Shown here: positions 1-64,000 of the stretch, in pieces
How the letters are laid out: each line of letters opens with the position of its first letter
Position numbering within the stretch: the first letter of the stretch is position 1
Assembly (NCBI GenBank): GCA_963771275.1
Contig: CAVYSW010000010.1
Span: 288,001-352,000, forward strand
From: an uncultured Gemmatimonadales bacterium
Lineage (GTDB): Bacteria > Gemmatimonadota > Gemmatimonadetes > Gemmatimonadales > GWC2-71-9
Length of the DNA stretch: 64,000 bases
Reading direction: 5' to 3'
Program-made: the position numbers and the translations under genes
The notes under the pieces: generated by a model
Databases searched by the model: none
What the model saw: the letters and a program-made list of their open reading frames with translations, nothing else
What the model was told of the DNA's origin: nothing

Positions 1-2894
<2,894 letters not shown>

Positions 2895-3059
2895 CACATG
2901 ACAACTGCTTTATCGGCAATAGCTTGCGCGCATCAGGGCGGTCGGGCTCCACCCCTGTGACAGGTGTGTGACACGTGGATCACCGTACCCGCGACGGCTG
3001 GTGCGGCGGTGGACTCCACGGTACAATTACGGCCCCCGTTTCCTCGTTCCCAGAGGCCC

Positions 3060-5261
3060 ATGAAGGACGCACTTGCCGCCACGCCGACCACCCCGCCGCC
3101 GGGGGGTACGCGTGGGGCGGACCCGGTGCGTCCACCCGCGGTTCCGCTCGAGGCGCCCGAGGCGTTCTTCAATCGCGAGCTGAGCTGGCTCGCCTTTGCG
3201 CGCCGCGTGGTGGCGCTGGTGGAGCAGCCGTCGTTGCCGCTGCTCGAGCGGCTGAAGTTCGCCGGGATTTCCGGCATGCTGCACGACGAGTTCTTCATGA
3301 AGCGGATGAGTGGGCTCAAGCGGCAGATCACCCGGCGCTCGCAGCGGCGCTCGCTCGACGGGCGGACCCCGCAGGAAGAGTTCGACGCGTGCCGCCGCGA
3401 GCTGCTCGCACAGGCGGAGGTGCTGGGCCGGGTGATCGACACCGAGATCAGGCCCGCCCTGGCCCGCCAGGGGCTGGGCATCCATGACTACGGCACCCTG
3501 GACCCGTCGCAACAGGCCGGGCTGCGGACGTACTTCACGCGATCGGTGATGCCGATTCTCACGCCGCTCGCGGTGGATTCGGAGCACCCGTTCCCGTTCA
3601 TTTCCAGCCTCGGGCTCAACCTCGCGATCGTGCTGCCGGAGGGGGAGGGGCGGTGGCGTTTCGTGCGCGTCAAGGTCCCGAACAACCGCCCGCGGTGGGT
3701 CCCGCTGCCCAACGGCGATGGGTTCACGTCGCTCGAGCAGGTGATCGCCCACAACATCGACTTGTTCTACCCGAAGACTGAGGAGACGGCGGTCTACGCC
3801 TTTCGCGTGACCCGCGGCGCCGAGGGCGAGGTCCCCGAGCAGGCGGACGAGGACGTCGTCCAGCTCCCGGGCTCGATCGTGGAGCAGGTGAGCCGGGAGC
3901 TCAAGGCGCGTCGGTTCGCCGGCGTCGTGCGGGTGCAGCTGGAAGCGGGCATGCCCGAGGGCCTGGTGCGCTGGCTGTGCGAGCAGCTGAAGGCCAGCGC
4001 GGACGACGTCTATCACACGGGCTCGTTCCTTGGCCTGAGCGATCTGCTGGAGCTCCAGGCCGCGGGTCGCGACGATCTGCGCCTGCCGCCGCACCAGCCC
4101 GTCACGCATCCCCGCCTCCGCGCGCTCGCCGCAGACGACGGGCAGGCGATTCTGGCGGAGATCGCGCGCGGCGACCTGCTATTGCACCACCCGTACGACA
4201 GCTTCGACACGTCGGTGATGCGGTTCATCGAATCTGCCGCGGCCGATCCGGCCGTGCTGGCGATCAAGCTCACGATTTACCGGACCAGCAGCGACTCGCC
4301 GATCGTGCGGGCGCTGGCCGAAGCCGCGCGACGCGGCAAGCAGGTGGCCGTCGTCGTGGAGATCACGGCGCGGTTCGACGAGGCGCCGAACATCGCCTGG
4401 GGGAAGTTCCTCGAGAACGAGGGCGCGCACGTCGTTTACGGGGTGGAGCGGCTCAAGACGCACGTCAAGCTGGCGCTCGTCGTCCGCGAGGAGCGCGGCG
4501 AGCTGCGCCGCTACGCGCACATCGGCACGGGGAACTACCACTCCGGCACGGCCAAGCTGTACGAGGACCTCGGCATTCTCACGGCCGACGCCGAGGTCTG
4601 CGACGCGGTCGCGGCCGTGTTCGACGAGCTGACCGGCACGACGCCGCACCGCGCGCACCACCGGCTGCTCGTGGCGCCCCACGACATGCGGGAGCGGTTC
4701 ACCGTGCTGGTGCGGCGGGAGGCGGAGCACGCCGCGGCGGGCCGGGCCTGCGGCATTTGCGCCAAGATGAACCAGCTGCAGGACCCGGAGATGATCCGGG
4801 AGCTGTACCGCGCGAGCCAGGCGGGCGTGCCGATCACCCTGTATGTGCGGGGCCTCTGCGCGCTCCGACCCGGGGTCCCGGGGCTCTCCGAGACGATCCG
4901 GGTGTCGAGCGTCGTGGGCCGGTTTCTGGAGCACAGCCGGGTCTACCGGTTCACCAACGGCGGGGCGCGCGAGCACTACATCGGCTCCGCCGACTGGATG
5001 CACCGCAACCTGACGAACCGGGTGGAGACCGTCGTCTCGATCACGGATCCCGTGCTGCAGCGGGAGCTCGACGCGATCCTCGACGTGTACGAGCGCGACA
5101 ACTGCTCGGCCTGGGACTGTGGCCCCGACGGCGTTTACGTGCAGCGCGTCCCCGGACCCGGTGAGACTCCCCGCACTGCGCAGGTCGCGTTCATCGAGCG
5201 GGCCAGGAAGCGGCGGGAGGCGGGGAGCCGACGGCGGGAGGGCGGAACGAGTGAAACGTGA
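3060..5261 (+). CDS. ppk1: Polyphosphate kinase 1
   Basis: FNRELSWLAF, HPFPFIS, LLHHPYDSF, ARFDE, KTHVK, GTGNY, GRFLEHSR and SADWM motifs. ATG at 3060 is the preferred start. Confidence 0.95.
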   Translation: MKDALAATPTTPPPGGTRGADPVRPPAVPLEAPEAFFNRELSWLAFARRVVALVEQPSLPLLERLKFAGISGMLHDEFFMKRMSGLKRQITRRSQRRSLDGRTPQEEFDACRRELLAQAEVLGRVIDTEIRPALARQGLGIHDYGTLDPSQQAGLRTYFTRSVMPILTPLAVDSEHPFPFISSLGLNLAIVLPEGEGRWRFVRVKVPNNRPRWVPLPNGDGFTSLEQVIAHNIDLFYPKTEETAVYAFRVTRGAEGEVPEQADEDVVQLPGSIVEQVSRELKARRFAGVVRVQLEAGMPEGLVRWLCEQLKASADDVYHTGSFLGLSDLLELQAAGRDDLRLPPHQPVTHPRLRALAADDGQAILAEIARGDLLLHHPYDSFDTSVMRFIESAAADPAVLAIKLTIYRTSSDSPIVRALAEAARRGKQVAVVVEITARFDEAPNIAWGKFLENEGAHVVYGVERLKTHVKLALVVREERGELRRYAHIGTGNYHSGTAKLYEDLGILTADAEVCDAVAAVFDELTGTTPHRAHHRLLVAPHDMRERFTVLVRREAEHAAAGRACGICAKMNQLQDPEMIRELYRASQAGVPITLYVRGLCALRPGVPGLSETIRVSSVVGRFLEHSRVYRFTNGGAREHYIGSADWMHRNLTNRVETVVSITDPVLQRELDAILDVYERDNCSAWDCGPDGVYVQRVPGPGETPRTAQVAFIERARKRREAGSRRREGGTSET

Positions 5262-5354
5262 AATGTGAAATGTGAAAACTGCGCGAAAGGGGAAGCGGGA
5301 AACGTGACGGTCGTTTCCCGTTTCCCTTTTCCCTTTTCCCTCTTCACCTTTCAC
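5251..5354. repeat. Inverted heptamer-tandem element (GTGAAAN/GGGAAAC ... GTTTCCC/NTTTCAC), probable bidirectional hairpin
   Basis: GTGAAAN x4 and GGGAA(G/A)C x2, then GTTTCCC x2, TTTTCCC x2, TCTTCAC and CTTTCAC. It fills the gap between convergent genes. Confidence 0.8.
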
Positions 5355-6023
5355 TCACTGCCGCACCAGCTCCGGCCGCACGGTGAGGATCGTGGTGGCG
5401 TTTCCCGGGAGCAACTGGGCGTTGCCGAGCACGACCGTCTGCCCATCGCGCGCGTTAAGCGACGTGCTGAGCGCCGGTCGACCCCCGCTGCCCAGCTCCA
5501 CATGCAGCTCCACGACGCCAGAGTCACCGATCGCCCGCACGCTCCCGATGCCCGCTTCGATGCGATAGGAGCGGCCGCCACCCGCTGCGACGTTCTGCAC
5601 CAGGTTGCTCCGCGCGGCACCCGTTACTTGCGCCTCCGCCACGAGCCGGTAGCCCTGAAAGCGGAACAGCTTCCGCAACTGGGCTTCCACGTCCGCGATG
5701 CGCGGGTCCGCGCCGCTTGCTCCGTCGGCCTCGATCACCTGAAAGTGGAGCTGCACCCACGGCTGAGGAACGTCGTACTGTGCGAGGACGCGGGCGATCT
5801 TCTCGAGGTTGTCCGGCGTTTCCCGGACGGTGACGGTGTTCTGGGTGAAGCTCATCGTACCGGCCCGCCCGGTGCGGTCGGTGAACACATAAGGCTGGAT
5901 GAGACCCTGCGCCGCGCCGGGGTCGAGGTAGTTCAGCGGGAAGGTCCGCGCGTCGAGCTCGGACTCGCGATCGCAGCCGGCGAGCGTGAAGGCGAGTGCG
6001 GCGAGCAGCAGCATGGGGCGCAT
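5355..6023 (-). CDS. Lipoprotein with secretin N-terminal (N3/NolW-like) domain
   Basis: Lipobox LAGC; NTVTVRETPDNLEKIARVLAQYDVP followed by VQLHFQVIEA and DGQTVVLG resemble secretin segments. Confidence 0.6.
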   Translation of the reverse strand: MRPMLLLAALAFTLAGCDRESELDARTFPLNYLDPGAAQGLIQPYVFTDRTGRAGTMSFTQNTVTVRETPDNLEKIARVLAQYDVPQPWVQLHFQVIEADGASGADPRIADVEAQLRKLFRFQGYRLVAEAQVTGAARSNLVQNVAAGGGRSYRIEAGIGSVRAIGDSGVVELHVELGSGGRPALSTSLNARDGQTVVLGNAQLLPGNATTILTVRPELVRQ

Positions 6024-6035
6024 CGGATCACTCCT

Positions 6036-6518
6036 CTAGTCTGGGAATTGCCAGACCACGACGATGTCGGGATTGGCAGTCTTGAACACGGCGACGGTGT
6101 GCGCCGCGCTGGCGACGAGCGGGAGGTCGGCCGGGGCGGCAGAGGCCGCAGGCGCCGCCGGGGCCGCAGAGGCGGCAGGAGCGGCACCGCGTGGCCCGAA
6201 AATCGTAGTGCGGGAGAGCAAAACCGCGGCGACGCCGGCGGCGGCCAGCGTGGGCGCCGCCAGGAGCCAGCGCCGGCGGGCTCGCCGAATTCGGTCCGCC
6301 TCCGCCCGGGCGACGCCGGCGGCCGCGTCCACCGCCCGACCAGGCCGTCGCATTCGCTCGCGGCGCAACGTCTCCGTCGTTCCCACGACGCGATCCGCCA
6401 ATCGGCGGCACTCGGCGCACGCGGCGAGGTGCGCGGCCAGCGGGGTGCCCGACGGGCGGTGCAGCTCGGCCAGGTCGGCGTCGAGCAGCGCATTTCGGGC
6501 ATCGGCACAGGTCATCAT
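6036..6518 (-). CDS. Zinc-finger (zf-HC2) membrane anti-sigma factor
   Basis: MMTCADAR...AHLAACAECRR (HxxxCxxC), one TM segment, GAGGAGG RBS; directly downstream of an ECF sigma gene. Confidence 0.8.
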   Translation of the reverse strand: MMTCADARNALLDADLAELHRPSGTPLAAHLAACAECRRLADRVVGTTETLRRERMRRPGRAVDAAAGVARAEADRIRRARRRWLLAAPTLAAAGVAAVLLSRTTIFGPRGAAPAASAAPAAPAASAAPADLPLVASAAHTVAVFKTANPDIVVVWQFPD

Positions 6519-6528
6519 CTCGTCCTCC

Positions 6529-7098
6529 TCACGCCTCGTAGCCGACCGCGAGCATCGCCGCACGAACGGCGCGCCGCGCGCGGAACAGATGGGTACGCGC
6601 CGTTGCCGCGCTCACGCCGAGCAGGCTCGCGGCCTCGTGCGCCTCATAGCCCTGGAGCTCCACCAGGTCGAACACCTCGCGCTGCCGACCCGGCAGCCGC
6701 GCGAGCGCCGCGCGCGCGGCGTCCACGGTCTCGCGCCGCTCGACCTCGGCCGCCGGGTCCGCGGCCGCGGCGGGGGCGTCAGCGAGCTGCCGCATGCGGT
6801 CCATCGCGCGGAGTCGGCGCGCATGGCGGCGATGGACGTCCCGCGCGGCGTTCCGGGTGACCTGGTACAGCCACGTCGAGAAGCGCGCGCCGCCGCGGAA
6901 CCGGCCCAGGCCAAGGTGCAGGCGGACGAGCACCTGCTGCGTCACGTCGTCCGCGTCGTCCGGGTCGCCGGTGTGGCCCACGGCCCAGCGATAGACCCGC
7001 GCGTACCATCGGTCCACCAAGCCGCGGAAGGCGGTCGGATCTCCCCGCTGGGCGCGGGCGATCAGCTCCTCGTCGCAGATGATCTCGGCGGCAGCCAC
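6529..7098 (-). CDS. ECF RNA polymerase sigma factor
   Basis: DEELIARAQRGDPTAF, DADDVTQ, FSTWLYQVTRN and LPGRQREVF...TARTHLFRAR (regions 2 and 4). Confidence 0.92.
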   Translation of the reverse strand: MAAAEIICDEELIARAQRGDPTAFRGLVDRWYARVYRWAVGHTGDPDDADDVTQQVLVRLHLGLGRFRGGARFSTWLYQVTRNAARDVHRRHARRLRAMDRMRQLADAPAAAADPAAEVERRETVDAARAALARLPGRQREVFDLVELQGYEAHEAASLLGVSAATARTHLFRARRAVRAAMLAVGYEA

Positions 7099-7278
7099 CG
7101 TGATGCGGTCTCCGGTTCATGCGGTAGTGGGACGTCGGTGGAGCCCAGCGCGTTTACAGGGGTCAGGGCGGGGGAGAGGGGGCAAGATGAGCCCGCTTCG
7201 GACTCCTCTGTCTCTGTCCCACTCCCCCTCCGCCCCTTCCTTCCGTAAGTTCAACCCTCCCTGCAATGGAGCCCAGCA

Positions 7279-7797
7279 ATGCCGACGAAAGCCGTGGAAG
7301 CCGCCATCAACGACCAGATCGCCAAGGAGTTCTACGCCTCCCATCTGTACCTGTCCATGGCCGCGTGGTTCGAGGATCAGAACCTGCCCGGCTTCGGCCA
7401 TTGGATGCGGATGCAGGCGGGCGAAGAGCACGGGCACGCCATGCGCCTGTTCGACTACCTCATCGAGGCGGGAGGCCGCGTGCGGCTGGCCGGTGTGGCG
7501 GAGCCGGCGAGCGACTTCAAAGGGCCGATGCAGATCATGCAGGAGTCGCTCAAGCATGAGCAGAAGGTCACGGCCTCGATCCGCAAGCTCTACGAGCTGG
7601 CGGACAAGGAGAAGGACTACGCGACGCAGCTCCACTTGCAATGGTTCATCACCGAGCAGCTCGAGGAGGAGAAGCAGGCGAGCGACATCATCGCGCGCTT
7701 GAAGCTCGCCGGCAACAACCCGGTGGCTCTGCTCATGATCGACGGCGAGCTGGGCGGGCGAGCCCCGGAGGCGGAGGCGGACGGGGAAGCCGAGTGA
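7279..7797 (+). CDS. ftnA: Non-heme ferritin
   Basis: NDQIAKEFYASHLYLSM, EEHGHAM, HEQKVT and LQWFITEQLEEE ferroxidase-centre motifs. Confidence 0.93.
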   Translation: MPTKAVEAAINDQIAKEFYASHLYLSMAAWFEDQNLPGFGHWMRMQAGEEHGHAMRLFDYLIEAGGRVRLAGVAEPASDFKGPMQIMQESLKHEQKVTASIRKLYELADKEKDYATQLHLQWFITEQLEEEKQASDIIARLKLAGNNPVALLMIDGELGGRAPEAEADGEAE

Positions 7798-7836
7798 CCC
7801 GGCCCCGCCGGTAAGCGCGCTCCGGTCGGAATCTCC

Positions 7837-10083
7837 GTGGCGACCGAAGTCAGGCTCTCCCGCGAGCTCAAGCTCCTCGACATCACGATGATCGGTGTCG
7901 GCGCCATGATCGGCGCCGGCATCTTCGTGCTGACCGGGATCGCCGCGGGGGTGGCCGGGCCGGCGCTGCTGATCGCGTTCCTCCTGAACGGGGTCGTGGC
8001 GCTGCTCACGGCGATGGCGTACGCCGAGCTGGGCAGCGCGTTCCACGACGCGGGCGGCGGCTATCTCTGGGTCAAGACGTCGCTGCCCGATCCCAACGGA
8101 TTCCTCAGCGGCTGGATGTCGTGGTTCGCCCACGCGGTCGCGTGCTCGCTGTACGCGCTGGGATTCGGCGCCTATTTCCGGCTGCTCTTGACGGCGACCG
8201 GCGTGCCGGAGTTTCACCTCGGGTTCATGACGCTCGAGAAGTGGCTGGCCGTGGTCACCTGCGTCGTGTTCGCCTACATCAATTTCCGTGGCGCGGCGGA
8301 GGCCGGCAAAGCGGGCAACGTGGTCACGGTGAGCAAGGTCGTGGTGATCGCGGCGTTCATCGCGCTGGGCCTGGTGGTGCTGGGCCGCCGGCCCGACTGG
8401 CACGCCGCGTTCCAGCCGTTCTTCAGCAACGGCTGGGGCGGGGTGTTCGCCGCGATGGGGCTCACGTTCATTGCGTTCGAGGGGTACGAGATCATCGCGC
8501 AGACCAGCGAGGAAGTGGAGAACCCGAAGCGCAATGTCCCGCGAGCGATCTTCCTGTCGCTGCTCATCGTGATCCCGATCTACCTGCTGGTGGCGTTCGT
8601 GGCGATCGCGGCGGTGCAGCCGCCCGCCGGGATGCGCATTGCGGAGTACCTCGGCTCGCAGAAGGAGATCGCCCTGGTGCGGGCGGCCGACCAGTTCCTG
8701 GCGGGGGGCGGCTTCGTGATCCTGGTGGGCGGGCTGCTCTCGACGCTGTCCGCGCTCAACGCCACGATCTTCTCGTCGTCGCGCGTGGCGTTTGCGATGG
8801 CGCGGGATGCGAACCTCCCGACCGCGCTGAGCGCGGTCCACCCGCGGCGCGCGACCCCGCACAATGCGATCCTCGCCTCCGCCGTGATCGTGATCGGGAT
8901 GGCGGTGCTGCTGCCGATCGAGGACGTCGCCGCCGCTGCCGACATCATGTTCCTGCTGCTGTTCGTGCAGGTGAACGTGGCGGTGATGCGGCTGCGGCGC
9001 AGCCGGCCGGATCTCGACCGGGGCTTCAAGGTCCCGCTGATGCCGCTGACGCCGGTGCTCGCGATCGGGACGATGCTGTTCCTCGCCGTGTTCTTGTTCA
9101 CGCGCTACCCGATGGCGTGGGTGGCGGCAGGGGTCTGGATCGCGGCCGGGGCCGGCGTCTACTACGGGTATGCGCGCACGCGGGAGGCCGTCCACCTCAA
9201 GCGCGCGGAGTGGATGGAGCGGATCGAGCGCAAGCAGTACCGGGTTCTGGTCGCCGTGTCGAGCCCTCGCACGGTGGAGTCGCTGATGGAAGTGGCGGTG
9301 GCGATCGCCAAGCCGCACCAGGGCGAGGTGGTGGCGGTAAGCGTCGCGGAGGTGCCCGAAGGCGCGGCGTTGGCCACGGGCCAGCAGCGGCTGGACCGGC
9401 TCGATCCCGTGCTGCGGCAGGCGGTGCGCTATGCGGAGCAGCGTGGCGTCCGGGCCCGGCCGATCGTCGAGGTGGCGCGGCGCGTGAGCCACGGGATCGT
9501 CGAGGCGGCGCGCGAGGAGGAGTGCAACTTCCTGGTGATCGGGCAGCCGGTGGCGCACTCGTTCGTCGAACGCATCGTGGCGTCGATCGTCGAGCGGGTG
9601 CTGCAGGAGGCGCCGTCCCAGGTGGGGATCGTGTTCGGTGCCGTGCGCCCGGAGGCGGTGCAGCGGATCGTCGTCCCGATCACGAAGGGGGCGAACCCCA
9701 AGCTGGCTGCGGAGCTGGCCCCGAAACTCGGCGGTTGGTTCGGTGCGCCGGTCAAGGCGGTGACGGTGGTGCCGGTGGATGTGAGCGAGGCGGAGGGCGA
9801 GGCGCTGGTGACCGACGCGCGCGCCACGCTCGCCGCCGCGGGATACACGGAGGAGTTGGAGGTGCTGCGCCGGCGAGAGGTCGGGCTTGGCCTCGCGCAG
9901 GCGTTGCGGCGCGGCGATCTCGTGCTGATCGGCGCGCCGAGCGCGGGCCCGGTAGCGACGATCCTCGGCCTGACGGTACCGGCCGAGCTCGCCGCGCGGC
10001 GGCGGGTGCCGGTGGTGGCGGTGCGCGACGTGGAGCAACGCAAGGTGCGCCGGTTCGAGCGGGTGTTTTTCGGGAAGGGGTGA
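7837..10083 (+). CDS. APC-family amino acid permease with C-terminal universal-stress (USP)-like domains
   Basis: GAMIGAGIF, AYAELGSA and FIAFEGYE with about 12 TMs; C-terminal RVLVAVSS and RIVVPITKG USP-like strands. Confidence 0.85.
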   Translation: MATEVRLSRELKLLDITMIGVGAMIGAGIFVLTGIAAGVAGPALLIAFLLNGVVALLTAMAYAELGSAFHDAGGGYLWVKTSLPDPNGFLSGWMSWFAHAVACSLYALGFGAYFRLLLTATGVPEFHLGFMTLEKWLAVVTCVVFAYINFRGAAEAGKAGNVVTVSKVVVIAAFIALGLVVLGRRPDWHAAFQPFFSNGWGGVFAAMGLTFIAFEGYEIIAQTSEEVENPKRNVPRAIFLSLLIVIPIYLLVAFVAIAAVQPPAGMRIAEYLGSQKEIALVRAADQFLAGGGFVILVGGLLSTLSALNATIFSSSRVAFAMARDANLPTALSAVHPRRATPHNAILASAVIVIGMAVLLPIEDVAAAADIMFLLLFVQVNVAVMRLRRSRPDLDRGFKVPLMPLTPVLAIGTMLFLAVFLFTRYPMAWVAAGVWIAAGAGVYYGYARTREAVHLKRAEWMERIERKQYRVLVAVSSPRTVESLMEVAVAIAKPHQGEVVAVSVAEVPEGAALATGQQRLDRLDPVLRQAVRYAEQRGVRARPIVEVARRVSHGIVEAAREEECNFLVIGQPVAHSFVERIVASIVERVLQEAPSQVGIVFGAVRPEAVQRIVVPITKGANPKLAAELAPKLGGWFGAPVKAVTVVPVDVSEAEGEALVTDARATLAAAGYTEELEVLRRREVGLGLAQALRRGDLVLIGAPSAGPVATILGLTVPAELAARRRVPVVAVRDVEQRKVRRFERVFFGKG

Positions 10084-10090
10084 GCTGACG

Positions 10091-10762
10091 ATGCAGCAAC
10101 AGGACAGCGGCGCGCTCGCCGAGTTCGTCCGGCGGGTGACGGAGTACCTGCCCACGCTCGCGGCCGGGCTGCTGGTGGTGGCGCTCGGCGTCGTGGTGGG
10201 CTGGGTTGTCAAGCGACTCGTCGTGCGCATCCTCACGTGGCTGCGGCTTGACCGGCTGGCCGGCCGGGTCGGGTGGCGGGCGGCGATGGGGAAGGGTGAC
10301 GTGCGGGCGGCGCTCTACGAGCTGGTGGGGAACATCGCGTTCATCATCGTCGTGCTGATCTTCCTGGACAACGCGCTGCAGATCCTCGGCCTGCTGGTGC
10401 TGTCGCGGCTGCTCGACTCGGTGGTGTTCTACCTGCCGAATCTCGGGGTCGTGGCGGCGATCGCGGTTGCCGGCCTGGTGATCGCGAACGTGCTGTCGCA
10501 GCGGCTGGAGGACGCGCTCGAGGAAGAGGAGATCGAGCACGCGCGGCTGATCGCGAAGCTCCTGAAGGGCGCGCTCTACGCGATCGTCGGCGCGCTCGTG
10601 CTGTGGCAGCTGGGGTTCGCGCGCCAGATCGTGCTCGCCTCGTTCTTGATCATGTTCGGCGCCGTCGGGGTGGCATTCGCGGTGGCGGTGGGCGTCGGCT
10701 CCGCCAAGGCGGTGCAGGGCGGATGGGAGGGGCTGTTCGCGAAGAAGAGGAAGGAGAAGTAG
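10091..10762 (+). CDS. CmpX-like / MscS TM-helix repeat membrane protein
   Basis: Two repeats of YLP(T/N)L...(I/V)xxxGxxI and C-terminal AFAVAVGVG; no cytoplasmic MscS cage. Confidence 0.7.
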   Translation: MQQQDSGALAEFVRRVTEYLPTLAAGLLVVALGVVVGWVVKRLVVRILTWLRLDRLAGRVGWRAAMGKGDVRAALYELVGNIAFIIVVLIFLDNALQILGLLVLSRLLDSVVFYLPNLGVVAAIAVAGLVIANVLSQRLEDALEEEEIEHARLIAKLLKGALYAIVGALVLWQLGFARQIVLASFLIMFGAVGVAFAVAVGVGSAKAVQGGWEGLFAKKRKEK

Positions 10763-10763
10763 A

Positions 10764-10850
10764 CGGACAGGGTGGGATTCGAACCCACGAACCGGTTACC
10801 CGGTTACACGCTCTCCAGGCGTGTGCCTTCAGCCGCTCGGCCACCTGTCC
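10764..10850 (-). tRNA. tRNA-Ser (GGA)
   Basis: Reverse complement reads GGACAGG...CT GGA GA...long variable arm...GGTTCGAATCC...CCTGTCC G; CCA not encoded. Confidence 0.96.
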
Positions 10851-11065
10851 CGAGGCGCTAACCGGAGCAATTAAGCGGGGTTAGAAAACCAGGTCAACCC
10901 ACGCGCCGCGCCCCGGTACCGCTTGACCTACGAGTTCCGACCCGGCGGTGTGCTGCGCGATGCGTTCGCGATCGCGCCGCCCGGAACACCCGACGCCTTC
11001 GCGTCGTATCTCAACCTGGGAATCGCACAAGGGCGCAAGGTAACGTCCTGTCACAGGGAGCTCCA

Positions 11066-11596
11066 ATGAGTTGGGAGAACACCCACGTGACCACCGAGGT
11101 CCTCTGGCGCGGGACGCTCATCTTCGCGCCCGTCGATCTCGTCTTCGTGCTGGCACTCGCCCGCTTCGTCACCGCGACGCGGTTTCACGAGATCCGACGC
11201 CTGCTCGCCGCGACGACCGCCGTCTTTTGGTTCCTCATCTGGCTCGTGCTCGCCGCGACGGTCTTCTGGGAGCCGGTCTACTCCTACGTGTTCCCCGCGT
11301 GGGCCCGCTGGCTGCTGCCGCCGGCCCAGGCGCTCCTGTTCGCGGGGTTTGCCGCGCTGTCCACTTGGGTCGCACTGCGCCTGCCCGGCCGGCCGGTCGT
11401 CACGTTCTGCCTGCTCGGTGGGCTCTGGGGGTCGGTTACCCACGTGTGGGCCGTCTACGTTGGCATCCTGTCCAGGCCGCCGATGCTGCAGGGCGCGAGC
11501 CCCGCGGCAGCGGTGATCTTCGCGTTCTTCGAGTTCACGCTCTACTTCTGTATCATCGTCACGGCGACCCGGGCGGTGCGAGCGTGGAGACCCTGA
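11066..11596 (+). CDS. Hypothetical polytopic membrane protein
   Basis: AGGGAG RBS and about 5 hydrophobic segments. Confidence 0.7.
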   Translation: MSWENTHVTTEVLWRGTLIFAPVDLVFVLALARFVTATRFHEIRRLLAATTAVFWFLIWLVLAATVFWEPVYSYVFPAWARWLLPPAQALLFAGFAALSTWVALRLPGRPVVTFCLLGGLWGSVTHVWAVYVGILSRPPMLQGASPAAAVIFAFFEFTLYFCIIVTATRAVRAWRP

Positions 11597-11752
11597 TGAG
11601 GGCCGGTATGGGGAGACGCATAGGGGAATGAGCGCAGAGCCACCGCGCAGTCCGCCCCGCCGCCCGTCGCATGGGGTTAGCTTGTACGCACGGCTTCTCC
11701 TGGAACAGTCCGGCGCAGAACCGCAGCGAACCTCGGAGCGAGGAGCAAGATC

Positions 11753-12415
11753 ATGCGACGTGCTGTGACACTGGTGGCGATGGTGGGTCTGCTGTGGGGG
11801 TCGCTGAGTTGTGCGACGAAGGCCCAGACGGGGGCGATCGTGGGTGCGGGGGGTGGGGCAGTGGTTGGTGCCATCATCGGGAAGGCCACGGGAAGCACGG
11901 CGGCGGGCGCCATAATCGGTGCCGCCGTCGGCGGCGCTGCCGGAGCGATCATCGGCGACTACATGGACCGGCAGGCGGCCGAGATGCAGCGGGACCTCGA
12001 GGGGGCCAGGATCGAGCGCGTCGGCGAGGGCATCAAGATCACGTTCGCCGGCGGTCTGTTGTTCGACGTCGATCGTGCCGATCTCCGACCCGAGGCGCAG
12101 GCCAACCTCGTGAAGCTCACCAAGATCCTGCAGAAGTACGGCGACACGAACGTTCTGGTCGAGGGCCACACCGACGCCACGGGGGCCGAAGGCTACAACA
12201 TGGACCTCTCGCTCCGGCGCTCGTCGTCGGTGGCGACGTTCCTCGGCATCCAGGGGGTGGCGCGCGGCCGGCTGAGCGCCGTCGGCTATGGCGAGCTGCA
12301 GCCGATCGCGACCAACGAGACCGCCGACGGCCGGCAGCTGAACCGGCGCGTCGAGGTCGCGATTTGGGCGAACGACGATCTGAAGGCAGCCGCGAAGCGG
12401 CAGTCACAAGGCTAG
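11753..12415 (+). CDS. OmpA-family lipoprotein with glycine zipper
   Basis: Lipobox LSC, GAxxGA zipper, and VEGHTD, LSLRR and NRRVE peptidoglycan-binding motifs. Confidence 0.92.
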   Translation: MRRAVTLVAMVGLLWGSLSCATKAQTGAIVGAGGGAVVGAIIGKATGSTAAGAIIGAAVGGAAGAIIGDYMDRQAAEMQRDLEGARIERVGEGIKITFAGGLLFDVDRADLRPEAQANLVKLTKILQKYGDTNVLVEGHTDATGAEGYNMDLSLRRSSSVATFLGIQGVARGRLSAVGYGELQPIATNETADGRQLNRRVEVAIWANDDLKAAAKRQSQG

Positions 12416-12491
12416 CTCCTCCGCCCGGGGGTTCACCGGTTGGCGCGTTGCGAGGCGGCGCGGGGGCGAGCGCTGCGCGGAAGGCTGTCCG

Positions 12492-12720
12492 GTGCCGGAG
12501 GACCGTCGCCGTGGGCGGGAGCGCCGGACCGTGCCGGATCGCCGCGAACCCCCGGGCGCCCACCTGCGGAATGCGATGCAGGCGCTCACCATGGCTCGTG
12601 AGGCCATGCCGCCGTCGCATGTGGCGGAGCTCCTGGAGGTGGCTCTCGGGCGCGTGGCTCCCGCTCGGGATGACCGGGACGAGGCGGCGGAGCGGAGGGA
12701 GAGTCGCGGCGCGGCGCGGC
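12492..12720 (+). pseudogene. Probable remnant of a small (D/E)RR-repeat protein (paralog of 56498-56812)
   Basis: DRRRGRERRTVPDRREPPGAHLRNAMQAL resembles ERRGARDRRVRQRRETVTEHLRNALQVL. The frame runs on to 12920 into the convergent gene. Confidence 0.45.
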
Positions 12721-13395
12721 TCAGCCACCCAGGAAGTGCTGCTCCCGGACGAGAGAGAGGTGATACCGCGCGCCGTGGCGCGGCGGCGGGCCCACGATCG
12801 GTAGGACCCCCCCGCCAAACTGCACATACTCCCCCTCCGTCCGACCGTCCTCGGTCTCGATCCCGCCCAACAGCAACCCGAAGATCCCGTCCATGTCCTC
12901 GATCCGGACGACGACCGTAACGACGGTGTCGCCGACCTGCCCATTGCAGACGATCGATGATGTGCAGGGTGTCCGCCAACGCTGGACGAACCCCTGACGT
13001 GTGCCGACCGTCACCGTACAGTCTGGGGTGCAGACCTCCTCCGTCACCTCTCCTTCCAAGGTGAATGCGTCCGGCCATGTGCCGCCGGTGCTGACGCCCG
13101 TGCCCGTCCGCCTCCGGTCCCCGAGGCTGTCGACCTTGGTGATTTCAAGGCGACCCGAGAGGCGGCCGTGGACCTCGAGATCGACCGTGTCGACCCGTGA
13201 GCCGCAGATGGCGTGATCGATGGTTTCCGTCGAGCCTGGTGCGCAGTCGTACACGGCCCGGGCCGTGGCGTCGAGTCGGTACACGTCGCCGGGCGCGGGG
13301 CCGGCCGGCTCGCCGCAGGCGACGAGGACCAGTGGGACAAGCAGGATGGGTGACGCGAGGCGGTAACGCTTCGGAGGGTGGGGCAGCCGCTCCAC
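12721..13395 (-). CDS. Hypothetical Cys-rich lipoprotein
   Basis: Lipobox-like LVAC after a hydrophobic stretch; several Cys. Start uncertain (GTG at 13395 chosen). Confidence 0.55.
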   Translation of the reverse strand: MERLPHPPKRYRLASPILLVPLVLVACGEPAGPAPGDVYRLDATARAVYDCAPGSTETIDHAICGSRVDTVDLEVHGRLSGRLEITKVDSLGDRRRTGTGVSTGGTWPDAFTLEGEVTEEVCTPDCTVTVGTRQGFVQRWRTPCTSSIVCNGQVGDTVVTVVVRIEDMDGIFGLLLGGIETEDGRTEGEYVQFGGGVLPIVGPPPRHGARYHLSLVREQHFLGG

Positions 13396-13505
13396 ACCGC
13401 CGCCGCAGTGTTCATGCCGGACAGACGTGACAGGCACAGGCCGGAGTCCTGGCTGCGGGCGATGACGAAGCCCTGACCCATGGCGGCGCGGATCCCGCCC
13501 GCGCG

Positions 13506-14975
13506 TTAGGGCCGCCACGATGGCGCCGTCAGCCCGCAACGGGGTCGCAGGGTGAGCGTCAGGCCATCGCTCAAGCGAATCACCTCGAGGCAGCCGGTGC
13601 CTGCCCCCACCGCCACGATCCACTCGCCGCTCGGAGACCAGTCGAAGCCTTGCAGGTACTGGCGTGCGGGGGCAGACACCAGGCGCCTGCCGCTTCCATC
13701 GGGCCGAATCACCCAGATTCCAGCATCCACGAAGCCGATCAAGGAGTCACCCGGTGACCAGCGGGGTGACAGTGCGGAGGGGGCCAACGAGTCGATGGCT
13801 CCCGTCCCCGCGTGGAGCACCCGCAAGCCGAGGTTCGGATAGCAACACCGATTGGTGAGGTACGCTACACGCAGGCCGTCGGCGGATGGGGCGGGCTGCG
13901 CATCGATGTCGTAGTAGCCGCTCGGCGGTCCGATCAGTTCGGGGTTGGCCCCATCGGGCCGGACGCGCCAGATTGCCTGGTTCTGATGGTCGCTTCGCCC
14001 CCCAAAGTAGATCGTCCGTCCGTCGCCACTGAACTGGGGACGGTACTCGGACTGGAGGCCCGTGGTGGTGGAGATCAGGCGGCGCACGGGACCGCCCAGC
14101 CCGGTCACGTACAGCCAAGAGTCGTAGTCGGACGATGCAAAGACCAGCGTGTCGCCCGTCGCGTTCCAATCCACCCAGACGGCGGTCGGGCCCGGGGCTG
14201 TACTGACGGTCTGGAAGTGCGAGCCGTCGAGGTCCATGGTGACGAGCGAGGTGCCCCACACCGCTGCCACCGTGCCGCGCGGCGCTACGGTGGCCCACAG
14301 CGTGTCGGCCAGCCCACCGGCCGCCGCCATGCGGATGCGCTCCTGCCCGATCGTCGCGCCCGTCACCGAGCCCGCCGCCGTGACGGTCGCGTGCCCACTG
14401 TCGGCCACGAAGCTCACCGGATCGGGTCGGTCATTGCCGTATCGATCGAGGACACCACCGCGGAGCGCGTAGCTGGCGCCGACGCACACCACGGTGTCCT
14501 CGGGCGCACCGAGCAAGCGCACGCCATGGCCCGGCAGAATGGCATACGCGGCCGTGTCCGTGTACCCCAGCTCTGGCACGGTGACCTCGACCCCGCCAGG
14601 ACCGGCGACGGGCCCGAGCGCGATCAGCGCCCGGGCGCGGCCCCTGTCGTCAGTGGTGTCAACGGCGAGCCAGCCAGTCGGCGCCGCGTCGATCCGGCCG
14701 ACGTACACGCTGGGCTGATGGAACGGCGTGGCGGCCATGAGCGCCTGAAACCGCACGATCATCCCGCCCGTCGGCCGGCCAGCCGAATCGCGTACCGCGA
14801 CCACCAGTGCTTGTGCCAGGCGCGCGTCGACCGTGTCGGTGACCGTTGCGCCGGCGAGGACGGTGACGCCGGGCTGATCTCCGTCTGGAGGTCCCGTCCC
14901 GTCGGAGCAGGTGCTTGCGGCGAACGCGACGACGAAGGTCAAGAGACTGCGTGGAATGACGACCGGCCCGGACAT
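13506..14975 (-). CDS. Secreted/lipoprotein with Ig-like domains and TolB-like (PD40) beta-propeller
   Basis: Signal peptide with Cys, VAVRDSAGRP and ATVTAAGSVTG Ig-like motifs, PQFSGDG/PRWSPGD/DWSPSG blades. Confidence 0.75.
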   Translation of the reverse strand: MSGPVVIPRSLLTFVVAFAASTCSDGTGPPDGDQPGVTVLAGATVTDTVDARLAQALVVAVRDSAGRPTGGMIVRFQALMAATPFHQPSVYVGRIDAAPTGWLAVDTTDDRGRARALIALGPVAGPGGVEVTVPELGYTDTAAYAILPGHGVRLLGAPEDTVVCVGASYALRGGVLDRYGNDRPDPVSFVADSGHATVTAAGSVTGATIGQERIRMAAAGGLADTLWATVAPRGTVAAVWGTSLVTMDLDGSHFQTVSTAPGPTAVWVDWNATGDTLVFASSDYDSWLYVTGLGGPVRRLISTTTGLQSEYRPQFSGDGRTIYFGGRSDHQNQAIWRVRPDGANPELIGPPSGYYDIDAQPAPSADGLRVAYLTNRCCYPNLGLRVLHAGTGAIDSLAPSALSPRWSPGDSLIGFVDAGIWVIRPDGSGRRLVSAPARQYLQGFDWSPSGEWIVAVGAGTGCLEVIRLSDGLTLTLRPRCGLTAPSWRP

Positions 14976-15050
14976 GAGCTTCCCCCGACGCCTATGCTGT
15001 CACGTTGCCCCGGGGCCCGCAAGCGCCCGCGCCACATGAAGGCTCTGGCG

Positions 15051-15085
15051 CGGAATCGGGAATGGCGGAATCGGGAATGGCGGAA
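15051..15085. repeat. 15-bp tandem repeat CGGAATCGGGAATGG x2.3
   Basis: Read directly in the divergent intergenic region. Confidence 0.8.
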
Positions 15086-15183
15086 GCCAGGGGTTGGACA
15101 TGCCGTCGTCGCCAGAGGTCGAAATCCGCACGGGGCCGAGCTGGGCGTGTACCGTGCTTGAGCCGCGTCCGGGCGGTCCCGCG

Positions 15184-16245
15184 GTGCAGCCGGCCGTCCG
15201 CATTCTGCTGCTGGCCGACACCCATCTGGGGATCGATCTCCCCAGGCGCCCCCGCGTCGAGCGCCGGCGGCGCGGCCACGATTTCGCCGCGAATTACGAG
15301 CGGGCGCTGCAAGCGGCGCGCGACCACGCCGTGCAGGCCGTGGTCCACGGGGGCGACCTGTTCTATCGCAGCCGCGTGCCCGCGAGCCTGGTCCAGGCGG
15401 GATTCGCGCCGCTCAAGCGCCTGGCGGACGCGGGCGTTCCCGTGTACGTCGTGCCGGGCAATCACGAACGATCGGCCATCCCGTTCCCGCTGCTCGCCGA
15501 GCACCCGCACATCCACCTGTTCGACCGCCCGCGGACGTTCACCGCGGAGTGGGACGGGATGCGCGTGGCCCTGGCGGGATTCCCGTTTCAGCGGAGCGGC
15601 GTGCGGGGGACGTTTCGCGGGCTGCTGGACGCGACGGGGTGGGAGCGCGCCGCCGCCGACGTGCGCCTGCTCTGCATTCATCAGTGCGTCGAGGGGGCGA
15701 CGGTCGGGCCGCAGAACTACACGTTCCGGCACGGCGACGACGTCGTGAGCGCGGGTGACGTGCCGGGGCGGTTCGCGGCGGTGCTCGCGGGCCACATCCA
15801 CCGGCATCAGGTGCTCACCGCCGACCTCCGCGGCCGCCCGCTCCCGACACCGGTGATCTACCCCGGGTCGATCGAGCGGACCTCGTTTGCGGAGCGGAAC
15901 GAGGAGAAGGGGTACGTGGTGCTCGAGGTGGCGGCGGCGGGCGAGCGCGGCGGCGTCCTGCGACGATGGACGTTCCATGCCCTGCCGGCCCGGCCGATGG
16001 TGATCGAGGAGATCCAGGCGGGTGGAGCCGACCGCGCCGACCTGCACCGGCTCTTGGCCGCCGCGATTCGGCGGGCCCCCGAGGACGCCGTGCTCCGCAT
16101 CCGGGTGCACGGCGTGCCGCGCCCCGGCGGCTTCGCCGCGCTCCGCGCCGGGTCCGTGCGCGCCCTCACGCCGCCGCCGATGAACGTGGAGGTGATACTC
16201 GTGGACGTGGCGCCGCGGCATCCGGCGACCCGGGAGCGTGACTGA
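15184..16245 (+). CDS. Metallophosphoesterase, SbcD/Mre11-like nuclease
   Basis: ADTHLG, GGDLF, PGNHE, AGHIH and YPGSIERTSFAE. Start uncertain (15094-15184). Confidence 0.85.
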   Translation: MQPAVRILLLADTHLGIDLPRRPRVERRRRGHDFAANYERALQAARDHAVQAVVHGGDLFYRSRVPASLVQAGFAPLKRLADAGVPVYVVPGNHERSAIPFPLLAEHPHIHLFDRPRTFTAEWDGMRVALAGFPFQRSGVRGTFRGLLDATGWERAAADVRLLCIHQCVEGATVGPQNYTFRHGDDVVSAGDVPGRFAAVLAGHIHRHQVLTADLRGRPLPTPVIYPGSIERTSFAERNEEKGYVVLEVAAAGERGGVLRRWTFHALPARPMVIEEIQAGGADRADLHRLLAAAIRRAPEDAVLRIRVHGVPRPGGFAALRAGSVRALTPPPMNVEVILVDVAPRHPATRERD

Positions 16246-16378
16246 CCGCTTCGCGTGGCGGGCCTCTCGTAACGATCTCGCGGTTGTTCTCGCGCACCGC
16301 CCTGGTGCGGCGGCCGGTGCCCGTGCTACTGTACACTCCCCAGCATCCCCGCGGACCTCGGCACCGGAGCACCGGAGC

Positions 16379-17719
16379 GTGGCTGATTCCTCGTCAGCGA
16401 TGCGCGATCTGCGCGCGGCGTTCATCCAGGCGGCGGTCTGGCACGGCCCACTCGAGCCCGCCGAGGCGATGCTGGCCGCCCATCCGGACCTGGCGGGTGG
16501 CGACATCCATACGGCGGCGATCCTGGGAGACGACGCGGCCGTGCGCCGGTTCCTCGAGCGCGATCCGGGGAGCGCCACGGCAACGAGCCCGCCGTACGGC
16601 GGCGACGCGCTCAACTACCTGTGTCTCTCCAGGTATCTCCGGCTCGATCCGGCGCGGACGGACGACTTCCTGCGCGCGGCCACGGCGCTGCTCGACGCCG
16701 GCGCCGACCCCAACACCGGCTTCTGGACCACCGGCCAGCACCCCGAGCGAGAGACCGCGCTGTACGGGGCCGCGGGCGTGGCGCACCACGAGGCGCTGAC
16801 CCGGCTGCTGCTGGCGCGCGGCGCGGACCCCAACGACGACGAAGCCGTGTATCACTCGCCGGAAACGCGCGACAACGGCGCGATGCGGGCCCTGGTCGAG
16901 ACCGGCAGGATCACGCCTGAGAACCTCGCCTTGATGCTGATTCGGAAGCACGACTGGCACGACGTCGAAGGCGCGCGCTACCTGCTGGAGCGCGGCGCCG
17001 ATCCCAATCACGCGCGGACGCGGGGCTGGCCGCCGATACATCACGCGCTGGCGCGAGACAACGTTCTGGAGATGTTCGCGCTGCTGCTCGACCACGGTGC
17101 CGACCCGTCGTCCGTCGTCGACGGCCTGTCGGGGGTCGCCCGCGCCGCGCGCGAGGGGCGAGGCGACGTGCTGGAGCTGTTCGAGCGGCGCGGCATCCCG
17201 CTCGAGCTCGATGGCGTCGACCGGTTGATCGCCGCGTGCGCGCGGGACGACGGCGCGACGGTCCGGACGGTCGTGCAGCGGGAGCCGCGCCTGGTGGGCG
17301 AAGTCCGGCTCGTGGGCGGCAGGTTGCTCGCCCGGTTCGCCGGCACCGGCAACGCGCCGGGCGTGCGACACCTGCTCGATCGGGGCGTGGACGTCCGCGC
17401 GCCGTTCGAGGAAGGCGATCCCTACTTCGGCATCCCCGAGAACAGTCTCGCGATCCACGTGGCGGCCTGGCGGGGCCACCCCGCGGTAGTGAAGCTCCTG
17501 ATCGAGCGCAGCTCGCCGGTGGACCTGCCGGACGCGAACGGTCGGACGCCGCTCGCCCTCGCCGTCCGCGCCGCCGTCGATTCGTACTGGACGGAGCGGC
17601 GCACGCCCGATTCGATCGCAGCGCTGCTTCGCGCCGGTGCCTCGCCGAGGGGGATCGCGATCCCCACCGGGTACCCGGAGGCCGACGCGTTGTTGTCCCG
17701 CCCGCGTGGTGGCGCGTAA
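16379..17719 (+). CDS. Ankyrin repeat protein
   Basis: Repeated LLDAGADPN/LLARGADPN/LLERGADPN/LLDHGADP, TALYGAAG and GRTPL. Start uncertain (16379 or 16400). Confidence 0.88.
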   Translation: MADSSSAMRDLRAAFIQAAVWHGPLEPAEAMLAAHPDLAGGDIHTAAILGDDAAVRRFLERDPGSATATSPPYGGDALNYLCLSRYLRLDPARTDDFLRAATALLDAGADPNTGFWTTGQHPERETALYGAAGVAHHEALTRLLLARGADPNDDEAVYHSPETRDNGAMRALVETGRITPENLALMLIRKHDWHDVEGARYLLERGADPNHARTRGWPPIHHALARDNVLEMFALLLDHGADPSSVVDGLSGVARAAREGRGDVLELFERRGIPLELDGVDRLIAACARDDGATVRTVVQREPRLVGEVRLVGGRLLARFAGTGNAPGVRHLLDRGVDVRAPFEEGDPYFGIPENSLAIHVAAWRGHPAVVKLLIERSSPVDLPDANGRTPLALAVRAAVDSYWTERRTPDSIAALLRAGASPRGIAIPTGYPEADALLSRPRGGA

Positions 17720-17729
17720 CGGCGGGACC

Positions 17730-19661
17730 ATGAGCGACCGACCGGACCGACCGCACTCGTCGCGCCAGCGCTACCGGCGCTTCGTGGACGCCTACCGCGC
17801 GGGCCGGCTGGACGACCCGGCGGAGGCGGGCGCGGCCGCGGCGTCCGGCGACGGCAAGCGGCGACAATTCCTGCGCAGCTACCTGCGCTGGCTCCGCCCG
17901 CACCGCTACGCCATCGGCGTCGTCTTCTTCCTCGCCCTGGTGGCCGCGGGGCTCCAGATGATCGAGCCGCTGTTCATGCGGCACATCATCGATCGGGTGC
18001 TGCTGAACCGCGCGCTGGACGGCCCGACCCGCCTGACGCGCCTCCACCTGGTGGGCGCCGTCTTCCTGGGCGTGATCATCGTCTCCAACCTGATCGGCGC
18101 TCTCAAGGACTACCGCCAGCGCCTGGTGGGCGCGCGCGTGATGCTCACACTCCGGCGCTCGCTGTTCGAGCGGCTGCTCCACCTGCCGCTCCCGGCGCTG
18201 TGGGAGATGAAGACGGGCGGCATCCTGTCGCGCCTCACCGGCGACGTGGAAACCACGACCGGGCTGCTCCAGCTCGCGGTCATCTCACCCACCATCTCGC
18301 TGATCCGCCTGGTCATCGCGGTGGTGGTGCTGATGGCGCTCAACTGGCGGCTCGCGCTCATGGCGCTCGCCATCATCCCCGGCGTCGTGTTCATCAGCTT
18401 CGTCGCGGCGCGGCGCGTCCGCCCGATCTACCGCACGCTGCGCAGGGACGTCGAGCAGATCGACGGCCGGGTGGGCGAGACGTTTGCGGGGATCCGCGTC
18501 GTCCGCGCGTTCGGGCGCGAGATCCGGGAGGTGCTGGACTACCTGCGCGGCCGGCACACCGTGGTGCGCAAGGAGATGTTCGCCCAGCGCCGGGAGATGG
18601 TGCTGTGGACCTCCTGGGGCCTGCTGCTCGGCATCGTGAACGTCGTGATCGTGTGGTACGGCGGCTACCTGAATCTCGGCGGCCGCGCCACGATCGGCGA
18701 CATCATGGCGTTCCAGTGGTACACCTTCCTGCTGCTCAACCCGGTGTGGGCCATCGTCAACTCGTTCAGCGAGCTCCAGCGCTCGCTCGCCGCGATGGAG
18801 CGGGTGTTCGCCGTGCTGGCGATGGAGGCCGACAAGCCCGACCGGCCGGATGCCCGCGACGCCCCGCCGGTGGTCGACGAGATCCGGTTCGACGGCGTTG
18901 CATTCGAGTACCGCGAGGGCCGGCCCGTGGTGCGCGACTTCGACGTCCGCGTGCCCGGCGGAACCGTCGTGGCGCTGGTGGGACGGAGCGGGGCGGGGAA
19001 GACCACGGTGACCGACCTCGTGGCGCGGTTCCACGACCCGACGGCGGGGCGCATCCTGCTCAACGGCACCGACATTCGCGACTTCCGGCTGCGATCGTAT
19101 CGCGATCTGCTCGCCATCGTCCAACAGGACGTGTTCCTGTTCGATGGCTCGGCCCGGGACAACATCGCCTACGGCCGGCCCGGCGCGTCCGACGCCGAGG
19201 TCGAGGAGGCCGCCCGGCGGGCCAACGCGCACGAGTTCATCGAGAAGCTCCCCAACGGATACGACACGTTCGTGGGCGAGCGCGGGGTGAAGCTCTCGGG
19301 CGGCCAGCAGCAGCGGCTGGCCATCGCCCGGGCCATCCTCGCCTCCCCGCAGATCCTCATCCTCGACGAGGCGACCAGCAACCTCGACACCGAGAGCGAG
19401 CAGCTCATCCAGGCGTCCATGGCGTCACTGCTCGCGGGCCGCACCACGTTCGTGATCGCGCACCGCCTCTCCACCGTCCGCCGGGCCGACGTGATCCTGC
19501 TCATGGAGGAGGGACGCGTGATCGAGCGGGGGACGCACGAGGAGCTGATGCGGGCCCGCGGGACGTACTACGCCATGGTGCAGCGCCAGATGGCGTCCGA
19601 CGGCGACGAGGGCGCGGCCCTCTGGACGGACGCGCCCGCCGGCGAGGCGTCGGCGCGGTGA
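17730..19661 (+). CDS. ABC exporter, fused permease/ATPase (MsbA-like)
   Basis: N-terminal TM domain, GRSGAGKT, LSGGQQQR, ILDEATS and IAHRLST. Confidence 0.93.
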   Translation: MSDRPDRPHSSRQRYRRFVDAYRAGRLDDPAEAGAAAASGDGKRRQFLRSYLRWLRPHRYAIGVVFFLALVAAGLQMIEPLFMRHIIDRVLLNRALDGPTRLTRLHLVGAVFLGVIIVSNLIGALKDYRQRLVGARVMLTLRRSLFERLLHLPLPALWEMKTGGILSRLTGDVETTTGLLQLAVISPTISLIRLVIAVVVLMALNWRLALMALAIIPGVVFISFVAARRVRPIYRTLRRDVEQIDGRVGETFAGIRVVRAFGREIREVLDYLRGRHTVVRKEMFAQRREMVLWTSWGLLLGIVNVVIVWYGGYLNLGGRATIGDIMAFQWYTFLLLNPVWAIVNSFSELQRSLAAMERVFAVLAMEADKPDRPDARDAPPVVDEIRFDGVAFEYREGRPVVRDFDVRVPGGTVVALVGRSGAGKTTVTDLVARFHDPTAGRILLNGTDIRDFRLRSYRDLLAIVQQDVFLFDGSARDNIAYGRPGASDAEVEEAARRANAHEFIEKLPNGYDTFVGERGVKLSGGQQQRLAIARAILASPQILILDEATSNLDTESEQLIQASMASLLAGRTTFVIAHRLSTVRRADVILLMEEGRVIERGTHEELMRARGTYYAMVQRQMASDGDEGAALWTDAPAGEASAR

Positions 19662-19677
19662 GACGACCGGCGCGCCG

Positions 19678-20253
19678 TCATCGCAGACGCAGCATGAGGC
19701 CGATGCTCATCCCCGCCCCGCCCGAGCCGCCAGGCGCGCCGCCGAACGCGGTCAGGGGGACGTCCCGCCAGACCTCGGGAACCAGCAGCTGGACCGCCAT
19801 GGCGAACAGCACGGCGCCTCCCGCCGCGCCGACGATGGTGGCGGACGTCTCCCAGCGGCAGCCGGCGTCGGTCGCGCCCGCGCGACATGCCGGGTCCGCT
19901 GCCAGTGCCGTGGCGCCGAACCACGCACCCAACAGCGCACCGTAGAGTGGCGCGCCGTACAGGAGCGCGCGCGGCCGGCCGCGGTTTACCTGGAACCGCA
20001 CGAGGTTCTCGAGCGCGAAGCTCCGCGGGAACACGCCGGACCGCGGCACGATCGTGACGCTGTCCCGGCTGAACCACAGCAGGGTGCCAGCCACGAGCCG
20101 TGGCTCCTCGAACGTCTTGACGAACAGCCGAACGCGTGCGTCGGGGCGCAGGAGAGAACGCGCCTGCGCATTCGCCTCGCCGCTGCCGAGCACGGCACAC
20201 AGGACGCCGAGGAAGATCGTCAGATCCCGCCGCGCGGTCTGCACCTCCGGCAT
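19678..20253 (-). CDS. Hypothetical exported/membrane protein
   Basis: Signal-like N-terminus (ANA-Q) and Gly/Ala-rich hydrophobic C-terminal half. Confidence 0.6.
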   Translation of the reverse strand: MPEVQTARRDLTIFLGVLCAVLGSGEANAQARSLLRPDARVRLFVKTFEEPRLVAGTLLWFSRDSVTIVPRSGVFPRSFALENLVRFQVNRGRPRALLYGAPLYGALLGAWFGATALAADPACRAGATDAGCRWETSATIVGAAGGAVLFAMAVQLLVPEVWRDVPLTAFGGAPGGSGGAGMSIGLMLRLR

Positions 20254-20438
20254 GCCCGGAGGTTACACCGAAACGGGTCGCCCCGCCGCCTGCGCAGGTC
20301 GCGCGCCGGGCGGCCGGTACGGGAGCACGGCCCTCCCGTTTGCCGCCTCCCCGCTCCGGCCTCGATGGCCGGAGCCCTGCGGCGGGGCGATATTTGCAGG
20401 GCCGGGCGGCGTATCGCCGCCAGCCTCGAGGAGCCCGC

Positions 20439-21632
20439 ATGGAAGACCTCATCTACCTGGACAATGCCGCGACCAGCTTTCCGAAACCGGACATCGTGCA
20501 CGACACCGTGCGTGATTTCTACAGCAAGAACGGGGTGAACCCGGGTCGGACGGGCTGCGATCTCGCGCTGCACGCGGAGCGGATGGTCCACGGCACCCGG
20601 ACCCGGCTGTCGGCGTTCTTCAACCGGAGTCTCGTGGAGAGCGGCCGGAAGAAGGACCCCAATCGCCTGGTGTTCACGATGAACGCCACGATGAGCCTCA
20701 ACCTGATCATCAACGGCACGGTCGGCCCCGGCGATCACGTGGTCACGACGCTGCTGGAGCACAACTCGGTGATCCGGCCGGTGAACCACAAGGTGAGGGA
20801 GGGCGCCGAGGCCACGTACGTGGTTCCCGACGATGAAGGGTACGTCGATCCCGAGGACATTCGTAAGGCGATCAAGCGCACCACCACGCTCGTCATCGTG
20901 AACCACGGCTCGAACGTCACCGGCGCGGTCCAGGACGTCAGCGCCATCGGGCGCGTCTGCCGGGACGAAGGGGTGCCGTTCGCCGTGGACGCCGCCCAGA
21001 CGGCCGGCGTGCTGCCGATCGACATGGCGGAGTGTCACATCAGCTTCCTCTCGTTCACGGGCCACAAGTGCCTGTTCGGACCGACCGGCACGGGGGGAAT
21101 CTGCGTGGCAGACGACGCGGAGCTCAAAGGCACGATCTACGGCGGCACGGGTGTCCGGAGCGCGCATCCCTATCACCTCGAGGAATACCCCTACCGGCTC
21201 GAGGCCGGGACGCTGAACCTCGCCGGCATCGCCGGTCTGTCCGCGGGGCTGGCGTGGATCGAGGGGAAGGGAAGGGAGAACCTCCAGCGACACGAGATGG
21301 CGCTGCTCGCGATGTTGCAGGATGGCCTGTCGGACATCCGGGGCGTGACGTTGTGGGGGACGAGGCGGCTCGATCGCCGGGTCGCCACGCTCTCGATGAC
21401 GGTGGAGCACTACGACCCGTCCGACGTGGGCACGCTGCTCGACGTGGACCACAACATCCTGACCCGCACCGGGCTCCACTGCGCGCCCTTGATCCACCAG
21501 CACCACGGCACCGCGCCGCGCGGCACCGTCCGGTTCTCGATCGGGCCGTTCAACACCGAGGAGCACATCGCGGCCGCGGTCGGAGCGATCGGGGAGATCG
21601 CGGCGACGCGGTCCGCGGTGGCGACCGCCTGA
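20439..21632 (+). CDS. Class V PLP aminotransferase / cysteine desulfurase-family protein
   Basis: IYLDNAATSFPKP, EHNSV, DAAQTAG, FTGHK (PLP lysine), EAGT and RTGLHCAP. Confidence 0.92.
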   Translation: MEDLIYLDNAATSFPKPDIVHDTVRDFYSKNGVNPGRTGCDLALHAERMVHGTRTRLSAFFNRSLVESGRKKDPNRLVFTMNATMSLNLIINGTVGPGDHVVTTLLEHNSVIRPVNHKVREGAEATYVVPDDEGYVDPEDIRKAIKRTTTLVIVNHGSNVTGAVQDVSAIGRVCRDEGVPFAVDAAQTAGVLPIDMAECHISFLSFTGHKCLFGPTGTGGICVADDAELKGTIYGGTGVRSAHPYHLEEYPYRLEAGTLNLAGIAGLSAGLAWIEGKGRENLQRHEMALLAMLQDGLSDIRGVTLWGTRRLDRRVATLSMTVEHYDPSDVGTLLDVDHNILTRTGLHCAPLIHQHHGTAPRGTVRFSIGPFNTEEHIAAAVGAIGEIAATRSAVATA

Positions 21633-21698
21633 GGCGACGCCCACGCGCGCCGACCGCCGCCGGCTCAGGAGGCCGCCCGCGAGGGAAAAGGAGACACG

Positions 21699-22604
21699 AT
21701 GAAGACGGTCGAGGGTGTTGAAATCTCGGGATATGGAAACGAGGAGCTGGCTCTGGATCTCGAGGCGTACGGTATCATCAGTCCTGCGGCTCGCGCTCAC
21801 CTCAAAGCGGCAGGACAGGCCGGAGCCAAGATCGAGATGCAACGTGAGGGAAAGGTCTGCCAGGCTGAGGTGAAGGTCGTCAAGGTCTCCCGGGATGCAT
21901 GCTTGGACCAGGCAACCGGATTGACCTCCCCGACCTACCTGACGGAATCGGTCCTCTTCGAGCTCCAGAATGCCATCAACGCAGACCGCTATGGGAGGCT
22001 TCGGAGGGAGGCGCTCGGCGGCACCATCTCCGTTCTTCAGTATGGCCTTGGCTTCGCCACCCTGGAATTCGAATCCACCGCGAAGATCGCTGCGGTCCTG
22101 AAGGAGGTGACGAAGGCCGGGAAGCCGGTATCTCCTTGGGGAGCGAAGCAGATCTCCGGGAACGCTCTCGGCGTCCAGCACTTCGTGAACGGACCGCACG
22201 ATCCCAAGGGTCCGAGCGAACAACAGCTTTCGAGCAAGCTGTTCTATGGCTACACGTACCTCGTGGATACGGTGAAGCGCGTCGCGAACATGAAACTCGG
22301 GGCCCTCAAGAAGCTGGCGACCATCAGGAAGGGGCCGAAGACGATCACCCCGTTTGAGTGGGGCAGGTTGGTGGCGGACTGGGGAACCCATTACGACGAC
22401 AAGACTCCCGCGCAGTTCCTCGTGCTGTACATCGACGCCCTGCTCTGGCTTGGCAATGAGGTGGGCTGGTCCGTGAACTGGGAAGGCGGGACGATGGCCG
22501 ACTGGAAGCTGTGCGCCACGGAATTCGTGCGCACGGTGCCACTTGTGCAACACGACCGGACTGCGACCGAGAAGATCAAGCAGAGCATCATGGCCAGGTT
22601 CTGA
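21699..22604 (+). CDS. Hypothetical protein (orphan, atypical composition)
   Basis: AAAGGAG RBS; 301-aa Lys-rich ORF with visibly more A/T than its neighbours. Confidence 0.75.
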   Translation: MKTVEGVEISGYGNEELALDLEAYGIISPAARAHLKAAGQAGAKIEMQREGKVCQAEVKVVKVSRDACLDQATGLTSPTYLTESVLFELQNAINADRYGRLRREALGGTISVLQYGLGFATLEFESTAKIAAVLKEVTKAGKPVSPWGAKQISGNALGVQHFVNGPHDPKGPSEQQLSSKLFYGYTYLVDTVKRVANMKLGALKKLATIRKGPKTITPFEWGRLVADWGTHYDDKTPAQFLVLYIDALLWLGNEVGWSVNWEGGTMADWKLCATEFVRTVPLVQHDRTATEKIKQSIMARF

Positions 22605-22668
22605 TCCGCTCTCTGGCGCGCGGCGTGCGGGCGGCCCGGAGCCGCATCCCACCTCCCTGCGGCCCGGC

Positions 22669-22714
22669 TTGACGGCGGCGACCGGAAGGGTCCATATTAT
22701 CGACATCGATAATA
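22669..22714 (+). promoter_or_regulatory. Sigma70-like promoter with palindromic operator (probable PadR site)
   Basis: TTGACG-N18-CATATT; perfect inverted repeat TATTATCGA-CA-TCGATAATA (22695-22714) over the -10. Confidence 0.7.
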
Positions 22715-22729
22715 CTCGGCGTCGACTAT

Positions 22730-23170
22730 ATGCCTTCCCCCACGAAACCGCCACCACGGCGCCCGGCCGTCCCCGCGCCCGGCGCGCAGCTCACCGCCCA
22801 GTCGCCGCTGTTCCACGGGCTCGTGCGGGGCCTCCTGCCGCTGTTCGTGCTGGTGCTGCTGCGTGAGGGGCCGCTGCATGGGATCGACGTGATGCGCTCG
22901 GTGGAGACGATGACGGGCGGGACGTGGAAACCCAGTCCCGGGTCGGTCTACCCGCTGCTGCGGCGGCTCGAGGAGGAAGGCCTGATCAAGGGAAGCTGGC
23001 AGCGGAGCCGCGCCGCGCCGAAGCGGGTGTATCGCCTGACCGCGCGCGGGCGGACCCAGGTCCCCGCCACCGGCCGCAGCGTGCTCAACGAGCTGTACGC
23101 GGCGCAGAAGATCGTCGACACCCACATCACGGCACTCGAGGCCGTGCTCGGTCTCCCTCCCCATGGGTAA
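22730..23170 (+). CDS. PadR-family transcriptional regulator
   Basis: LLREGPLHG...WKPSPGSVYPLLRRLEEEGLI...RVYRLTARG. Confidence 0.92.
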   Translation: MPSPTKPPPRRPAVPAPGAQLTAQSPLFHGLVRGLLPLFVLVLLREGPLHGIDVMRSVETMTGGTWKPSPGSVYPLLRRLEEEGLIKGSWQRSRAAPKRVYRLTARGRTQVPATGRSVLNELYAAQKIVDTHITALEAVLGLPPHG

Positions 23171-24131
23171 CGACGAGCTGGCGCGTCTGCACCTCGATCC
23201 CGAGGAGAAGCGGGCGGCGGGCGGCCGCCGCATCCTGCTGGCCGTCCCGGCGGCACTGCTCGTCGTGGGAGGGGTGCTGGCCGCCCTCCTGCTGCTGCGC
23301 CACCCTCCCGGCGCCGCGGCGGCCGGCGCCACCGACTCAACGGAGCTGAGCGCGTTGGTGCGGGCGGTGGGGCAGGGGCCGGGTGCCGCCGGCGAGAAGG
23401 TGATCGCCGCGGGCGGGTACGTGGAGGCACGGCGCCGCGCGTCGCTCTACCCCGGGCGCGACGGCATCGTGGCCCGCGTGCACGTGACGCTCGGCCAGCG
23501 CGTGCGGGCGGGGACCCTGCTGCTCGAGCTGGATACGTTGCTCGCTACCGCCCAGGCGCAGGCGGCGCGGGCCGATGCCGAGGCTGCCCGGGCCGACCTC
23601 GAGGACGCGCGCCGCAGCCTGGGACGGACCGAGACGTTGAGCACGAGCGGGTCGGTGACGCAGGACGAGGTGGACAAGGCCCGCTACCGCGTGCAGAGCC
23701 TCACGGCGCAGCTCGACGCGCTCGAGGCCCGCCGGCGCCTGGCGGAAGGGCAGCTCGCCCTGTCCTTCCTGCGGGCGCCGTTCGAGGGGGTCATCGTGCG
23801 GGTGGATCTCGAGCCTGGCGAGGTGGTGAGCCTGTTCGGGGTGCAGAGCGGCGTGGGCGCCATCGAGATCGCCGACCTGTCGGAGATCTGGGTGCGGATC
23901 GACGTCCCCGAGGACCGGATCGGCAGCGTGACGCTCGGGGCGCCCGCCGAGGTCGCCGTCGACGCGCTCGGGCCGGAGCCGCTCCAGGCGGCCGTCGTGG
24001 AGATCGCGCCGGTGGCGGACCGGCAGTCGAACACGGTGAAAGTGGCCGTGCGGGTGCTCGACCCGCCGGCGGTGCTGCGTCCGGACATGAGCGCGCGGGT
24101 CACGATCCGCCCGAAGGGGGAGCCAGAGTGA
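23163..24131 (+). CDS. Efflux membrane-fusion (periplasmic adaptor) protein
   Basis: N-terminal TM, lipoyl halves, alpha hairpin, LRAPFEG and LRPDMSARV. Confidence 0.9.
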   Translation: MGNDELARLHLDPEEKRAAGGRRILLAVPAALLVVGGVLAALLLLRHPPGAAAAGATDSTELSALVRAVGQGPGAAGEKVIAAGGYVEARRRASLYPGRDGIVARVHVTLGQRVRAGTLLLELDTLLATAQAQAARADAEAARADLEDARRSLGRTETLSTSGSVTQDEVDKARYRVQSLTAQLDALEARRRLAEGQLALSFLRAPFEGVIVRVDLEPGEVVSLFGVQSGVGAIEIADLSEIWVRIDVPEDRIGSVTLGAPAEVAVDALGPEPLQAAVVEIAPVADRQSNTVKVAVRVLDPPAVLRPDMSARVTIRPKGEPE

Positions 24132-24847
24132 GCGAGCGGCCGATCGTCGAGGCGCGCGGCCTCGTCAAGACGTATCGCAAGGGCGCGGCGGTGATCCGTC
24201 CGGTGAACGGGATCGATCTCGACGTCATGCCGGGCGAGTTTCTGGCCCTGATGGGGCCGAGCGGCTCGGGAAAGTCCACGCTGCTGCACCTGATCGGCGG
24301 GCTCGACCGGCCCGACGCGGGCCGCATTCGCGTGGGCGACGCCGAGCTGGGCGCGCTGGACGAGCAGAAGCTGTGCGCGTTCCGGGCGTCGCACGTGGGC
24401 TTCGTGTTCCAGGTCTACAACCTCGTGCCGGTGCTCACCGCGCGCGAGAACGTCGAGCTGCCGCTCAGGCTGCTGGCCGTGTCGAAGGCACGCCGCCGCC
24501 GCCAGGTGGACAGCGCGCTCGCCGTGGTCAACATGTCGGACCGGGCCAATCACCTTCCGTCCGAGCTCTCGGGCGGGGAAGAGCAGCGGGTCGCGATCGC
24601 GCGCGCGCTGGTGACCGATCCCCAGATCATCATCGCCGACGAGCCGACGGGCGACCTCGACGAGGAGTCGGGCCGGCAGGTCGTGGACATCCTGGCGGCC
24701 CTTGCGGCCGAGCACCAGAAGACCGTGATCATGGTGACGCACAATCCCGACGCGGCGGAGCGCGCGGATCGCATCCTCTACCTGCATCGCGGGCGGCTGG
24801 TGGACCGCAACCCGCGTGAGCGCAGGGCGGAGGAGCCGGCCCTGTGA
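24128..24847 (+). CDS. ABC transporter ATP-binding protein (MacB/LolD type)
   Basis: GPSGSGKST, LSGGEEQR, ADEPTG and VTHN. Confidence 0.93.
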   Translation: MSERPIVEARGLVKTYRKGAAVIRPVNGIDLDVMPGEFLALMGPSGSGKSTLLHLIGGLDRPDAGRIRVGDAELGALDEQKLCAFRASHVGFVFQVYNLVPVLTARENVELPLRLLAVSKARRRRQVDSALAVVNMSDRANHLPSELSGGEEQRVAIARALVTDPQIIIADEPTGDLDEESGRQVVDILAALAAEHQKTVIMVTHNPDAAERADRILYLHRGRLVDRNPRERRAEEPAL

Positions 24848-25974
24848 TCCTGCGGATGCTGCCGCTCGTGTGGCGCAACGTGTGGCGCAACCGGCGCCGC
24901 TCGGTGCTGACGCTGCTCGGCGTGGGCGTCGCGGTGTTCGTGCTCGCGGCGCTCGAGTCCGCGGTGGAAGGCATGACGTTCCCGATTCGCGAGGTGGGGA
25001 AGCAGGAGCTGCTCACGGTGCGCGAGGCCGCCCGCGCCAACGTGCTGGCGAGCCGCCTGCCCGCGACATACGAGGATCGGGTGGCGGCCGTGCCGGGCGT
25101 GCGCGCGGCCTCGGGCGTGCTCTCCGGGCTCGCCGTGGTCGGCGCCGACCGGGTGCACATCTTCGTGCGCGGCGTCGATCCCCTGCGCTATCGCGACGTC
25201 CAGCATCTCGTGCTCGATCCGGCGGCGTGGAGCGCGTTCCAGGCCGACCCGCGCGCGACCCTCGTGGGGCACCGCCTGCTCAAGCGCATGGGGTGGCAGG
25301 TCGGCGACGAGGTGGAGGTCGAGGCGCTGCGGCTCCGCGTGCGGATCGTCGGCGTGATCCCGGCGCAGGGAGTGGATCTCGAGAGCCACATGCTGGTGCG
25401 CCGGAGCTACCTCCAGGTGACGAGCGGCGCGGACGGGCAGATCAGCTTCGTCCTGGTGTCGCCGGTGGACGGGGCGCGCGCGACGGACGTGGCGGCCGCG
25501 ATCGACACGGCGCTGGCGCTGGCCTCGGTGCCGACCGCGACGACGTCGGCGGGGGCGTACGCGCAGGCGGTGATCGACGACTTCATGGGGTTCATCGAGT
25601 ACCTCAAGGTGATGGGCGCGATCACAATCCTGATCACGCTGCTCGGCGCGGCCAACGCCATCGCGATGAGCGTGCGTGAGCGGACGCGGGAGATCGGCGT
25701 GCTCAAGGCCCTGGGGTTCCGGCCCGGCCTCGTGCTCGCGCTGGTGCTCGGCGAGTCGCTGGCCCTCTCGATCATGGGCGGGGCGCTCGGCCTCGGCGGC
25801 GCAGCCCTCGCCATCGGCAGTCAGGCGGCGCGCCTGGCGGGTCTGATGCTGTCCGCCCCGACGGTGCTCATGGCGGTGGGAGCGTCGCTGCTGGTCGGTC
25901 TGGCGGGCGGGCTGCTCCCGGCGCTCGCCGCGGCGAACGTTCGCACGATCGAAGCCCTGCGCGGCATCGGGTAA
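24844..25974 (+). CDS. ABC permease (FtsX/MacB type)
   Basis: WRNRRRSVLTLLG and SVRERTREIGVLKALGF. Confidence 0.9.
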   Translation: MILRMLPLVWRNVWRNRRRSVLTLLGVGVAVFVLAALESAVEGMTFPIREVGKQELLTVREAARANVLASRLPATYEDRVAAVPGVRAASGVLSGLAVVGADRVHIFVRGVDPLRYRDVQHLVLDPAAWSAFQADPRATLVGHRLLKRMGWQVGDEVEVEALRLRVRIVGVIPAQGVDLESHMLVRRSYLQVTSGADGQISFVLVSPVDGARATDVAAAIDTALALASVPTATTSAGAYAQAVIDDFMGFIEYLKVMGAITILITLLGAANAIAMSVRERTREIGVLKALGFRPGLVLALVLGESLALSIMGGALGLGGAALAIGSQAARLAGLMLSAPTVLMAVGASLLVGLAGGLLPALAAANVRTIEALRGIG

Positions 25975-25984
25975 CGAGGTCGCC

Positions 25985-27109
25985 ATGGTACCTCTGCGCT
26001 ACACGTTCCGCAGCGTCGGGCAGCGCAAGACCCGCACGGCCATGACCGTGCTCGGGGTGGCGCTCGCCGTCGCGATTTACGCGGTGATGAGCGCAGTGGG
26101 CAGCACGATGGTGCGGAGCTTCCGCACCACCGGGGCGCCGGACGAGGTGGTGATCGCCCAGACCGGCGCCCTCACCACCGAGTTCTCCAACGTCCCGCGC
26201 GGATCGCTGGCGTACGTCCAGACCCTCGATGGCGTCGCGACGCGCGACGGGCGGCCGCTGGTGTCTCCGGAGCTGTGGCTGCAGTGCATTCTCCAGTCCG
26301 ACGGCAGCGGCCGCGACGTTTCCGTCCGGGGCGTCACGGGCATCGCGCCCCTGGTCTATCGCCAGGTGCGGCTTGCCGCAGGGCGCTGGCCGGGCACGGG
26401 GCACGAGGCCACGATGGGCCGCTCGGTGGCGGACCGGCTCGGGCTCGCCGTGGGGGACAGCACCCGGTTCGAGGGGGTCACCTGGACCGTCGTCGGCCTG
26501 CTCGACGCCGGCGGGCGCGTGTACGACCAGGAGATCTGGGTCGATCTCGACGAGCTGGCCGCCGCCGCGAACCGGCTGACCTACTCGAGCTACACGGTCG
26601 TGGCCAGGGACACGGCCGCCATTCCCTCACTGATCGAGGCCGTGAACGAGGGGCGACGCTACCCGATGGCCGCGCAGACGGCGGCCGCGTCCTACGCGCG
26701 CACCGGCGGCATGGAAGTGTTCATGGCGTACCTCGGCACGTTCATCGCGATCATCGTCGCCATCGGGGCGGGGTTCGCGGGGATGAACACGATGTACGCC
26801 GCCGTCGCGGGCCGGCGGCGCGAGATCGGCGTGCTGCGGGCGCTGGGGTTCGCTCGCACGGCGATTCTGACGTCGTTCCTGCTCGAGTCGCTGATGCTGT
26901 GCCTGCTGGGCGGCGCGATCGGCCTGGCGCTCGGGTTTGGTCTATCCATGGTTCGCGTCGACCTGCCGCTCCTGCCGTCGAGCCACGTCGCGCTCGGCGC
27001 GCAGCAAGTGGTGCGGTCCATCGCGCTGGCGCTGGGTGTGGGGGTGCTGGGCGGCGGGCTGCCCGCGCTCCGGGCTGCCCGCCTCGCCGTGGTGGACGCG
27101 CTGCGGTAG
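25985..27109 (+). CDS. ABC permease (FtsX/MacB type)
   Basis: RTAMTVLGVA and MNTMYAAVAGRRREIGVLRALGF. Confidence 0.9.
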   Translation: MVPLRYTFRSVGQRKTRTAMTVLGVALAVAIYAVMSAVGSTMVRSFRTTGAPDEVVIAQTGALTTEFSNVPRGSLAYVQTLDGVATRDGRPLVSPELWLQCILQSDGSGRDVSVRGVTGIAPLVYRQVRLAAGRWPGTGHEATMGRSVADRLGLAVGDSTRFEGVTWTVVGLLDAGGRVYDQEIWVDLDELAAAANRLTYSSYTVVARDTAAIPSLIEAVNEGRRYPMAAQTAAASYARTGGMEVFMAYLGTFIAIIVAIGAGFAGMNTMYAAVAGRRREIGVLRALGFARTAILTSFLLESLMLCLLGGAIGLALGFGLSMVRVDLPLLPSSHVALGAQQVVRSIALALGVGVLGGGLPALRAARLAVVDALR

Positions 27110-27142
27110 CCTCTCTCACTCTGAACCTGCTGGGTCGTGATC

Positions 27143-27235
27143 ACCGCAGAGCACGCGGAGATCGCAGAGGTGCACTGAGGTGAACGGCGGTGGTGCACCT
27201 CACCAACCCTCTGCGTTCTCTGCGTACTCCGCGGT
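27143..27235. repeat. Inverted nonamer-tandem hairpin element
   Basis: ACCGCAGAGCACGCGGAGATCGCAGAGG (27143-27170) matches the reverse complement of 27208-27235 at 24 of 28 positions. Confidence 0.8.
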
Positions 27236-27345
27236 AGCCGTGCCGTCCTCTCGCTGTACTCGACTGCCGGTGGCACCGGTCCTTGGCGGCGGCGTATACT
27301 TGAGCAGTTCCCAGCATACCGCCGCTCCCTCAGCAGGAGACGTCC

Positions 27346-30255
27346 GTGTCGAACGAGCGTGCCAAGGCCGAGCCGGCCGATCCCAGCCCAGTCGAGCATC
27401 CTGCCGTCACGCGGCGCGACTTTCTGCTCCGCGCCGGTCAGGTCGGCGGCGCCGTGCTCGTCGCGTCACCGGGCCTGCGCCGGGCGCTGGCCGCCGCGCC
27501 TCCGGCGGATCCCGCCACGGCCGCGCTCGGCGAGGCGTTCCCGGCGAGCGGGGCGCCCTACCCGGCCAGTCTCTACTCGGGTCTCCGCTGGCGCCTGCTC
27601 GGTCCGTTCCGCGGTGGGCGGGTCGATGCCGTGAGCGGCGTGCCGGGTCGGCCCAACGAGTTCTACTTCGGGTCGGTGAACGGCGGCGTGTGGAAGTCAA
27701 TCGACGCCGGCCGCGTCTGGAAGCCGGTGTTCGACGGGCAGCCGGTGGCGTCGATCGGCGCGCTCGCGGTCGCGCCATCCGCGCCGGACGTGATCTACGT
27801 GGGGAGCGGGGAGTCGACGCTGCGTGACTCCGTCGGGTACGGCGACGGCATGTACAAGTCGAGCGACGGGGGTCAGACCTGGGCGCACATCGGCCTCGCG
27901 GACACGCAGCACGTCGGCAAGATCGCCGTGCATCCGCGGAACCCGGACATCGTGTTCGTCGCCGCCATCGGGCATCTCTACGCGTCGAACCCGGAGCGCG
28001 GCCTGTTCCGCACGGCGGACGGCGGCAAGACGTGGCGCGAGGTTCTGGGCAGCGACGACCTCGGTGCCGTCGAGGTCGTAATCGACCCGACCGATCCGCA
28101 GGTGGTCTACGCCGGTCTGTGGAATGCGCGCCGCCCCCCCTGGTTCACGTACGCGCCGACCAACGGCCCGGGCGGCGGCATCTTCAAGTCGACCGATGGC
28201 GGCGCCACCTGGAAGCAGCTCACGACGGGCCTGCCGCCCGAGGGCATCGGCCGGACCGGCATCGCCGTGAGCCCGAGCCATCCACAGCGCGTGTACGCCG
28301 TCGTCGATTGCCTCGTGCCCGAGCCCGGCGCACCGCCCCCGCCGGCGGCGCCCGCCGGCGGGTTCGGCCGGGACGCCACGCCGCGGCAGGGCGGGCTGTT
28401 CCGCTCGGACGACGGGGGCGCCACGTGGAGCAGGGTCGCGTCCGACCAGGCGCTCTGGGGACGCGGCTGGTACTTCGAGCACGTCGCCGTGGATCCGCAG
28501 AACCCCGACCGGATCTATGTCTCGAACGTCTCGATCTCCCGCTCGGAGGACGGCGGCACGACGTGGGTGCCGCTCCGCGGCTCGCCCGGGGGCGACGACT
28601 ACAATGACATGTGGATTTCCGCGGTGGACCCAGACACCATGATCGTGGCGAGCGATCAGGGCTGCATCATCACGCGGAACGCCCGGACCGCCGATCCGCG
28701 CGACGTGACGTGGAGCTCGTGGTACAACCAGCCGACCGCCCAGCTCTACCATGTGTCGGTGGATCCGCGCTTCCCGTACTGGGTGACGGGCGCGCAGCAG
28801 GACAGCGGCGCGGTGGCGGTGCGTTCGCGCGGCAAGTTCGCCGAGATCTCGATGCGTGACTGGGAGCCGATCGGGGCGGGTGGCGAGAGCGGGTACACGG
28901 CGGGCGACCCGCTGCATCCAGGTATCCTGTATGGTGGCAGCGGCAGCCGCTACGATCTCGCGGCCAATCGCGCGGTTCCGGGCACCACGACCCCGCAGGG
29001 TCCCGAGCCGGAGCGCTCCGACTGGACGCAGCCGCTCGTGCTGTCGCGCGCCGATCCGCGCGCGCTGTACTACGCCAGCCAGTTCCTGTTCAAGTCCACC
29101 GACAGCGCGCGCTCGTGGACGCAGCTCAGTCCCGACTTGACGCGGCCCGATCCCGGCGTGCCGGCCAACCTCGACGCCGCGGCGGCGGCGCTGACGGACC
29201 GCAACGGCAAGCGCGGCGTGATCTACACCATCGCGCCGTCACCGCTGCTCGTCCCGATGGTCTGGGTGGGCACCGACGACGGCCTGATCCACGTCACCGT
29301 CAACGACGGCAAGACGTGGCAGAACGTGACGCCACCGGCGCTCACCGCGTGGAGCCGGGTGACGATGATCGAGGCCTCGCACTTCGACGTCGACACGGCC
29401 TACGCCAGCGTCGATCGCCATCAGTTGCAGGACTTCGAGCCCTACCTCTACCGCACGCGCGACCGGGGGAAGACCTGGCAGAAGATCGCCGCCGGCCTGC
29501 CGGCCGGGGTGTACGTGCACACGGTGAAGGAGGATCCCGCGCGGCGGGGGCTGCTGTTCGCCGGCACCGAGCGCGGGGCGTTCGTGTCGTTCGACGACGG
29601 CGACCATTGGCAGACGCTGCAGCTCAACCTGCCGGTGACGTCGATGCGGGACTTCGAGGTCTACGGCAACGACGTGATCGTGGCGACGCACGGCCGCGGA
29701 TTCTGGGTGATCGACGATATCAGCCCGCTGCGGCAGGTCGCCGACGCGGTGGCGCAGGCGGACGCGTTTCTCTTCCAGCCCGCCGACGCGATCCTGGTCG
29801 ACCAGGGGCGCGACAACGGGACGCCGTTCCAGAAGGACGAGCCACAGGCGGAGAACCCGGCGGACGGCGCGTACATCGATTACTACCTGAAGGCCGATGC
29901 GACGGGGCCGGTGACGCTGGAGATTCTCGCTGCGGGTGGCACGAGCCTCCAGTCGTTCACGACTCAGCGCCTGGGCGAACCCGCCGCCGGCGCCCCCGCC
30001 GGCAGGGCCGCGGGAATCCCCAACACGTCCGCGCTGTGGCGGCCGCCGCCGGAGCCGTTCTCGGGTGCCGCCGGCATGCACCGGGTGGCGTGGAGTCCCA
30101 ACGCCGGGCGCGGCCGCGGATTCGGGGGGCGCGGCGGGCCGCAGCGCCCGCCGGTCGCGCTCCCCGGCACGTTCACGGTGAAGCTCACCGTCGGCGGAGA
30201 GAGTTACACGCGGACCTTCACGGTGCAGCCCGATCCGCGAGGAAGCGAGGGGTAG
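27346..30255 (+). CDS. Tat-exported BNR/Asp-box (VPS10/sortilin-like) beta-propeller protein
   Basis: TRRDFL twin-arginine signal, WRLLGPFRGGR, many SxDGGxTW Asp-boxes and ATHGRGFW. Confidence 0.88.
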   Translation: MSNERAKAEPADPSPVEHPAVTRRDFLLRAGQVGGAVLVASPGLRRALAAAPPADPATAALGEAFPASGAPYPASLYSGLRWRLLGPFRGGRVDAVSGVPGRPNEFYFGSVNGGVWKSIDAGRVWKPVFDGQPVASIGALAVAPSAPDVIYVGSGESTLRDSVGYGDGMYKSSDGGQTWAHIGLADTQHVGKIAVHPRNPDIVFVAAIGHLYASNPERGLFRTADGGKTWREVLGSDDLGAVEVVIDPTDPQVVYAGLWNARRPPWFTYAPTNGPGGGIFKSTDGGATWKQLTTGLPPEGIGRTGIAVSPSHPQRVYAVVDCLVPEPGAPPPPAAPAGGFGRDATPRQGGLFRSDDGGATWSRVASDQALWGRGWYFEHVAVDPQNPDRIYVSNVSISRSEDGGTTWVPLRGSPGGDDYNDMWISAVDPDTMIVASDQGCIITRNARTADPRDVTWSSWYNQPTAQLYHVSVDPRFPYWVTGAQQDSGAVAVRSRGKFAEISMRDWEPIGAGGESGYTAGDPLHPGILYGGSGSRYDLAANRAVPGTTTPQGPEPERSDWTQPLVLSRADPRALYYASQFLFKSTDSARSWTQLSPDLTRPDPGVPANLDAAAAALTDRNGKRGVIYTIAPSPLLVPMVWVGTDDGLIHVTVNDGKTWQNVTPPALTAWSRVTMIEASHFDVDTAYASVDRHQLQDFEPYLYRTRDRGKTWQKIAAGLPAGVYVHTVKEDPARRGLLFAGTERGAFVSFDDGDHWQTLQLNLPVTSMRDFEVYGNDVIVATHGRGFWVIDDISPLRQVADAVAQADAFLFQPADAILVDQGRDNGTPFQKDEPQAENPADGAYIDYYLKADATGPVTLEILAAGGTSLQSFTTQRLGEPAAGAPAGRAAGIPNTSALWRPPPEPFSGAAGMHRVAWSPNAGRGRGFGGRGGPQRPPVALPGTFTVKLTVGGESYTRTFTVQPDPRGSEG

Positions 30256-30282
30256 CGGGGCGCCCGGGCGGGGCCTCGACCC

Positions 30283-31533
30283 TCAGGGTTCCCGGACGAT
30301 CACGCCGCCTTGCACGACGAGGCGAACCTGGCGCAGCGCGGCGATGTCGCGCGTCGGGTCGCCCTCCACGGCGATCAGGTCGGCCAGCAATCCCGGCCGG
30401 ACCGACCCGCGGCTCTGCTCGAGGCCGAGGATCTTCGCGTTGCCGGACGTCGCGGCGATCACGGCGTCCAGCGTGGGCAGGCCCCACCGCACCATGATCT
30501 CGAGCTCTCGCACGTTCTCGCCGTGCGGGAACACGCCGACGTCGCCCCCGAAGCAGATCGGCACGTGGGCCGCGAGCGCGGCCTGGAATGAAGCCCGCTT
30601 CTGGACGACCCGGATGGGCTCGGGGTCGACGCCCGGCTTCCAGCCGGCATAGCGCGCCACGGCATCGGTGGCGGCGACGGTGGGGCAGAGTGCCACGCCG
30701 CGCTGCGCCATCAGCTGGAACACCTCCGGCGTGCCGCCGTCGCCGTGCTCGATCGTCTTCACGCCGGCGAGCGTGGCCCGCCGCATGCCCTCCGCAGTCG
30801 CCGCGTGGGCGGACACGAAGCGCCCGCTGCTCGCCGCCACGCTCACGATCAGGTTCAGCTCGTCCTGGGTGAAGGTCGGCTCGGCCTCGCCGTTCGGCCC
30901 CCAGCGATAGTCAGCGTAGACCTTGATCCAGTCGGCGCCGCGGCCGGCCTGGTCGCGCACCACGCGGGTGAGCTCGTCCACGCCGTTCGCCGGCTCGCCG
31001 CCCAAGGGGAGCGACCACTCGGGCGCCCCTTTCGGGCCGTAGCTCCCGGTCGCGACGATGGCCCGGGTCGCCACGAGGAGGCGCGGGCCGGGGATGATGC
31101 CCTGGTCGATCGCCAGCTTGAGCCCGACGTCGGCGTAGCCTGCGCCCTCGGTGCCCAGGTCTCGCTCGGTGGTCACCCCCGCGAAGAGGGTGGCGCGCGC
31201 GGCGACGGTCGCACGGGCCACACGGAGCGCGAGCGGCTCGAACAGAACCTGATCGGTCCACGGCGTCTCGTCGTAGGGGTGAAGCAGCACGTGCGAGTGG
31301 CCCTCGATGAGCCCGGGGAGCAGGGTCATGCCCGGCAGCTCGAGCACCCGCGCGCCGGCCGGGCGCGCCTGGCCCACCGGGCCCACAGCCGCGATGCGCT
31401 CACCGTTCACCACCACTTCCCATCCGGCGTGTGTCGTACTGCCGTCGAAGACGCGGGCGGGGCGCAGGACGAGCGCGGTCTGCGCGCTCGCCGCAGAGGC
31501 GTACAGCAGCAGGCACAACGGAGCTGATCGCAT
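30283..31533 (-). CDS. Secreted amidohydrolase (Xaa-Pro dipeptidase-like)
   Basis: Signal peptide, PGLIEGHSH, TIEHG, FGGDVG and ADLIAVEGDP. Confidence 0.9.
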   Translation of the reverse strand: MRSAPLCLLLYASAASAQTALVLRPARVFDGSTTHAGWEVVVNGERIAAVGPVGQARPAGARVLELPGMTLLPGLIEGHSHVLLHPYDETPWTDQVLFEPLALRVARATVAARATLFAGVTTERDLGTEGAGYADVGLKLAIDQGIIPGPRLLVATRAIVATGSYGPKGAPEWSLPLGGEPANGVDELTRVVRDQAGRGADWIKVYADYRWGPNGEAEPTFTQDELNLIVSVAASSGRFVSAHAATAEGMRRATLAGVKTIEHGDGGTPEVFQLMAQRGVALCPTVAATDAVARYAGWKPGVDPEPIRVVQKRASFQAALAAHVPICFGGDVGVFPHGENVRELEIMVRWGLPTLDAVIAATSGNAKILGLEQSRGSVRPGLLADLIAVEGDPTRDIAALRQVRLVVQGGVIVREP

Positions 31534-31677
31534 GGGGCTCACCGGTGTTGGGGCGCAACCCGTGCTGGGCGCGCCGGTCGAGGGAGAGCGCAGGGAACCC
31601 GGCGCCTCAAGTTACGCATCGGGCCGGCCGAGGGGAGCGTCGCCGGTCGGCCCGCGAAACGGCCAGGCGCTCACCAC

Positions 31678-31706
31678 TGGCATCAGACCCGAAAGGCGAG
31701 TATTAT
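31678..31706 (+). promoter_or_regulatory. Candidate sigma70-type promoter upstream of the kinase array
   Basis: TGGCAT-N17-TATTAT. Confidence 0.45.
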
Positions 31707-31757
31707 CATCGACTTAGGCCACCCAGCTCCACCGCTGGCCAGATTCGCAGTCCTCGT

Positions 31758-31867
31758 CAATCGCGCGTGCCCGAGCACCGCCCGCAGGGTGGTGCGGTCA
31801 CGCTTTTGTGGACCCTGGAACGGGGCCGCCACCTGGCACGGCTGAAAGGGATCAAGCGCGCTTGCCC
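31758..31867 (+). ncRNA. Candidate structured RNA / cis-regulatory leader (family not recognised)
   Basis: Three adjacent hairpins (31775-31795, 31796-31814, 31825-31842) closed by pairing of 31758-31772 with 31848-31864. Confidence 0.4.
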
Positions 31868-31887
31868 GTCGTGACCGTGTCAGCCTG

Positions 31888-34563
31888 ATGATGGACCACC
31901 CGGGAAGACCCGTGCCCGCGGCAGCGGAGGCACTCGCCACGGCCCTCGCCGATTGCTACGTGGTCGAGCGGGAGCTGGGCCAGGGCGGGATGGCGACCGT
32001 CTACCTCGCCCGCGACCTCAAGCATGACCGCAAGGTCGCGCTCAAGGTGCTGCGGCCGGAGCTGGCGGCGGTGATCGGCGCCGAGCGGTTCCTGGCCGAG
32101 ATCAAGACGACTGCAAATCTGCAACATCCTCACATCCTCCCATTGCACGACTCCGGGGAGGCGGGCGGCTCGGTGTTCTACGTCATGCCGTACGTCGAGG
32201 GTGAGTCCTTGCGCGATCGGATCAGCCGCGAGAAGCAGCTGCCGGTGGACGAGGCTATCCGGCTGGCGCGGGAGGTCGCGAGCGCCCTCGACTATGCCCA
32301 TCGCCACGGGGTGATCCACCGCGACATCAAGCCCGAGAACATCCTGGTGCACGATGGGCAGGCGCTCGTGGCCGATTTCGGGATCGCGCTCGCGGTGAGC
32401 AGTGCCGGGGGGACGCGGATGACCGAGACGGGGATGAGTCTTGGGACGCCGCACTACATGAGTCCCGAGCAGGCCATGGGGGACCGAGAGCTCACCGCGC
32501 GGAGCGACGTATACGCACTCGGCGCCACGCTCTACGAGATGCTGGTCGGCGAGCCGCCGTTCACCGGGCCGACCGCGCAGGCGATCGTCGCTCGGGTCAT
32601 GACAGAGACGCCCCGGCCACTGCGCATTCAGCGCCACACGATTCCCGAGCACGTCGAGGCTGCCATCGCGACGGCGCTGGAGAAGCTGCCGGCTGACCGG
32701 TTTGGCTCGGCCGCGGAGTTTGCCACGGCGCTGCAGGACAGCGGGGCGTCGGACCGACGGACCGACGCCACGGTCCGTGACCGCGAGCGGCCGGCTCCGC
32801 CCCCGGTTCGCCGAGCCGTCTGGACCGTCGTGAGCGCCACGGCGATCGGGCTGCTCGGCGTGCTCGCCGCGTGGGGCTGGCTGCGGCGGCCGGCCGCGGC
32901 GGCGGGCGACGTCGTCCGCGCGGTGCTCGAGCTACCCCGCGGCATGTCGCTCAGCTACCCGTCGCTCGCGCTCTCCCGGGACGGGAGTCGCATCGTGGTG
33001 GCCGGTGAGCAGAGCGGCGCGAGTTTGCTGCTCGAGCGATCGCTCGACGGTCTGGCGTTCACGGCGATCCCGGGCAGCGAGGACGGCAACCGGCAGTTCC
33101 TCTCGCCGGACGGCAAGTGGGTGGCGTTCGGAGCCGGCAAGACGCTGCGCAAGGTCCCGCTCGATGGCGGGCCCGCCGCGGACGTCGCCAGGAGCCCGTG
33201 GGCGGGAGGCGACTGGACGGAAGACGGCACGATCATCTACACGCCGGACTACCTCAGCGGGCTGTGGCGCGTGTCCGCCGGGGGCGGGACGCCGGATCGC
33301 CTGACCGCCCCCGATAGCGCGCAGGGTGAGTTGGCCCACTGGTGGCCCCAGGTCCTTCCGGACCACGACCACGTGTTGTTCACCGCGTTCCGGACACCGC
33401 TCGAGCGGGCACGCATCGAGGTCCTGTCCCTGAAGACCGGGCAACGCAAGGTGTTGTTGGAAGGTGGCGTGTCGGGGCGGTACGTGACGGCGGGCTATCT
33501 GCTCTACGCGAAGAACGAAGCGCTGTTCGCGGTGCCGTTCGACGTCGGACGATTGGCGCTGACCGGGCAGCCGGTGCCGGTGATCCAGGACGTCGCGATC
33601 GAAGCGCCGGACGGACGCGCCGGCTTCGCGGTGTCCGATAACGGCACCCTGGCCTACATCGCGGCTTCGACGTTCGTTCCGGACCTCGACCTCGTGTGGG
33701 TCACGCGCCGTGGGGAAGCCGGGGCACCGATTACCACGCCCGGTCGCTTCACTAATCCCGCACTCTCGCCGGACGGCCGGCGCGTCGCGCTGGCCATCGC
33801 CCGGCCCGGCGAGCCGAAGGACGTGTGGGTGCTGGACCTGACGCGCGGCACCCGCACACCGCTTACCTCCGGGGGCGCGAATGACTTCGCGCCGATGTTC
33901 ACCACGAAGGGTGACCACGTCATCTTCGAGTCGGAACGACCGGTCTTCGATCTGTATGAGCGACCGACGGACGGCAGCACGCCGGCGACCGCCCTCCTGA
34001 CCACCGCGTTCGACAAGCAACCAGGGAGCATCACGCCGGACGGTCACACCCTGCTGTTCGCACACAACCTGCTGCCCCACCAGCAGGTGTGGGCGCTGTC
34101 GCTCGGGGACAGCGGCGCCGCGAAGCCCGTGCTGGCATCGGATGCCGGCGACCTGGAGGCACCGCGGATCGCGCCGAACGGACGGTGGCTGGCCTACACG
34201 TCGACCGAATCGGGACGGACGGACGTCTACCTGAGCCCCTACCCCGACGTGACGCGCGCGCGCTGGCCGGTTTCCGCCGACGGGGGAGACGAGCCGCGCT
34301 GGACGCGTGGTGGGCGTGAGCTGGTCTACCGGAGCGGGCAGCGCATGATGGCGGTGACCGTGGATCCGGCCTCGGGTGGGCTCGGCCCGCCAGCCGAGTT
34401 GTTCCGCGGCCCGTACGTGACCAGCTCGGATGGACAGAGCTACGACGTCACGCCGGACGGCGAGCGGTTCCTCATGCTCCGCCGGCCGGCGGGCACTGAG
34501 CCCCGGCAGGTGATCGTGGTGACGAACTGGTTCCGCGAGCTTCGGCGGCTCGTGCCCCGATGA
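31888..34563 (+). CDS. Ser/Thr protein kinase, TM helix, TolB-like beta-propeller (K1)
   Basis: GQGGMATVY, VALK, HRDIKPEN, DFG and GTPHYMSPEQ; TM VVSATAIGLLGVLAAWGWL; SPDG blades. Start may be slightly downstream. Confidence 0.93.
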   Translation: MMDHPGRPVPAAAEALATALADCYVVERELGQGGMATVYLARDLKHDRKVALKVLRPELAAVIGAERFLAEIKTTANLQHPHILPLHDSGEAGGSVFYVMPYVEGESLRDRISREKQLPVDEAIRLAREVASALDYAHRHGVIHRDIKPENILVHDGQALVADFGIALAVSSAGGTRMTETGMSLGTPHYMSPEQAMGDRELTARSDVYALGATLYEMLVGEPPFTGPTAQAIVARVMTETPRPLRIQRHTIPEHVEAAIATALEKLPADRFGSAAEFATALQDSGASDRRTDATVRDRERPAPPPVRRAVWTVVSATAIGLLGVLAAWGWLRRPAAAAGDVVRAVLELPRGMSLSYPSLALSRDGSRIVVAGEQSGASLLLERSLDGLAFTAIPGSEDGNRQFLSPDGKWVAFGAGKTLRKVPLDGGPAADVARSPWAGGDWTEDGTIIYTPDYLSGLWRVSAGGGTPDRLTAPDSAQGELAHWWPQVLPDHDHVLFTAFRTPLERARIEVLSLKTGQRKVLLEGGVSGRYVTAGYLLYAKNEALFAVPFDVGRLALTGQPVPVIQDVAIEAPDGRAGFAVSDNGTLAYIAASTFVPDLDLVWVTRRGEAGAPITTPGRFTNPALSPDGRRVALAIARPGEPKDVWVLDLTRGTRTPLTSGGANDFAPMFTTKGDHVIFESERPVFDLYERPTDGSTPATALLTTAFDKQPGSITPDGHTLLFAHNLLPHQQVWALSLGDSGAAKPVLASDAGDLEAPRIAPNGRWLAYTSTESGRTDVYLSPYPDVTRARWPVSADGGDEPRWTRGGRELVYRSGQRMMAVTVDPASGGLGPPAELFRGPYVTSSDGQSYDVTPDGERFLMLRRPAGTEPRQVIVVTNWFRELRRLVPR

Positions 34564-34644
34564 GCCGGCCACACGAGGACGTGGACGAGGTCGAGGCGCG
34601 CCGCGGGGCGGCGCGGTGACCGGCGCGGTGCCGATGGGGGGGCG

Positions 34645-36900
34645 ATGAGTGAGGTCACGGAGCGCCTGACGCACGCGCTCGACGGTCGCTACGCGATCGG
34701 GCGGGAGCTGGGCCAGGGCGGCATGGCGGTGGTCTACTTGGCGCGCGATCTGCGGCATGACCGCGACGTGGCGCTCAAGGTCCTCCGGCCCGACATCGCG
34801 TCGGAGATCGGCGCGGAGCGGTTTCTCCGCGAGATCAAGCTGGCCGCCCGGCTGACCCATCCCCACATCCTGCCGCTGTACGACTCGGGCGACGCGGACG
34901 GGCTGCTGTTCTACGTGATGCCCAACATGGAGGGCAGCTCGCTGCGCGAGCGGATGGACCGGGAGCGCCAGCTGCCGCTGACGGACGCGCTGGTGATCAC
35001 GCGCGAGGTGGCCTCGGCGCTGGACTATGCGCACCGGCACGGGGTGGTGCATCGCGACGTGAAGCCGGAGAACATCCTGCTGCACGAGGGCGCCGCGATG
35101 GTCGCCGACTTCGGGATCGGCAAGGCGTTGAGCGCCCAGGGCGGGGCGATCACGCAGACCGGGATCGCGGTCGGCACGCCCGCGTACATGAGCCCCGAGC
35201 AGGCCTCGGGCGAGACCGACGTGGACGGCCGCAGCGATCTCTACAGCCTGGGGTGCGTGCTGTACGAGATGCTGGCGGGCGAGCAGCCATTCACGGGCCC
35301 TACGGCGCAGGCCGTGATCACGAAGCGGTTCGTGGCCCCGATTCCCAAGGTGAGCCACAGCCGTGACGTGCCCGACGGCGTGGACCAGACGGTGACCCGC
35401 GCGCTGGCGCGGACGCCGGTGGATCGGTTCGCCTCGGCGGCCGAGTTCGTCGCGGCGCTCGATCTGATCCGGGCCGAGGGTGGCGCCACGCCGCCCGGCG
35501 GGCGGCCGTCGACGCCGCCGGCGCCCCGGAAGTCGATCGCGGTGCTGCCGTTCACCAACATGAGCGCCGATCCGGAGAACGAGTACTTCAGTGATGGCAT
35601 GACCGAGGAGATCATCAACGTTCTGGCCAAGGTGCCGGGGATGCAGGTGGCGTCACGGACCTCTGCGTTCGCGTTCAAGGGCAAGGAGATGGACGTGCGG
35701 CACGTCGGGGAGAAGCTCGGCGTGGGGTCGGTGCTCGAAGGCAGCGTGCGGAAGGTCGGCAATCGCATCCGGATCAGCGCGGAGTTGATCGACGTGGCGA
35801 CCGGGTACCACCTGTGGTCCGAGAAGTACGATCGGCAGCTGGAAGACGTGTTCGCGGTGCAGGACGAGATCGCGCGGGCGATCGTCGACGCCCTCAAGAT
35901 CCGCCTGGGTGGCGACACCGCCGTCCGGCTGGTGGTCCCCGCCACCGAGAACGTCGAAGCGTACACCCTGTACCTCAAGGGGCGGTTCTTCGTGAACCGG
36001 CTGTCCGAGCCGGAGGTGCGTCGCGGCCTGGACTTCTTCCAGCGGGCGTTGGCAACCGATCCGCAATACGCGCAGGCGCACGCGGGGATCGCGGACTGCT
36101 GGTGCAATCTCGCGGACAACTGGGTGGAGCCGGGCGAGGCGTATCCGCGGGCCAAAGCGGCGGCGGAGCAGGCGCTGGCCCTCGATCCGGACCTTGCCGA
36201 GGCGCTGACGTCGATCGGCAAGGTGCGCGGCTGGTACGAATGGGACTTCGCCGGCGCCGAGGAGGTGCTGCGGCGGGCCGTGCAGATCAACCCCAACTAC
36301 GCCGAGGCGCACTTCGTGTTCGGCAGCGCGCTGCCGTCGGTCGGCAAGCTCGACGAGGCCATCGGCGAGATGCGGCAGGCGCTCGTGGTCGACCCGCTGT
36401 CGGCGCACTTCAGTCGCTGGCTCGGCCGGTTCCACCTCTATGCCCGGGACTATGACCGTGCCATCGCCCAGAGCCGGAAGACGATGGAAATGGCCCCCGA
36501 GTATTCCCTGTCGTACCTCGACATGGGCGCGGCCCACCTCGCCAAGGGGGAACCCGAGGCGGCGTTGAAGCACTTCCAGCACGGCCAGTCCCTCAAGGCG
36601 GCGATCCGGTCGTACGACGCGCTGATCGTGCGTGCGCTCGCCGCGCTGGGACAGCGCGAAGAGGCGGACGCGATCATGGAACGGCTGGAGGACGAGGCGA
36701 AGCAGCAGTACGTCCGCCAGGAGGTCCTGGCGGTGGGATACGCGGCGCTGGGCGACGTGGACCGGGCGTTCGCCTGCCTGGACCGCGCGCTGGCGGAGCG
36801 CTCGGCCGGACTGGTGTATGTGCACATCGACCCGGGCTTTGATCCGTTGCGCGCCGAGCCGCGGTACGCGGCGCTGGTGGGACGGGTGGGGGTGAAATGA
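34645..36900 (+). CDS. Ser/Thr protein kinase with TolB-N-like and TPR domains, no TM (K2)
   Basis: Intact kinase motifs, SIAVLPFTNMSADPENEYFSDG and TPR-like helices (ALALDPDLAEA, INPNYAEAH). Confidence 0.93.
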   Translation: MSEVTERLTHALDGRYAIGRELGQGGMAVVYLARDLRHDRDVALKVLRPDIASEIGAERFLREIKLAARLTHPHILPLYDSGDADGLLFYVMPNMEGSSLRERMDRERQLPLTDALVITREVASALDYAHRHGVVHRDVKPENILLHEGAAMVADFGIGKALSAQGGAITQTGIAVGTPAYMSPEQASGETDVDGRSDLYSLGCVLYEMLAGEQPFTGPTAQAVITKRFVAPIPKVSHSRDVPDGVDQTVTRALARTPVDRFASAAEFVAALDLIRAEGGATPPGGRPSTPPAPRKSIAVLPFTNMSADPENEYFSDGMTEEIINVLAKVPGMQVASRTSAFAFKGKEMDVRHVGEKLGVGSVLEGSVRKVGNRIRISAELIDVATGYHLWSEKYDRQLEDVFAVQDEIARAIVDALKIRLGGDTAVRLVVPATENVEAYTLYLKGRFFVNRLSEPEVRRGLDFFQRALATDPQYAQAHAGIADCWCNLADNWVEPGEAYPRAKAAAEQALALDPDLAEALTSIGKVRGWYEWDFAGAEEVLRRAVQINPNYAEAHFVFGSALPSVGKLDEAIGEMRQALVVDPLSAHFSRWLGRFHLYARDYDRAIAQSRKTMEMAPEYSLSYLDMGAAHLAKGEPEAALKHFQHGQSLKAAIRSYDALIVRALAALGQREEADAIMERLEDEAKQQYVRQEVLAVGYAALGDVDRAFACLDRALAERSAGLVYVHIDPGFDPLRAEPRYAALVGRVGVK

Positions 36901-36913
36901 GGGAACGACCATC

Positions 36914-36994
36914 GTGTAGGGTGCAGCGTCCAGCGTGCAGCGGACCTGTCCGCCCGGTGGAGACCCGCTGCGCCTTGCACGCTGCGCCCTGCAA
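36914..36994. repeat. Inverted heptamer-tandem element (GTGCAGC family)
   Basis: GTGTAGG GTGCAGC GTCCAGC GTGCAGC ... GCTGCGC CTTGCAC GCTGCGC CCTGCAA. Confidence 0.75.
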
Positions 36995-37008
36995 GCGGAT
37001 GGCATCGC

Positions 37009-39642
37009 ATGCCTGACCCGGTGAGCCGGCTCTCCACCGCCCTTGGGGATCGCTACGTCATCGAGCGCGAGCTCGGCGCGGGCGGCATGGCGACGGTCTA
37101 CCTGGCGCAGGACGTGAAGCACGACCGCAAGGTCGCGCTCAAGGTCTTGAAGCCCGAGCTCGCCGCCGTCCTGGGCGCCGAGCGGTTCGTGGTGGAGATC
37201 AAGACCACCGCGAGCCTGCAACATCCGCACATCCTGCCGCTGTTCGACTCTGGGAGCGCCGGCGGCTTCCTCTACTACGTCATGCCCTACGTCGAGGGCG
37301 AGACCCTCCGCGACAAACTCAACCGGGAGACCCAGTTCGGCATCGAGGAGGCGGTGCGGATCACGACGGAGGTGGCGGATGCGCTGGACTACGCCCACCG
37401 CCACGGCGTGATCCACCGCGACATCAAACCCGAGAACATCCTGCTGCACGACGGCCGCCCGATGGTGGCGGATTTCGGGATCGCGCTGGCGGTGAGCGCC
37501 GCGGCCGGCGGCCGGATGACGGAGACGGGGCTCTCGCTCGGCACGCCGCACTACATGTCCCCCGAGCAGGCGACCGCCGAGAAGGAGCTGACGAACCGGG
37601 CGGACATCTACTCGCTGGGCAGCGTGCTGTACGAGATGCTCGCGGGGAATCCACCACACGTGGGGGCCTCGGCGCAGCAGATCATCATGAAGATCGTGAC
37701 GGAGGAGGCTGCGCCGGTCACGAATGTGCGGAAATCGGTGCCACCGAACGTGGCGGCGGCGGTCGCCAAGGCGCTTGAGAAGCTGCCCGCCGACCGGTTC
37801 GACACGGCGAAGGCGTTCGCCGAAGCGCTGACCAACGCGTCGTTCGCGGCGCCGGCCGCCGCGACGGCGGCGTCACCGGGCGCGCGGCGTCGGGACTGGC
37901 GGCCCTGGGCGGTCGCGGTCGGTCTTGGGGTGGCGGGCGTCGTCGTGGGGCGCCTGATGGTGGGCCGGGAAGGCCCCGCGCCGATCGTGGCGCGCTTCCG
38001 GGTGCCGGTGGACGCCGAGCGCGGGCTCACCGGCGCGCCGGTGAACACGCTCGCGCTCTCGCCCGACGGCCGTAGCGTCGTCTATGTGGGTCGTGCCGGC
38101 GGGGGCGCGTCGTACCAGCTCTACGAGCGGCGGCTGAGCGAGCTCGATGCGTTCCGGCCGATCGCGGGCACCGAGGGCGGGGCCTTCCCTGCGTTCTCCC
38201 CCGACGGTACGCGTCTGGCGTACGTCGGCGCCACGGGCGTGCAGGTCGTGCGTGTGCCGTTCACCGGCGCTCCGCCCACCCCGGTGGCCGCGAACGCCCT
38301 GGCCACCGCGGGGGTGTTCTGGCTCGATGACGCCACTTTGGTCGCGACCGACGCGCATGGCGGTATCCTGCGCGCCGGGCTCGACGGCACCTTGGCCTCG
38401 ATCGCCACGCCGGATACGGCGGCCCGGGAGCGGAATCTGTACGTGCAGACGACGCTGCCGGACCGGCATACGCTGCTCATGATCGTGTCCACCGGCACCG
38501 GTACCGATGGTCCCGTGGTCGCCCTGGACGTCCGCAACGGCACGCGCGCCACGGTCCTCGAGACGGCGGTCACCGCGGTCTGGTACGCGGACGGCTACCT
38601 GTTGTGGAGCCTGGCGAATGGCGCGCTCCAGGCCGCCCCGTTCGATGCCCGCCGCCATCGGGTGTCGGGCTCGGCGGTGACCCTGGCGGAGGGCGTGCGG
38701 CAGGCGATTGGCGGCGGTGGGCAGGTGGCGGTCTCGGCATCGGGCACGCTGGCGTACCTGCCGGAGCAGCCGTTCACCCTCATGCTCCTCGATCGGAGCG
38801 GTCGGCGCGAGGTCGCGGCCGAGGGGCACCGCTTTCACAGCCCGCGGCTCTCGCCCGACGGCCGGCACCTCGCCATGGACTTCATCCAGCAGGGGTCGCG
38901 GGACGTCTGGACGCTCGATCTCCGCCAGCGCACGCTCTCGCGGCTGTCGTTCGAGAATGACGGTCATGATCCGGTGTGGTCACGCGACGGGCGCTGGGTG
39001 TACTACGTGCACGCCACCGGCATCTGGCGGCGCCGCGCCGACGGCGCGGGTGGCGCCGACTCGGTGTACCAGGGTGCCTACAGCCAGGCGCTCGAGCTGG
39101 CGCCGGACGGTGCGATCATCGGTGCCGCCACGGGCACCAATGGCCTGTACGACCTGGTAGAGGTGTCGGCCGACACGCCGCACGTCCGGACGCCCCTCTT
39201 GGAGACGCCCTACACCGAGGAGGGCGCCACCCTGTCGCCGAACGGGCGCTGGCTGGCGTATTCGAGCGACGAGACGGGCCGTAACGAGATCTATGTGCGC
39301 CCCTATCCCGCCGGCGGTGCCAAGGTGCTCGTGTCACAGGGGGGCGGCATCGAGCCGCGGTGGAGCCCGGACGGACGCTCGCTCTACTACCAGAGCGAGC
39401 ACGACGGGGTGCCGTATCTGTTCGCGGCCGGCGTCGCCACCAGTCCCGACTTCGCGGTCACGAGCCGTACGCCGCTGTTCGACATCTCCCAGTTCGAGCC
39501 GGCCGAGCCGCACGCCAACTGGGATGTCTCGCCCGACGGCACCCGGTTCGTCATGGTGCACCAGGGGGCGCTCATCGAGATGATCTTCGTCCTGAACTGG
39601 CCCGAGGAGGTACGGCGCCAGAACGGCGCTGGCTCGCGATGA
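37009..39642 (+). CDS. Ser/Thr protein kinase, TM helix, TolB-like beta-propeller (K3)
   Basis: Intact kinase motifs; TM WAVAVGLGVAGVVVG; SPDG/WSPDG blades. Confidence 0.94.
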   Translation: MPDPVSRLSTALGDRYVIERELGAGGMATVYLAQDVKHDRKVALKVLKPELAAVLGAERFVVEIKTTASLQHPHILPLFDSGSAGGFLYYVMPYVEGETLRDKLNRETQFGIEEAVRITTEVADALDYAHRHGVIHRDIKPENILLHDGRPMVADFGIALAVSAAAGGRMTETGLSLGTPHYMSPEQATAEKELTNRADIYSLGSVLYEMLAGNPPHVGASAQQIIMKIVTEEAAPVTNVRKSVPPNVAAAVAKALEKLPADRFDTAKAFAEALTNASFAAPAAATAASPGARRRDWRPWAVAVGLGVAGVVVGRLMVGREGPAPIVARFRVPVDAERGLTGAPVNTLALSPDGRSVVYVGRAGGGASYQLYERRLSELDAFRPIAGTEGGAFPAFSPDGTRLAYVGATGVQVVRVPFTGAPPTPVAANALATAGVFWLDDATLVATDAHGGILRAGLDGTLASIATPDTAARERNLYVQTTLPDRHTLLMIVSTGTGTDGPVVALDVRNGTRATVLETAVTAVWYADGYLLWSLANGALQAAPFDARRHRVSGSAVTLAEGVRQAIGGGGQVAVSASGTLAYLPEQPFTLMLLDRSGRREVAAEGHRFHSPRLSPDGRHLAMDFIQQGSRDVWTLDLRQRTLSRLSFENDGHDPVWSRDGRWVYYVHATGIWRRRADGAGGADSVYQGAYSQALELAPDGAIIGAATGTNGLYDLVEVSADTPHVRTPLLETPYTEEGATLSPNGRWLAYSSDETGRNEIYVRPYPAGGAKVLVSQGGGIEPRWSPDGRSLYYQSEHDGVPYLFAAGVATSPDFAVTSRTPLFDISQFEPAEPHANWDVSPDGTRFVMVHQGALIEMIFVLNWPEEVRRQNGAGSR

Positions 39643-39770
39643 GTGAGATCCTCGGACGCCTGAGCGGGGCGCTCGCGAACCGGTACGCCATCGAGCGGGA
39701 GCTCGGGCAGGGTGGCATGGCCACGGTGTCCCTGGCCGACGCGTGGGTGATGAACCTGGTACCCCAATGA
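39639..39770 (+). pseudogene. 43-aa relic of a sixth kinase (N-terminus fused to a short tail)
   Basis: MSEILGRLSGALANRYAIERELGQGGMATVSLADAWVMNLVPQ*; ATGA overlaps at both ends. Confidence 0.8.
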
Positions 39771-42463
39771 CCGACATCACCCGCCTCACCACGGCCCTCG
39801 CCGATCGCTACCGCATCGAGCGCGAGCTCGGCCAGGGCGGCATGGCCACCGTCTACCTGGCCCACGACGTGCGGCACGACCGCAAGGTCGCACTCAAGGT
39901 GCTCCGGCCCGAATTGGCGGCGGTGATCGGGGCCGAGCGATTCCTGGTCGAGATCAAGACGACGGCCAACCTGCAGCACCCGCACATCCTCCCGTTGCAC
40001 GACTCGGGCGAGGCCGACGGGACGGTGTTCTACGTCATGCCGTACGTCGAGGGCGAGAGCCTGAGGGACCGCCTCACGCGCGAGCGCCAGCTGCCGGTGG
40101 ACGACGCCGTCCGCATCGCACGCGAGGTGGCCGACGCGCTGGACTACGCGCACCGCCACGGCGTGATCCACCGGGACATCAAGCCCGAGAACATTCTGCT
40201 GCACGACGGCCGCGCGCTGGTCGCCGACTTCGGGATCGCGCTGGCGGTGTCGCGCTCGGACGGCGGCACCCGGATGACCGAGACCGGGATGTCGCTCGGC
40301 ACGCCGCATTACATGAGTCCCGAGCAGGCGATGGGGGAGCGCGAGATCACGGCCAAGAGCGACGTGTATGCGCTGGGGTGTGTGTTGTATGAGATGCTCG
40401 CCGGCGAGCCACCGTTCGCGGGGCCCACGGCCCAGGCCGTCATTGCGCGGGTGCTGACCGAGGAGCCGCGCGGCCTCACGCTCCAGCGCCGCACCATCCC
40501 GCCGCACGTCGACGCTGCGGTGTTGAAGGCGCTGGCCAAGCTCCCTGCCGATCGGTACAGCGGCGCGGCCGAGTTCGGCGCGGCACTCGCCACCCCCCAG
40601 TTCGTCGCGTCGGCCGGGACCGGGACGCTCGGCACGGCCACTCGTACCGCCATGCCGCCGTACCGCCTCTCCGTCGCAACCATCGTTTTCGCCGCCATCG
40701 CCATCCTGGCCGCCGCCCTCGCCGCCTGGGGCTGGCTCCGCGTGCGGGCTGCCGAGCATCCGCCGGCGACGTGGCAGTACATCTCACTCGGCGACAGCGT
40801 CACGGTGGCGCTGGACTACCCGGCGATGGCGGTCTCACCTGACGGCTCCACGCTGGTGTTCAAGGACCGGCGGCAAAACAGCCTGCTCTGGATCAAGCAG
40901 CGGGGCCAGCTCGACCCCACGCCGATTCCGAGCACGGAGCGCGCGCAGAACCCAATCTTCTCACCAGACGGCGAGTGGATTGCCTTCGTGGCCGACCAAC
41001 GCCTCAAGAAGGTGCGTCGGACCGGCGGCGCCACCGTGACCATCGCCGACTCCGTGGCCAACGGGTTCGGCGGGGCGGCATGGCTGGACGACGGCACGCT
41101 CGTATACATGACGCAAACGCTCCTGACGCTGCGACGCGTAAGTGCCAGCGGGGGATCGAGCACGGTCGCCTTGACCGCGCTGCTGGATAGCGCGCTGGGC
41201 GGCGGGGGCATCGGTCATCCCGTGCCGTTGCCCGGCGCGCGCGGCGTGCTCTTCCAGGTTTGCTCCTCGGGCTGTGTCACCATGAGCATCCACGTCCTGG
41301 ACCTGCGCACGGGGGTCCAGAAGGCGTTGCTGGACGACGTGGCACAGGCCTGGTACTTGCCCAACGGTCGCTTGCTCTACGTGCGGCGTGACGGGGTGGC
41401 GATGGCCGCGCCGTTCGATCTCGACCGCCTGGAGATCACCGGAGAAGCCGTGCCGGTCCTCGAAGGCGTCGAGGTACAGCTCAGCCAGGCCTACGCGATG
41501 CTCGACTGGTCGCCGTCCGGCTCCCTGGTCTACGTCCATGGAACCGGCACCTCCACCGATGTCTCGTTCGTTCGGGTGAGCCGCGACGGTCTGATCGCAC
41601 CGATCGATACCGCGTGGTACGGACAATTCAACTCGCTCTCGGTCTCGCCGGACGGGAGGCGCCTGGCCGTCGGCGTCGGATTGGGAGGCGGGCTCAACAT
41701 CTGGGTCAAGCAGCTGGACCACGGTCCCTTCACGCGGCTCACGTTTAGCAACCAGGACCGCCGGCCGGCCTGGTCACCCGACGGGAAGCTCGTGGCCTTC
41801 GTGCGTGACAGCGCCGGCACCAGCGCCGTGTACGCCCGTCCCGCAGATGGGAGCGGACCCGACCGCCCGCTGGCCCGCATCGATCGTATGGTGCAGGAGA
41901 TCGCGTGGTCGCCGGACGGCGGCTGGCTCGTGCTCCGCACGGACAACACCATGGCCGGCGCGGGTGACCTCGTTGCCGTGCGCACGCGCGGCGACGCGAC
42001 GCCCGTTCCGCTGGTGGCGAGCAGCTTCACCGAGCTGCAACCCGCCATCTCGCCCGACGGGCGTTGGCTCGCGTACACCTCCAACGAATCCGGCACGAAC
42101 GAGGTCTATGTCCGCCCATTCCCGAATGCGAATGACGGCCACTGGCAGGTCTCGAACGGTGGCGGTGAATCGCCCAGATGGGCGCCCTCGGGACGCGAGC
42201 TGTTCTATCTGAACCGCGAAGGCCGCCTCATCGCCGCCGAGGTACAGCCGACAACCACGACGTTCGCCGTGGGCCGTCTCATGCCCTTGTTCGACGCGTC
42301 CGCGTTCTTGAATGACGGCTTCCATCAGGGATACGATGTGACGCCGGACGGCCGATCCTTCATCTTCCTGAGCCCGCGCGGGGGCACCGCGACCAACATG
42401 GCGCCGCAGATCGTGTGGGTGGATCATTGGTTCACGGATCTCGCGGCGCGGTTGAGGCAATGA
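39767..42463 (+). CDS. Ser/Thr protein kinase, TM helix, TolB-like beta-propeller (K4)
   Basis: MTDITRLTTALADRY start, intact kinase motifs, TM IVFAAIAILAAALAAWGWL and PD40 blades. Confidence 0.94.
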   Translation: MTDITRLTTALADRYRIERELGQGGMATVYLAHDVRHDRKVALKVLRPELAAVIGAERFLVEIKTTANLQHPHILPLHDSGEADGTVFYVMPYVEGESLRDRLTRERQLPVDDAVRIAREVADALDYAHRHGVIHRDIKPENILLHDGRALVADFGIALAVSRSDGGTRMTETGMSLGTPHYMSPEQAMGEREITAKSDVYALGCVLYEMLAGEPPFAGPTAQAVIARVLTEEPRGLTLQRRTIPPHVDAAVLKALAKLPADRYSGAAEFGAALATPQFVASAGTGTLGTATRTAMPPYRLSVATIVFAAIAILAAALAAWGWLRVRAAEHPPATWQYISLGDSVTVALDYPAMAVSPDGSTLVFKDRRQNSLLWIKQRGQLDPTPIPSTERAQNPIFSPDGEWIAFVADQRLKKVRRTGGATVTIADSVANGFGGAAWLDDGTLVYMTQTLLTLRRVSASGGSSTVALTALLDSALGGGGIGHPVPLPGARGVLFQVCSSGCVTMSIHVLDLRTGVQKALLDDVAQAWYLPNGRLLYVRRDGVAMAAPFDLDRLEITGEAVPVLEGVEVQLSQAYAMLDWSPSGSLVYVHGTGTSTDVSFVRVSRDGLIAPIDTAWYGQFNSLSVSPDGRRLAVGVGLGGGLNIWVKQLDHGPFTRLTFSNQDRRPAWSPDGKLVAFVRDSAGTSAVYARPADGSGPDRPLARIDRMVQEIAWSPDGGWLVLRTDNTMAGAGDLVAVRTRGDATPVPLVASSFTELQPAISPDGRWLAYTSNESGTNEVYVRPFPNANDGHWQVSNGGGESPRWAPSGRELFYLNREGRLIAAEVQPTTTTFAVGRLMPLFDASAFLNDGFHQGYDVTPDGRSFIFLSPRGGTATNMAPQIVWVDHWFTDLAARLRQ

Positions 42464-42465
42464 GC

Positions 42466-42539
42466 GTGCTGCGTGCCGCGCGCACCGTGCAGCGTGACCG
42501 CCGAGGATGGGTAGTCACGCTGGACGCTGGACGCTGGAC
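42466..42539. repeat. Inverted heptamer-tandem element (GTGCAGC family)
   Basis: GTGCTGC GTGCCGC GCGCACC GTGCAGC GTGAC ... GTCAC GCTGGAC x3. Confidence 0.75.
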
Positions 42540-42557
42540 CCCACTCGGCGAAGCCCC

Positions 42558-45281
42558 GTGAGCGAGATCCCCTCGCGCCTCGCCAGCGCCCTCGCCGACC
42601 GCTACCGCATCGACCGAGAGCTCGGCGCCGGCGGCATGGCCACGGTGTATCTCGCCCACGACGTGAAGCACGATCGCAAGGTCGCGCTCAAGGTGCTGAG
42701 GCCCGAGCTCGCCGCCGTGCTCGGCGCTGAGCGCTTCGTGGTCGAGATCAAGACCACTGCGGCGCTTCAGCACCCCCACATCCTGCCGCTGTACGACAGC
42801 GGCAGAGCGGCAGGAGGGGCAGGAGGGGTCGGGGGCGCGGGTGAGTTCCTCTTCTACGTCATGCCCTATGTCGAGGGGGAGACCCTACGCGAGAAGCTCA
42901 GTCGCGAGACGCAGCTGTCGATTGACGAGGCGGTCCGGATCACCACCGACGTGGCCGATGCCCTCGCCTATGCCCATCGGCACGGGGTGATTCACCGGGA
43001 TATCAAGCCCGAGAACATCCTGCTGCACGACGGCCGGCCGATGGTGGCCGACTTCGGGATCGCCCTGGCGGTGAGCGCCGCGGCGGGCGGGCGGATGACC
43101 GAAACCGGCCTCTCGCTCGGGACGCCGCACTACATGAGTCCCGAGCAGGCGACGGCCGAGAAGGACCTCACGGGGCGGTCCGATCTCTACTCGCTTGGCG
43201 CGGTGCTGTACGAGATGCTGACGGGGAACCCGCCGCACACGGGTGCCTCGGCGCAGCAGATCATCATGAAGATCGTGACGGAGGAGGCGGCACCCGTCAC
43301 GAACGCCCGCAAGTCGGTGCCGCCGCACGTGGCGGCCGCGGTGGCGAAGGTCCTCGAGAAGCTGCCGGCGGATCGGTTCGCGACCGCCCACGAGTTCGCC
43401 GAGGCGCTGCAGGGCAGGGGCGGCGTGCCGTCCCCGGGCTGGACCGCGGCCGGGCGCGCGGCGCAGGGCCGCCCGCCGGTGGCGGCCCGCTGGCGCGCCC
43501 GCCTGCGCGATCCGCTCGTCGCCGGGCCGTCCCTCGTGGCCGTGGCGGCGCTCGCGGCCGCGATCGGGCTCGCACGACGACCGGATGCACCCGCGCCCGT
43601 TCCCCCCATCCGGTTCGTCTTGGCCGCGACCGACAGCGCGAAGCCGGCGGACAACTTCCCGTGGCCGGCGGCGATCTCACCCGATGGCGGCACGGTCGTC
43701 TACTCCGTGGCGCAGGGCGCGGCCAGCTCGATGTTCTACGTGCTCCGGACCGACCAGTTGGAGGGACGTCCGATTCCGGGAACGGCGGATGCGTATCAAC
43801 CGTTCTTCTCGCCCGATGGCGCGTGGCTCGGATTCGAGCAGTCGGGCAAGGAGCGCAAGGTGCGGCTCGACGGCAGTGCGCCGGTGACGATTGTCGACGC
43901 CAGCGGCGCAAACGGCGCCGACTGGGGGGTCGGCGACGAGATCGTGCTTGGCGCCCAGGGTCGCTTCCATGGCCTGTCGCAGGTGAGCGCCGCCGGGGGT
44001 GAGGCGGTCGCGCTCACCCAGCCCGACACGGCGCACGGCGAAACCGATCATCTCTGGCCCATCGCCCTGCCCGATGGGAAGACGATCGCGTTCACGATCT
44101 GGTCGGGCAGTCTTGCCGCCGCTCGGCTTGGGCTCACTTCCCTCAATGACGGCGCGGTGGTGCCACTCGGCATCCCGGGGATCCGCCCGCTGACGGTGCT
44201 CGACGGCATGCTGCTCTACGTCCAGGCCGACGGAGCGGTGATGGCGGTCTCGCTGGATGGGCGCCGCAAGCGAACCAACGGGAGACCGATTCCCGTGCAC
44301 GATCCCATCCCGGTCGGGGCCGGCAACAACGGCAATTCCGGGATCTTCATCTCGCGTGGCGGGGCGATGGTGACGGCCCGCGGCGGCACGCGCGGTCGGC
44401 TGGTCTGGGTGTCGCGCGATGGGCGCGCGCAGCCGGTGCTGCCGCAGCCGCGCGGCTTCACGTTCCCGCGGCTCTCGCCCGACGAGCGCCGCATCGCGGT
44501 CGTGGTGTCGGAAGACCAGAAGAGCGATGTCTGGATCTACGATCTGACCCTCGCGACGTTCTCGCGGCTGACATCCGCCGAGACGGTGACGTCCGTGGAG
44601 TGGGGCGCGGACGGCTCGCGCGTGCTGTTCGCGGCGGTCGGGGAGGAGACGCGCGCCGCGGTCTGGTCGCAGCCGGCCTCCGGTGGATCGGCGGCCGAGA
44701 AGCTCTTCGAGCACGCGCTGCTGACGCCCGTGGCGACGATGTCGCCCGACGGCCAGTCGCTCCTCCTGCAATCCCTCAACGAATCCTCCTGGGACATCTT
44801 CCGCGTCCCGCTCGATTCGCAGCGCGTTGCGCGAAGCTACCTCGCGACGAAGGCGCAGGAGACGGCGCCGCGATTCTCCCCGGACGGCCACTGGGTGGCC
44901 TTCGAGTCGGACGAATCGGGCCGCACGGAAGTGTACGTCCGCTCATTCCCCGATCCGTCGTCGAAGGTGCAGATCTCGGTGGCTGGCGGGAGCAGGCCGG
45001 CGTGGTCCCCCGATGGTCAGCGGCTCTACTACCGATGGGGCTCCCTGTTGCTCGCGGCGAGAATCTCATTCACGCCGACGTTCACGCTGCTGGGGAGGGA
45101 CACCGTCCTCTCCAACGTGACCTTCCCGAGCCTCAACTATTCGGGGAACTACGAGGTGACGCGCGACGGCAGGCGGATTCTCGCGGTCGTGCCGGATCGG
45201 GACGACTACGGGCTGGTCGTGTCCCCCAACTGGATCACCGAGTTCCGCCGGCGCGTCGCCGAGAGCGGTGGGAGGCGGTAG
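42558..45281 (+). CDS. Ser/Thr protein kinase, TM helix, TolB-like beta-propeller (K5)
   Basis: GTG start (VSEIPSRLASALADRY), intact kinase motifs, TM LVAVAALAAAIGLA and PD40 blades. Confidence 0.94.
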   Translation: MSEIPSRLASALADRYRIDRELGAGGMATVYLAHDVKHDRKVALKVLRPELAAVLGAERFVVEIKTTAALQHPHILPLYDSGRAAGGAGGVGGAGEFLFYVMPYVEGETLREKLSRETQLSIDEAVRITTDVADALAYAHRHGVIHRDIKPENILLHDGRPMVADFGIALAVSAAAGGRMTETGLSLGTPHYMSPEQATAEKDLTGRSDLYSLGAVLYEMLTGNPPHTGASAQQIIMKIVTEEAAPVTNARKSVPPHVAAAVAKVLEKLPADRFATAHEFAEALQGRGGVPSPGWTAAGRAAQGRPPVAARWRARLRDPLVAGPSLVAVAALAAAIGLARRPDAPAPVPPIRFVLAATDSAKPADNFPWPAAISPDGGTVVYSVAQGAASSMFYVLRTDQLEGRPIPGTADAYQPFFSPDGAWLGFEQSGKERKVRLDGSAPVTIVDASGANGADWGVGDEIVLGAQGRFHGLSQVSAAGGEAVALTQPDTAHGETDHLWPIALPDGKTIAFTIWSGSLAAARLGLTSLNDGAVVPLGIPGIRPLTVLDGMLLYVQADGAVMAVSLDGRRKRTNGRPIPVHDPIPVGAGNNGNSGIFISRGGAMVTARGGTRGRLVWVSRDGRAQPVLPQPRGFTFPRLSPDERRIAVVVSEDQKSDVWIYDLTLATFSRLTSAETVTSVEWGADGSRVLFAAVGEETRAAVWSQPASGGSAAEKLFEHALLTPVATMSPDGQSLLLQSLNESSWDIFRVPLDSQRVARSYLATKAQETAPRFSPDGHWVAFESDESGRTEVYVRSFPDPSSKVQISVAGGSRPAWSPDGQRLYYRWGSLLLAARISFTPTFTLLGRDTVLSNVTFPSLNYSGNYEVTRDGRRILAVVPDRDDYGLVVSPNWITEFRRRVAESGGRR

Positions 45282-45328
45282 CGCATGGGTGGCTCTGCTC
45301 GCGAGATCACCATGACTCGGAGACTGGG

Positions 45329-46471
45329 ATGATACGACGTCGCTGGAGCCTCCCGATCGTGACGGTTGCCGTCCTGACCGCCTGTGCGCCTTCTTCGACC
45401 GGTGGCAACGCGCCGCCGCCCGCCACCCGCACCTACTACGTCGCCGCCGACGAGGTGGACTGGGACTACGCGGCCGGCGAGGATCGCAACCTGGTCACCG
45501 GCCAGCCGTACGACAGCGTCGCGCGGGTGTTCGTCGGGAGCGGGCCGACCGACATCGGCCGGGTGTATCGCAAGGCCGTGTACCGCGAGTACACCGACTC
45601 GACCTTCACCACGCTGAAGGCGCGCGCTCCGGCCTGGGAGCACCTCGGGATCCTCGGCCCGCTGCTGCGCGCCGTCGTGGGAGACACGTTGCGGATCGTG
45701 TTCTTGAACCGCGCCCGCTTCCCGGCCAGCGTGCATCCGCACGGCGTGTTCTACGCCAAGGACGCGGAGGGAGCGCCGTACGCCGACTCGACCGGCGGCG
45801 CCGACAAGGCCGACGACGGGGTGCCGACCGGCGGCACGCATGTCTACGTCTGGCCCGTTCCGGAGCGGGCCGGCCCCGGCCCCGGTGACCCGAGCTCCGT
45901 GATGTGGATGTATCACTCGCACGTCAACGACGAGCGCGACGTCGATGCCGGACTCGTCGGGCCGATCATCGTCACGGCGCGGCGGGCCGCCCGCGCCGAC
46001 GGCACGCCCAAGGACGTCGATCGCGAGCTCGTGGTCGCGTTCGCCGAGTTCGACGAGAACCAGAGCTGGTACCTCGCCGACAACGTCACGGCGCACGTCG
46101 GCGATCCCGCCAAGGTGAGGATCGTCAAGACGCCGTTCGGGGAGGACGCCCAGGAGCCCGGCGGGAGCGGCAACTTCAAGGAGTCAATGAACGGCTACCT
46201 GTTCGGTCACCTGCCCGGGCTGCGCATGCGGGTGGGCGAGCGGGTGCGCTGGTACCTGATGGCCACCACGGGCTTCGAGTTCCACGCGCCGCACTGGCAC
46301 GGCAACACCGTGCTGGTGAACGGCATGCGCACGGACGTGACCGCGCTGCTCCCCATGGGGATGCTCGCGGCCGACATGGTGCCCGACGATCCCGGCACGT
46401 GGCTGTTCCACTGTCACGTCGGTCCCCACCTCCAGGCGGGCATGGAGGCGCTCTACCATGTGGCGCCCTGA
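45329..46471 (+). CDS. Two-domain multicopper oxidase lipoprotein (ceruloplasmin-like)
   Basis: Lipobox LTAC; HPHG, YHSH, HAPHWHG and HCHVGPHLQAGM copper motifs. Confidence 0.9.
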   Translation: MIRRRWSLPIVTVAVLTACAPSSTGGNAPPPATRTYYVAADEVDWDYAAGEDRNLVTGQPYDSVARVFVGSGPTDIGRVYRKAVYREYTDSTFTTLKARAPAWEHLGILGPLLRAVVGDTLRIVFLNRARFPASVHPHGVFYAKDAEGAPYADSTGGADKADDGVPTGGTHVYVWPVPERAGPGPGDPSSVMWMYHSHVNDERDVDAGLVGPIIVTARRAARADGTPKDVDRELVVAFAEFDENQSWYLADNVTAHVGDPAKVRIVKTPFGEDAQEPGGSGNFKESMNGYLFGHLPGLRMRVGERVRWYLMATTGFEFHAPHWHGNTVLVNGMRTDVTALLPMGMLAADMVPDDPGTWLFHCHVGPHLQAGMEALYHVAP

Positions 46472-46501
46472 GAAGCACGCTGCACGGCGCCAGGAGGAAC
46501 C

Positions 46502-47356
46502 ATGACCGCACCGCGCGCGCCCCAGGATGCGGACATCGACGTGTACGGGCTCACGCACGTCGGCAACGTCCGCAAGGAGAACCAGGATCACTTCCTGATC
46601 GCCGCCCTGCACAAGCAGATGGTGGTGCAGAGCACGAGCCTGCCGGCCGACGTCCCCCTGCCGGTGGATCCCGAGCGCCTGGCGTCGCTCGCCATGGTGG
46701 CGGACGGCGTGGGGAGCGGCGCGGGGGAGGAAGCGAGCCGCCTGGCGCTCCAGGCGGTGGCGCAGTACGTGGCGCAGAGCACTCAGACGTTCTACACGTC
46801 GGACGCGACCGAGCCCGCGGCGTTCGCGGAGCTGCTGTCTGACGCCGCGATGCGCTGCCACCAGAGCCTGCTCGAGCGCGCCGAGCAGGAGGGCCGGCCC
46901 GGCCGGTTCGCGACGACGCTCACGCTGTGGCTCGGCCTGTGGCCCCAGGCATACCTGCTGCAGGTCGGGGACAGCCGCTGCTACCTCTATCGGGACGGGC
47001 GCCTCACGCAGATCTCCCGCGACCAGACGATGGCGGAGGACCTGGTGGACCAGGGGGTGCTGACGCGCACCAATGCCTTCCGCACACGCTGGGCCCACGT
47101 GCTCTCAAGCGCGATCGGCGGGCAGCAGGCGGCCCCCGTCGTCACCCGGATCGTGCGCGACTGGGGGGCGATCGTGCTGCTGTGCAGCGACGGCCTCACG
47201 AAGCACGTGTCCGACGAGCGGATCACCGAGCGGCTCGCGGCGCTGACCAGCTCGCGGCAGGCGTGCGAGGCGCTGCTCCAGGACGCGCTCGATGACGGCG
47301 GGACCGACAACGTCACGGTCGTGATCGGTCGCACCGTGCCGCGGAGCGGTCCCTGA
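46502..47356 (+). CDS. PP2C/PPM Ser/Thr protein phosphatase
   Basis: THVGNVRKENQD, VADGVG, VGDSRCY, LCSDGL and GGTDNVTV. Confidence 0.93.
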   Translation: MTAPRAPQDADIDVYGLTHVGNVRKENQDHFLIAALHKQMVVQSTSLPADVPLPVDPERLASLAMVADGVGSGAGEEASRLALQAVAQYVAQSTQTFYTSDATEPAAFAELLSDAAMRCHQSLLERAEQEGRPGRFATTLTLWLGLWPQAYLLQVGDSRCYLYRDGRLTQISRDQTMAEDLVDQGVLTRTNAFRTRWAHVLSSAIGGQQAAPVVTRIVRDWGAIVLLCSDGLTKHVSDERITERLAALTSSRQACEALLQDALDDGGTDNVTVVIGRTVPRSGP

Positions 47357-47393
47357 ATCCCACGTTCGTGCTGCGCTGACCACGGAGGAGATC

Positions 47394-47753
47394 ATGACGG
47401 TCCGACATGCAGACCAGGTCCCGGCTGAGCCCGTGCGGGCCGGCACCGGAACCACCCGTCAAGTCCTGATCGGTCCCGAGGAGGGGCCGCACTTCGCGCT
47501 GCGGCGCTTCATCATGCAGCCGGGCGGCGGCATGCCGGCGCACACCAATACGGTGGAGCACGAGCAGTACGTATTGCGCGGCCACGCCACCATCGGCATC
47601 GGCGCGGACGTGATCGAGGTCCACGCCGGCCACGTCGTGTTCATCCCGGCCGGCACGCCGCACTGGTACCGCGCGCATGGGACGGAGCCGTTCGAATTCT
47701 TGTGCGTCGTACCGAACCAGACGGACACGATCGACATCCTGAAGCGGTCCTGA
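47394..47753 (+). CDS. Cupin domain protein
   Basis: PAHTNTVEHEQYVLRG and FIPAGTPHWY; GGAGG RBS. Confidence 0.9.
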   Translation: MTVRHADQVPAEPVRAGTGTTRQVLIGPEEGPHFALRRFIMQPGGGMPAHTNTVEHEQYVLRGHATIGIGADVIEVHAGHVVFIPAGTPHWYRAHGTEPFEFLCVVPNQTDTIDILKRS

Positions 47754-47822
47754 CCGCGCGCCTTCAGGTTGGCGGTGGGCTGCACCAACGCCGAGATTGT
47801 ACTGTCTCGAGAGGAGCCGGCA

Positions 47823-48167
47823 ATGATCCAGATCCAGGTGGTCCCGCGGGCGGGCGTGGATGCCTTCGTCCTGCTCCGCGCCAAGGTCCTGCACGAGGCC
47901 ACGACGTGGTACTGGAGCAACAAGGCGCACACCCGGTTGCGGCACCTGCAGTCGGCCGGGCATATCGACGTGGCCAACGCGGGCGGCGTGCTCGTGGCGC
48001 GCGTGAGGCCGAAGGATGCGCGCGACATCTTCTACCTGGCGGAGAAGTTCATGGGCCGCCTGGTCGCCTGGTTCGAGGCGGAGCTGGCAGCCATCCACCT
48101 GCAGTTCCTCGACGAGGCGGCGCCACCCAAGCGGCGCAAGCGGGCGACGACGAAGCGGCGTCGCTGA
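47823..48167 (+). CDS. Hypothetical protein
   Basis: GAGGAG RBS, host-like codon usage and a basic C-terminal tail. Confidence 0.7.
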   Translation: MIQIQVVPRAGVDAFVLLRAKVLHEATTWYWSNKAHTRLRHLQSAGHIDVANAGGVLVARVRPKDARDIFYLAEKFMGRLVAWFEAELAAIHLQFLDEAAPPKRRKRATTKRRR

Positions 48168-48182
48168 GCCGCGCGCTCCGCG

Positions 48183-49469
48183 CTACACGGCCTTGCGGAA
48201 CTGCTCCTCTTCGGTGGAGCCGTGCATCGCGAGCACCGACGAATGGCCCTGCGTCACCGTCTCCGTCACGGCGTCGAAGTAGCCGGCGCCCACGAACTGC
48301 TGGTGCTGGACCGCCTCGTACCCTGCGGCCTCGGCCGTGAACTCCCGCTCCTGCAGCGCCGCGTAAGCCGCCATGCCCCGCTCGCGGTACTGCGTCGCCA
48401 GGTCGAACATCGCGTAGTTGATCGCGTGGAAGCCGGACAGGGTGACGAACTGGAACCGGTAGCCCAGCCGTCCCAGGTCGTCCTGGAAGCTCGCGATCTG
48501 CGCGGTCGACAGGTTCCGCTTCCAGTTGAAGGACGGTGAGCAGTTGTAAGCGAGCAGCTTGCCCGGGAAGTCCGCGTGGATCGCCTCGCTGAACTGCCGC
48601 GCCTCCGCGAAATCCGGCCTCGAGGTCTCGAACCACAGCACGTCGGCGTACGGGGCGTACGCCAGCGCCCGCGCGATCGCCTGCGCGATGCCGCTCCGCA
48701 CGCAGGCGAAGCCCTCGGGCGTGCGCTCGCCGGTGACGAACGGGCGGTCGTACGGGTCGATGTCGTTGGCGAGGATCGTGGCGCTCAGCGCGTCGGTCCG
48801 GGCGATCAGGATCGTGTCCACGCCGCACACGTCGGCAGCGAGCCGTGCGGCCACGAGCTTGTTGATGAACTCGCTCGTCGGCACCAGCACCTTGCCGCCC
48901 AGGTGGCCGCATTTCTTGAGCGAGGCGAGCTGGTCCTCGAGATGCACGCCGGCCGCCCCGGCCTCGATCAGGTGCTTCATCAGCTCGAAGGCATTGAGCA
49001 GGCCGCCGAACCCCGCCTCCGCGTCGGCCACGATCGGAACCAGCCAGTCCACGCCGGCGTCGCCGCGCTGGTGGTGAATCTGGTCCGCGCGGCGCAGGGC
49101 GTTGTTGAGCCGCCGCACGAGCGCGGGGACGCTGTCGGCCGGATACAGGCTCTGGTCCGGATAGACCTCGCCGGCGGTGTTCATGTCCCCGGCGACCTGC
49201 CAGCCCGAGAGGTAGATCGCTTCGAGGCCGGCCCGCACCTGTTGAATGGCCTGGTTGCCCGTGACGGCGCTCAGCACCGCGGTCGGCGCCTCGCGCTGCA
49301 TCAGCTCCCACAGGCGCGCGGCCCCCCGCCGGGCCAGCGAGTGCTCGATGTCGACCGATCCGCGCAGCCGCCACACCGCCTCCGCGGAATAGGGCCGCGT
49401 GATGCCGCGCCACCGGGCGTCCGTCCGCCAGCGGCGCTCGCGGTCGGCGAGAAAGGTCTGCTTGTTCAT
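48183..49469 (-). CDS. aceA: Isocitrate lyase
   Basis: KKCGH catalytic motif, [27 protein letters not shown] and [11 protein letters not shown]. Confidence 0.97.
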
Positions 49470-49494
49470 GGTCGTCGTTCCTGTGGGGATGGAG

Positions 49495-51096
49495 TCAGTC
49501 GATGTGGTCGTAGGCGATCGTCGTGAGCCATTCGGGGCAGGCGTCCGCCGTCATCAGGCGCTCGAACAGCTCCGCCCCAAGCGGGAACCGCGTATCGGCA
49601 TAGCCGGCGCTCAGCTCGCGGCGCAGCGCGGCGAGCACGTCCTGGACGGTCGCGGCGACGAGCGCGGCGTCCACCGTGCGTCCGTCCGTCAGGCGCACGC
49701 CGTGCCGCACCCACTGCCAGACCTGCGTCCGGGAGATCTCGGCCGTCGCGGCGTCTTCCATCAGGTTGTAGATCGGCACGCAGCCGGTACCCCGCAGCCA
49801 TGCCTCGAGGTAGCGCACCCCCACGTCCACGTTGTGCCGCAACCCCTCCGCGGTGATCGTGCCGTCGGGGACGGTCAGCAGGTCTCGCGCCGTTACCCGC
49901 ACCTCGTCCCGGAGGCGGTCGATCTGGTTGGGCGCCGGCATGCCGTCGTCGAAGATCGCGCGGGCGACGGGCACCAGCGCCGGATGCGCGACCCAGGTGC
50001 CGTCATGTCCGGCGCGCACCTCCCGCAGCTTGTCCTGGCGCACCTTCTCGAGCGCCCGCGCGCTGGCCTCGGGGTCGTCCCGGATCGGGATCTGCGCCGC
50101 CATCCCTCCCATCGCGTGGATGCCGCGCCGGTGGCAGGTGCGGATCAGCAGGTCGACGTAGGACTTGAGGAAGTGCCGGTCCATCGTCACCTGCCCGCGA
50201 TCCGGCAGGACGAAATCGGCACGATCGGCGAACGTCTTGATGAATGAGAAGATGTAGTCCCACCGCCCGCAGTTGAGGCCGGCGGAATGCTCCCGGAGCT
50301 CCCAGAGGATCTCGTCCATCTGGAATGCGGTCAGGATGTTCTCGATCAGCACGGTTGCCCGGATCGATCCCTGCGGGATCCCCAGCGCGTCCTGCGCGAA
50401 GCGGAACACGTCGTTCCACAGCCGTGCCTCGAGGTAGTGCTCGAGCTTGGGGAGGTAGAAATACGGCCCCGTGCCCCGCGCGAGCTGCTCCTGGGCGTTG
50501 TGGAAGAAGAACAGCCCGAAGTCGAACAGGCCGCCGGCGACGGGGGCGCCGTCGACGTGGCAGTGCCGCTCGACGAGATGCCAGCCGCGTGGCCGCACGA
50601 ACAGCACCGCCGTGCTGGGGTTCAGGCTGTACGCCTTGCCCTCGGGGCTGGTGAACGCGATCGTGCGGCGGACGGCGTCGCGCAGGTTGACCTGCCCGTC
50701 CAGGTTGTTGGCCCAGGTCGGGCTGTTCGAGTCCTCGAAGTCCGCCATGTAGACCGATGCGCCCGAGTTGAGCGCGTTGATGATCATCTTGCGGTCGACG
50801 GGCCCGGTGATCTCGACCCGGCGATCCTGCAGATCGTCGGGAATCGGCGCGACCGTCCAGTCGCGGCGCCGGATCTCGACCGTCTCGGGCGGGAAGACGG
50901 GCAGGGCACCGGACCGGAGGCGGGCGCGGATGTCCGCCCGCGCGGCAAGCAGCCCGCGGCGGCGCGGCTCGAATCGGCGATGCAGCTCGGCGACGAAGCC
51001 GAGCGCGTCGGGCGAGAGCAGGTCGGCGTGAAGGCCCTCCGGCGGGCGGACGAGACGCACGCCAGCCGGACGGGTCGAGACATGTGGCTGGGACAC
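49495..51096 (-). CDS. aceB: Malate synthase A
   Basis: [31 protein letters not shown] and [14 protein letters not shown] at 51096 with GGAG upstream; the 1162-aa ORF is over-extended. Confidence 0.96.
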
Positions 51097-51249
51097 TGGC
51101 TCGCTCCGGTTGTCTATGGTGCTGATACCCCGCCAGCTGGCGCATGGAGCGTGCCGGGGGATCTCGTGGCGATGCCGCGACAGCGCGAGCACGTCGGCGC
51201 GGACTTTGCCCGCTCGACGGTACCGGTTCCCCGAGATGTGGACGAGATC

Positions 51250-53001
51250 ATGACTAAGGCGGCGGTCCCGAGTCCCCTGGATGCGGCGGCCCGCCGCATC
51301 GCCGCGACGGTCCGTCGCGGGTTCGACCGGTATCACGCCGGCTTCCGCGCCATCACACGCCGCGCCCGGGAGCGGTTCGAGGCGGCGGACTGGCGCGGCA
51401 TGCAGGCCGATGCCCGCGAACGGCTCGATCTCTACCCCAGCGTCCTGCGCGACGTCGTGGCCGAGGTGACGGATGAGGAGGGCAGCGGCACACGCGAGGG
51501 GGCGGCGTGGGTGGCGGCGCGGGGACACTATTCGCGGGCGATCGCCGGACACGCGGCCGGGGAGATCGCGGAGACCTTCTTCAATTCCGTCGCGCGCCGG
51601 ATGCTTCACACCATCGGCGTGAATCCCGCAGTCGAGTTCTTCGACTTCCGGTTCGAGCGCCTCCACGCCCCGCCCGCGCCCGAGACGTTCCGATCGCATC
51701 ACGCCGCCGGGGACCTCGTCCCCGCTGTGCGGGCGGCGCTCGCCGGATGTGGCTTCGCCGCGAAGTTCGAGAACCTCGTGCGCGACGCCGCGCTCGTCAC
51801 CCGGCGGATCGAGGCCGATTGGGCCGCCGGCGGCGCCCCGCTCCCCGTCCAGGCGTTGCAGCTCCTGGAGCCCGTCTTCTTCCGGCGGAAGGGCGCCTAC
51901 CTGGTGGGCCGGGTCGTGGGCGGCAACCGCGCCATGCCGCTCGTGATCCCGCTGGTGCACGCCCCCGGCGGCATCCGGGCGGACGCCGTCCTGTCGACGG
52001 ACGACGACGTCAGCATCCTCTTCAGCTTCACGCGGTCCCACTTCCACGCCGACGTGCAGAACCCCGGCGCCGTGATCGCCTTCCTGCGGACGATCATGCC
52101 GGTCAAGCCGGTCGCCGAGCTCTACACGGCGATCGGCTATCACCGCCACGGCAAGACGGAGCTGTACCGGGACCTGCAGCGGCACCTGCTGCGCAGCGAC
52201 GAACGGTTCGACATCGCGCCCGGCACGCCGGGGATGGTGATGATCGTGTTCGCCATGCCCGGCTACGACATCGTCTTCAAGGTGATCCGCGACAGCTTCG
52301 CCCCACCCAAGCAGACGACGCCGGGCGAGGTCAAGCGTCGCTACCAGCTCGTGTTCGCCCACGACCGCGCCGGGCGCCTGGTGGACGCGCAGGAGTTCGA
52401 GGGCCTCGCCTTCCCGCGGACGCGATTCACGCCGCGCCTGCTCCAGGAGCTGCGCGACCATGCGGCGCACGCGGTGCACTGCGCCGGCGAGGAGGTCACC
52501 ATCGCGCACCTCTACACGGAGCGTCGTGTGCGACCGCTCGATCTGTACCTCGCCGATGCCGGGCCGGAGGAGGCGCGCCGGGTGGTGCTCGACTACGGGC
52601 AGGTCGTGCGCGACCTCGCCGCGACCAACGTGTTCCCGGGCGACATCCTGCCCAAGAACTTCGGGGTGACCCGCCACGGTCGGGTCGTGTTCTACGACTA
52701 CGACGAGCTGCGCCTGCTCGGCGAGTGCCGGTTCCGCGTGATCCCCGAGGCCCGCTTCCCCGAGGACGAGCTGAGCGACGAGCCGTGGTTCCACGTCGGC
52801 CCGGACGATGTGTTCCCCGAGACGCTCGAGCGCTTCGTGCCGTTCACCGGCGCCCTGCGCGACGCCTTCCTGGCCGCCCACGGGGCGCTCCATACGGTCG
52901 CGTTCTGGCAGGACCTCCAGGCCCGCAACGCCGCGGGTGAGGTGGTGGATGTCTACCCTTACCCTGAGGAGCGCCGGCTCCATCGTTCGCGGGGCGCGTG
53001 A
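51250..53001 (+). CDS. aceK: Isocitrate dehydrogenase kinase/phosphatase
   Basis: IAETFFNS, HGKTELYR, APGTPGMVM, VFKVIRD, HDRAGR and PGDILPKNFGVTRHGRVVFYDYDE. Confidence 0.95.
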   Translation: MTKAAVPSPLDAAARRIAATVRRGFDRYHAGFRAITRRARERFEAADWRGMQADARERLDLYPSVLRDVVAEVTDEEGSGTREGAAWVAARGHYSRAIAGHAAGEIAETFFNSVARRMLHTIGVNPAVEFFDFRFERLHAPPAPETFRSHHAAGDLVPAVRAALAGCGFAAKFENLVRDAALVTRRIEADWAAGGAPLPVQALQLLEPVFFRRKGAYLVGRVVGGNRAMPLVIPLVHAPGGIRADAVLSTDDDVSILFSFTRSHFHADVQNPGAVIAFLRTIMPVKPVAELYTAIGYHRHGKTELYRDLQRHLLRSDERFDIAPGTPGMVMIVFAMPGYDIVFKVIRDSFAPPKQTTPGEVKRRYQLVFAHDRAGRLVDAQEFEGLAFPRTRFTPRLLQELRDHAAHAVHCAGEEVTIAHLYTERRVRPLDLYLADAGPEEARRVVLDYGQVVRDLAATNVFPGDILPKNFGVTRHGRVVFYDYDELRLLGECRFRVIPEARFPEDELSDEPWFHVGPDDVFPETLERFVPFTGALRDAFLAAHGALHTVAFWQDLQARNAAGEVVDVYPYPEERRLHRSRGA

Positions 53002-53054
53002 ATCCCGAGCCTCCCGACCCCCGTAGGATGATCCGGACCGTGGAGACCCCCGCC

Positions 53055-53388
53055 ATGAAGACGCTGATCAAGCTCGTTGCCGCGTGCCTCCTCGCGCTCG
53101 TCGCGGTGCTTGCTGGTGCGATATCGCTCGGTGGACCCCTGCCGCATGCTGGAGAAGGAGATGGTGACCCGCGTGGAGCGCGGGACCAAGGCCGCGCGCG
53201 ACTCGGTGCGCGAGGCCGCCGGCCGGCTGGGCGGCGAAGACGCGCGGCAGGCGAGCGACCGGGTGGTGGCCGCCGTGGAGAATGTGACGGTGGGGGTTGC
53301 CGCCGGGCTCGCCAAGACCAAGGTGGAGAACATGTCGCGGGGCGAGTGCGTGGCCGAGATGTGGCGCTTGGCGGTGCACGATCGCTAG
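53055..53388 (+). pseudogene. Frameshifted small membrane-anchored hypothetical protein
   Basis: Signal/TM MKTLIKLVAACLLALVAV in one frame continues as LLVRYRSVDPCRMLEKEM...AVHDR* in the +1 frame near 53109. Confidence 0.55.
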
Positions 53389-53469
53389 CGCGGTGGCCAG
53401 CGGGCCGGGAAGCCGGACAGGAATCCCGCTCCCGGATTCAACACTCGACAACTACTGTGCTGATTATCG

Positions 53470-53518
53470 TAAGATGTTATACAATAACAACTTATGATGC
53501 TTGTTTAACGTCAAGCAT
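53470..53518. promoter_or_regulatory. AT-rich double inverted repeat (protein-binding site candidate)
   Basis: TAAGATGTTAT-ACA-ATAACAACTTA (10/11) followed by ATGCTTG-N8-CAAGCAT. Confidence 0.55.
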
Positions 53519-53622
53519 GAAGTGAGGTGACCTGTCCGGTCCGCTCGGGCTGGGGGAGGGAGTGGCGCGGAGGCGGGCACCTGATTCCCGCGGCAGCCAG
53601 GTGACGACGACGGCCCTCGGCG

Positions 53623-55227
53623 CTAGCGCTGGCGTGCGAGCACGAGGTCCCACATTCGCGACTGCCCGAAGTGCATCGCCGTCACCCGGCCTGACCGGTC
53701 CCGGGTAAACCACACGGCCGTGCCTTCCCCTTCGAACCCGTCCGGGTAGGTCGGGCGCAGCCGCTCGACCAGGCCGGCACGCGGGCTCACCGTGAGCGTG
53801 TCGCCGACCGCCTGGACTTGATAGGTGACGTCGAGCTCATCACTCCGGTAGCGCCCCTCGAGCGCCGCCAGGTCCCGAGCGGTGGGTTGCCAGACCCGAT
53901 CGGCCACGAACGTGAAGGTGAGGGTGTCGCCGTCGGACTGCGCGATGCGGAGAGCGGCCGGCTTGCCGCCCGCCCCGTGCTCGATGTGCCAGGTCGCCCC
54001 GCTCGCGGTCCACAGCCAACCGTTGGGAAGCGCGCGGAACCGTCCGGGCAGAGTCGGCGTCACGACCAGCGCGGCGCTCCACCGGTCGTTCCGGTAGACG
54101 CCGGCACCGCGGGCGAACGCCGTCGAATCCACCGCCGTGGTATCCGGGGCGACAGCGGGCGGGAAATCGGTGATCAGCGCGTCGGCGAGCGTGTGCGCAT
54201 ACGACGCGGCGTTGGCGTTTGCCGCGTTGCACAGCACCGCGATCGAGAGGTTCCCCCGGTCGGGATAGCGGGCCAGGAACGTTCGGTAGCCCGCGGTCGC
54301 CCCCCCGTGCGAGATCTCGGGGATGCCGCGATACGTGGTGAAGAACAGACCCAGCCCGTACTCGATCTCCCGGCCGCTGGTGAGGCGCATGCGGTGACTC
54401 AGCGAATCCACCAGCGCGGCACCCAGGGTCTTCTTGGTGAGGGCCTCGTTCCAGATCAGCCAGTCGCCTACGGTCGTGAGGAGCCCTCCGGGGCCGACGA
54501 CGTCTTCGAAGGGCATCTCGAGACGCCACGCGTCGCGCTGGCCCGCATACGCCTGTGCCCGGCCCGGCACGAGCCGCGTGAAGTCGTCCCGCCACCTGGT
54601 GTGCGTCATGCCAAGCGGGCCGAAGATCCGCTGCTCGGAGAACTGCTCGAACGGCTGGCCGCTCACCCGCTCGACGATCGTGAACAGCAGACCGTACCCC
54701 GAGTTGGTGTAGGAGTAGTGGTCGCCCACGGGGTAGTTGAGCGATCGCTGGCGCGTGACGACGTCGAACAGCGCGTCCTGGGTGTGCCGGCGCGAGCCGC
54801 GCGGCCACCCCTGCACGGCGACCAGGGCGCTCCACTCCCGCAGCCCGCTGGTGTGTGTGAGCAGGTGGCGGATCGTCAGGGGGCGTCCGTGGTCCGGCAG
54901 CTCCGGGATGTACTTCCGCACCGGGTCGTCGAGGTTGAGCTTGCCGTCGAGCGCGAGCAGCACGGTCGCGGTCGCGGTGAACTGCTTGGCGACGGAGCCG
55001 GACTCGAAGATCGTCTCAGGCGTGATCGGGGTCCCCGTCTCGAGGTCCGCCATCCCGTAGCCCCGCGTGAGGAGCACGGTCCCGCCCCGCGCGACGCCCA
55101 CGGCGCAGCCGGGCGCATGGGTGGAGTTCCAAGAGCTGAAGGCCCGGTCGGCCAAGGCTGGAAGGTCGGGCTGCTGCGCCGCGAGTGGGATCGGGAACGC
55201 GAGCAGGAACACGAGCACGCGCGACAT
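53623..55227 (-). CDS. Serine hydrolase, beta-lactamase/PBP family, secreted
   Basis: SVAK (SxxK), LLTHTSG, YTN and HGG; signal peptide. Confidence 0.92.
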   Translation of the reverse strand: MSRVLVFLLAFPIPLAAQQPDLPALADRAFSSWNSTHAPGCAVGVARGGTVLLTRGYGMADLETGTPITPETIFESGSVAKQFTATATVLLALDGKLNLDDPVRKYIPELPDHGRPLTIRHLLTHTSGLREWSALVAVQGWPRGSRRHTQDALFDVVTRQRSLNYPVGDHYSYTNSGYGLLFTIVERVSGQPFEQFSEQRIFGPLGMTHTRWRDDFTRLVPGRAQAYAGQRDAWRLEMPFEDVVGPGGLLTTVGDWLIWNEALTKKTLGAALVDSLSHRMRLTSGREIEYGLGLFFTTYRGIPEISHGGATAGYRTFLARYPDRGNLSIAVLCNAANANAASYAHTLADALITDFPPAVAPDTTAVDSTAFARGAGVYRNDRWSAALVVTPTLPGRFRALPNGWLWTASGATWHIEHGAGGKPAALRIAQSDGDTLTFTFVADRVWQPTARDLAALEGRYRSDELDVTYQVQAVGDTLTVSPRAGLVERLRPTYPDGFEGEGTAVWFTRDRSGRVTAMHFGQSRMWDLVLARQR

Positions 55228-55243
55228 GGGGATTTCCCCCTCG

Positions 55244-56371
55244 TCAGGAGCCGGAGTCGGCGGCGTCGCCGAGATGCGACGGCACGGGCGGCGGGAAGTC
55301 GAAGCCGAACAGCTTCGGGTTCTGGCCGATCACCGCCGCGGACACCACGGCCAGGACGTAGTTGTACGTCTGTCGCGGCAGCTGGGCTCGGTAGCGCGTG
55401 AGCAGCTGCCAGAAGTTCCGCTCTCGCGGGTTGGCCGGCAGGGACCGGATCAGCGGGAGCAGGTTGGTCTCCCCCCAGTTGTACGCCGCGATGACGAGCA
55501 GGCCCGACGCCTGCGCGTCGGTCGCGTAGATGTCCCGCAGGTACCGCGCGGCCGCGGCCGTGGCCTTCTCGAAGTCCTGCCGATCGTCGGCTGGGTCCGG
55601 ACGCGGCTGGCCGACGAGCGGGCCGGTCTGCAGGCCGTACGCCCGGGCTGTCGCGGGTATGAACTGCCACATGCCCTTCGCGATGCCGGAGCGCGTGCGC
55701 GGCCCCACCGCGTCGGTCCGGAGCTCGCTCTCCTGCAGCGCCAGGTAGAAGAACTCGGGTGGCATGTCATTGGCGAGCATGATCTGGGCGATGCGCGGGC
55801 CATAGCCGTGCTCCGCGGCCCGCGTCAGCGCACCCGTGAGGCGGGTCGTGCCCTGCCACTGTCCGATGAACCGCCGCACCTCCTGCACGAAGTCGCGCGG
55901 GACGTTGATCTCCGACTCGCCGAAGACGTGCGCGGTCCGGTAGATCAGCTGCACCTCGAGCGGCGTCTCCGGCCCGTAGATCCCGAGGTCTTCCAGATAC
56001 TCGCGGTAGCGCGTGGCCAGGTCGGCCCGCCGGGTCTGGTACGAGGCGCGCTCCTCGGCCGTGAGCTGCAGGTGCGAGACGGCCAGCTCCAGTGACTTCA
56101 TCGAGTAGAACACGTCCTCGGCTACCTGCTTCGCGCGCGCGACGCGCCGCTGCTGGACGTACCCGAACGCCAGGGCGCCGAGCCCGATCACCGCGAGGGC
56201 GCCAAGCGCCAGCTGGTAGCGCTGGAATCGGCGCGTGTGTTCCCGGCGCAACACCTGCCGGAGTTCCGCCGTCCAGCGGCTCATGTGCTGCGGCGCGCGC
56301 GTGCCGAGATAGCGCTCGATGAGGTGCCGCTCGGCGGCCTTGTCCGGGGGGTCGGGGGGGGCAGGGGTCAT
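55244..56371 (-). CDS. Membrane-anchored lytic transglycosylase (SLT domain)
   Basis: LALQES, AKGMWQFIPATARAYGL and AAYNWGE; single TM. Confidence 0.88.
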   Translation of the reverse strand: MTPAPPDPPDKAAERHLIERYLGTRAPQHMSRWTAELRQVLRREHTRRFQRYQLALGALAVIGLGALAFGYVQQRRVARAKQVAEDVFYSMKSLELAVSHLQLTAEERASYQTRRADLATRYREYLEDLGIYGPETPLEVQLIYRTAHVFGESEINVPRDFVQEVRRFIGQWQGTTRLTGALTRAAEHGYGPRIAQIMLANDMPPEFFYLALQESELRTDAVGPRTRSGIAKGMWQFIPATARAYGLQTGPLVGQPRPDPADDRQDFEKATAAAARYLRDIYATDAQASGLLVIAAYNWGETNLLPLIRSLPANPRERNFWQLLTRYRAQLPRQTYNYVLAVVSAAVIGQNPKLFGFDFPPPVPSHLGDAADSGS

Positions 56372-56462
56372 ACGGCGGACAAGATGCACCGGCCGGCCCC
56401 CTGTGGGGAAGGCGGGTGACGCCCGCGCCAAGCATGCAACTTGCCAGGCAGCAAGTGGCGCG

Positions 56463-56490
56463 TTGACAGGCCGCGACCACCTCCTAAGAT
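56463..56490 (+). promoter_or_regulatory. Sigma70-type promoter
   Basis: TTGACA-N16-TAAGAT. Confidence 0.65.
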
Positions 56491-56497
56491 TGGCGGC

Positions 56498-56812
56498 GTG
56501 AATTTGCCCAACCCCGTGTGGATGCACGGCCTCGAGCCGGTCGTCGACCGGCGGAGTCGCGAGCGTCGTACCGCCGATCGCCGGCGCCACGCGGGAGCCC
56601 ATCCGCCCGTCGAGCGGCGCGGCGCGCGCGATCGGCGCGTGCGGCAGCGGCGTGAGACGGTCACCGAGCACCTGCGCAACGCGCTGCAGGTGCTCGTGCA
56701 TCTTTCGGCCGGCCGGGTGCTGGATCCGGCGGTCAGCGACGAGGTTGCGGCGGCGATCCGGCGGATCTGGCTTGCCATCCAGGAGCTCGAGCGCCACCGT
56801 CACGGGCACTAG
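56498..56812 (+). CDS. Small (D/E)RR-repeat hypothetical protein
   Basis: Six DRR/ERR/QRR units followed by a helical hairpin EHLRNALQVL...IRRIWLAIQELE. Start is GTG 56498 or ATG 56522. Confidence 0.7.
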   Translation: MNLPNPVWMHGLEPVVDRRSRERRTADRRRHAGAHPPVERRGARDRRVRQRRETVTEHLRNALQVLVHLSAGRVLDPAVSDEVAAAIRRIWLAIQELERHRHGH

Positions 56813-57065
56813 GCTTCCAACCAGGATCCCCCCGCGCGCCTCCAGAATCCGCGCGCATCCCTCGGGGGTTCCACAACTCCGTCACCGCAGACAGCGTACA
56901 GCCACGTGGCGCCCGGCCGCCCGGGACCCGTCTGGTGGGGCCGGCCCTGGGCGGTCCGGGTGCCGGATGCCGGTTGAGCGCGTGCGACGCCGGTGCTAGG
57001 CTTCCCACGCTGTGGCGTCTCGGGCATTGGTCCCGATCGCCGGGCGCGTGGGGAAACGGAGGGGC

Positions 57066-58754
57066 ATGAGGCGGGATCGGGTGCTTGAGTGCGTGCCGAA
57101 CTTCAGCGAGGGGCGTGACCTCGCGGTCATTCGGCGGATCACGGATCGGATTGGGGCCGTGGACGGCGTGAAGCTGCTGGACGTCGATCCCGGCGCGGCG
57201 ACGAACCGCACCGTCGTCACCTTCGCAGGCGAGCCGGATGCCGTGGTCGAGGCTGCGTTCCGTGCCGCCGCCGTGGCGGCCGAGTCGATCGACATGCGGA
57301 GACACCACGGCGAGCATCCGCGGTTTGGCGCCACCGACGTGTGCCCGCTCGTGCCGATCGCCGGGATCACGATGGAGGAGACGGCGGGGTACGCGCGGCG
57401 GCTGGCGCAGCGGATCGGCGAGGAGCTGGGGATCCCGGTCTACTGCTATGAAGCCGCGGCGTCGGACCCGCGGCGCCGCAACCTGGCCGACGTGCGCGCC
57501 GGCGAGTACGAGGGGCTGCGCGACAAGCTCGCGGACCCCGCCTGGCGGCCCGACTTCGGGCCGCTCGAGCTCAATGCCCGCGCGGGCGCCACGGCAGTCG
57601 GGGCCCGCAAGCTCCTGGTTGCCTACAACGTGAACCTCAACACGACCTCAACGCGCCGGGCTAACGCGATCGCGTTCGACGTGCGCGAGCGCGGGCGGGT
57701 CGGGCGTCGCGGCGACGCCCTCGACGGCGAGATCGTGCGCGATGCGCGGGGCGAGCCCGAGTGGATCCCCGGCTCGCTCGCCGCGGTCAAGGCGATCGGC
57801 TGGTACATCGCGGAGTACGGCATCGCGCAGGTCTCGATGAACCTGACGGACCTGGACATCACCCCGATCCACGTCGCGTTCGACGAGGTGGTGCGCCGGG
57901 CCGACGCGCGCGGCATCCGGGTCACGGGCTCCGAGATCGTGGGGGTGGTGCCGCTCGCCGCCATGCTGGAAGCCGGCCGGTACTTCCTGCGCAAGCAGCA
58001 GCGCTCGACGGGCGTGTCGGACGGCGAGCTGATCAGGATCGCGGTACGCTCGCTCGGTCTCAACGATCTCAGGCCCTTCAACGCGGAGGAGAAGATCATC
58101 GAGTACGCACTGGCGGATCGGGCACAGCCCCGGCTCGTGGACCGCTCCCTCGCAGCGTTCGTCCACGAGACCGCGTCGGAGTCTCCCGCGCCGGGCGGCG
58201 GCTCGGCGTCCGCGGCCGTCGGCGCGCTCGGTGCGGCGCTCGGCACGATGGTGGCCAATCTTTCCGCCCACAAGCGCGGCTGGGACGACCGCTGGGAGGA
58301 GTTCACCGGCTGGGCCGAGCGCGGCAAGCGCTGTCATGACGAGTTGCTCGCGCTGGTGGACGAGGATACCCGGGCCTTCAACCAGGTGCTCGCCGCGTTC
58401 GGGCTACCCAAGGAGGCGGAGGAGGAGCGCGTGGCCCGCACGCAGGCGATCCAGGACGCGACGCGGGGTGCGATCGAGGTGCCGCTCCGCGTCATGGAGG
58501 TGTCGGTCGCCGCGATGGAGGTCATCGCGAAGATGGCGGAGATCGGAAACCCGAACTCGGTGTCCGACGCCGGGGTCGGGGCGCTGTGCGCCTGTGCGGC
58601 CGTGCGCGGTGCCGGACTCAACGTCCGGATCAACGCGCCGGGGCTCAAGGACCGGGGCTACGTGGTGGACGCCATCGCCCGGGCCGAGGCGCTCGAGCGT
58701 CAGGCTCTCGAGCGGGAACGCGAGACCCTGGCGCTGGTGCGGAAGGCGGTCTGA
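57066..58754 (+). CDS. ftcD: Glutamate formimidoyltransferase-cyclodeaminase
   Basis: ECVPNFSEGR, NRTVVT, HPRFGATDVCP, QVSMNL, PAPGGGS and GNPNSVSDAGV. Confidence 0.95.
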   Translation: MRRDRVLECVPNFSEGRDLAVIRRITDRIGAVDGVKLLDVDPGAATNRTVVTFAGEPDAVVEAAFRAAAVAAESIDMRRHHGEHPRFGATDVCPLVPIAGITMEETAGYARRLAQRIGEELGIPVYCYEAAASDPRRRNLADVRAGEYEGLRDKLADPAWRPDFGPLELNARAGATAVGARKLLVAYNVNLNTTSTRRANAIAFDVRERGRVGRRGDALDGEIVRDARGEPEWIPGSLAAVKAIGWYIAEYGIAQVSMNLTDLDITPIHVAFDEVVRRADARGIRVTGSEIVGVVPLAAMLEAGRYFLRKQQRSTGVSDGELIRIAVRSLGLNDLRPFNAEEKIIEYALADRAQPRLVDRSLAAFVHETASESPAPGGGSASAAVGALGAALGTMVANLSAHKRGWDDRWEEFTGWAERGKRCHDELLALVDEDTRAFNQVLAAFGLPKEAEEERVARTQAIQDATRGAIEVPLRVMEVSVAAMEVIAKMAEIGNPNSVSDAGVGALCACAAVRGAGLNVRINAPGLKDRGYVVDAIARAEALERQALERERETLALVRKAV

Positions 58755-58757
58755 CGG

Positions 58758-59462
58758 CTACAGGCCGATCTTCAGCAGCTCGTGGCAGCGCGCGCAGGTG
58801 CCCAGCAGCTGCCCGTACAGCTCGGCCCGCGTCGCGGGGTCGGACGCCATTAACGCCCGCGCCCCGACGTCGTGCACCGTCCAGGCGAGCTCGGTCACGG
58901 GCTCGTACTGCTCGACGTCGCGGGTGAGCGCGTCGGTATAGAGCGGCGCGTCGTACAGCACGCCCGCGCCGGCCCTCCACGCGGTGTCAGACGGCCCGAT
59001 CAGGCCTTCCCACAGACGGTCGGCGGCCCAGCGATGCCGCTGCATCCGCGTCGCGACGGGCGCCGCCCCGGCAGGCGGGCCGGCGGCGACCAGATAGCGG
59101 GGCCCGCGCTTCATGGCCTTGTGGCATGAGCCGCACGTGGCGCCCAGCCGGGCCACGGCCGACCCGGCGGTGGCAACGTCCGGCGCCCGAGCGGCGAGCC
59201 CGGCGAACGCGTTCAGCTGCTCGATGTAGGCCCGCGCCCGAGCCGCCATGCCCTGGCCGGTCTCTTCCCGTCTGATCGCTTCGGCTTGCACGCGCGCCTC
59301 CGCCAGGTTTCCGGTGGCGACGGCGGCGTTCAACTCCCCGGCGCGCGAATAGTGCCCGCGCATCCGCGGGGCCACTTCGGGGCCGGTCTTGGGGGCGCAC
59401 CCCATCGACCCGGCGACCAGAACGACCAGCGCGGGGCCGAGCCATCGCTGCACGGCAGGCAC
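58758..59462 (-). CDS. Diheme c-type cytochrome lipoprotein
   Basis: Two heme motifs (CGSCH, CARCH), lipobox-like SMGC and GGAGG RBS before GTG 59462. Confidence 0.75.
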   Translation of the reverse strand: MPAVQRWLGPALVVLVAGSMGCAPKTGPEVAPRMRGHYSRAGELNAAVATGNLAEARVQAEAIRREETGQGMAARARAYIEQLNAFAGLAARAPDVATAGSAVARLGATCGSCHKAMKRGPRYLVAAGPPAGAAPVATRMQRHRWAADRLWEGLIGPSDTAWRAGAGVLYDAPLYTDALTRDVEQYEPVTELAWTVHDVGARALMASDPATRAELYGQLLGTCARCHELLKIGL

Positions 59463-59564
59463 GTCAGCCTCCCTTCCGATGGGTATTCTAGTATGGCACA
59501 TGGCGTGTGAAATCTCCGTGCAGCCAGCGTGAAGGTTCGCGCCGGCTCGTGCCTGCGCCCTGAC

Positions 59565-59615
59565 GGGAAGGGGGAAACGGGAAACGAGAAGCGGAGGCCT
59601 CGTTTCCCGTGTCCC
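59565..59615. repeat. Inverted heptamer-tandem element (GGGAAAC family)
   Basis: GGGAAGG GGGAAAC GGGAAAC GAGAAGC ... GTTTCCC GTGTCCC. Confidence 0.75.
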
Positions 59616-59616
59616 G

Positions 59617-60060
59617 TCACCCCTCGGGCTCCCCGATGCGGAGCACCGCCTCCCGCACCTCCTCCGGCAGCGCGGTCTTCCGCCCCGTCCCATAGTCGTA
59701 CGCCACGATCACGGCCGTGCCCTCGGCCACCGTCGCCTGCTGCGCCAGCGACACGACCCGGTAGCCCATCGTGAAGCGGTCGTCGCGCACGTCAAGCGCG
59801 CGGGCGCCCACCAGCACCTCGTCGGGGTGGTACAGCGGCCGGCGGAAGCGGCAGTCGGTCGAATGGAGGATCGCGCCGATCCGGTCCCGCTCGTACGTGG
59901 CGAGGAAGCCGCAGCGGTCGAGGTACGCCATGCGCGCCGTCTCGAAGAAGCGGAAGAAGACCGTGTTGTTGACGTGGCCGTACGCGTCCATCTCGCCCCA
60001 GTGCACCAGGGCGCGGATCACGACGGGATAGTCGGCGAGGTCCGGGTGCTGAATGTCCAA
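59617..60060 (-). CDS. Acyl-CoA thioesterase (4HBT/hotdog family)
   Basis: WGEMDAYGHVNNTVFFRFFETAR. Start uncertain. Confidence 0.9.
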   Translation of the reverse strand: MDIQHPDLADYPVVIRALVHWGEMDAYGHVNNTVFFRFFETARMAYLDRCGFLATYERDRIGAILHSTDCRFRRPLYHPDEVLVGARALDVRDDRFTMGYRVVSLAQQATVAEGTAVIVAYDYGTGRKTALPEEVREAVLRIGEPEG

Positions 60061-60159
60061 GGTTCAAGGTCCAGTACTTAGTGAACAAGGGGACTGCGGA
60101 TCGCAGATCGCAGCATGGCGACACCTGGCGCTGCACGCTGCACGCTGCGTGTTCTCGCA

Positions 60160-60246
60160 CGGAGAGGGTGGGATTCGAACCCACGATACCGTTACCGGTA
60201 TACCGGTTTTCGAGACCGGCTCCTTCAACCACTCGGACACCTCTCC
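60160..60246 (-). tRNA. tRNA-Ser (CGA)
   Basis: Reverse complement reads GGAGAGG...CT CGA AA...long variable arm...GGTTCGAATCC...CCTCTCC G. TATAAT lies upstream (60257-60262); CCA not encoded. Confidence 0.96.
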
Positions 60247-60313
60247 CGGAGCGGGGATTATAGACGGTCCGCGGATCCGATACCAGGGTGTGCGAGCGTT
60301 ATCTTGCTGCTGT

Positions 60314-61255
60314 ATGACGGAGTCCGTCTGTGTTGCCGCGGAGCTCGAGGAGCTGCTCGATCCCGAGCCGGTGCCCGGCTGCTGCATCGAGTGGCTCGAC
60401 GCCGGCGCCGCGACGCCGGTGGGGGCGCACGTGGCGATCGTGCCGCTGCTCTCGCGCCGGATCGGCGAGGTGGAGCTCGCGGGGCTGCCCCGGCTGCGGG
60501 TCGTGGCGAACTGCGCGGTCGGGGTCGACAACGTCGATCTCGCGGCGTGCGCGCGGCGCCGGGTGATTGTGACCAACACGCCGGACGTGCTGACCGACGC
60601 GACGGCCGACCTCACGATGGCGCTGATCCTCGCCGTGGCCCGACGCCTCGGCGAGGGCCAGCGCCTGATCGAGCGCGGCGCTTGGCAGGGGTGGGACCCC
60701 CGTCTCCTGCTCGGTCTCGAGCTGCGCGGCGCCATGCTCGGCATCGTCGGCGCGGGTCGCATCGGCCGCGCGGTGGGGCGAAGGGCCGTGGGGTTCGGCC
60801 TGCGGCTGTGTTACGCCGACGGCACGGCACAGAGCGCCTTCGAGCTCGAGACGGGAGCGCGGCGCCTTGCGCTGGACGAGCTGCTTGCCCGGTGCGACGT
60901 GGTGACGTTGCACCTGCCATCGACGCCCGAGACCCGGGGCCTGATCGGGCGGCAGGCGCTCGCGGGCATCCGGCGCGGGGCGATCCTCATCAACACGGCC
61001 CGGGGCGACATCGTGGACGAGCCGGCGGTGATCGCGGCGCTGGAGGAGGGACGGCTCGGCGGGGTGGGCCTCGATGTGTTCGCGCGCGAGCCGGACGTGC
61101 CGGCGGCCTTGATCCACCATCCCCGCGCCGTCGTGCTCCCGCATCTCGGCAGCGCGACCACCCACACCCGCCGGGCGATGGCCGCGCTTGCCGTGCGCAA
61201 CGTGAACGCGGTGCTGGCCGGGGAGCCTCCGCTCACGCCGGTTGGGCCTCGTTGA
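60314..61255 (+). CDS. D-isomer 2-hydroxyacid dehydrogenase (glyoxylate reductase-like)
   Basis: AVGVDNVD, NTPDVLT, GAGRIG, INTARG, GLDVFAREP and LPHLGSAT. Confidence 0.92.
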   Translation: MTESVCVAAELEELLDPEPVPGCCIEWLDAGAATPVGAHVAIVPLLSRRIGEVELAGLPRLRVVANCAVGVDNVDLAACARRRVIVTNTPDVLTDATADLTMALILAVARRLGEGQRLIERGAWQGWDPRLLLGLELRGAMLGIVGAGRIGRAVGRRAVGFGLRLCYADGTAQSAFELETGARRLALDELLARCDVVTLHLPSTPETRGLIGRQALAGIRRGAILINTARGDIVDEPAVIAALEEGRLGGVGLDVFAREPDVPAALIHHPRAVVLPHLGSATTHTRRAMAALAVRNVNAVLAGEPPLTPVGPR

Positions 61256-61289
61256 CCCTGTTCCCTCGCGCCGCTACCTTGCCTCCGCT

Positions 61290-61844
61290 ATGTCCGCCCC
61301 CGCGGGACGCACCACCCTCCTCGATGCCCGGGCGATTGCCGCGGCACTCGATCGTATGGCTCGGGAAATCATGGTGTTGGCCGGTGACCCGGACCGCCTG
61401 GTGCTGGTGGGGATCCAGCGCCGCGGCGTCGAGCTGGCCGACCGCGTCGGCGCCATCCTCGAACGGCAGCGCGGCGTACCCGTGCCGCGCGGCGCGCTCG
61501 ACATCACGCTGTACCGCGACGACCTGAACGAGATCGGGCCACGCCCGGTGATCGGCGAGACCCGCCTGCCCGGGGACCTCGACGGGAAGGTGGTGGTCAT
61601 CGTGGACGACGTGTTGTTCACCGGGCGCACCATCCGGGCGGCGCTCGATCAGATCGCCGATTTCGGCCGGCCGGCGCGCATCGGGCTCTGCGTCCTGATC
61701 GATCGGGGCGGCCGCGAGCTGCCGATCCAGGCCGATATCGTGGGCCAGAGCGTCGCCGCGGCCCCGCGCGATCGGGTGGACGTGTCGCTGTCGGAGGTGG
61801 ACGGGCGGGACAGCGTGGACCTCGTGCGGAGCGCGGCACCGTGA
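61290..61844 (+). CDS. pyrR: Pyrimidine operon attenuation protein / uracil phosphoribosyltransferase
   Basis: [24 protein letters not shown] and DRGGRELPI. Confidence 0.95.
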
Positions 61845-62809
61845 CCCTTGCCCTCGGCAAAGACCTCATCGGCCTCGAGTACCTCTCCCCCGAGCAGATT
61901 CGTCTCATTCTCGACACGGCGGAACCCTTCAAGGAAGTCAGCGAGCGCGCCATCAAGAAGGTCCCCACGCTGCGCGGCCAGACCATCGTGAACCTGTTCT
62001 ACGAGGCCTCGACCCGCACGCGCACGTCCTTCGAGTTCGCGGAGAAGCGGCTGTCGGCGGACACGGTGAACATCGCTGCGCAGGGCTCCTCGATCCAGAA
62101 GGGCGAGACGCTGGTGGACACGGCGCGCAACCTCGAGGCGATGCGGATCGACATGGTCGTGGTGCGGCACCCGTCCTCGGGGGCGGCGCAGTTCCTCGCG
62201 GAGCGGATCAACTCGAACGTGATCAACGCGGGCGACGGCACGCACGAGCATCCCACACAGGGGCTGCTCGACCTCCTCACGGTGCGGGACAAGCTGGGCA
62301 CGATCGCCGGCGCGCGGGTGTGCATCTGCGGCGACATCCTCCACAGCCGCGTCGCCCGCAGCAATATCTGGGGCCTGCTCAAGCTCGGGGCCGAGGTCGC
62401 GGTCTGTGGCCCGCAGTCGCTGCTGCCGCGGCACATCGAGCAGCTCGACGTCAGAGTGTTCCGCCGCATCGAGGACGCGATCGCCTGGGCGGACGTGCTG
62501 AACGTGCTGCGGCTGCAGCTCGAGCGGATGAACGCGGGGTTCATTCCGTCGCTGCGGGAGTACTACCGCGTGTTCGGCGTGACCGCGGAGCGTCTGGCGC
62601 GGGCGCCAAAGCCGCTGGTGATCCTGCATCCGGGGCCGATCAACCGCGGCGTGGAGATCGATTCCCAGGTGGCGGACGGCCCGCACAGCGTGATCCTGCA
62701 CCAGGTGACCAACGGCGTGGCGGTGCGCATGGCGGTGCTGTACCTGCTGACCGGCGGCCGGCCGGATCTGGCGGAGGCCGCCAAGGGCGGCCGGGAGGGC
62801 GGGGAATGA
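61841..62809 (+). CDS. pyrB: Aspartate carbamoyltransferase catalytic subunit
   Basis: [23 protein letters not shown] and HPGPINRG. Confidence 0.97.
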
Positions 62810-64000
62810 AGCCGCTGCTGCTCAAGGGCGGGCGGATCATCGATCCTTCGCGGGGGTTCGATCAGACGGCCGACCTGCTGGTGCAGGACGGCGTGATCGC
62901 CGGCGTGGGGCGCGGGCTCGGCGCGCCCGATGGGGTCGAAACGATGGACGTGGCCGGCCTGGTGGTGGCGCCGGGCCTGATCGATCTGCACACCCACCTG
63001 CGCGAGCCGGGCTACGAGGATCGGGAGACGATCGCCACCGGCGCGATGGCGGCGGCGGCCGGCGGCTTCACGGCGGTCTGCGCCATGCCGAACACGGATC
63101 CGCCGATCGACAACCAGTCCGCGGTGGGCTTCGTGGTGAAGCAGGGCCTGGCCGCGGCGGCGGCGCGGGTCTACCCCATCGGGGCGGTCTCGCTGGGGCA
63201 GAAGGGCGAGCAGCTCGCCGAGTTCGGCGAGCTGGTGGGCGCCGGAGCGGTCGCGGTGAGCGACGACGGACACCCGGTGGCCTCGGGGCACCTGATGCGC
63301 ACGGCGCTGGAGTACGCGCGCACGTTCGGCATTCCGGTCGCGGACCACTGCGAGGAGCCGAGCCTGGCGCAGGGCGGCGTGATGCACGAAGGCCTGGTCG
63401 CGACGCGGCTCGGGCTCAAGGGGATCCCCGCGGTGGCCGAGGAGATCATGGTGGCCCGCGACATCCTGCTCGCGCGCCTGACGAGTGGGCGGGTGCACCT
63501 GTGTCACATGTCCACGCGCGGGTCGGTGGACCTGATCCGCCGCGCCAAGGACGAAGGGCTGGCGGTGACCGCGGAGGCGACGCCGCACCATTTCACGCTG
63601 ACGCACGACGCCTGCAACGGTTACAACACCAACGCGAAGATGAACCCGCCGCTGCGCGAGCCCGAGGACGTCGCGGCGATCCGCGCGGCGCTGAAGGACG
63701 GGACGATCGACGTGATCGCCACGGATCACGCCCCGCATCACTACGACGCCAAGGAGCGGGACTTCGACGACGCGCCGTTCGGCATCGTCGGGCTCGAGAC
63801 GGCGCTGGGCCTGGGGCTCACGGTGCTGGTGGAGGGCGGCGTGCTCACGCTGCCCGAGCTGGTCGCCCGCATGAGCACCGTTCCGGCGCGGACGTTCCGG
63901 CTGCCCGGCGGCGGACTGGCGCCGGGCGCTCCAGCCGACGTGGTCGTGTTCGACCCGCAGGCCCGGACGAGGGTCGACCCGCAGCGGTTCTACTCCAAGA
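62806..64000 (+). CDS. pyrC: Dihydroorotase (3' partial)
   Basis: ATGA overlap with pyrB. Translated by eye: [14 protein letters not shown]...[14 protein letters not shown]...MPNT...KMNPPLR...ATDHAPH. Confidence 0.95.

Follow-up and report, generated by a model that had tools for sequence, protein, structure and literature searches.

The layout of the receptors reported here, a kinase followed by a transmembrane (TM) segment and an extracellular propeller, is that of Mycobacterium tuberculosis PknD, and dimerization through the N-lobe is described as activating both PknD and PknB (PMC3601408). Expansions of Ser/Thr kinases (STKs) with propeller or TPR tails are likewise documented in Planctomycetota and myxobacteria, where WD40 and TPR sensors are periplasmic, PD40 is among the commonest tethered domains, and species-specific kinase clades have been ascribed to duplication and/or recombination (PMC11032199, PMC2877116). 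Sensor classes, tandem arrays of the present family and head exchange do not appear to be analysed in these two papers, and the word ‘Gemmatimonadota’ occurs in neither main text. The STK paralogues of the soil bacterium Solibacter usitatus, which belongs to a different phylum, are also old and divergent with no positive selection, in an account that does not appear to extend to the level of domains (PMC3174227). A further parallel is found in Tlp2, Tlp3 and Tlp4 of Campylobacter jejuni, paralogous receptors whose signalling domains are identical while the sensors are ~30% identical, whose sensor and signalling trees differ, and whose copy number varies (PMC9769880). As kinase-PD40/WD40/TPR architectures and their expansions have been published (PMC2877116, PMC3174227, PMC11032199), and neither the parts nor the recombination mechanism is new in itself, the surprise in the present locus is moderate.

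We analysed a 64,000-nucleotide stretch (hereafter the window) of the 3.86 Mb, 70% GC genome of an uncultured Gemmatimonadales bacterium, which carries five kinase genes, K1 to K5, in tandem. While PknD has one six-bladed propeller, four of these proteins have two PD40 propellers, the distal one TolB-like, and unlike PknD and PknB they belong to multi-gene arrays with exchanged heads. They share with Tlp2/Tlp3/Tlp4 a common signalling part and divergent sensors; those are chemoreceptors encoded by three genes with one output, whereas the array receptors are Ser/Thr kinases of dozens of classes, in tandem arrays and with at least two kinase types. By analogy, the array may work like PknD-type receptors and evolve like the C. 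jejuni trio. Our search turned up no publication that describes these arrays or an exchange of heads within the family, though subscription papers or supplements could contain one. We consider it probable that the array comprises conserved double-propeller sensors, each with its own ligand, and that their kinase heads are swapped by occasional recombination that rewires the outputs.

Gene content of the array

An initial annotation, made from the letters of the window, had described five co-oriented full-length Hanks kinases, and this description holds (Table 1). In all five, the G-loop, VALK, alphaC-Glu, HRDxKPEN, DFG, GTPxYMSPE and DxYxLG motifs and the subdomain XI Arg are present, and Pfam Pkinase matches with E-values of 1e-46 to 1e-51; PD40 matches K1, K3, K4 and K5, and TPR matches K2. 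The likely starts of K4 (39767) and K5 (42558) correct the ORFs first listed, and the K5 kinase has a 10-aa Gly/Ala insertion. That list was right in its five ORFs and overlooked a 43-codon kinase-head remnant, the start of which overlaps the K3 stop and the stop of which overlaps the K4 start, with ATGA at both junctions. The remnant is likely the scar of a deleted array member.

Table 1. Features of the kinase array and its surroundings (window coordinates)
Feature	Position	Strand	Description
K1	31888..34563	+	Kinase 31954-32703, TM 32815-32871, double PD40 propeller 32911-34560; sensor class c2, kinase type A; possible GTG start at 31912
K2	34645..36900	+	Kinase 34687-35430; TolB_N (presumed)/CadC-HilA-like domain and TPR tail 35527-36897; no TM
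Long hairpin, 7-nt repeats	36915..36993	.	K2-K3 spacer; similar hairpin at 42463-42539
K3	37009..39642	+	Kinase 37051-37800, TM 37909-37965, double propeller 37984-39639; sensor class c6, kinase type B
Kinase-head remnant, 43 codons	39639..39770	+	G-loop intact, truncated after
K4	39767..42463	+	Kinase 39806-40558, TM 40667-40723, double propeller 40763-42460 with invariant CxxxC; sensor class c0, kinase type A
K5	42558..45281	+	Kinase 42600-43379, TM 43515-43571, double propeller 43602-45278; ORF open from 42507; sensor class c1, kinase type B
PP2C-type Ser/Thr phosphatase	46502..47356	+	Two genes 3' of the array

The array (31888-45281) holds four of the five kinase-propeller genes of the host genome, in which 50 ORFs match the kinase profile, 46 of them near-complete. 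The spacer hairpins are not kinase-specific, with one of ten lying near a kinase. A scan for promoters returned one site where 0.5 were expected, and no terminator on the + strand, and Rfam returned two tRNAs and nothing else. Several flanking ORFs are shadow frames without a Pfam match and were ignored.

Ectodomain fold and topology

For comparison across relatives we collected 134 complete genes from 38 genomes; the regions were chosen from best hits, so the sample leans to K1-K5-like genes, and partial, frameshifted and weakly matching genes were left out. K1, K3, K4 and K5 each have one hydrophobic segment after the kinase (Kyte-Doolittle 1.99-2.58), while the best in K2 reaches 1.3, in agreement with its earlier description as a TPR-tailed kinase with no TM. 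A post-kinase segment of hydropathy at least 1.6 is present in 122 of the 134 genes, and a second such segment in 12. In 78 genes the kinase side carries the greater net positive charge, in 38 the two sides are equal, and in 18 the kinase side carries the smaller one. Propellers have no cysteine in 71 genes, two or four in 56 and an odd number in seven, against none in 56 kinases, one in 73 and two in five; this tally is inflated by relatedness, many of the pairs coming from the class of K4, which alone among the window's four receptors has ectodomain cysteines. Cysteine parity points to disulphides and to a periplasmic propeller. On these grounds K1, K3, K4 and K5 are predicted to be single-pass receptor Ser/Thr kinases, and the layout first proposed, with the propeller probably outside, is supported by the TM segment, the charge bias and the paired cysteines.

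An AlphaFold2 model of the K4 ectodomain (~560 aa) from a 114-row alignment (pLDDT 93.9, pTM 0.90) resolves into two six-bladed propellers by strand list and fold matches; a single-sequence model of full-length K4 (pLDDT 40) was discarded. The distal propeller, at approximately residues 263-540, has its best fold match in TolB of the Tol-Pal system (Z 24.9-27.6, rmsd 2.6-2.9, 247-257 residues aligned) and is inserted into the proximal one, a discontinuous propeller that the C-terminal strand closes. The proximal propeller aligns with the PknD sensor 1rwi (Z 20.6, rmsd 3.0, 241 residues, model range 4-562). Unlike TolB, the array protein is membrane-anchored and kinase-fused, and with TIGR02800 it scores 81-100 bits, far under the family cut-off of 343. 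Foldseek gave no full-length match to the double propeller (best TM 0.34), which is not evidence of a new fold. The ectodomains of the four receptors had been thought to share little beyond SPDG blade motifs. Their pairwise identity is indeed low (29.5-36%), yet they are homologous over the full length of a 12-blade scaffold and have a common NW..L tail.

Distribution and neighbouring genes

The closest homologues are found in Gemmatimonadales or Gemmatimonadota, with others in Acidobacteriota and further groups; a threshold of E 1e-40 or better gives at least 5,642 matching protein clusters. Of 30 relatives, 24 have a match to the ectodomain profile, as do 78 of 151 genomes of the phylum (at most nine candidates scored per genome), the latter confined to four of twelve families. 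As the initial annotation had anticipated, copy number and gene order vary. The relatives hold 0-19 copies each, with 1, 4, 14, 19, 15 and 6 in six same-genus genomes that are 71-89% complete; the largest arrays reach approximately ten genes in 30 kb (relative G004), islands extend to approximately 19 kinases over 75 kb (G163), and the genes are not ordered alike.

PP2C is the most recurrent non-kinase neighbour family (eight genomes). Among 25 PP2C matches of at least 55% identity, six have a propeller kinase within 3 kb, and the three closest orthologues do not. The neighbouring PP2C is likely a counteracting phosphatase. Peptidases and transporters recur as neighbours too, in raw counts without background control.

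Sensor classes and selection

At 50% propeller identity the 134 genes fall into 57 sensor classes, of which 31 are singletons. The class of K4 has 24 genes in 24 genomes, that of K5 has 11 in 11, that of K1 five in five and that of K3 four in four, and two copies occur in just 2 of 132 genome-class combinations. With orthologues 50-90% identical, each array ectodomain is an old conserved class, nearly single-copy per genome. In 29 pairs with propeller identity of at least 70%, dN over four-fold distance, a rough whole-domain measure with synonymous sites near saturation, is 0.07-0.32 for the propeller (25 computable, four saturated) and 0.01-0.27 for the kinase (26 computable). The dN/dS comparison across relatives thus indicates purifying selection, and ectodomains that had been described as highly variable and diversifying turn out to be conserved classes. 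Purifying selection across relatives is among the outcomes that the initial annotation had itself named as counting against its reading.

Propellers typically bind ligands on their top face. With top-face positions taken from strand order rather than coordinates, this face is more divergent between classes (0.16/0.21 against 0.26/0.30 at other positions), and within classes it is on average no more conserved than elsewhere (0.52/0.58 against 0.53/0.58; conservation of 0.78 against 0.75 for the K4 distal propeller within its class). Conservation among 103 full-length proteins of the K4 class is 97-100% at D332, R333, R334, D349, Q378, E379, R392, T393, D394, N395 and E424 and at both cysteines. 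Because this class keeps an invariant Asp/Arg/Glu/Asn/Gln cluster, our best guess is that the ligands may be small charged molecules or peptide/envelope fragments.

The reading first proposed, in which the array is a rapidly diversifying repertoire for recognising phage, competitors or surfaces under positive selection, as in plant receptor-kinase clusters, could draw on the many classes and singletons, on the span of copy numbers, and on the divergence of top faces between classes. It could also draw on an apparent cross-genus transfer of a K4 ectodomain, which is 90% identical with four-fold identity of 0.66-0.68 where GyrB in the same comparison is 79-80% identical with 0.42-0.43, misbinning being possible. 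GyrB is the species baseline for five genomes; RecA was unusable because none of the six same-genus genomes matched. We regard this reading as unlikely in view of the whole-domain dN/dS, and of the four closest K4 relatives, where 4-7 changes at 48 distal top-face positions against 44-70 at 460 others give no top-face excess. There are, moreover, no clear propeller mosaics (one weak case in 134 genes), and nothing found points to phage or competitors, the recurrent neighbours being phosphatase, peptidases and transporters rather than defence genes. The array does have the tandem clusters, copy-number variation and recombination of immune-type receptor clusters; positively selected clusters of that type were rejected on the same dN/dS and top-face results.

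Exchange of kinase heads

Long identical kinase stretches among K1, K3, K4 and K5, as first noticed, are confirmed: over ~250 aligned aa the four are 71-90% identical pairwise, with longest identical runs of 18-65 aa, and the kinases of K3 and K5 share 87-90% identity with unrelated sensor classes. Across all pairs of the 134 genes, kinase identity and propeller identity are uncorrelated (Spearman 0.04), against 0.55 between the two propeller halves and 0.66 between the two kinase halves. Separate kinase and propeller trees, which the initial annotation had suggested building, are incongruent. AU tests, which covered 38 rows out of 134 and used LG+G4 without mixture (false rejections by the tool in this mode, 5 of 71), reject kinase monophyly for all five classes tested (p 5.4e-4, 9e-5, 2.5e-4, 1.3e-4 and 1.2e-3). 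In the tree of either propeller half the same five classes are recovered with SH-aLRT of 98-100, a control that is partly circular because the classes were defined from propellers.

Individual cases display the exchange directly. Some relatives have fresh conversion tracts: two genes of G021 share a kinase tract of 455 identical nt and are 98% identical in the kinase against 23% in the propeller, and a pair in G151 shares a tract of 248 nt. Moreover, between G123 and G001/G002 the propellers are 90% identical and the kinases 67%. Of 388 cross-class pairs within one genome, five have a four-fold identity of at least 0.70, a level reached by none of 400 sampled cross-genome pairs. In sliding windows the partner switches at the linker just after the kinase, so that TM and propeller travel together. 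The K1 ectodomain has orthologues of 74-76% identity in G004 and G006, the kinases of which are 92% identical mutually and 72-73% identical to that of K1, itself 84% identical to the K4 kinase. Within the window no recent conversion was detected, since four-fold sites are at or near saturation (identity 0.44-0.58, with 0.45 expected by chance) and no shared run of DNA exceeds 44 nt.

Exchange is occasional or episodic, not constant. Within the K4 class (103 proteins) the two domains are for the most part inherited together: their identities correlate (rho 0.49), the best kinase match lies in the own class in 81 of 102 cases, and 5 of 186 close pairs are inverted. The 32 recurrent neighbour families scanned include nothing that would mark a cassette- or DGR-driven diversifying system, be it a silent cassette of sensors, a recombinase dedicated to the purpose or a reverse transcriptase.

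Some of the chimeras could be mis-assemblies, since many of the genomes are fragmented MAGs. That the incongruence as a whole is an artefact, similar kinase halves having been joined to the wrong propellers, is a notion to which the short contigs of many relatives, breaking inside kinase genes, lend some substance. We consider it very unlikely, as kinase and propeller remain just as uncoupled in the 59 genes that come from 11 assemblies of at most 30 contigs (rho 0.07), where a same-class kinase is the nearest neighbour in 5 of 24 distant-orthologue cases. The independent genomes G151 and G163 have the same sensor-kinase pairings (none of the 8 orthologue pairs has changed its kinase, the identity being 95-99%), kinase paralogues in the window are usually 67-83% identical in DNA, and the K2 kinase shows no such shuffling.

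Kinase types and outputs

The closest solved structure to the kinase is PknB (E 7e-60), and N-lobe residues aligned with the PknB N-terminal region (Y2, D21, R26 and D66-S67-G68) are invariant in all 134 genes. The array is not the PASTA-domain Stk1/PknB equivalog, NF033483 scoring 303-318 bits against a cut-off of 450 over the kinase part only, with no PASTA match; nor does it represent the defence kinases BREX PglW (79-92 against 990 bits) or MADS Mad6 (MAD6 model, 163-189 against 460 bits), the scores lying under the family cut-offs. A complex prediction for the K4 and K3 kinases scored 0.00, which is no answer and weighs neither way.

The C-lobe region around helix G is where substrates would dock. 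Clustering of this region gave two main types, A and B, of 97 and 30 genes, with seven others, at a cut-off picked from three after viewing a broad identity histogram. More than one type occurs in 10 of 26 multi-member sensor classes, while type A is kept by all 24 members of the K4 class. The common output initially envisaged for the array is an oversimplification, because at least two C-lobe types are present among its kinases (Table 1).

The principal alternative is that an old receptor-kinase family undergoes neutral birth and death, and that head exchange, a by-product of the many similar 750-bp kinase halves maintained within a genome, is without effect on signalling. We rate this a little short of an even chance. 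Swaps are rare relative to divergence, and kinase identity is 0.757 between adjacent genes against 0.740 between non-adjacent ones. The family looks dispensable because 6 of 30 relatives, each at least 90% complete, have no match. Truncated kinase heads also occur, 8 short against 183 long in the loci examined, with at least one of the short heads at a contig end and the census an undercount because the window's own remnant was merged with K4. Against neutrality, type B C-lobes are ~79% identical across 15 genomes and 20 sensor classes, so that the head type looks selected, and the clean post-kinase breakpoints suggest that whole-domain swaps are the ones retained. Neutral turnover and rewiring by exchanged heads invoke the same recombination mechanism and differ on consequence only.

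The place of K2

K2 is predicted to be cytoplasmic, with a Pfam TPR match, matches to HilA and CadC models and a middle domain that we take to be TolB_N. It had been cast as a cytoplasmic relay for the four receptors, so that the five genes would form one pathway. Its orientation, its spacing of 81-108 bp from its neighbours, its missing TM and the presence of TolB_N-TPR kinases in many arrays are in keeping with such a role, which we nevertheless find quite unlikely. Among its 10 closest orthologues (62-71% tail identity, eight genomes) one adjoins a propeller kinase and another lies ~12 kb away, and in G006 a K3-class gene comes immediately after one of the K1 class. The K2 kinase is 77-82% identical to those of seven orthologues and 59-66% to K1, K3, K4 and K5, travelling with its own tail, and the K2-type domain is found in 12 kinase ORFs of the host genome. 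K2 is best explained as a passenger in the array, a separate lineage that comes from a sister family of kinases.

Implications for sensing and signalling

Returning to conserved sensors with exchanged heads, a plausible course of events would be as follows. Each sensor likely binds its own periplasmic ligand on the propeller top face, and the ligand would cluster receptors so that N-lobe dimerization activates the kinase, by analogy with PknD and PknB. The C-lobe type may then direct the signal to one of at least two substrate sets, and the neighbouring PP2C would reset it. From time to time, recombination between similar kinase halves would replace the head of one gene with that of another, and the same recombination likely drives gene gain and loss in the array. 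A head swap would rewire a sensor to another output with sensing unchanged.

More tentatively, and as something less likely than not, the arrays of Gemmatimonadales may form a combinatorial system in which dozens of conserved sensors are traded horizontally and connected by whole-domain recombination to a small number of kinase output types, each with substrates of its own. If this is true, strains would differ in their sensor-to-response map and not in sensor sequence. The receptors constitute a sensor family that is very large, uncharacterised and found in common bacteria that are uncultured, and classes with invariant pocket residues provide well-delimited starting points for finding ligands. 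Head swaps that occur in nature offer ready tests of sensor versus output specificity in bacterial Ser/Thr signalling.

Possible exchange of kinase heads and sensor domains

In a relative's genome, a kinase of the TolB_N-TPR architecture (locus L141:9441-11828; G163:C9:53441) carries a head, or kinase half, that is 85-86% identical to the heads of propeller kinases, and this sequence identity suggests that head exchange can cross architectures. Between genera, the ectodomain of the K4 sensor class at L124:5969-8635 is 90% identical to those at L019 and L018, as against 79-80% for GyrB, our species baseline, which would reflect either transfer of the sensor or misbinning. At G000:C5:36989-40464 in the source genome (G000), a kinase with a TolB_N-like domain is only 491 codons long, and its end overlaps another open reading frame that encodes PD40 repeats; a frameshift in the gene or a fault in the assembly may account for this.

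Repeats and other genes

The 10-aa Gly/Ala insertion of K5, located in the N-lobe hairpin after DSG, is encoded by 3.2 copies of a G-rich 9-nt repeat (window 42798-42828). The K2-K3 spacer has a folding energy of -71.7 kcal/mol; hairpin elements of the 7-nt-repeat type have 10 matches in the source genome, one of them near a kinase. In a few genomes, members of the small two-domain multicopper oxidase family are again found close to arrays. Two recA matches were found in the source genome, G000:C10:16065-17024 and G000:C6:12712-13419, the latter spanning only 236 of 321 model positions.

Features of the window and of the source genome
Feature	Location	Strand	Remark
Small two-domain multicopper oxidase	window 45371-46471		between K5 and the PP2C gene
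tRNA-Ser	window 10764-10850	minus	
tRNA-Ser	window 60160-60246	minus	
Spacer hairpin, 7-nt repeats	window 36915-36993		K2-K3 spacer
Spacer hairpin, 7-nt repeats	window 42463-42539		
BTAD transcriptional-activator head, array-type tail	G000:C9:87397-90189		
BTAD transcriptional-activator head, array-type tail	G000:C5:19119-21785		

Array-type tails on BTAD regulators

BTAD heads in the source genome bear the same kinds of tail as the array kinases (TM-PD40 propeller; TolB_N-like-TPR). SARP/BTAD regulators are known as targets of kinases, and the two proteins are candidates either for substrates of the kinases or for outputs that run parallel to them.
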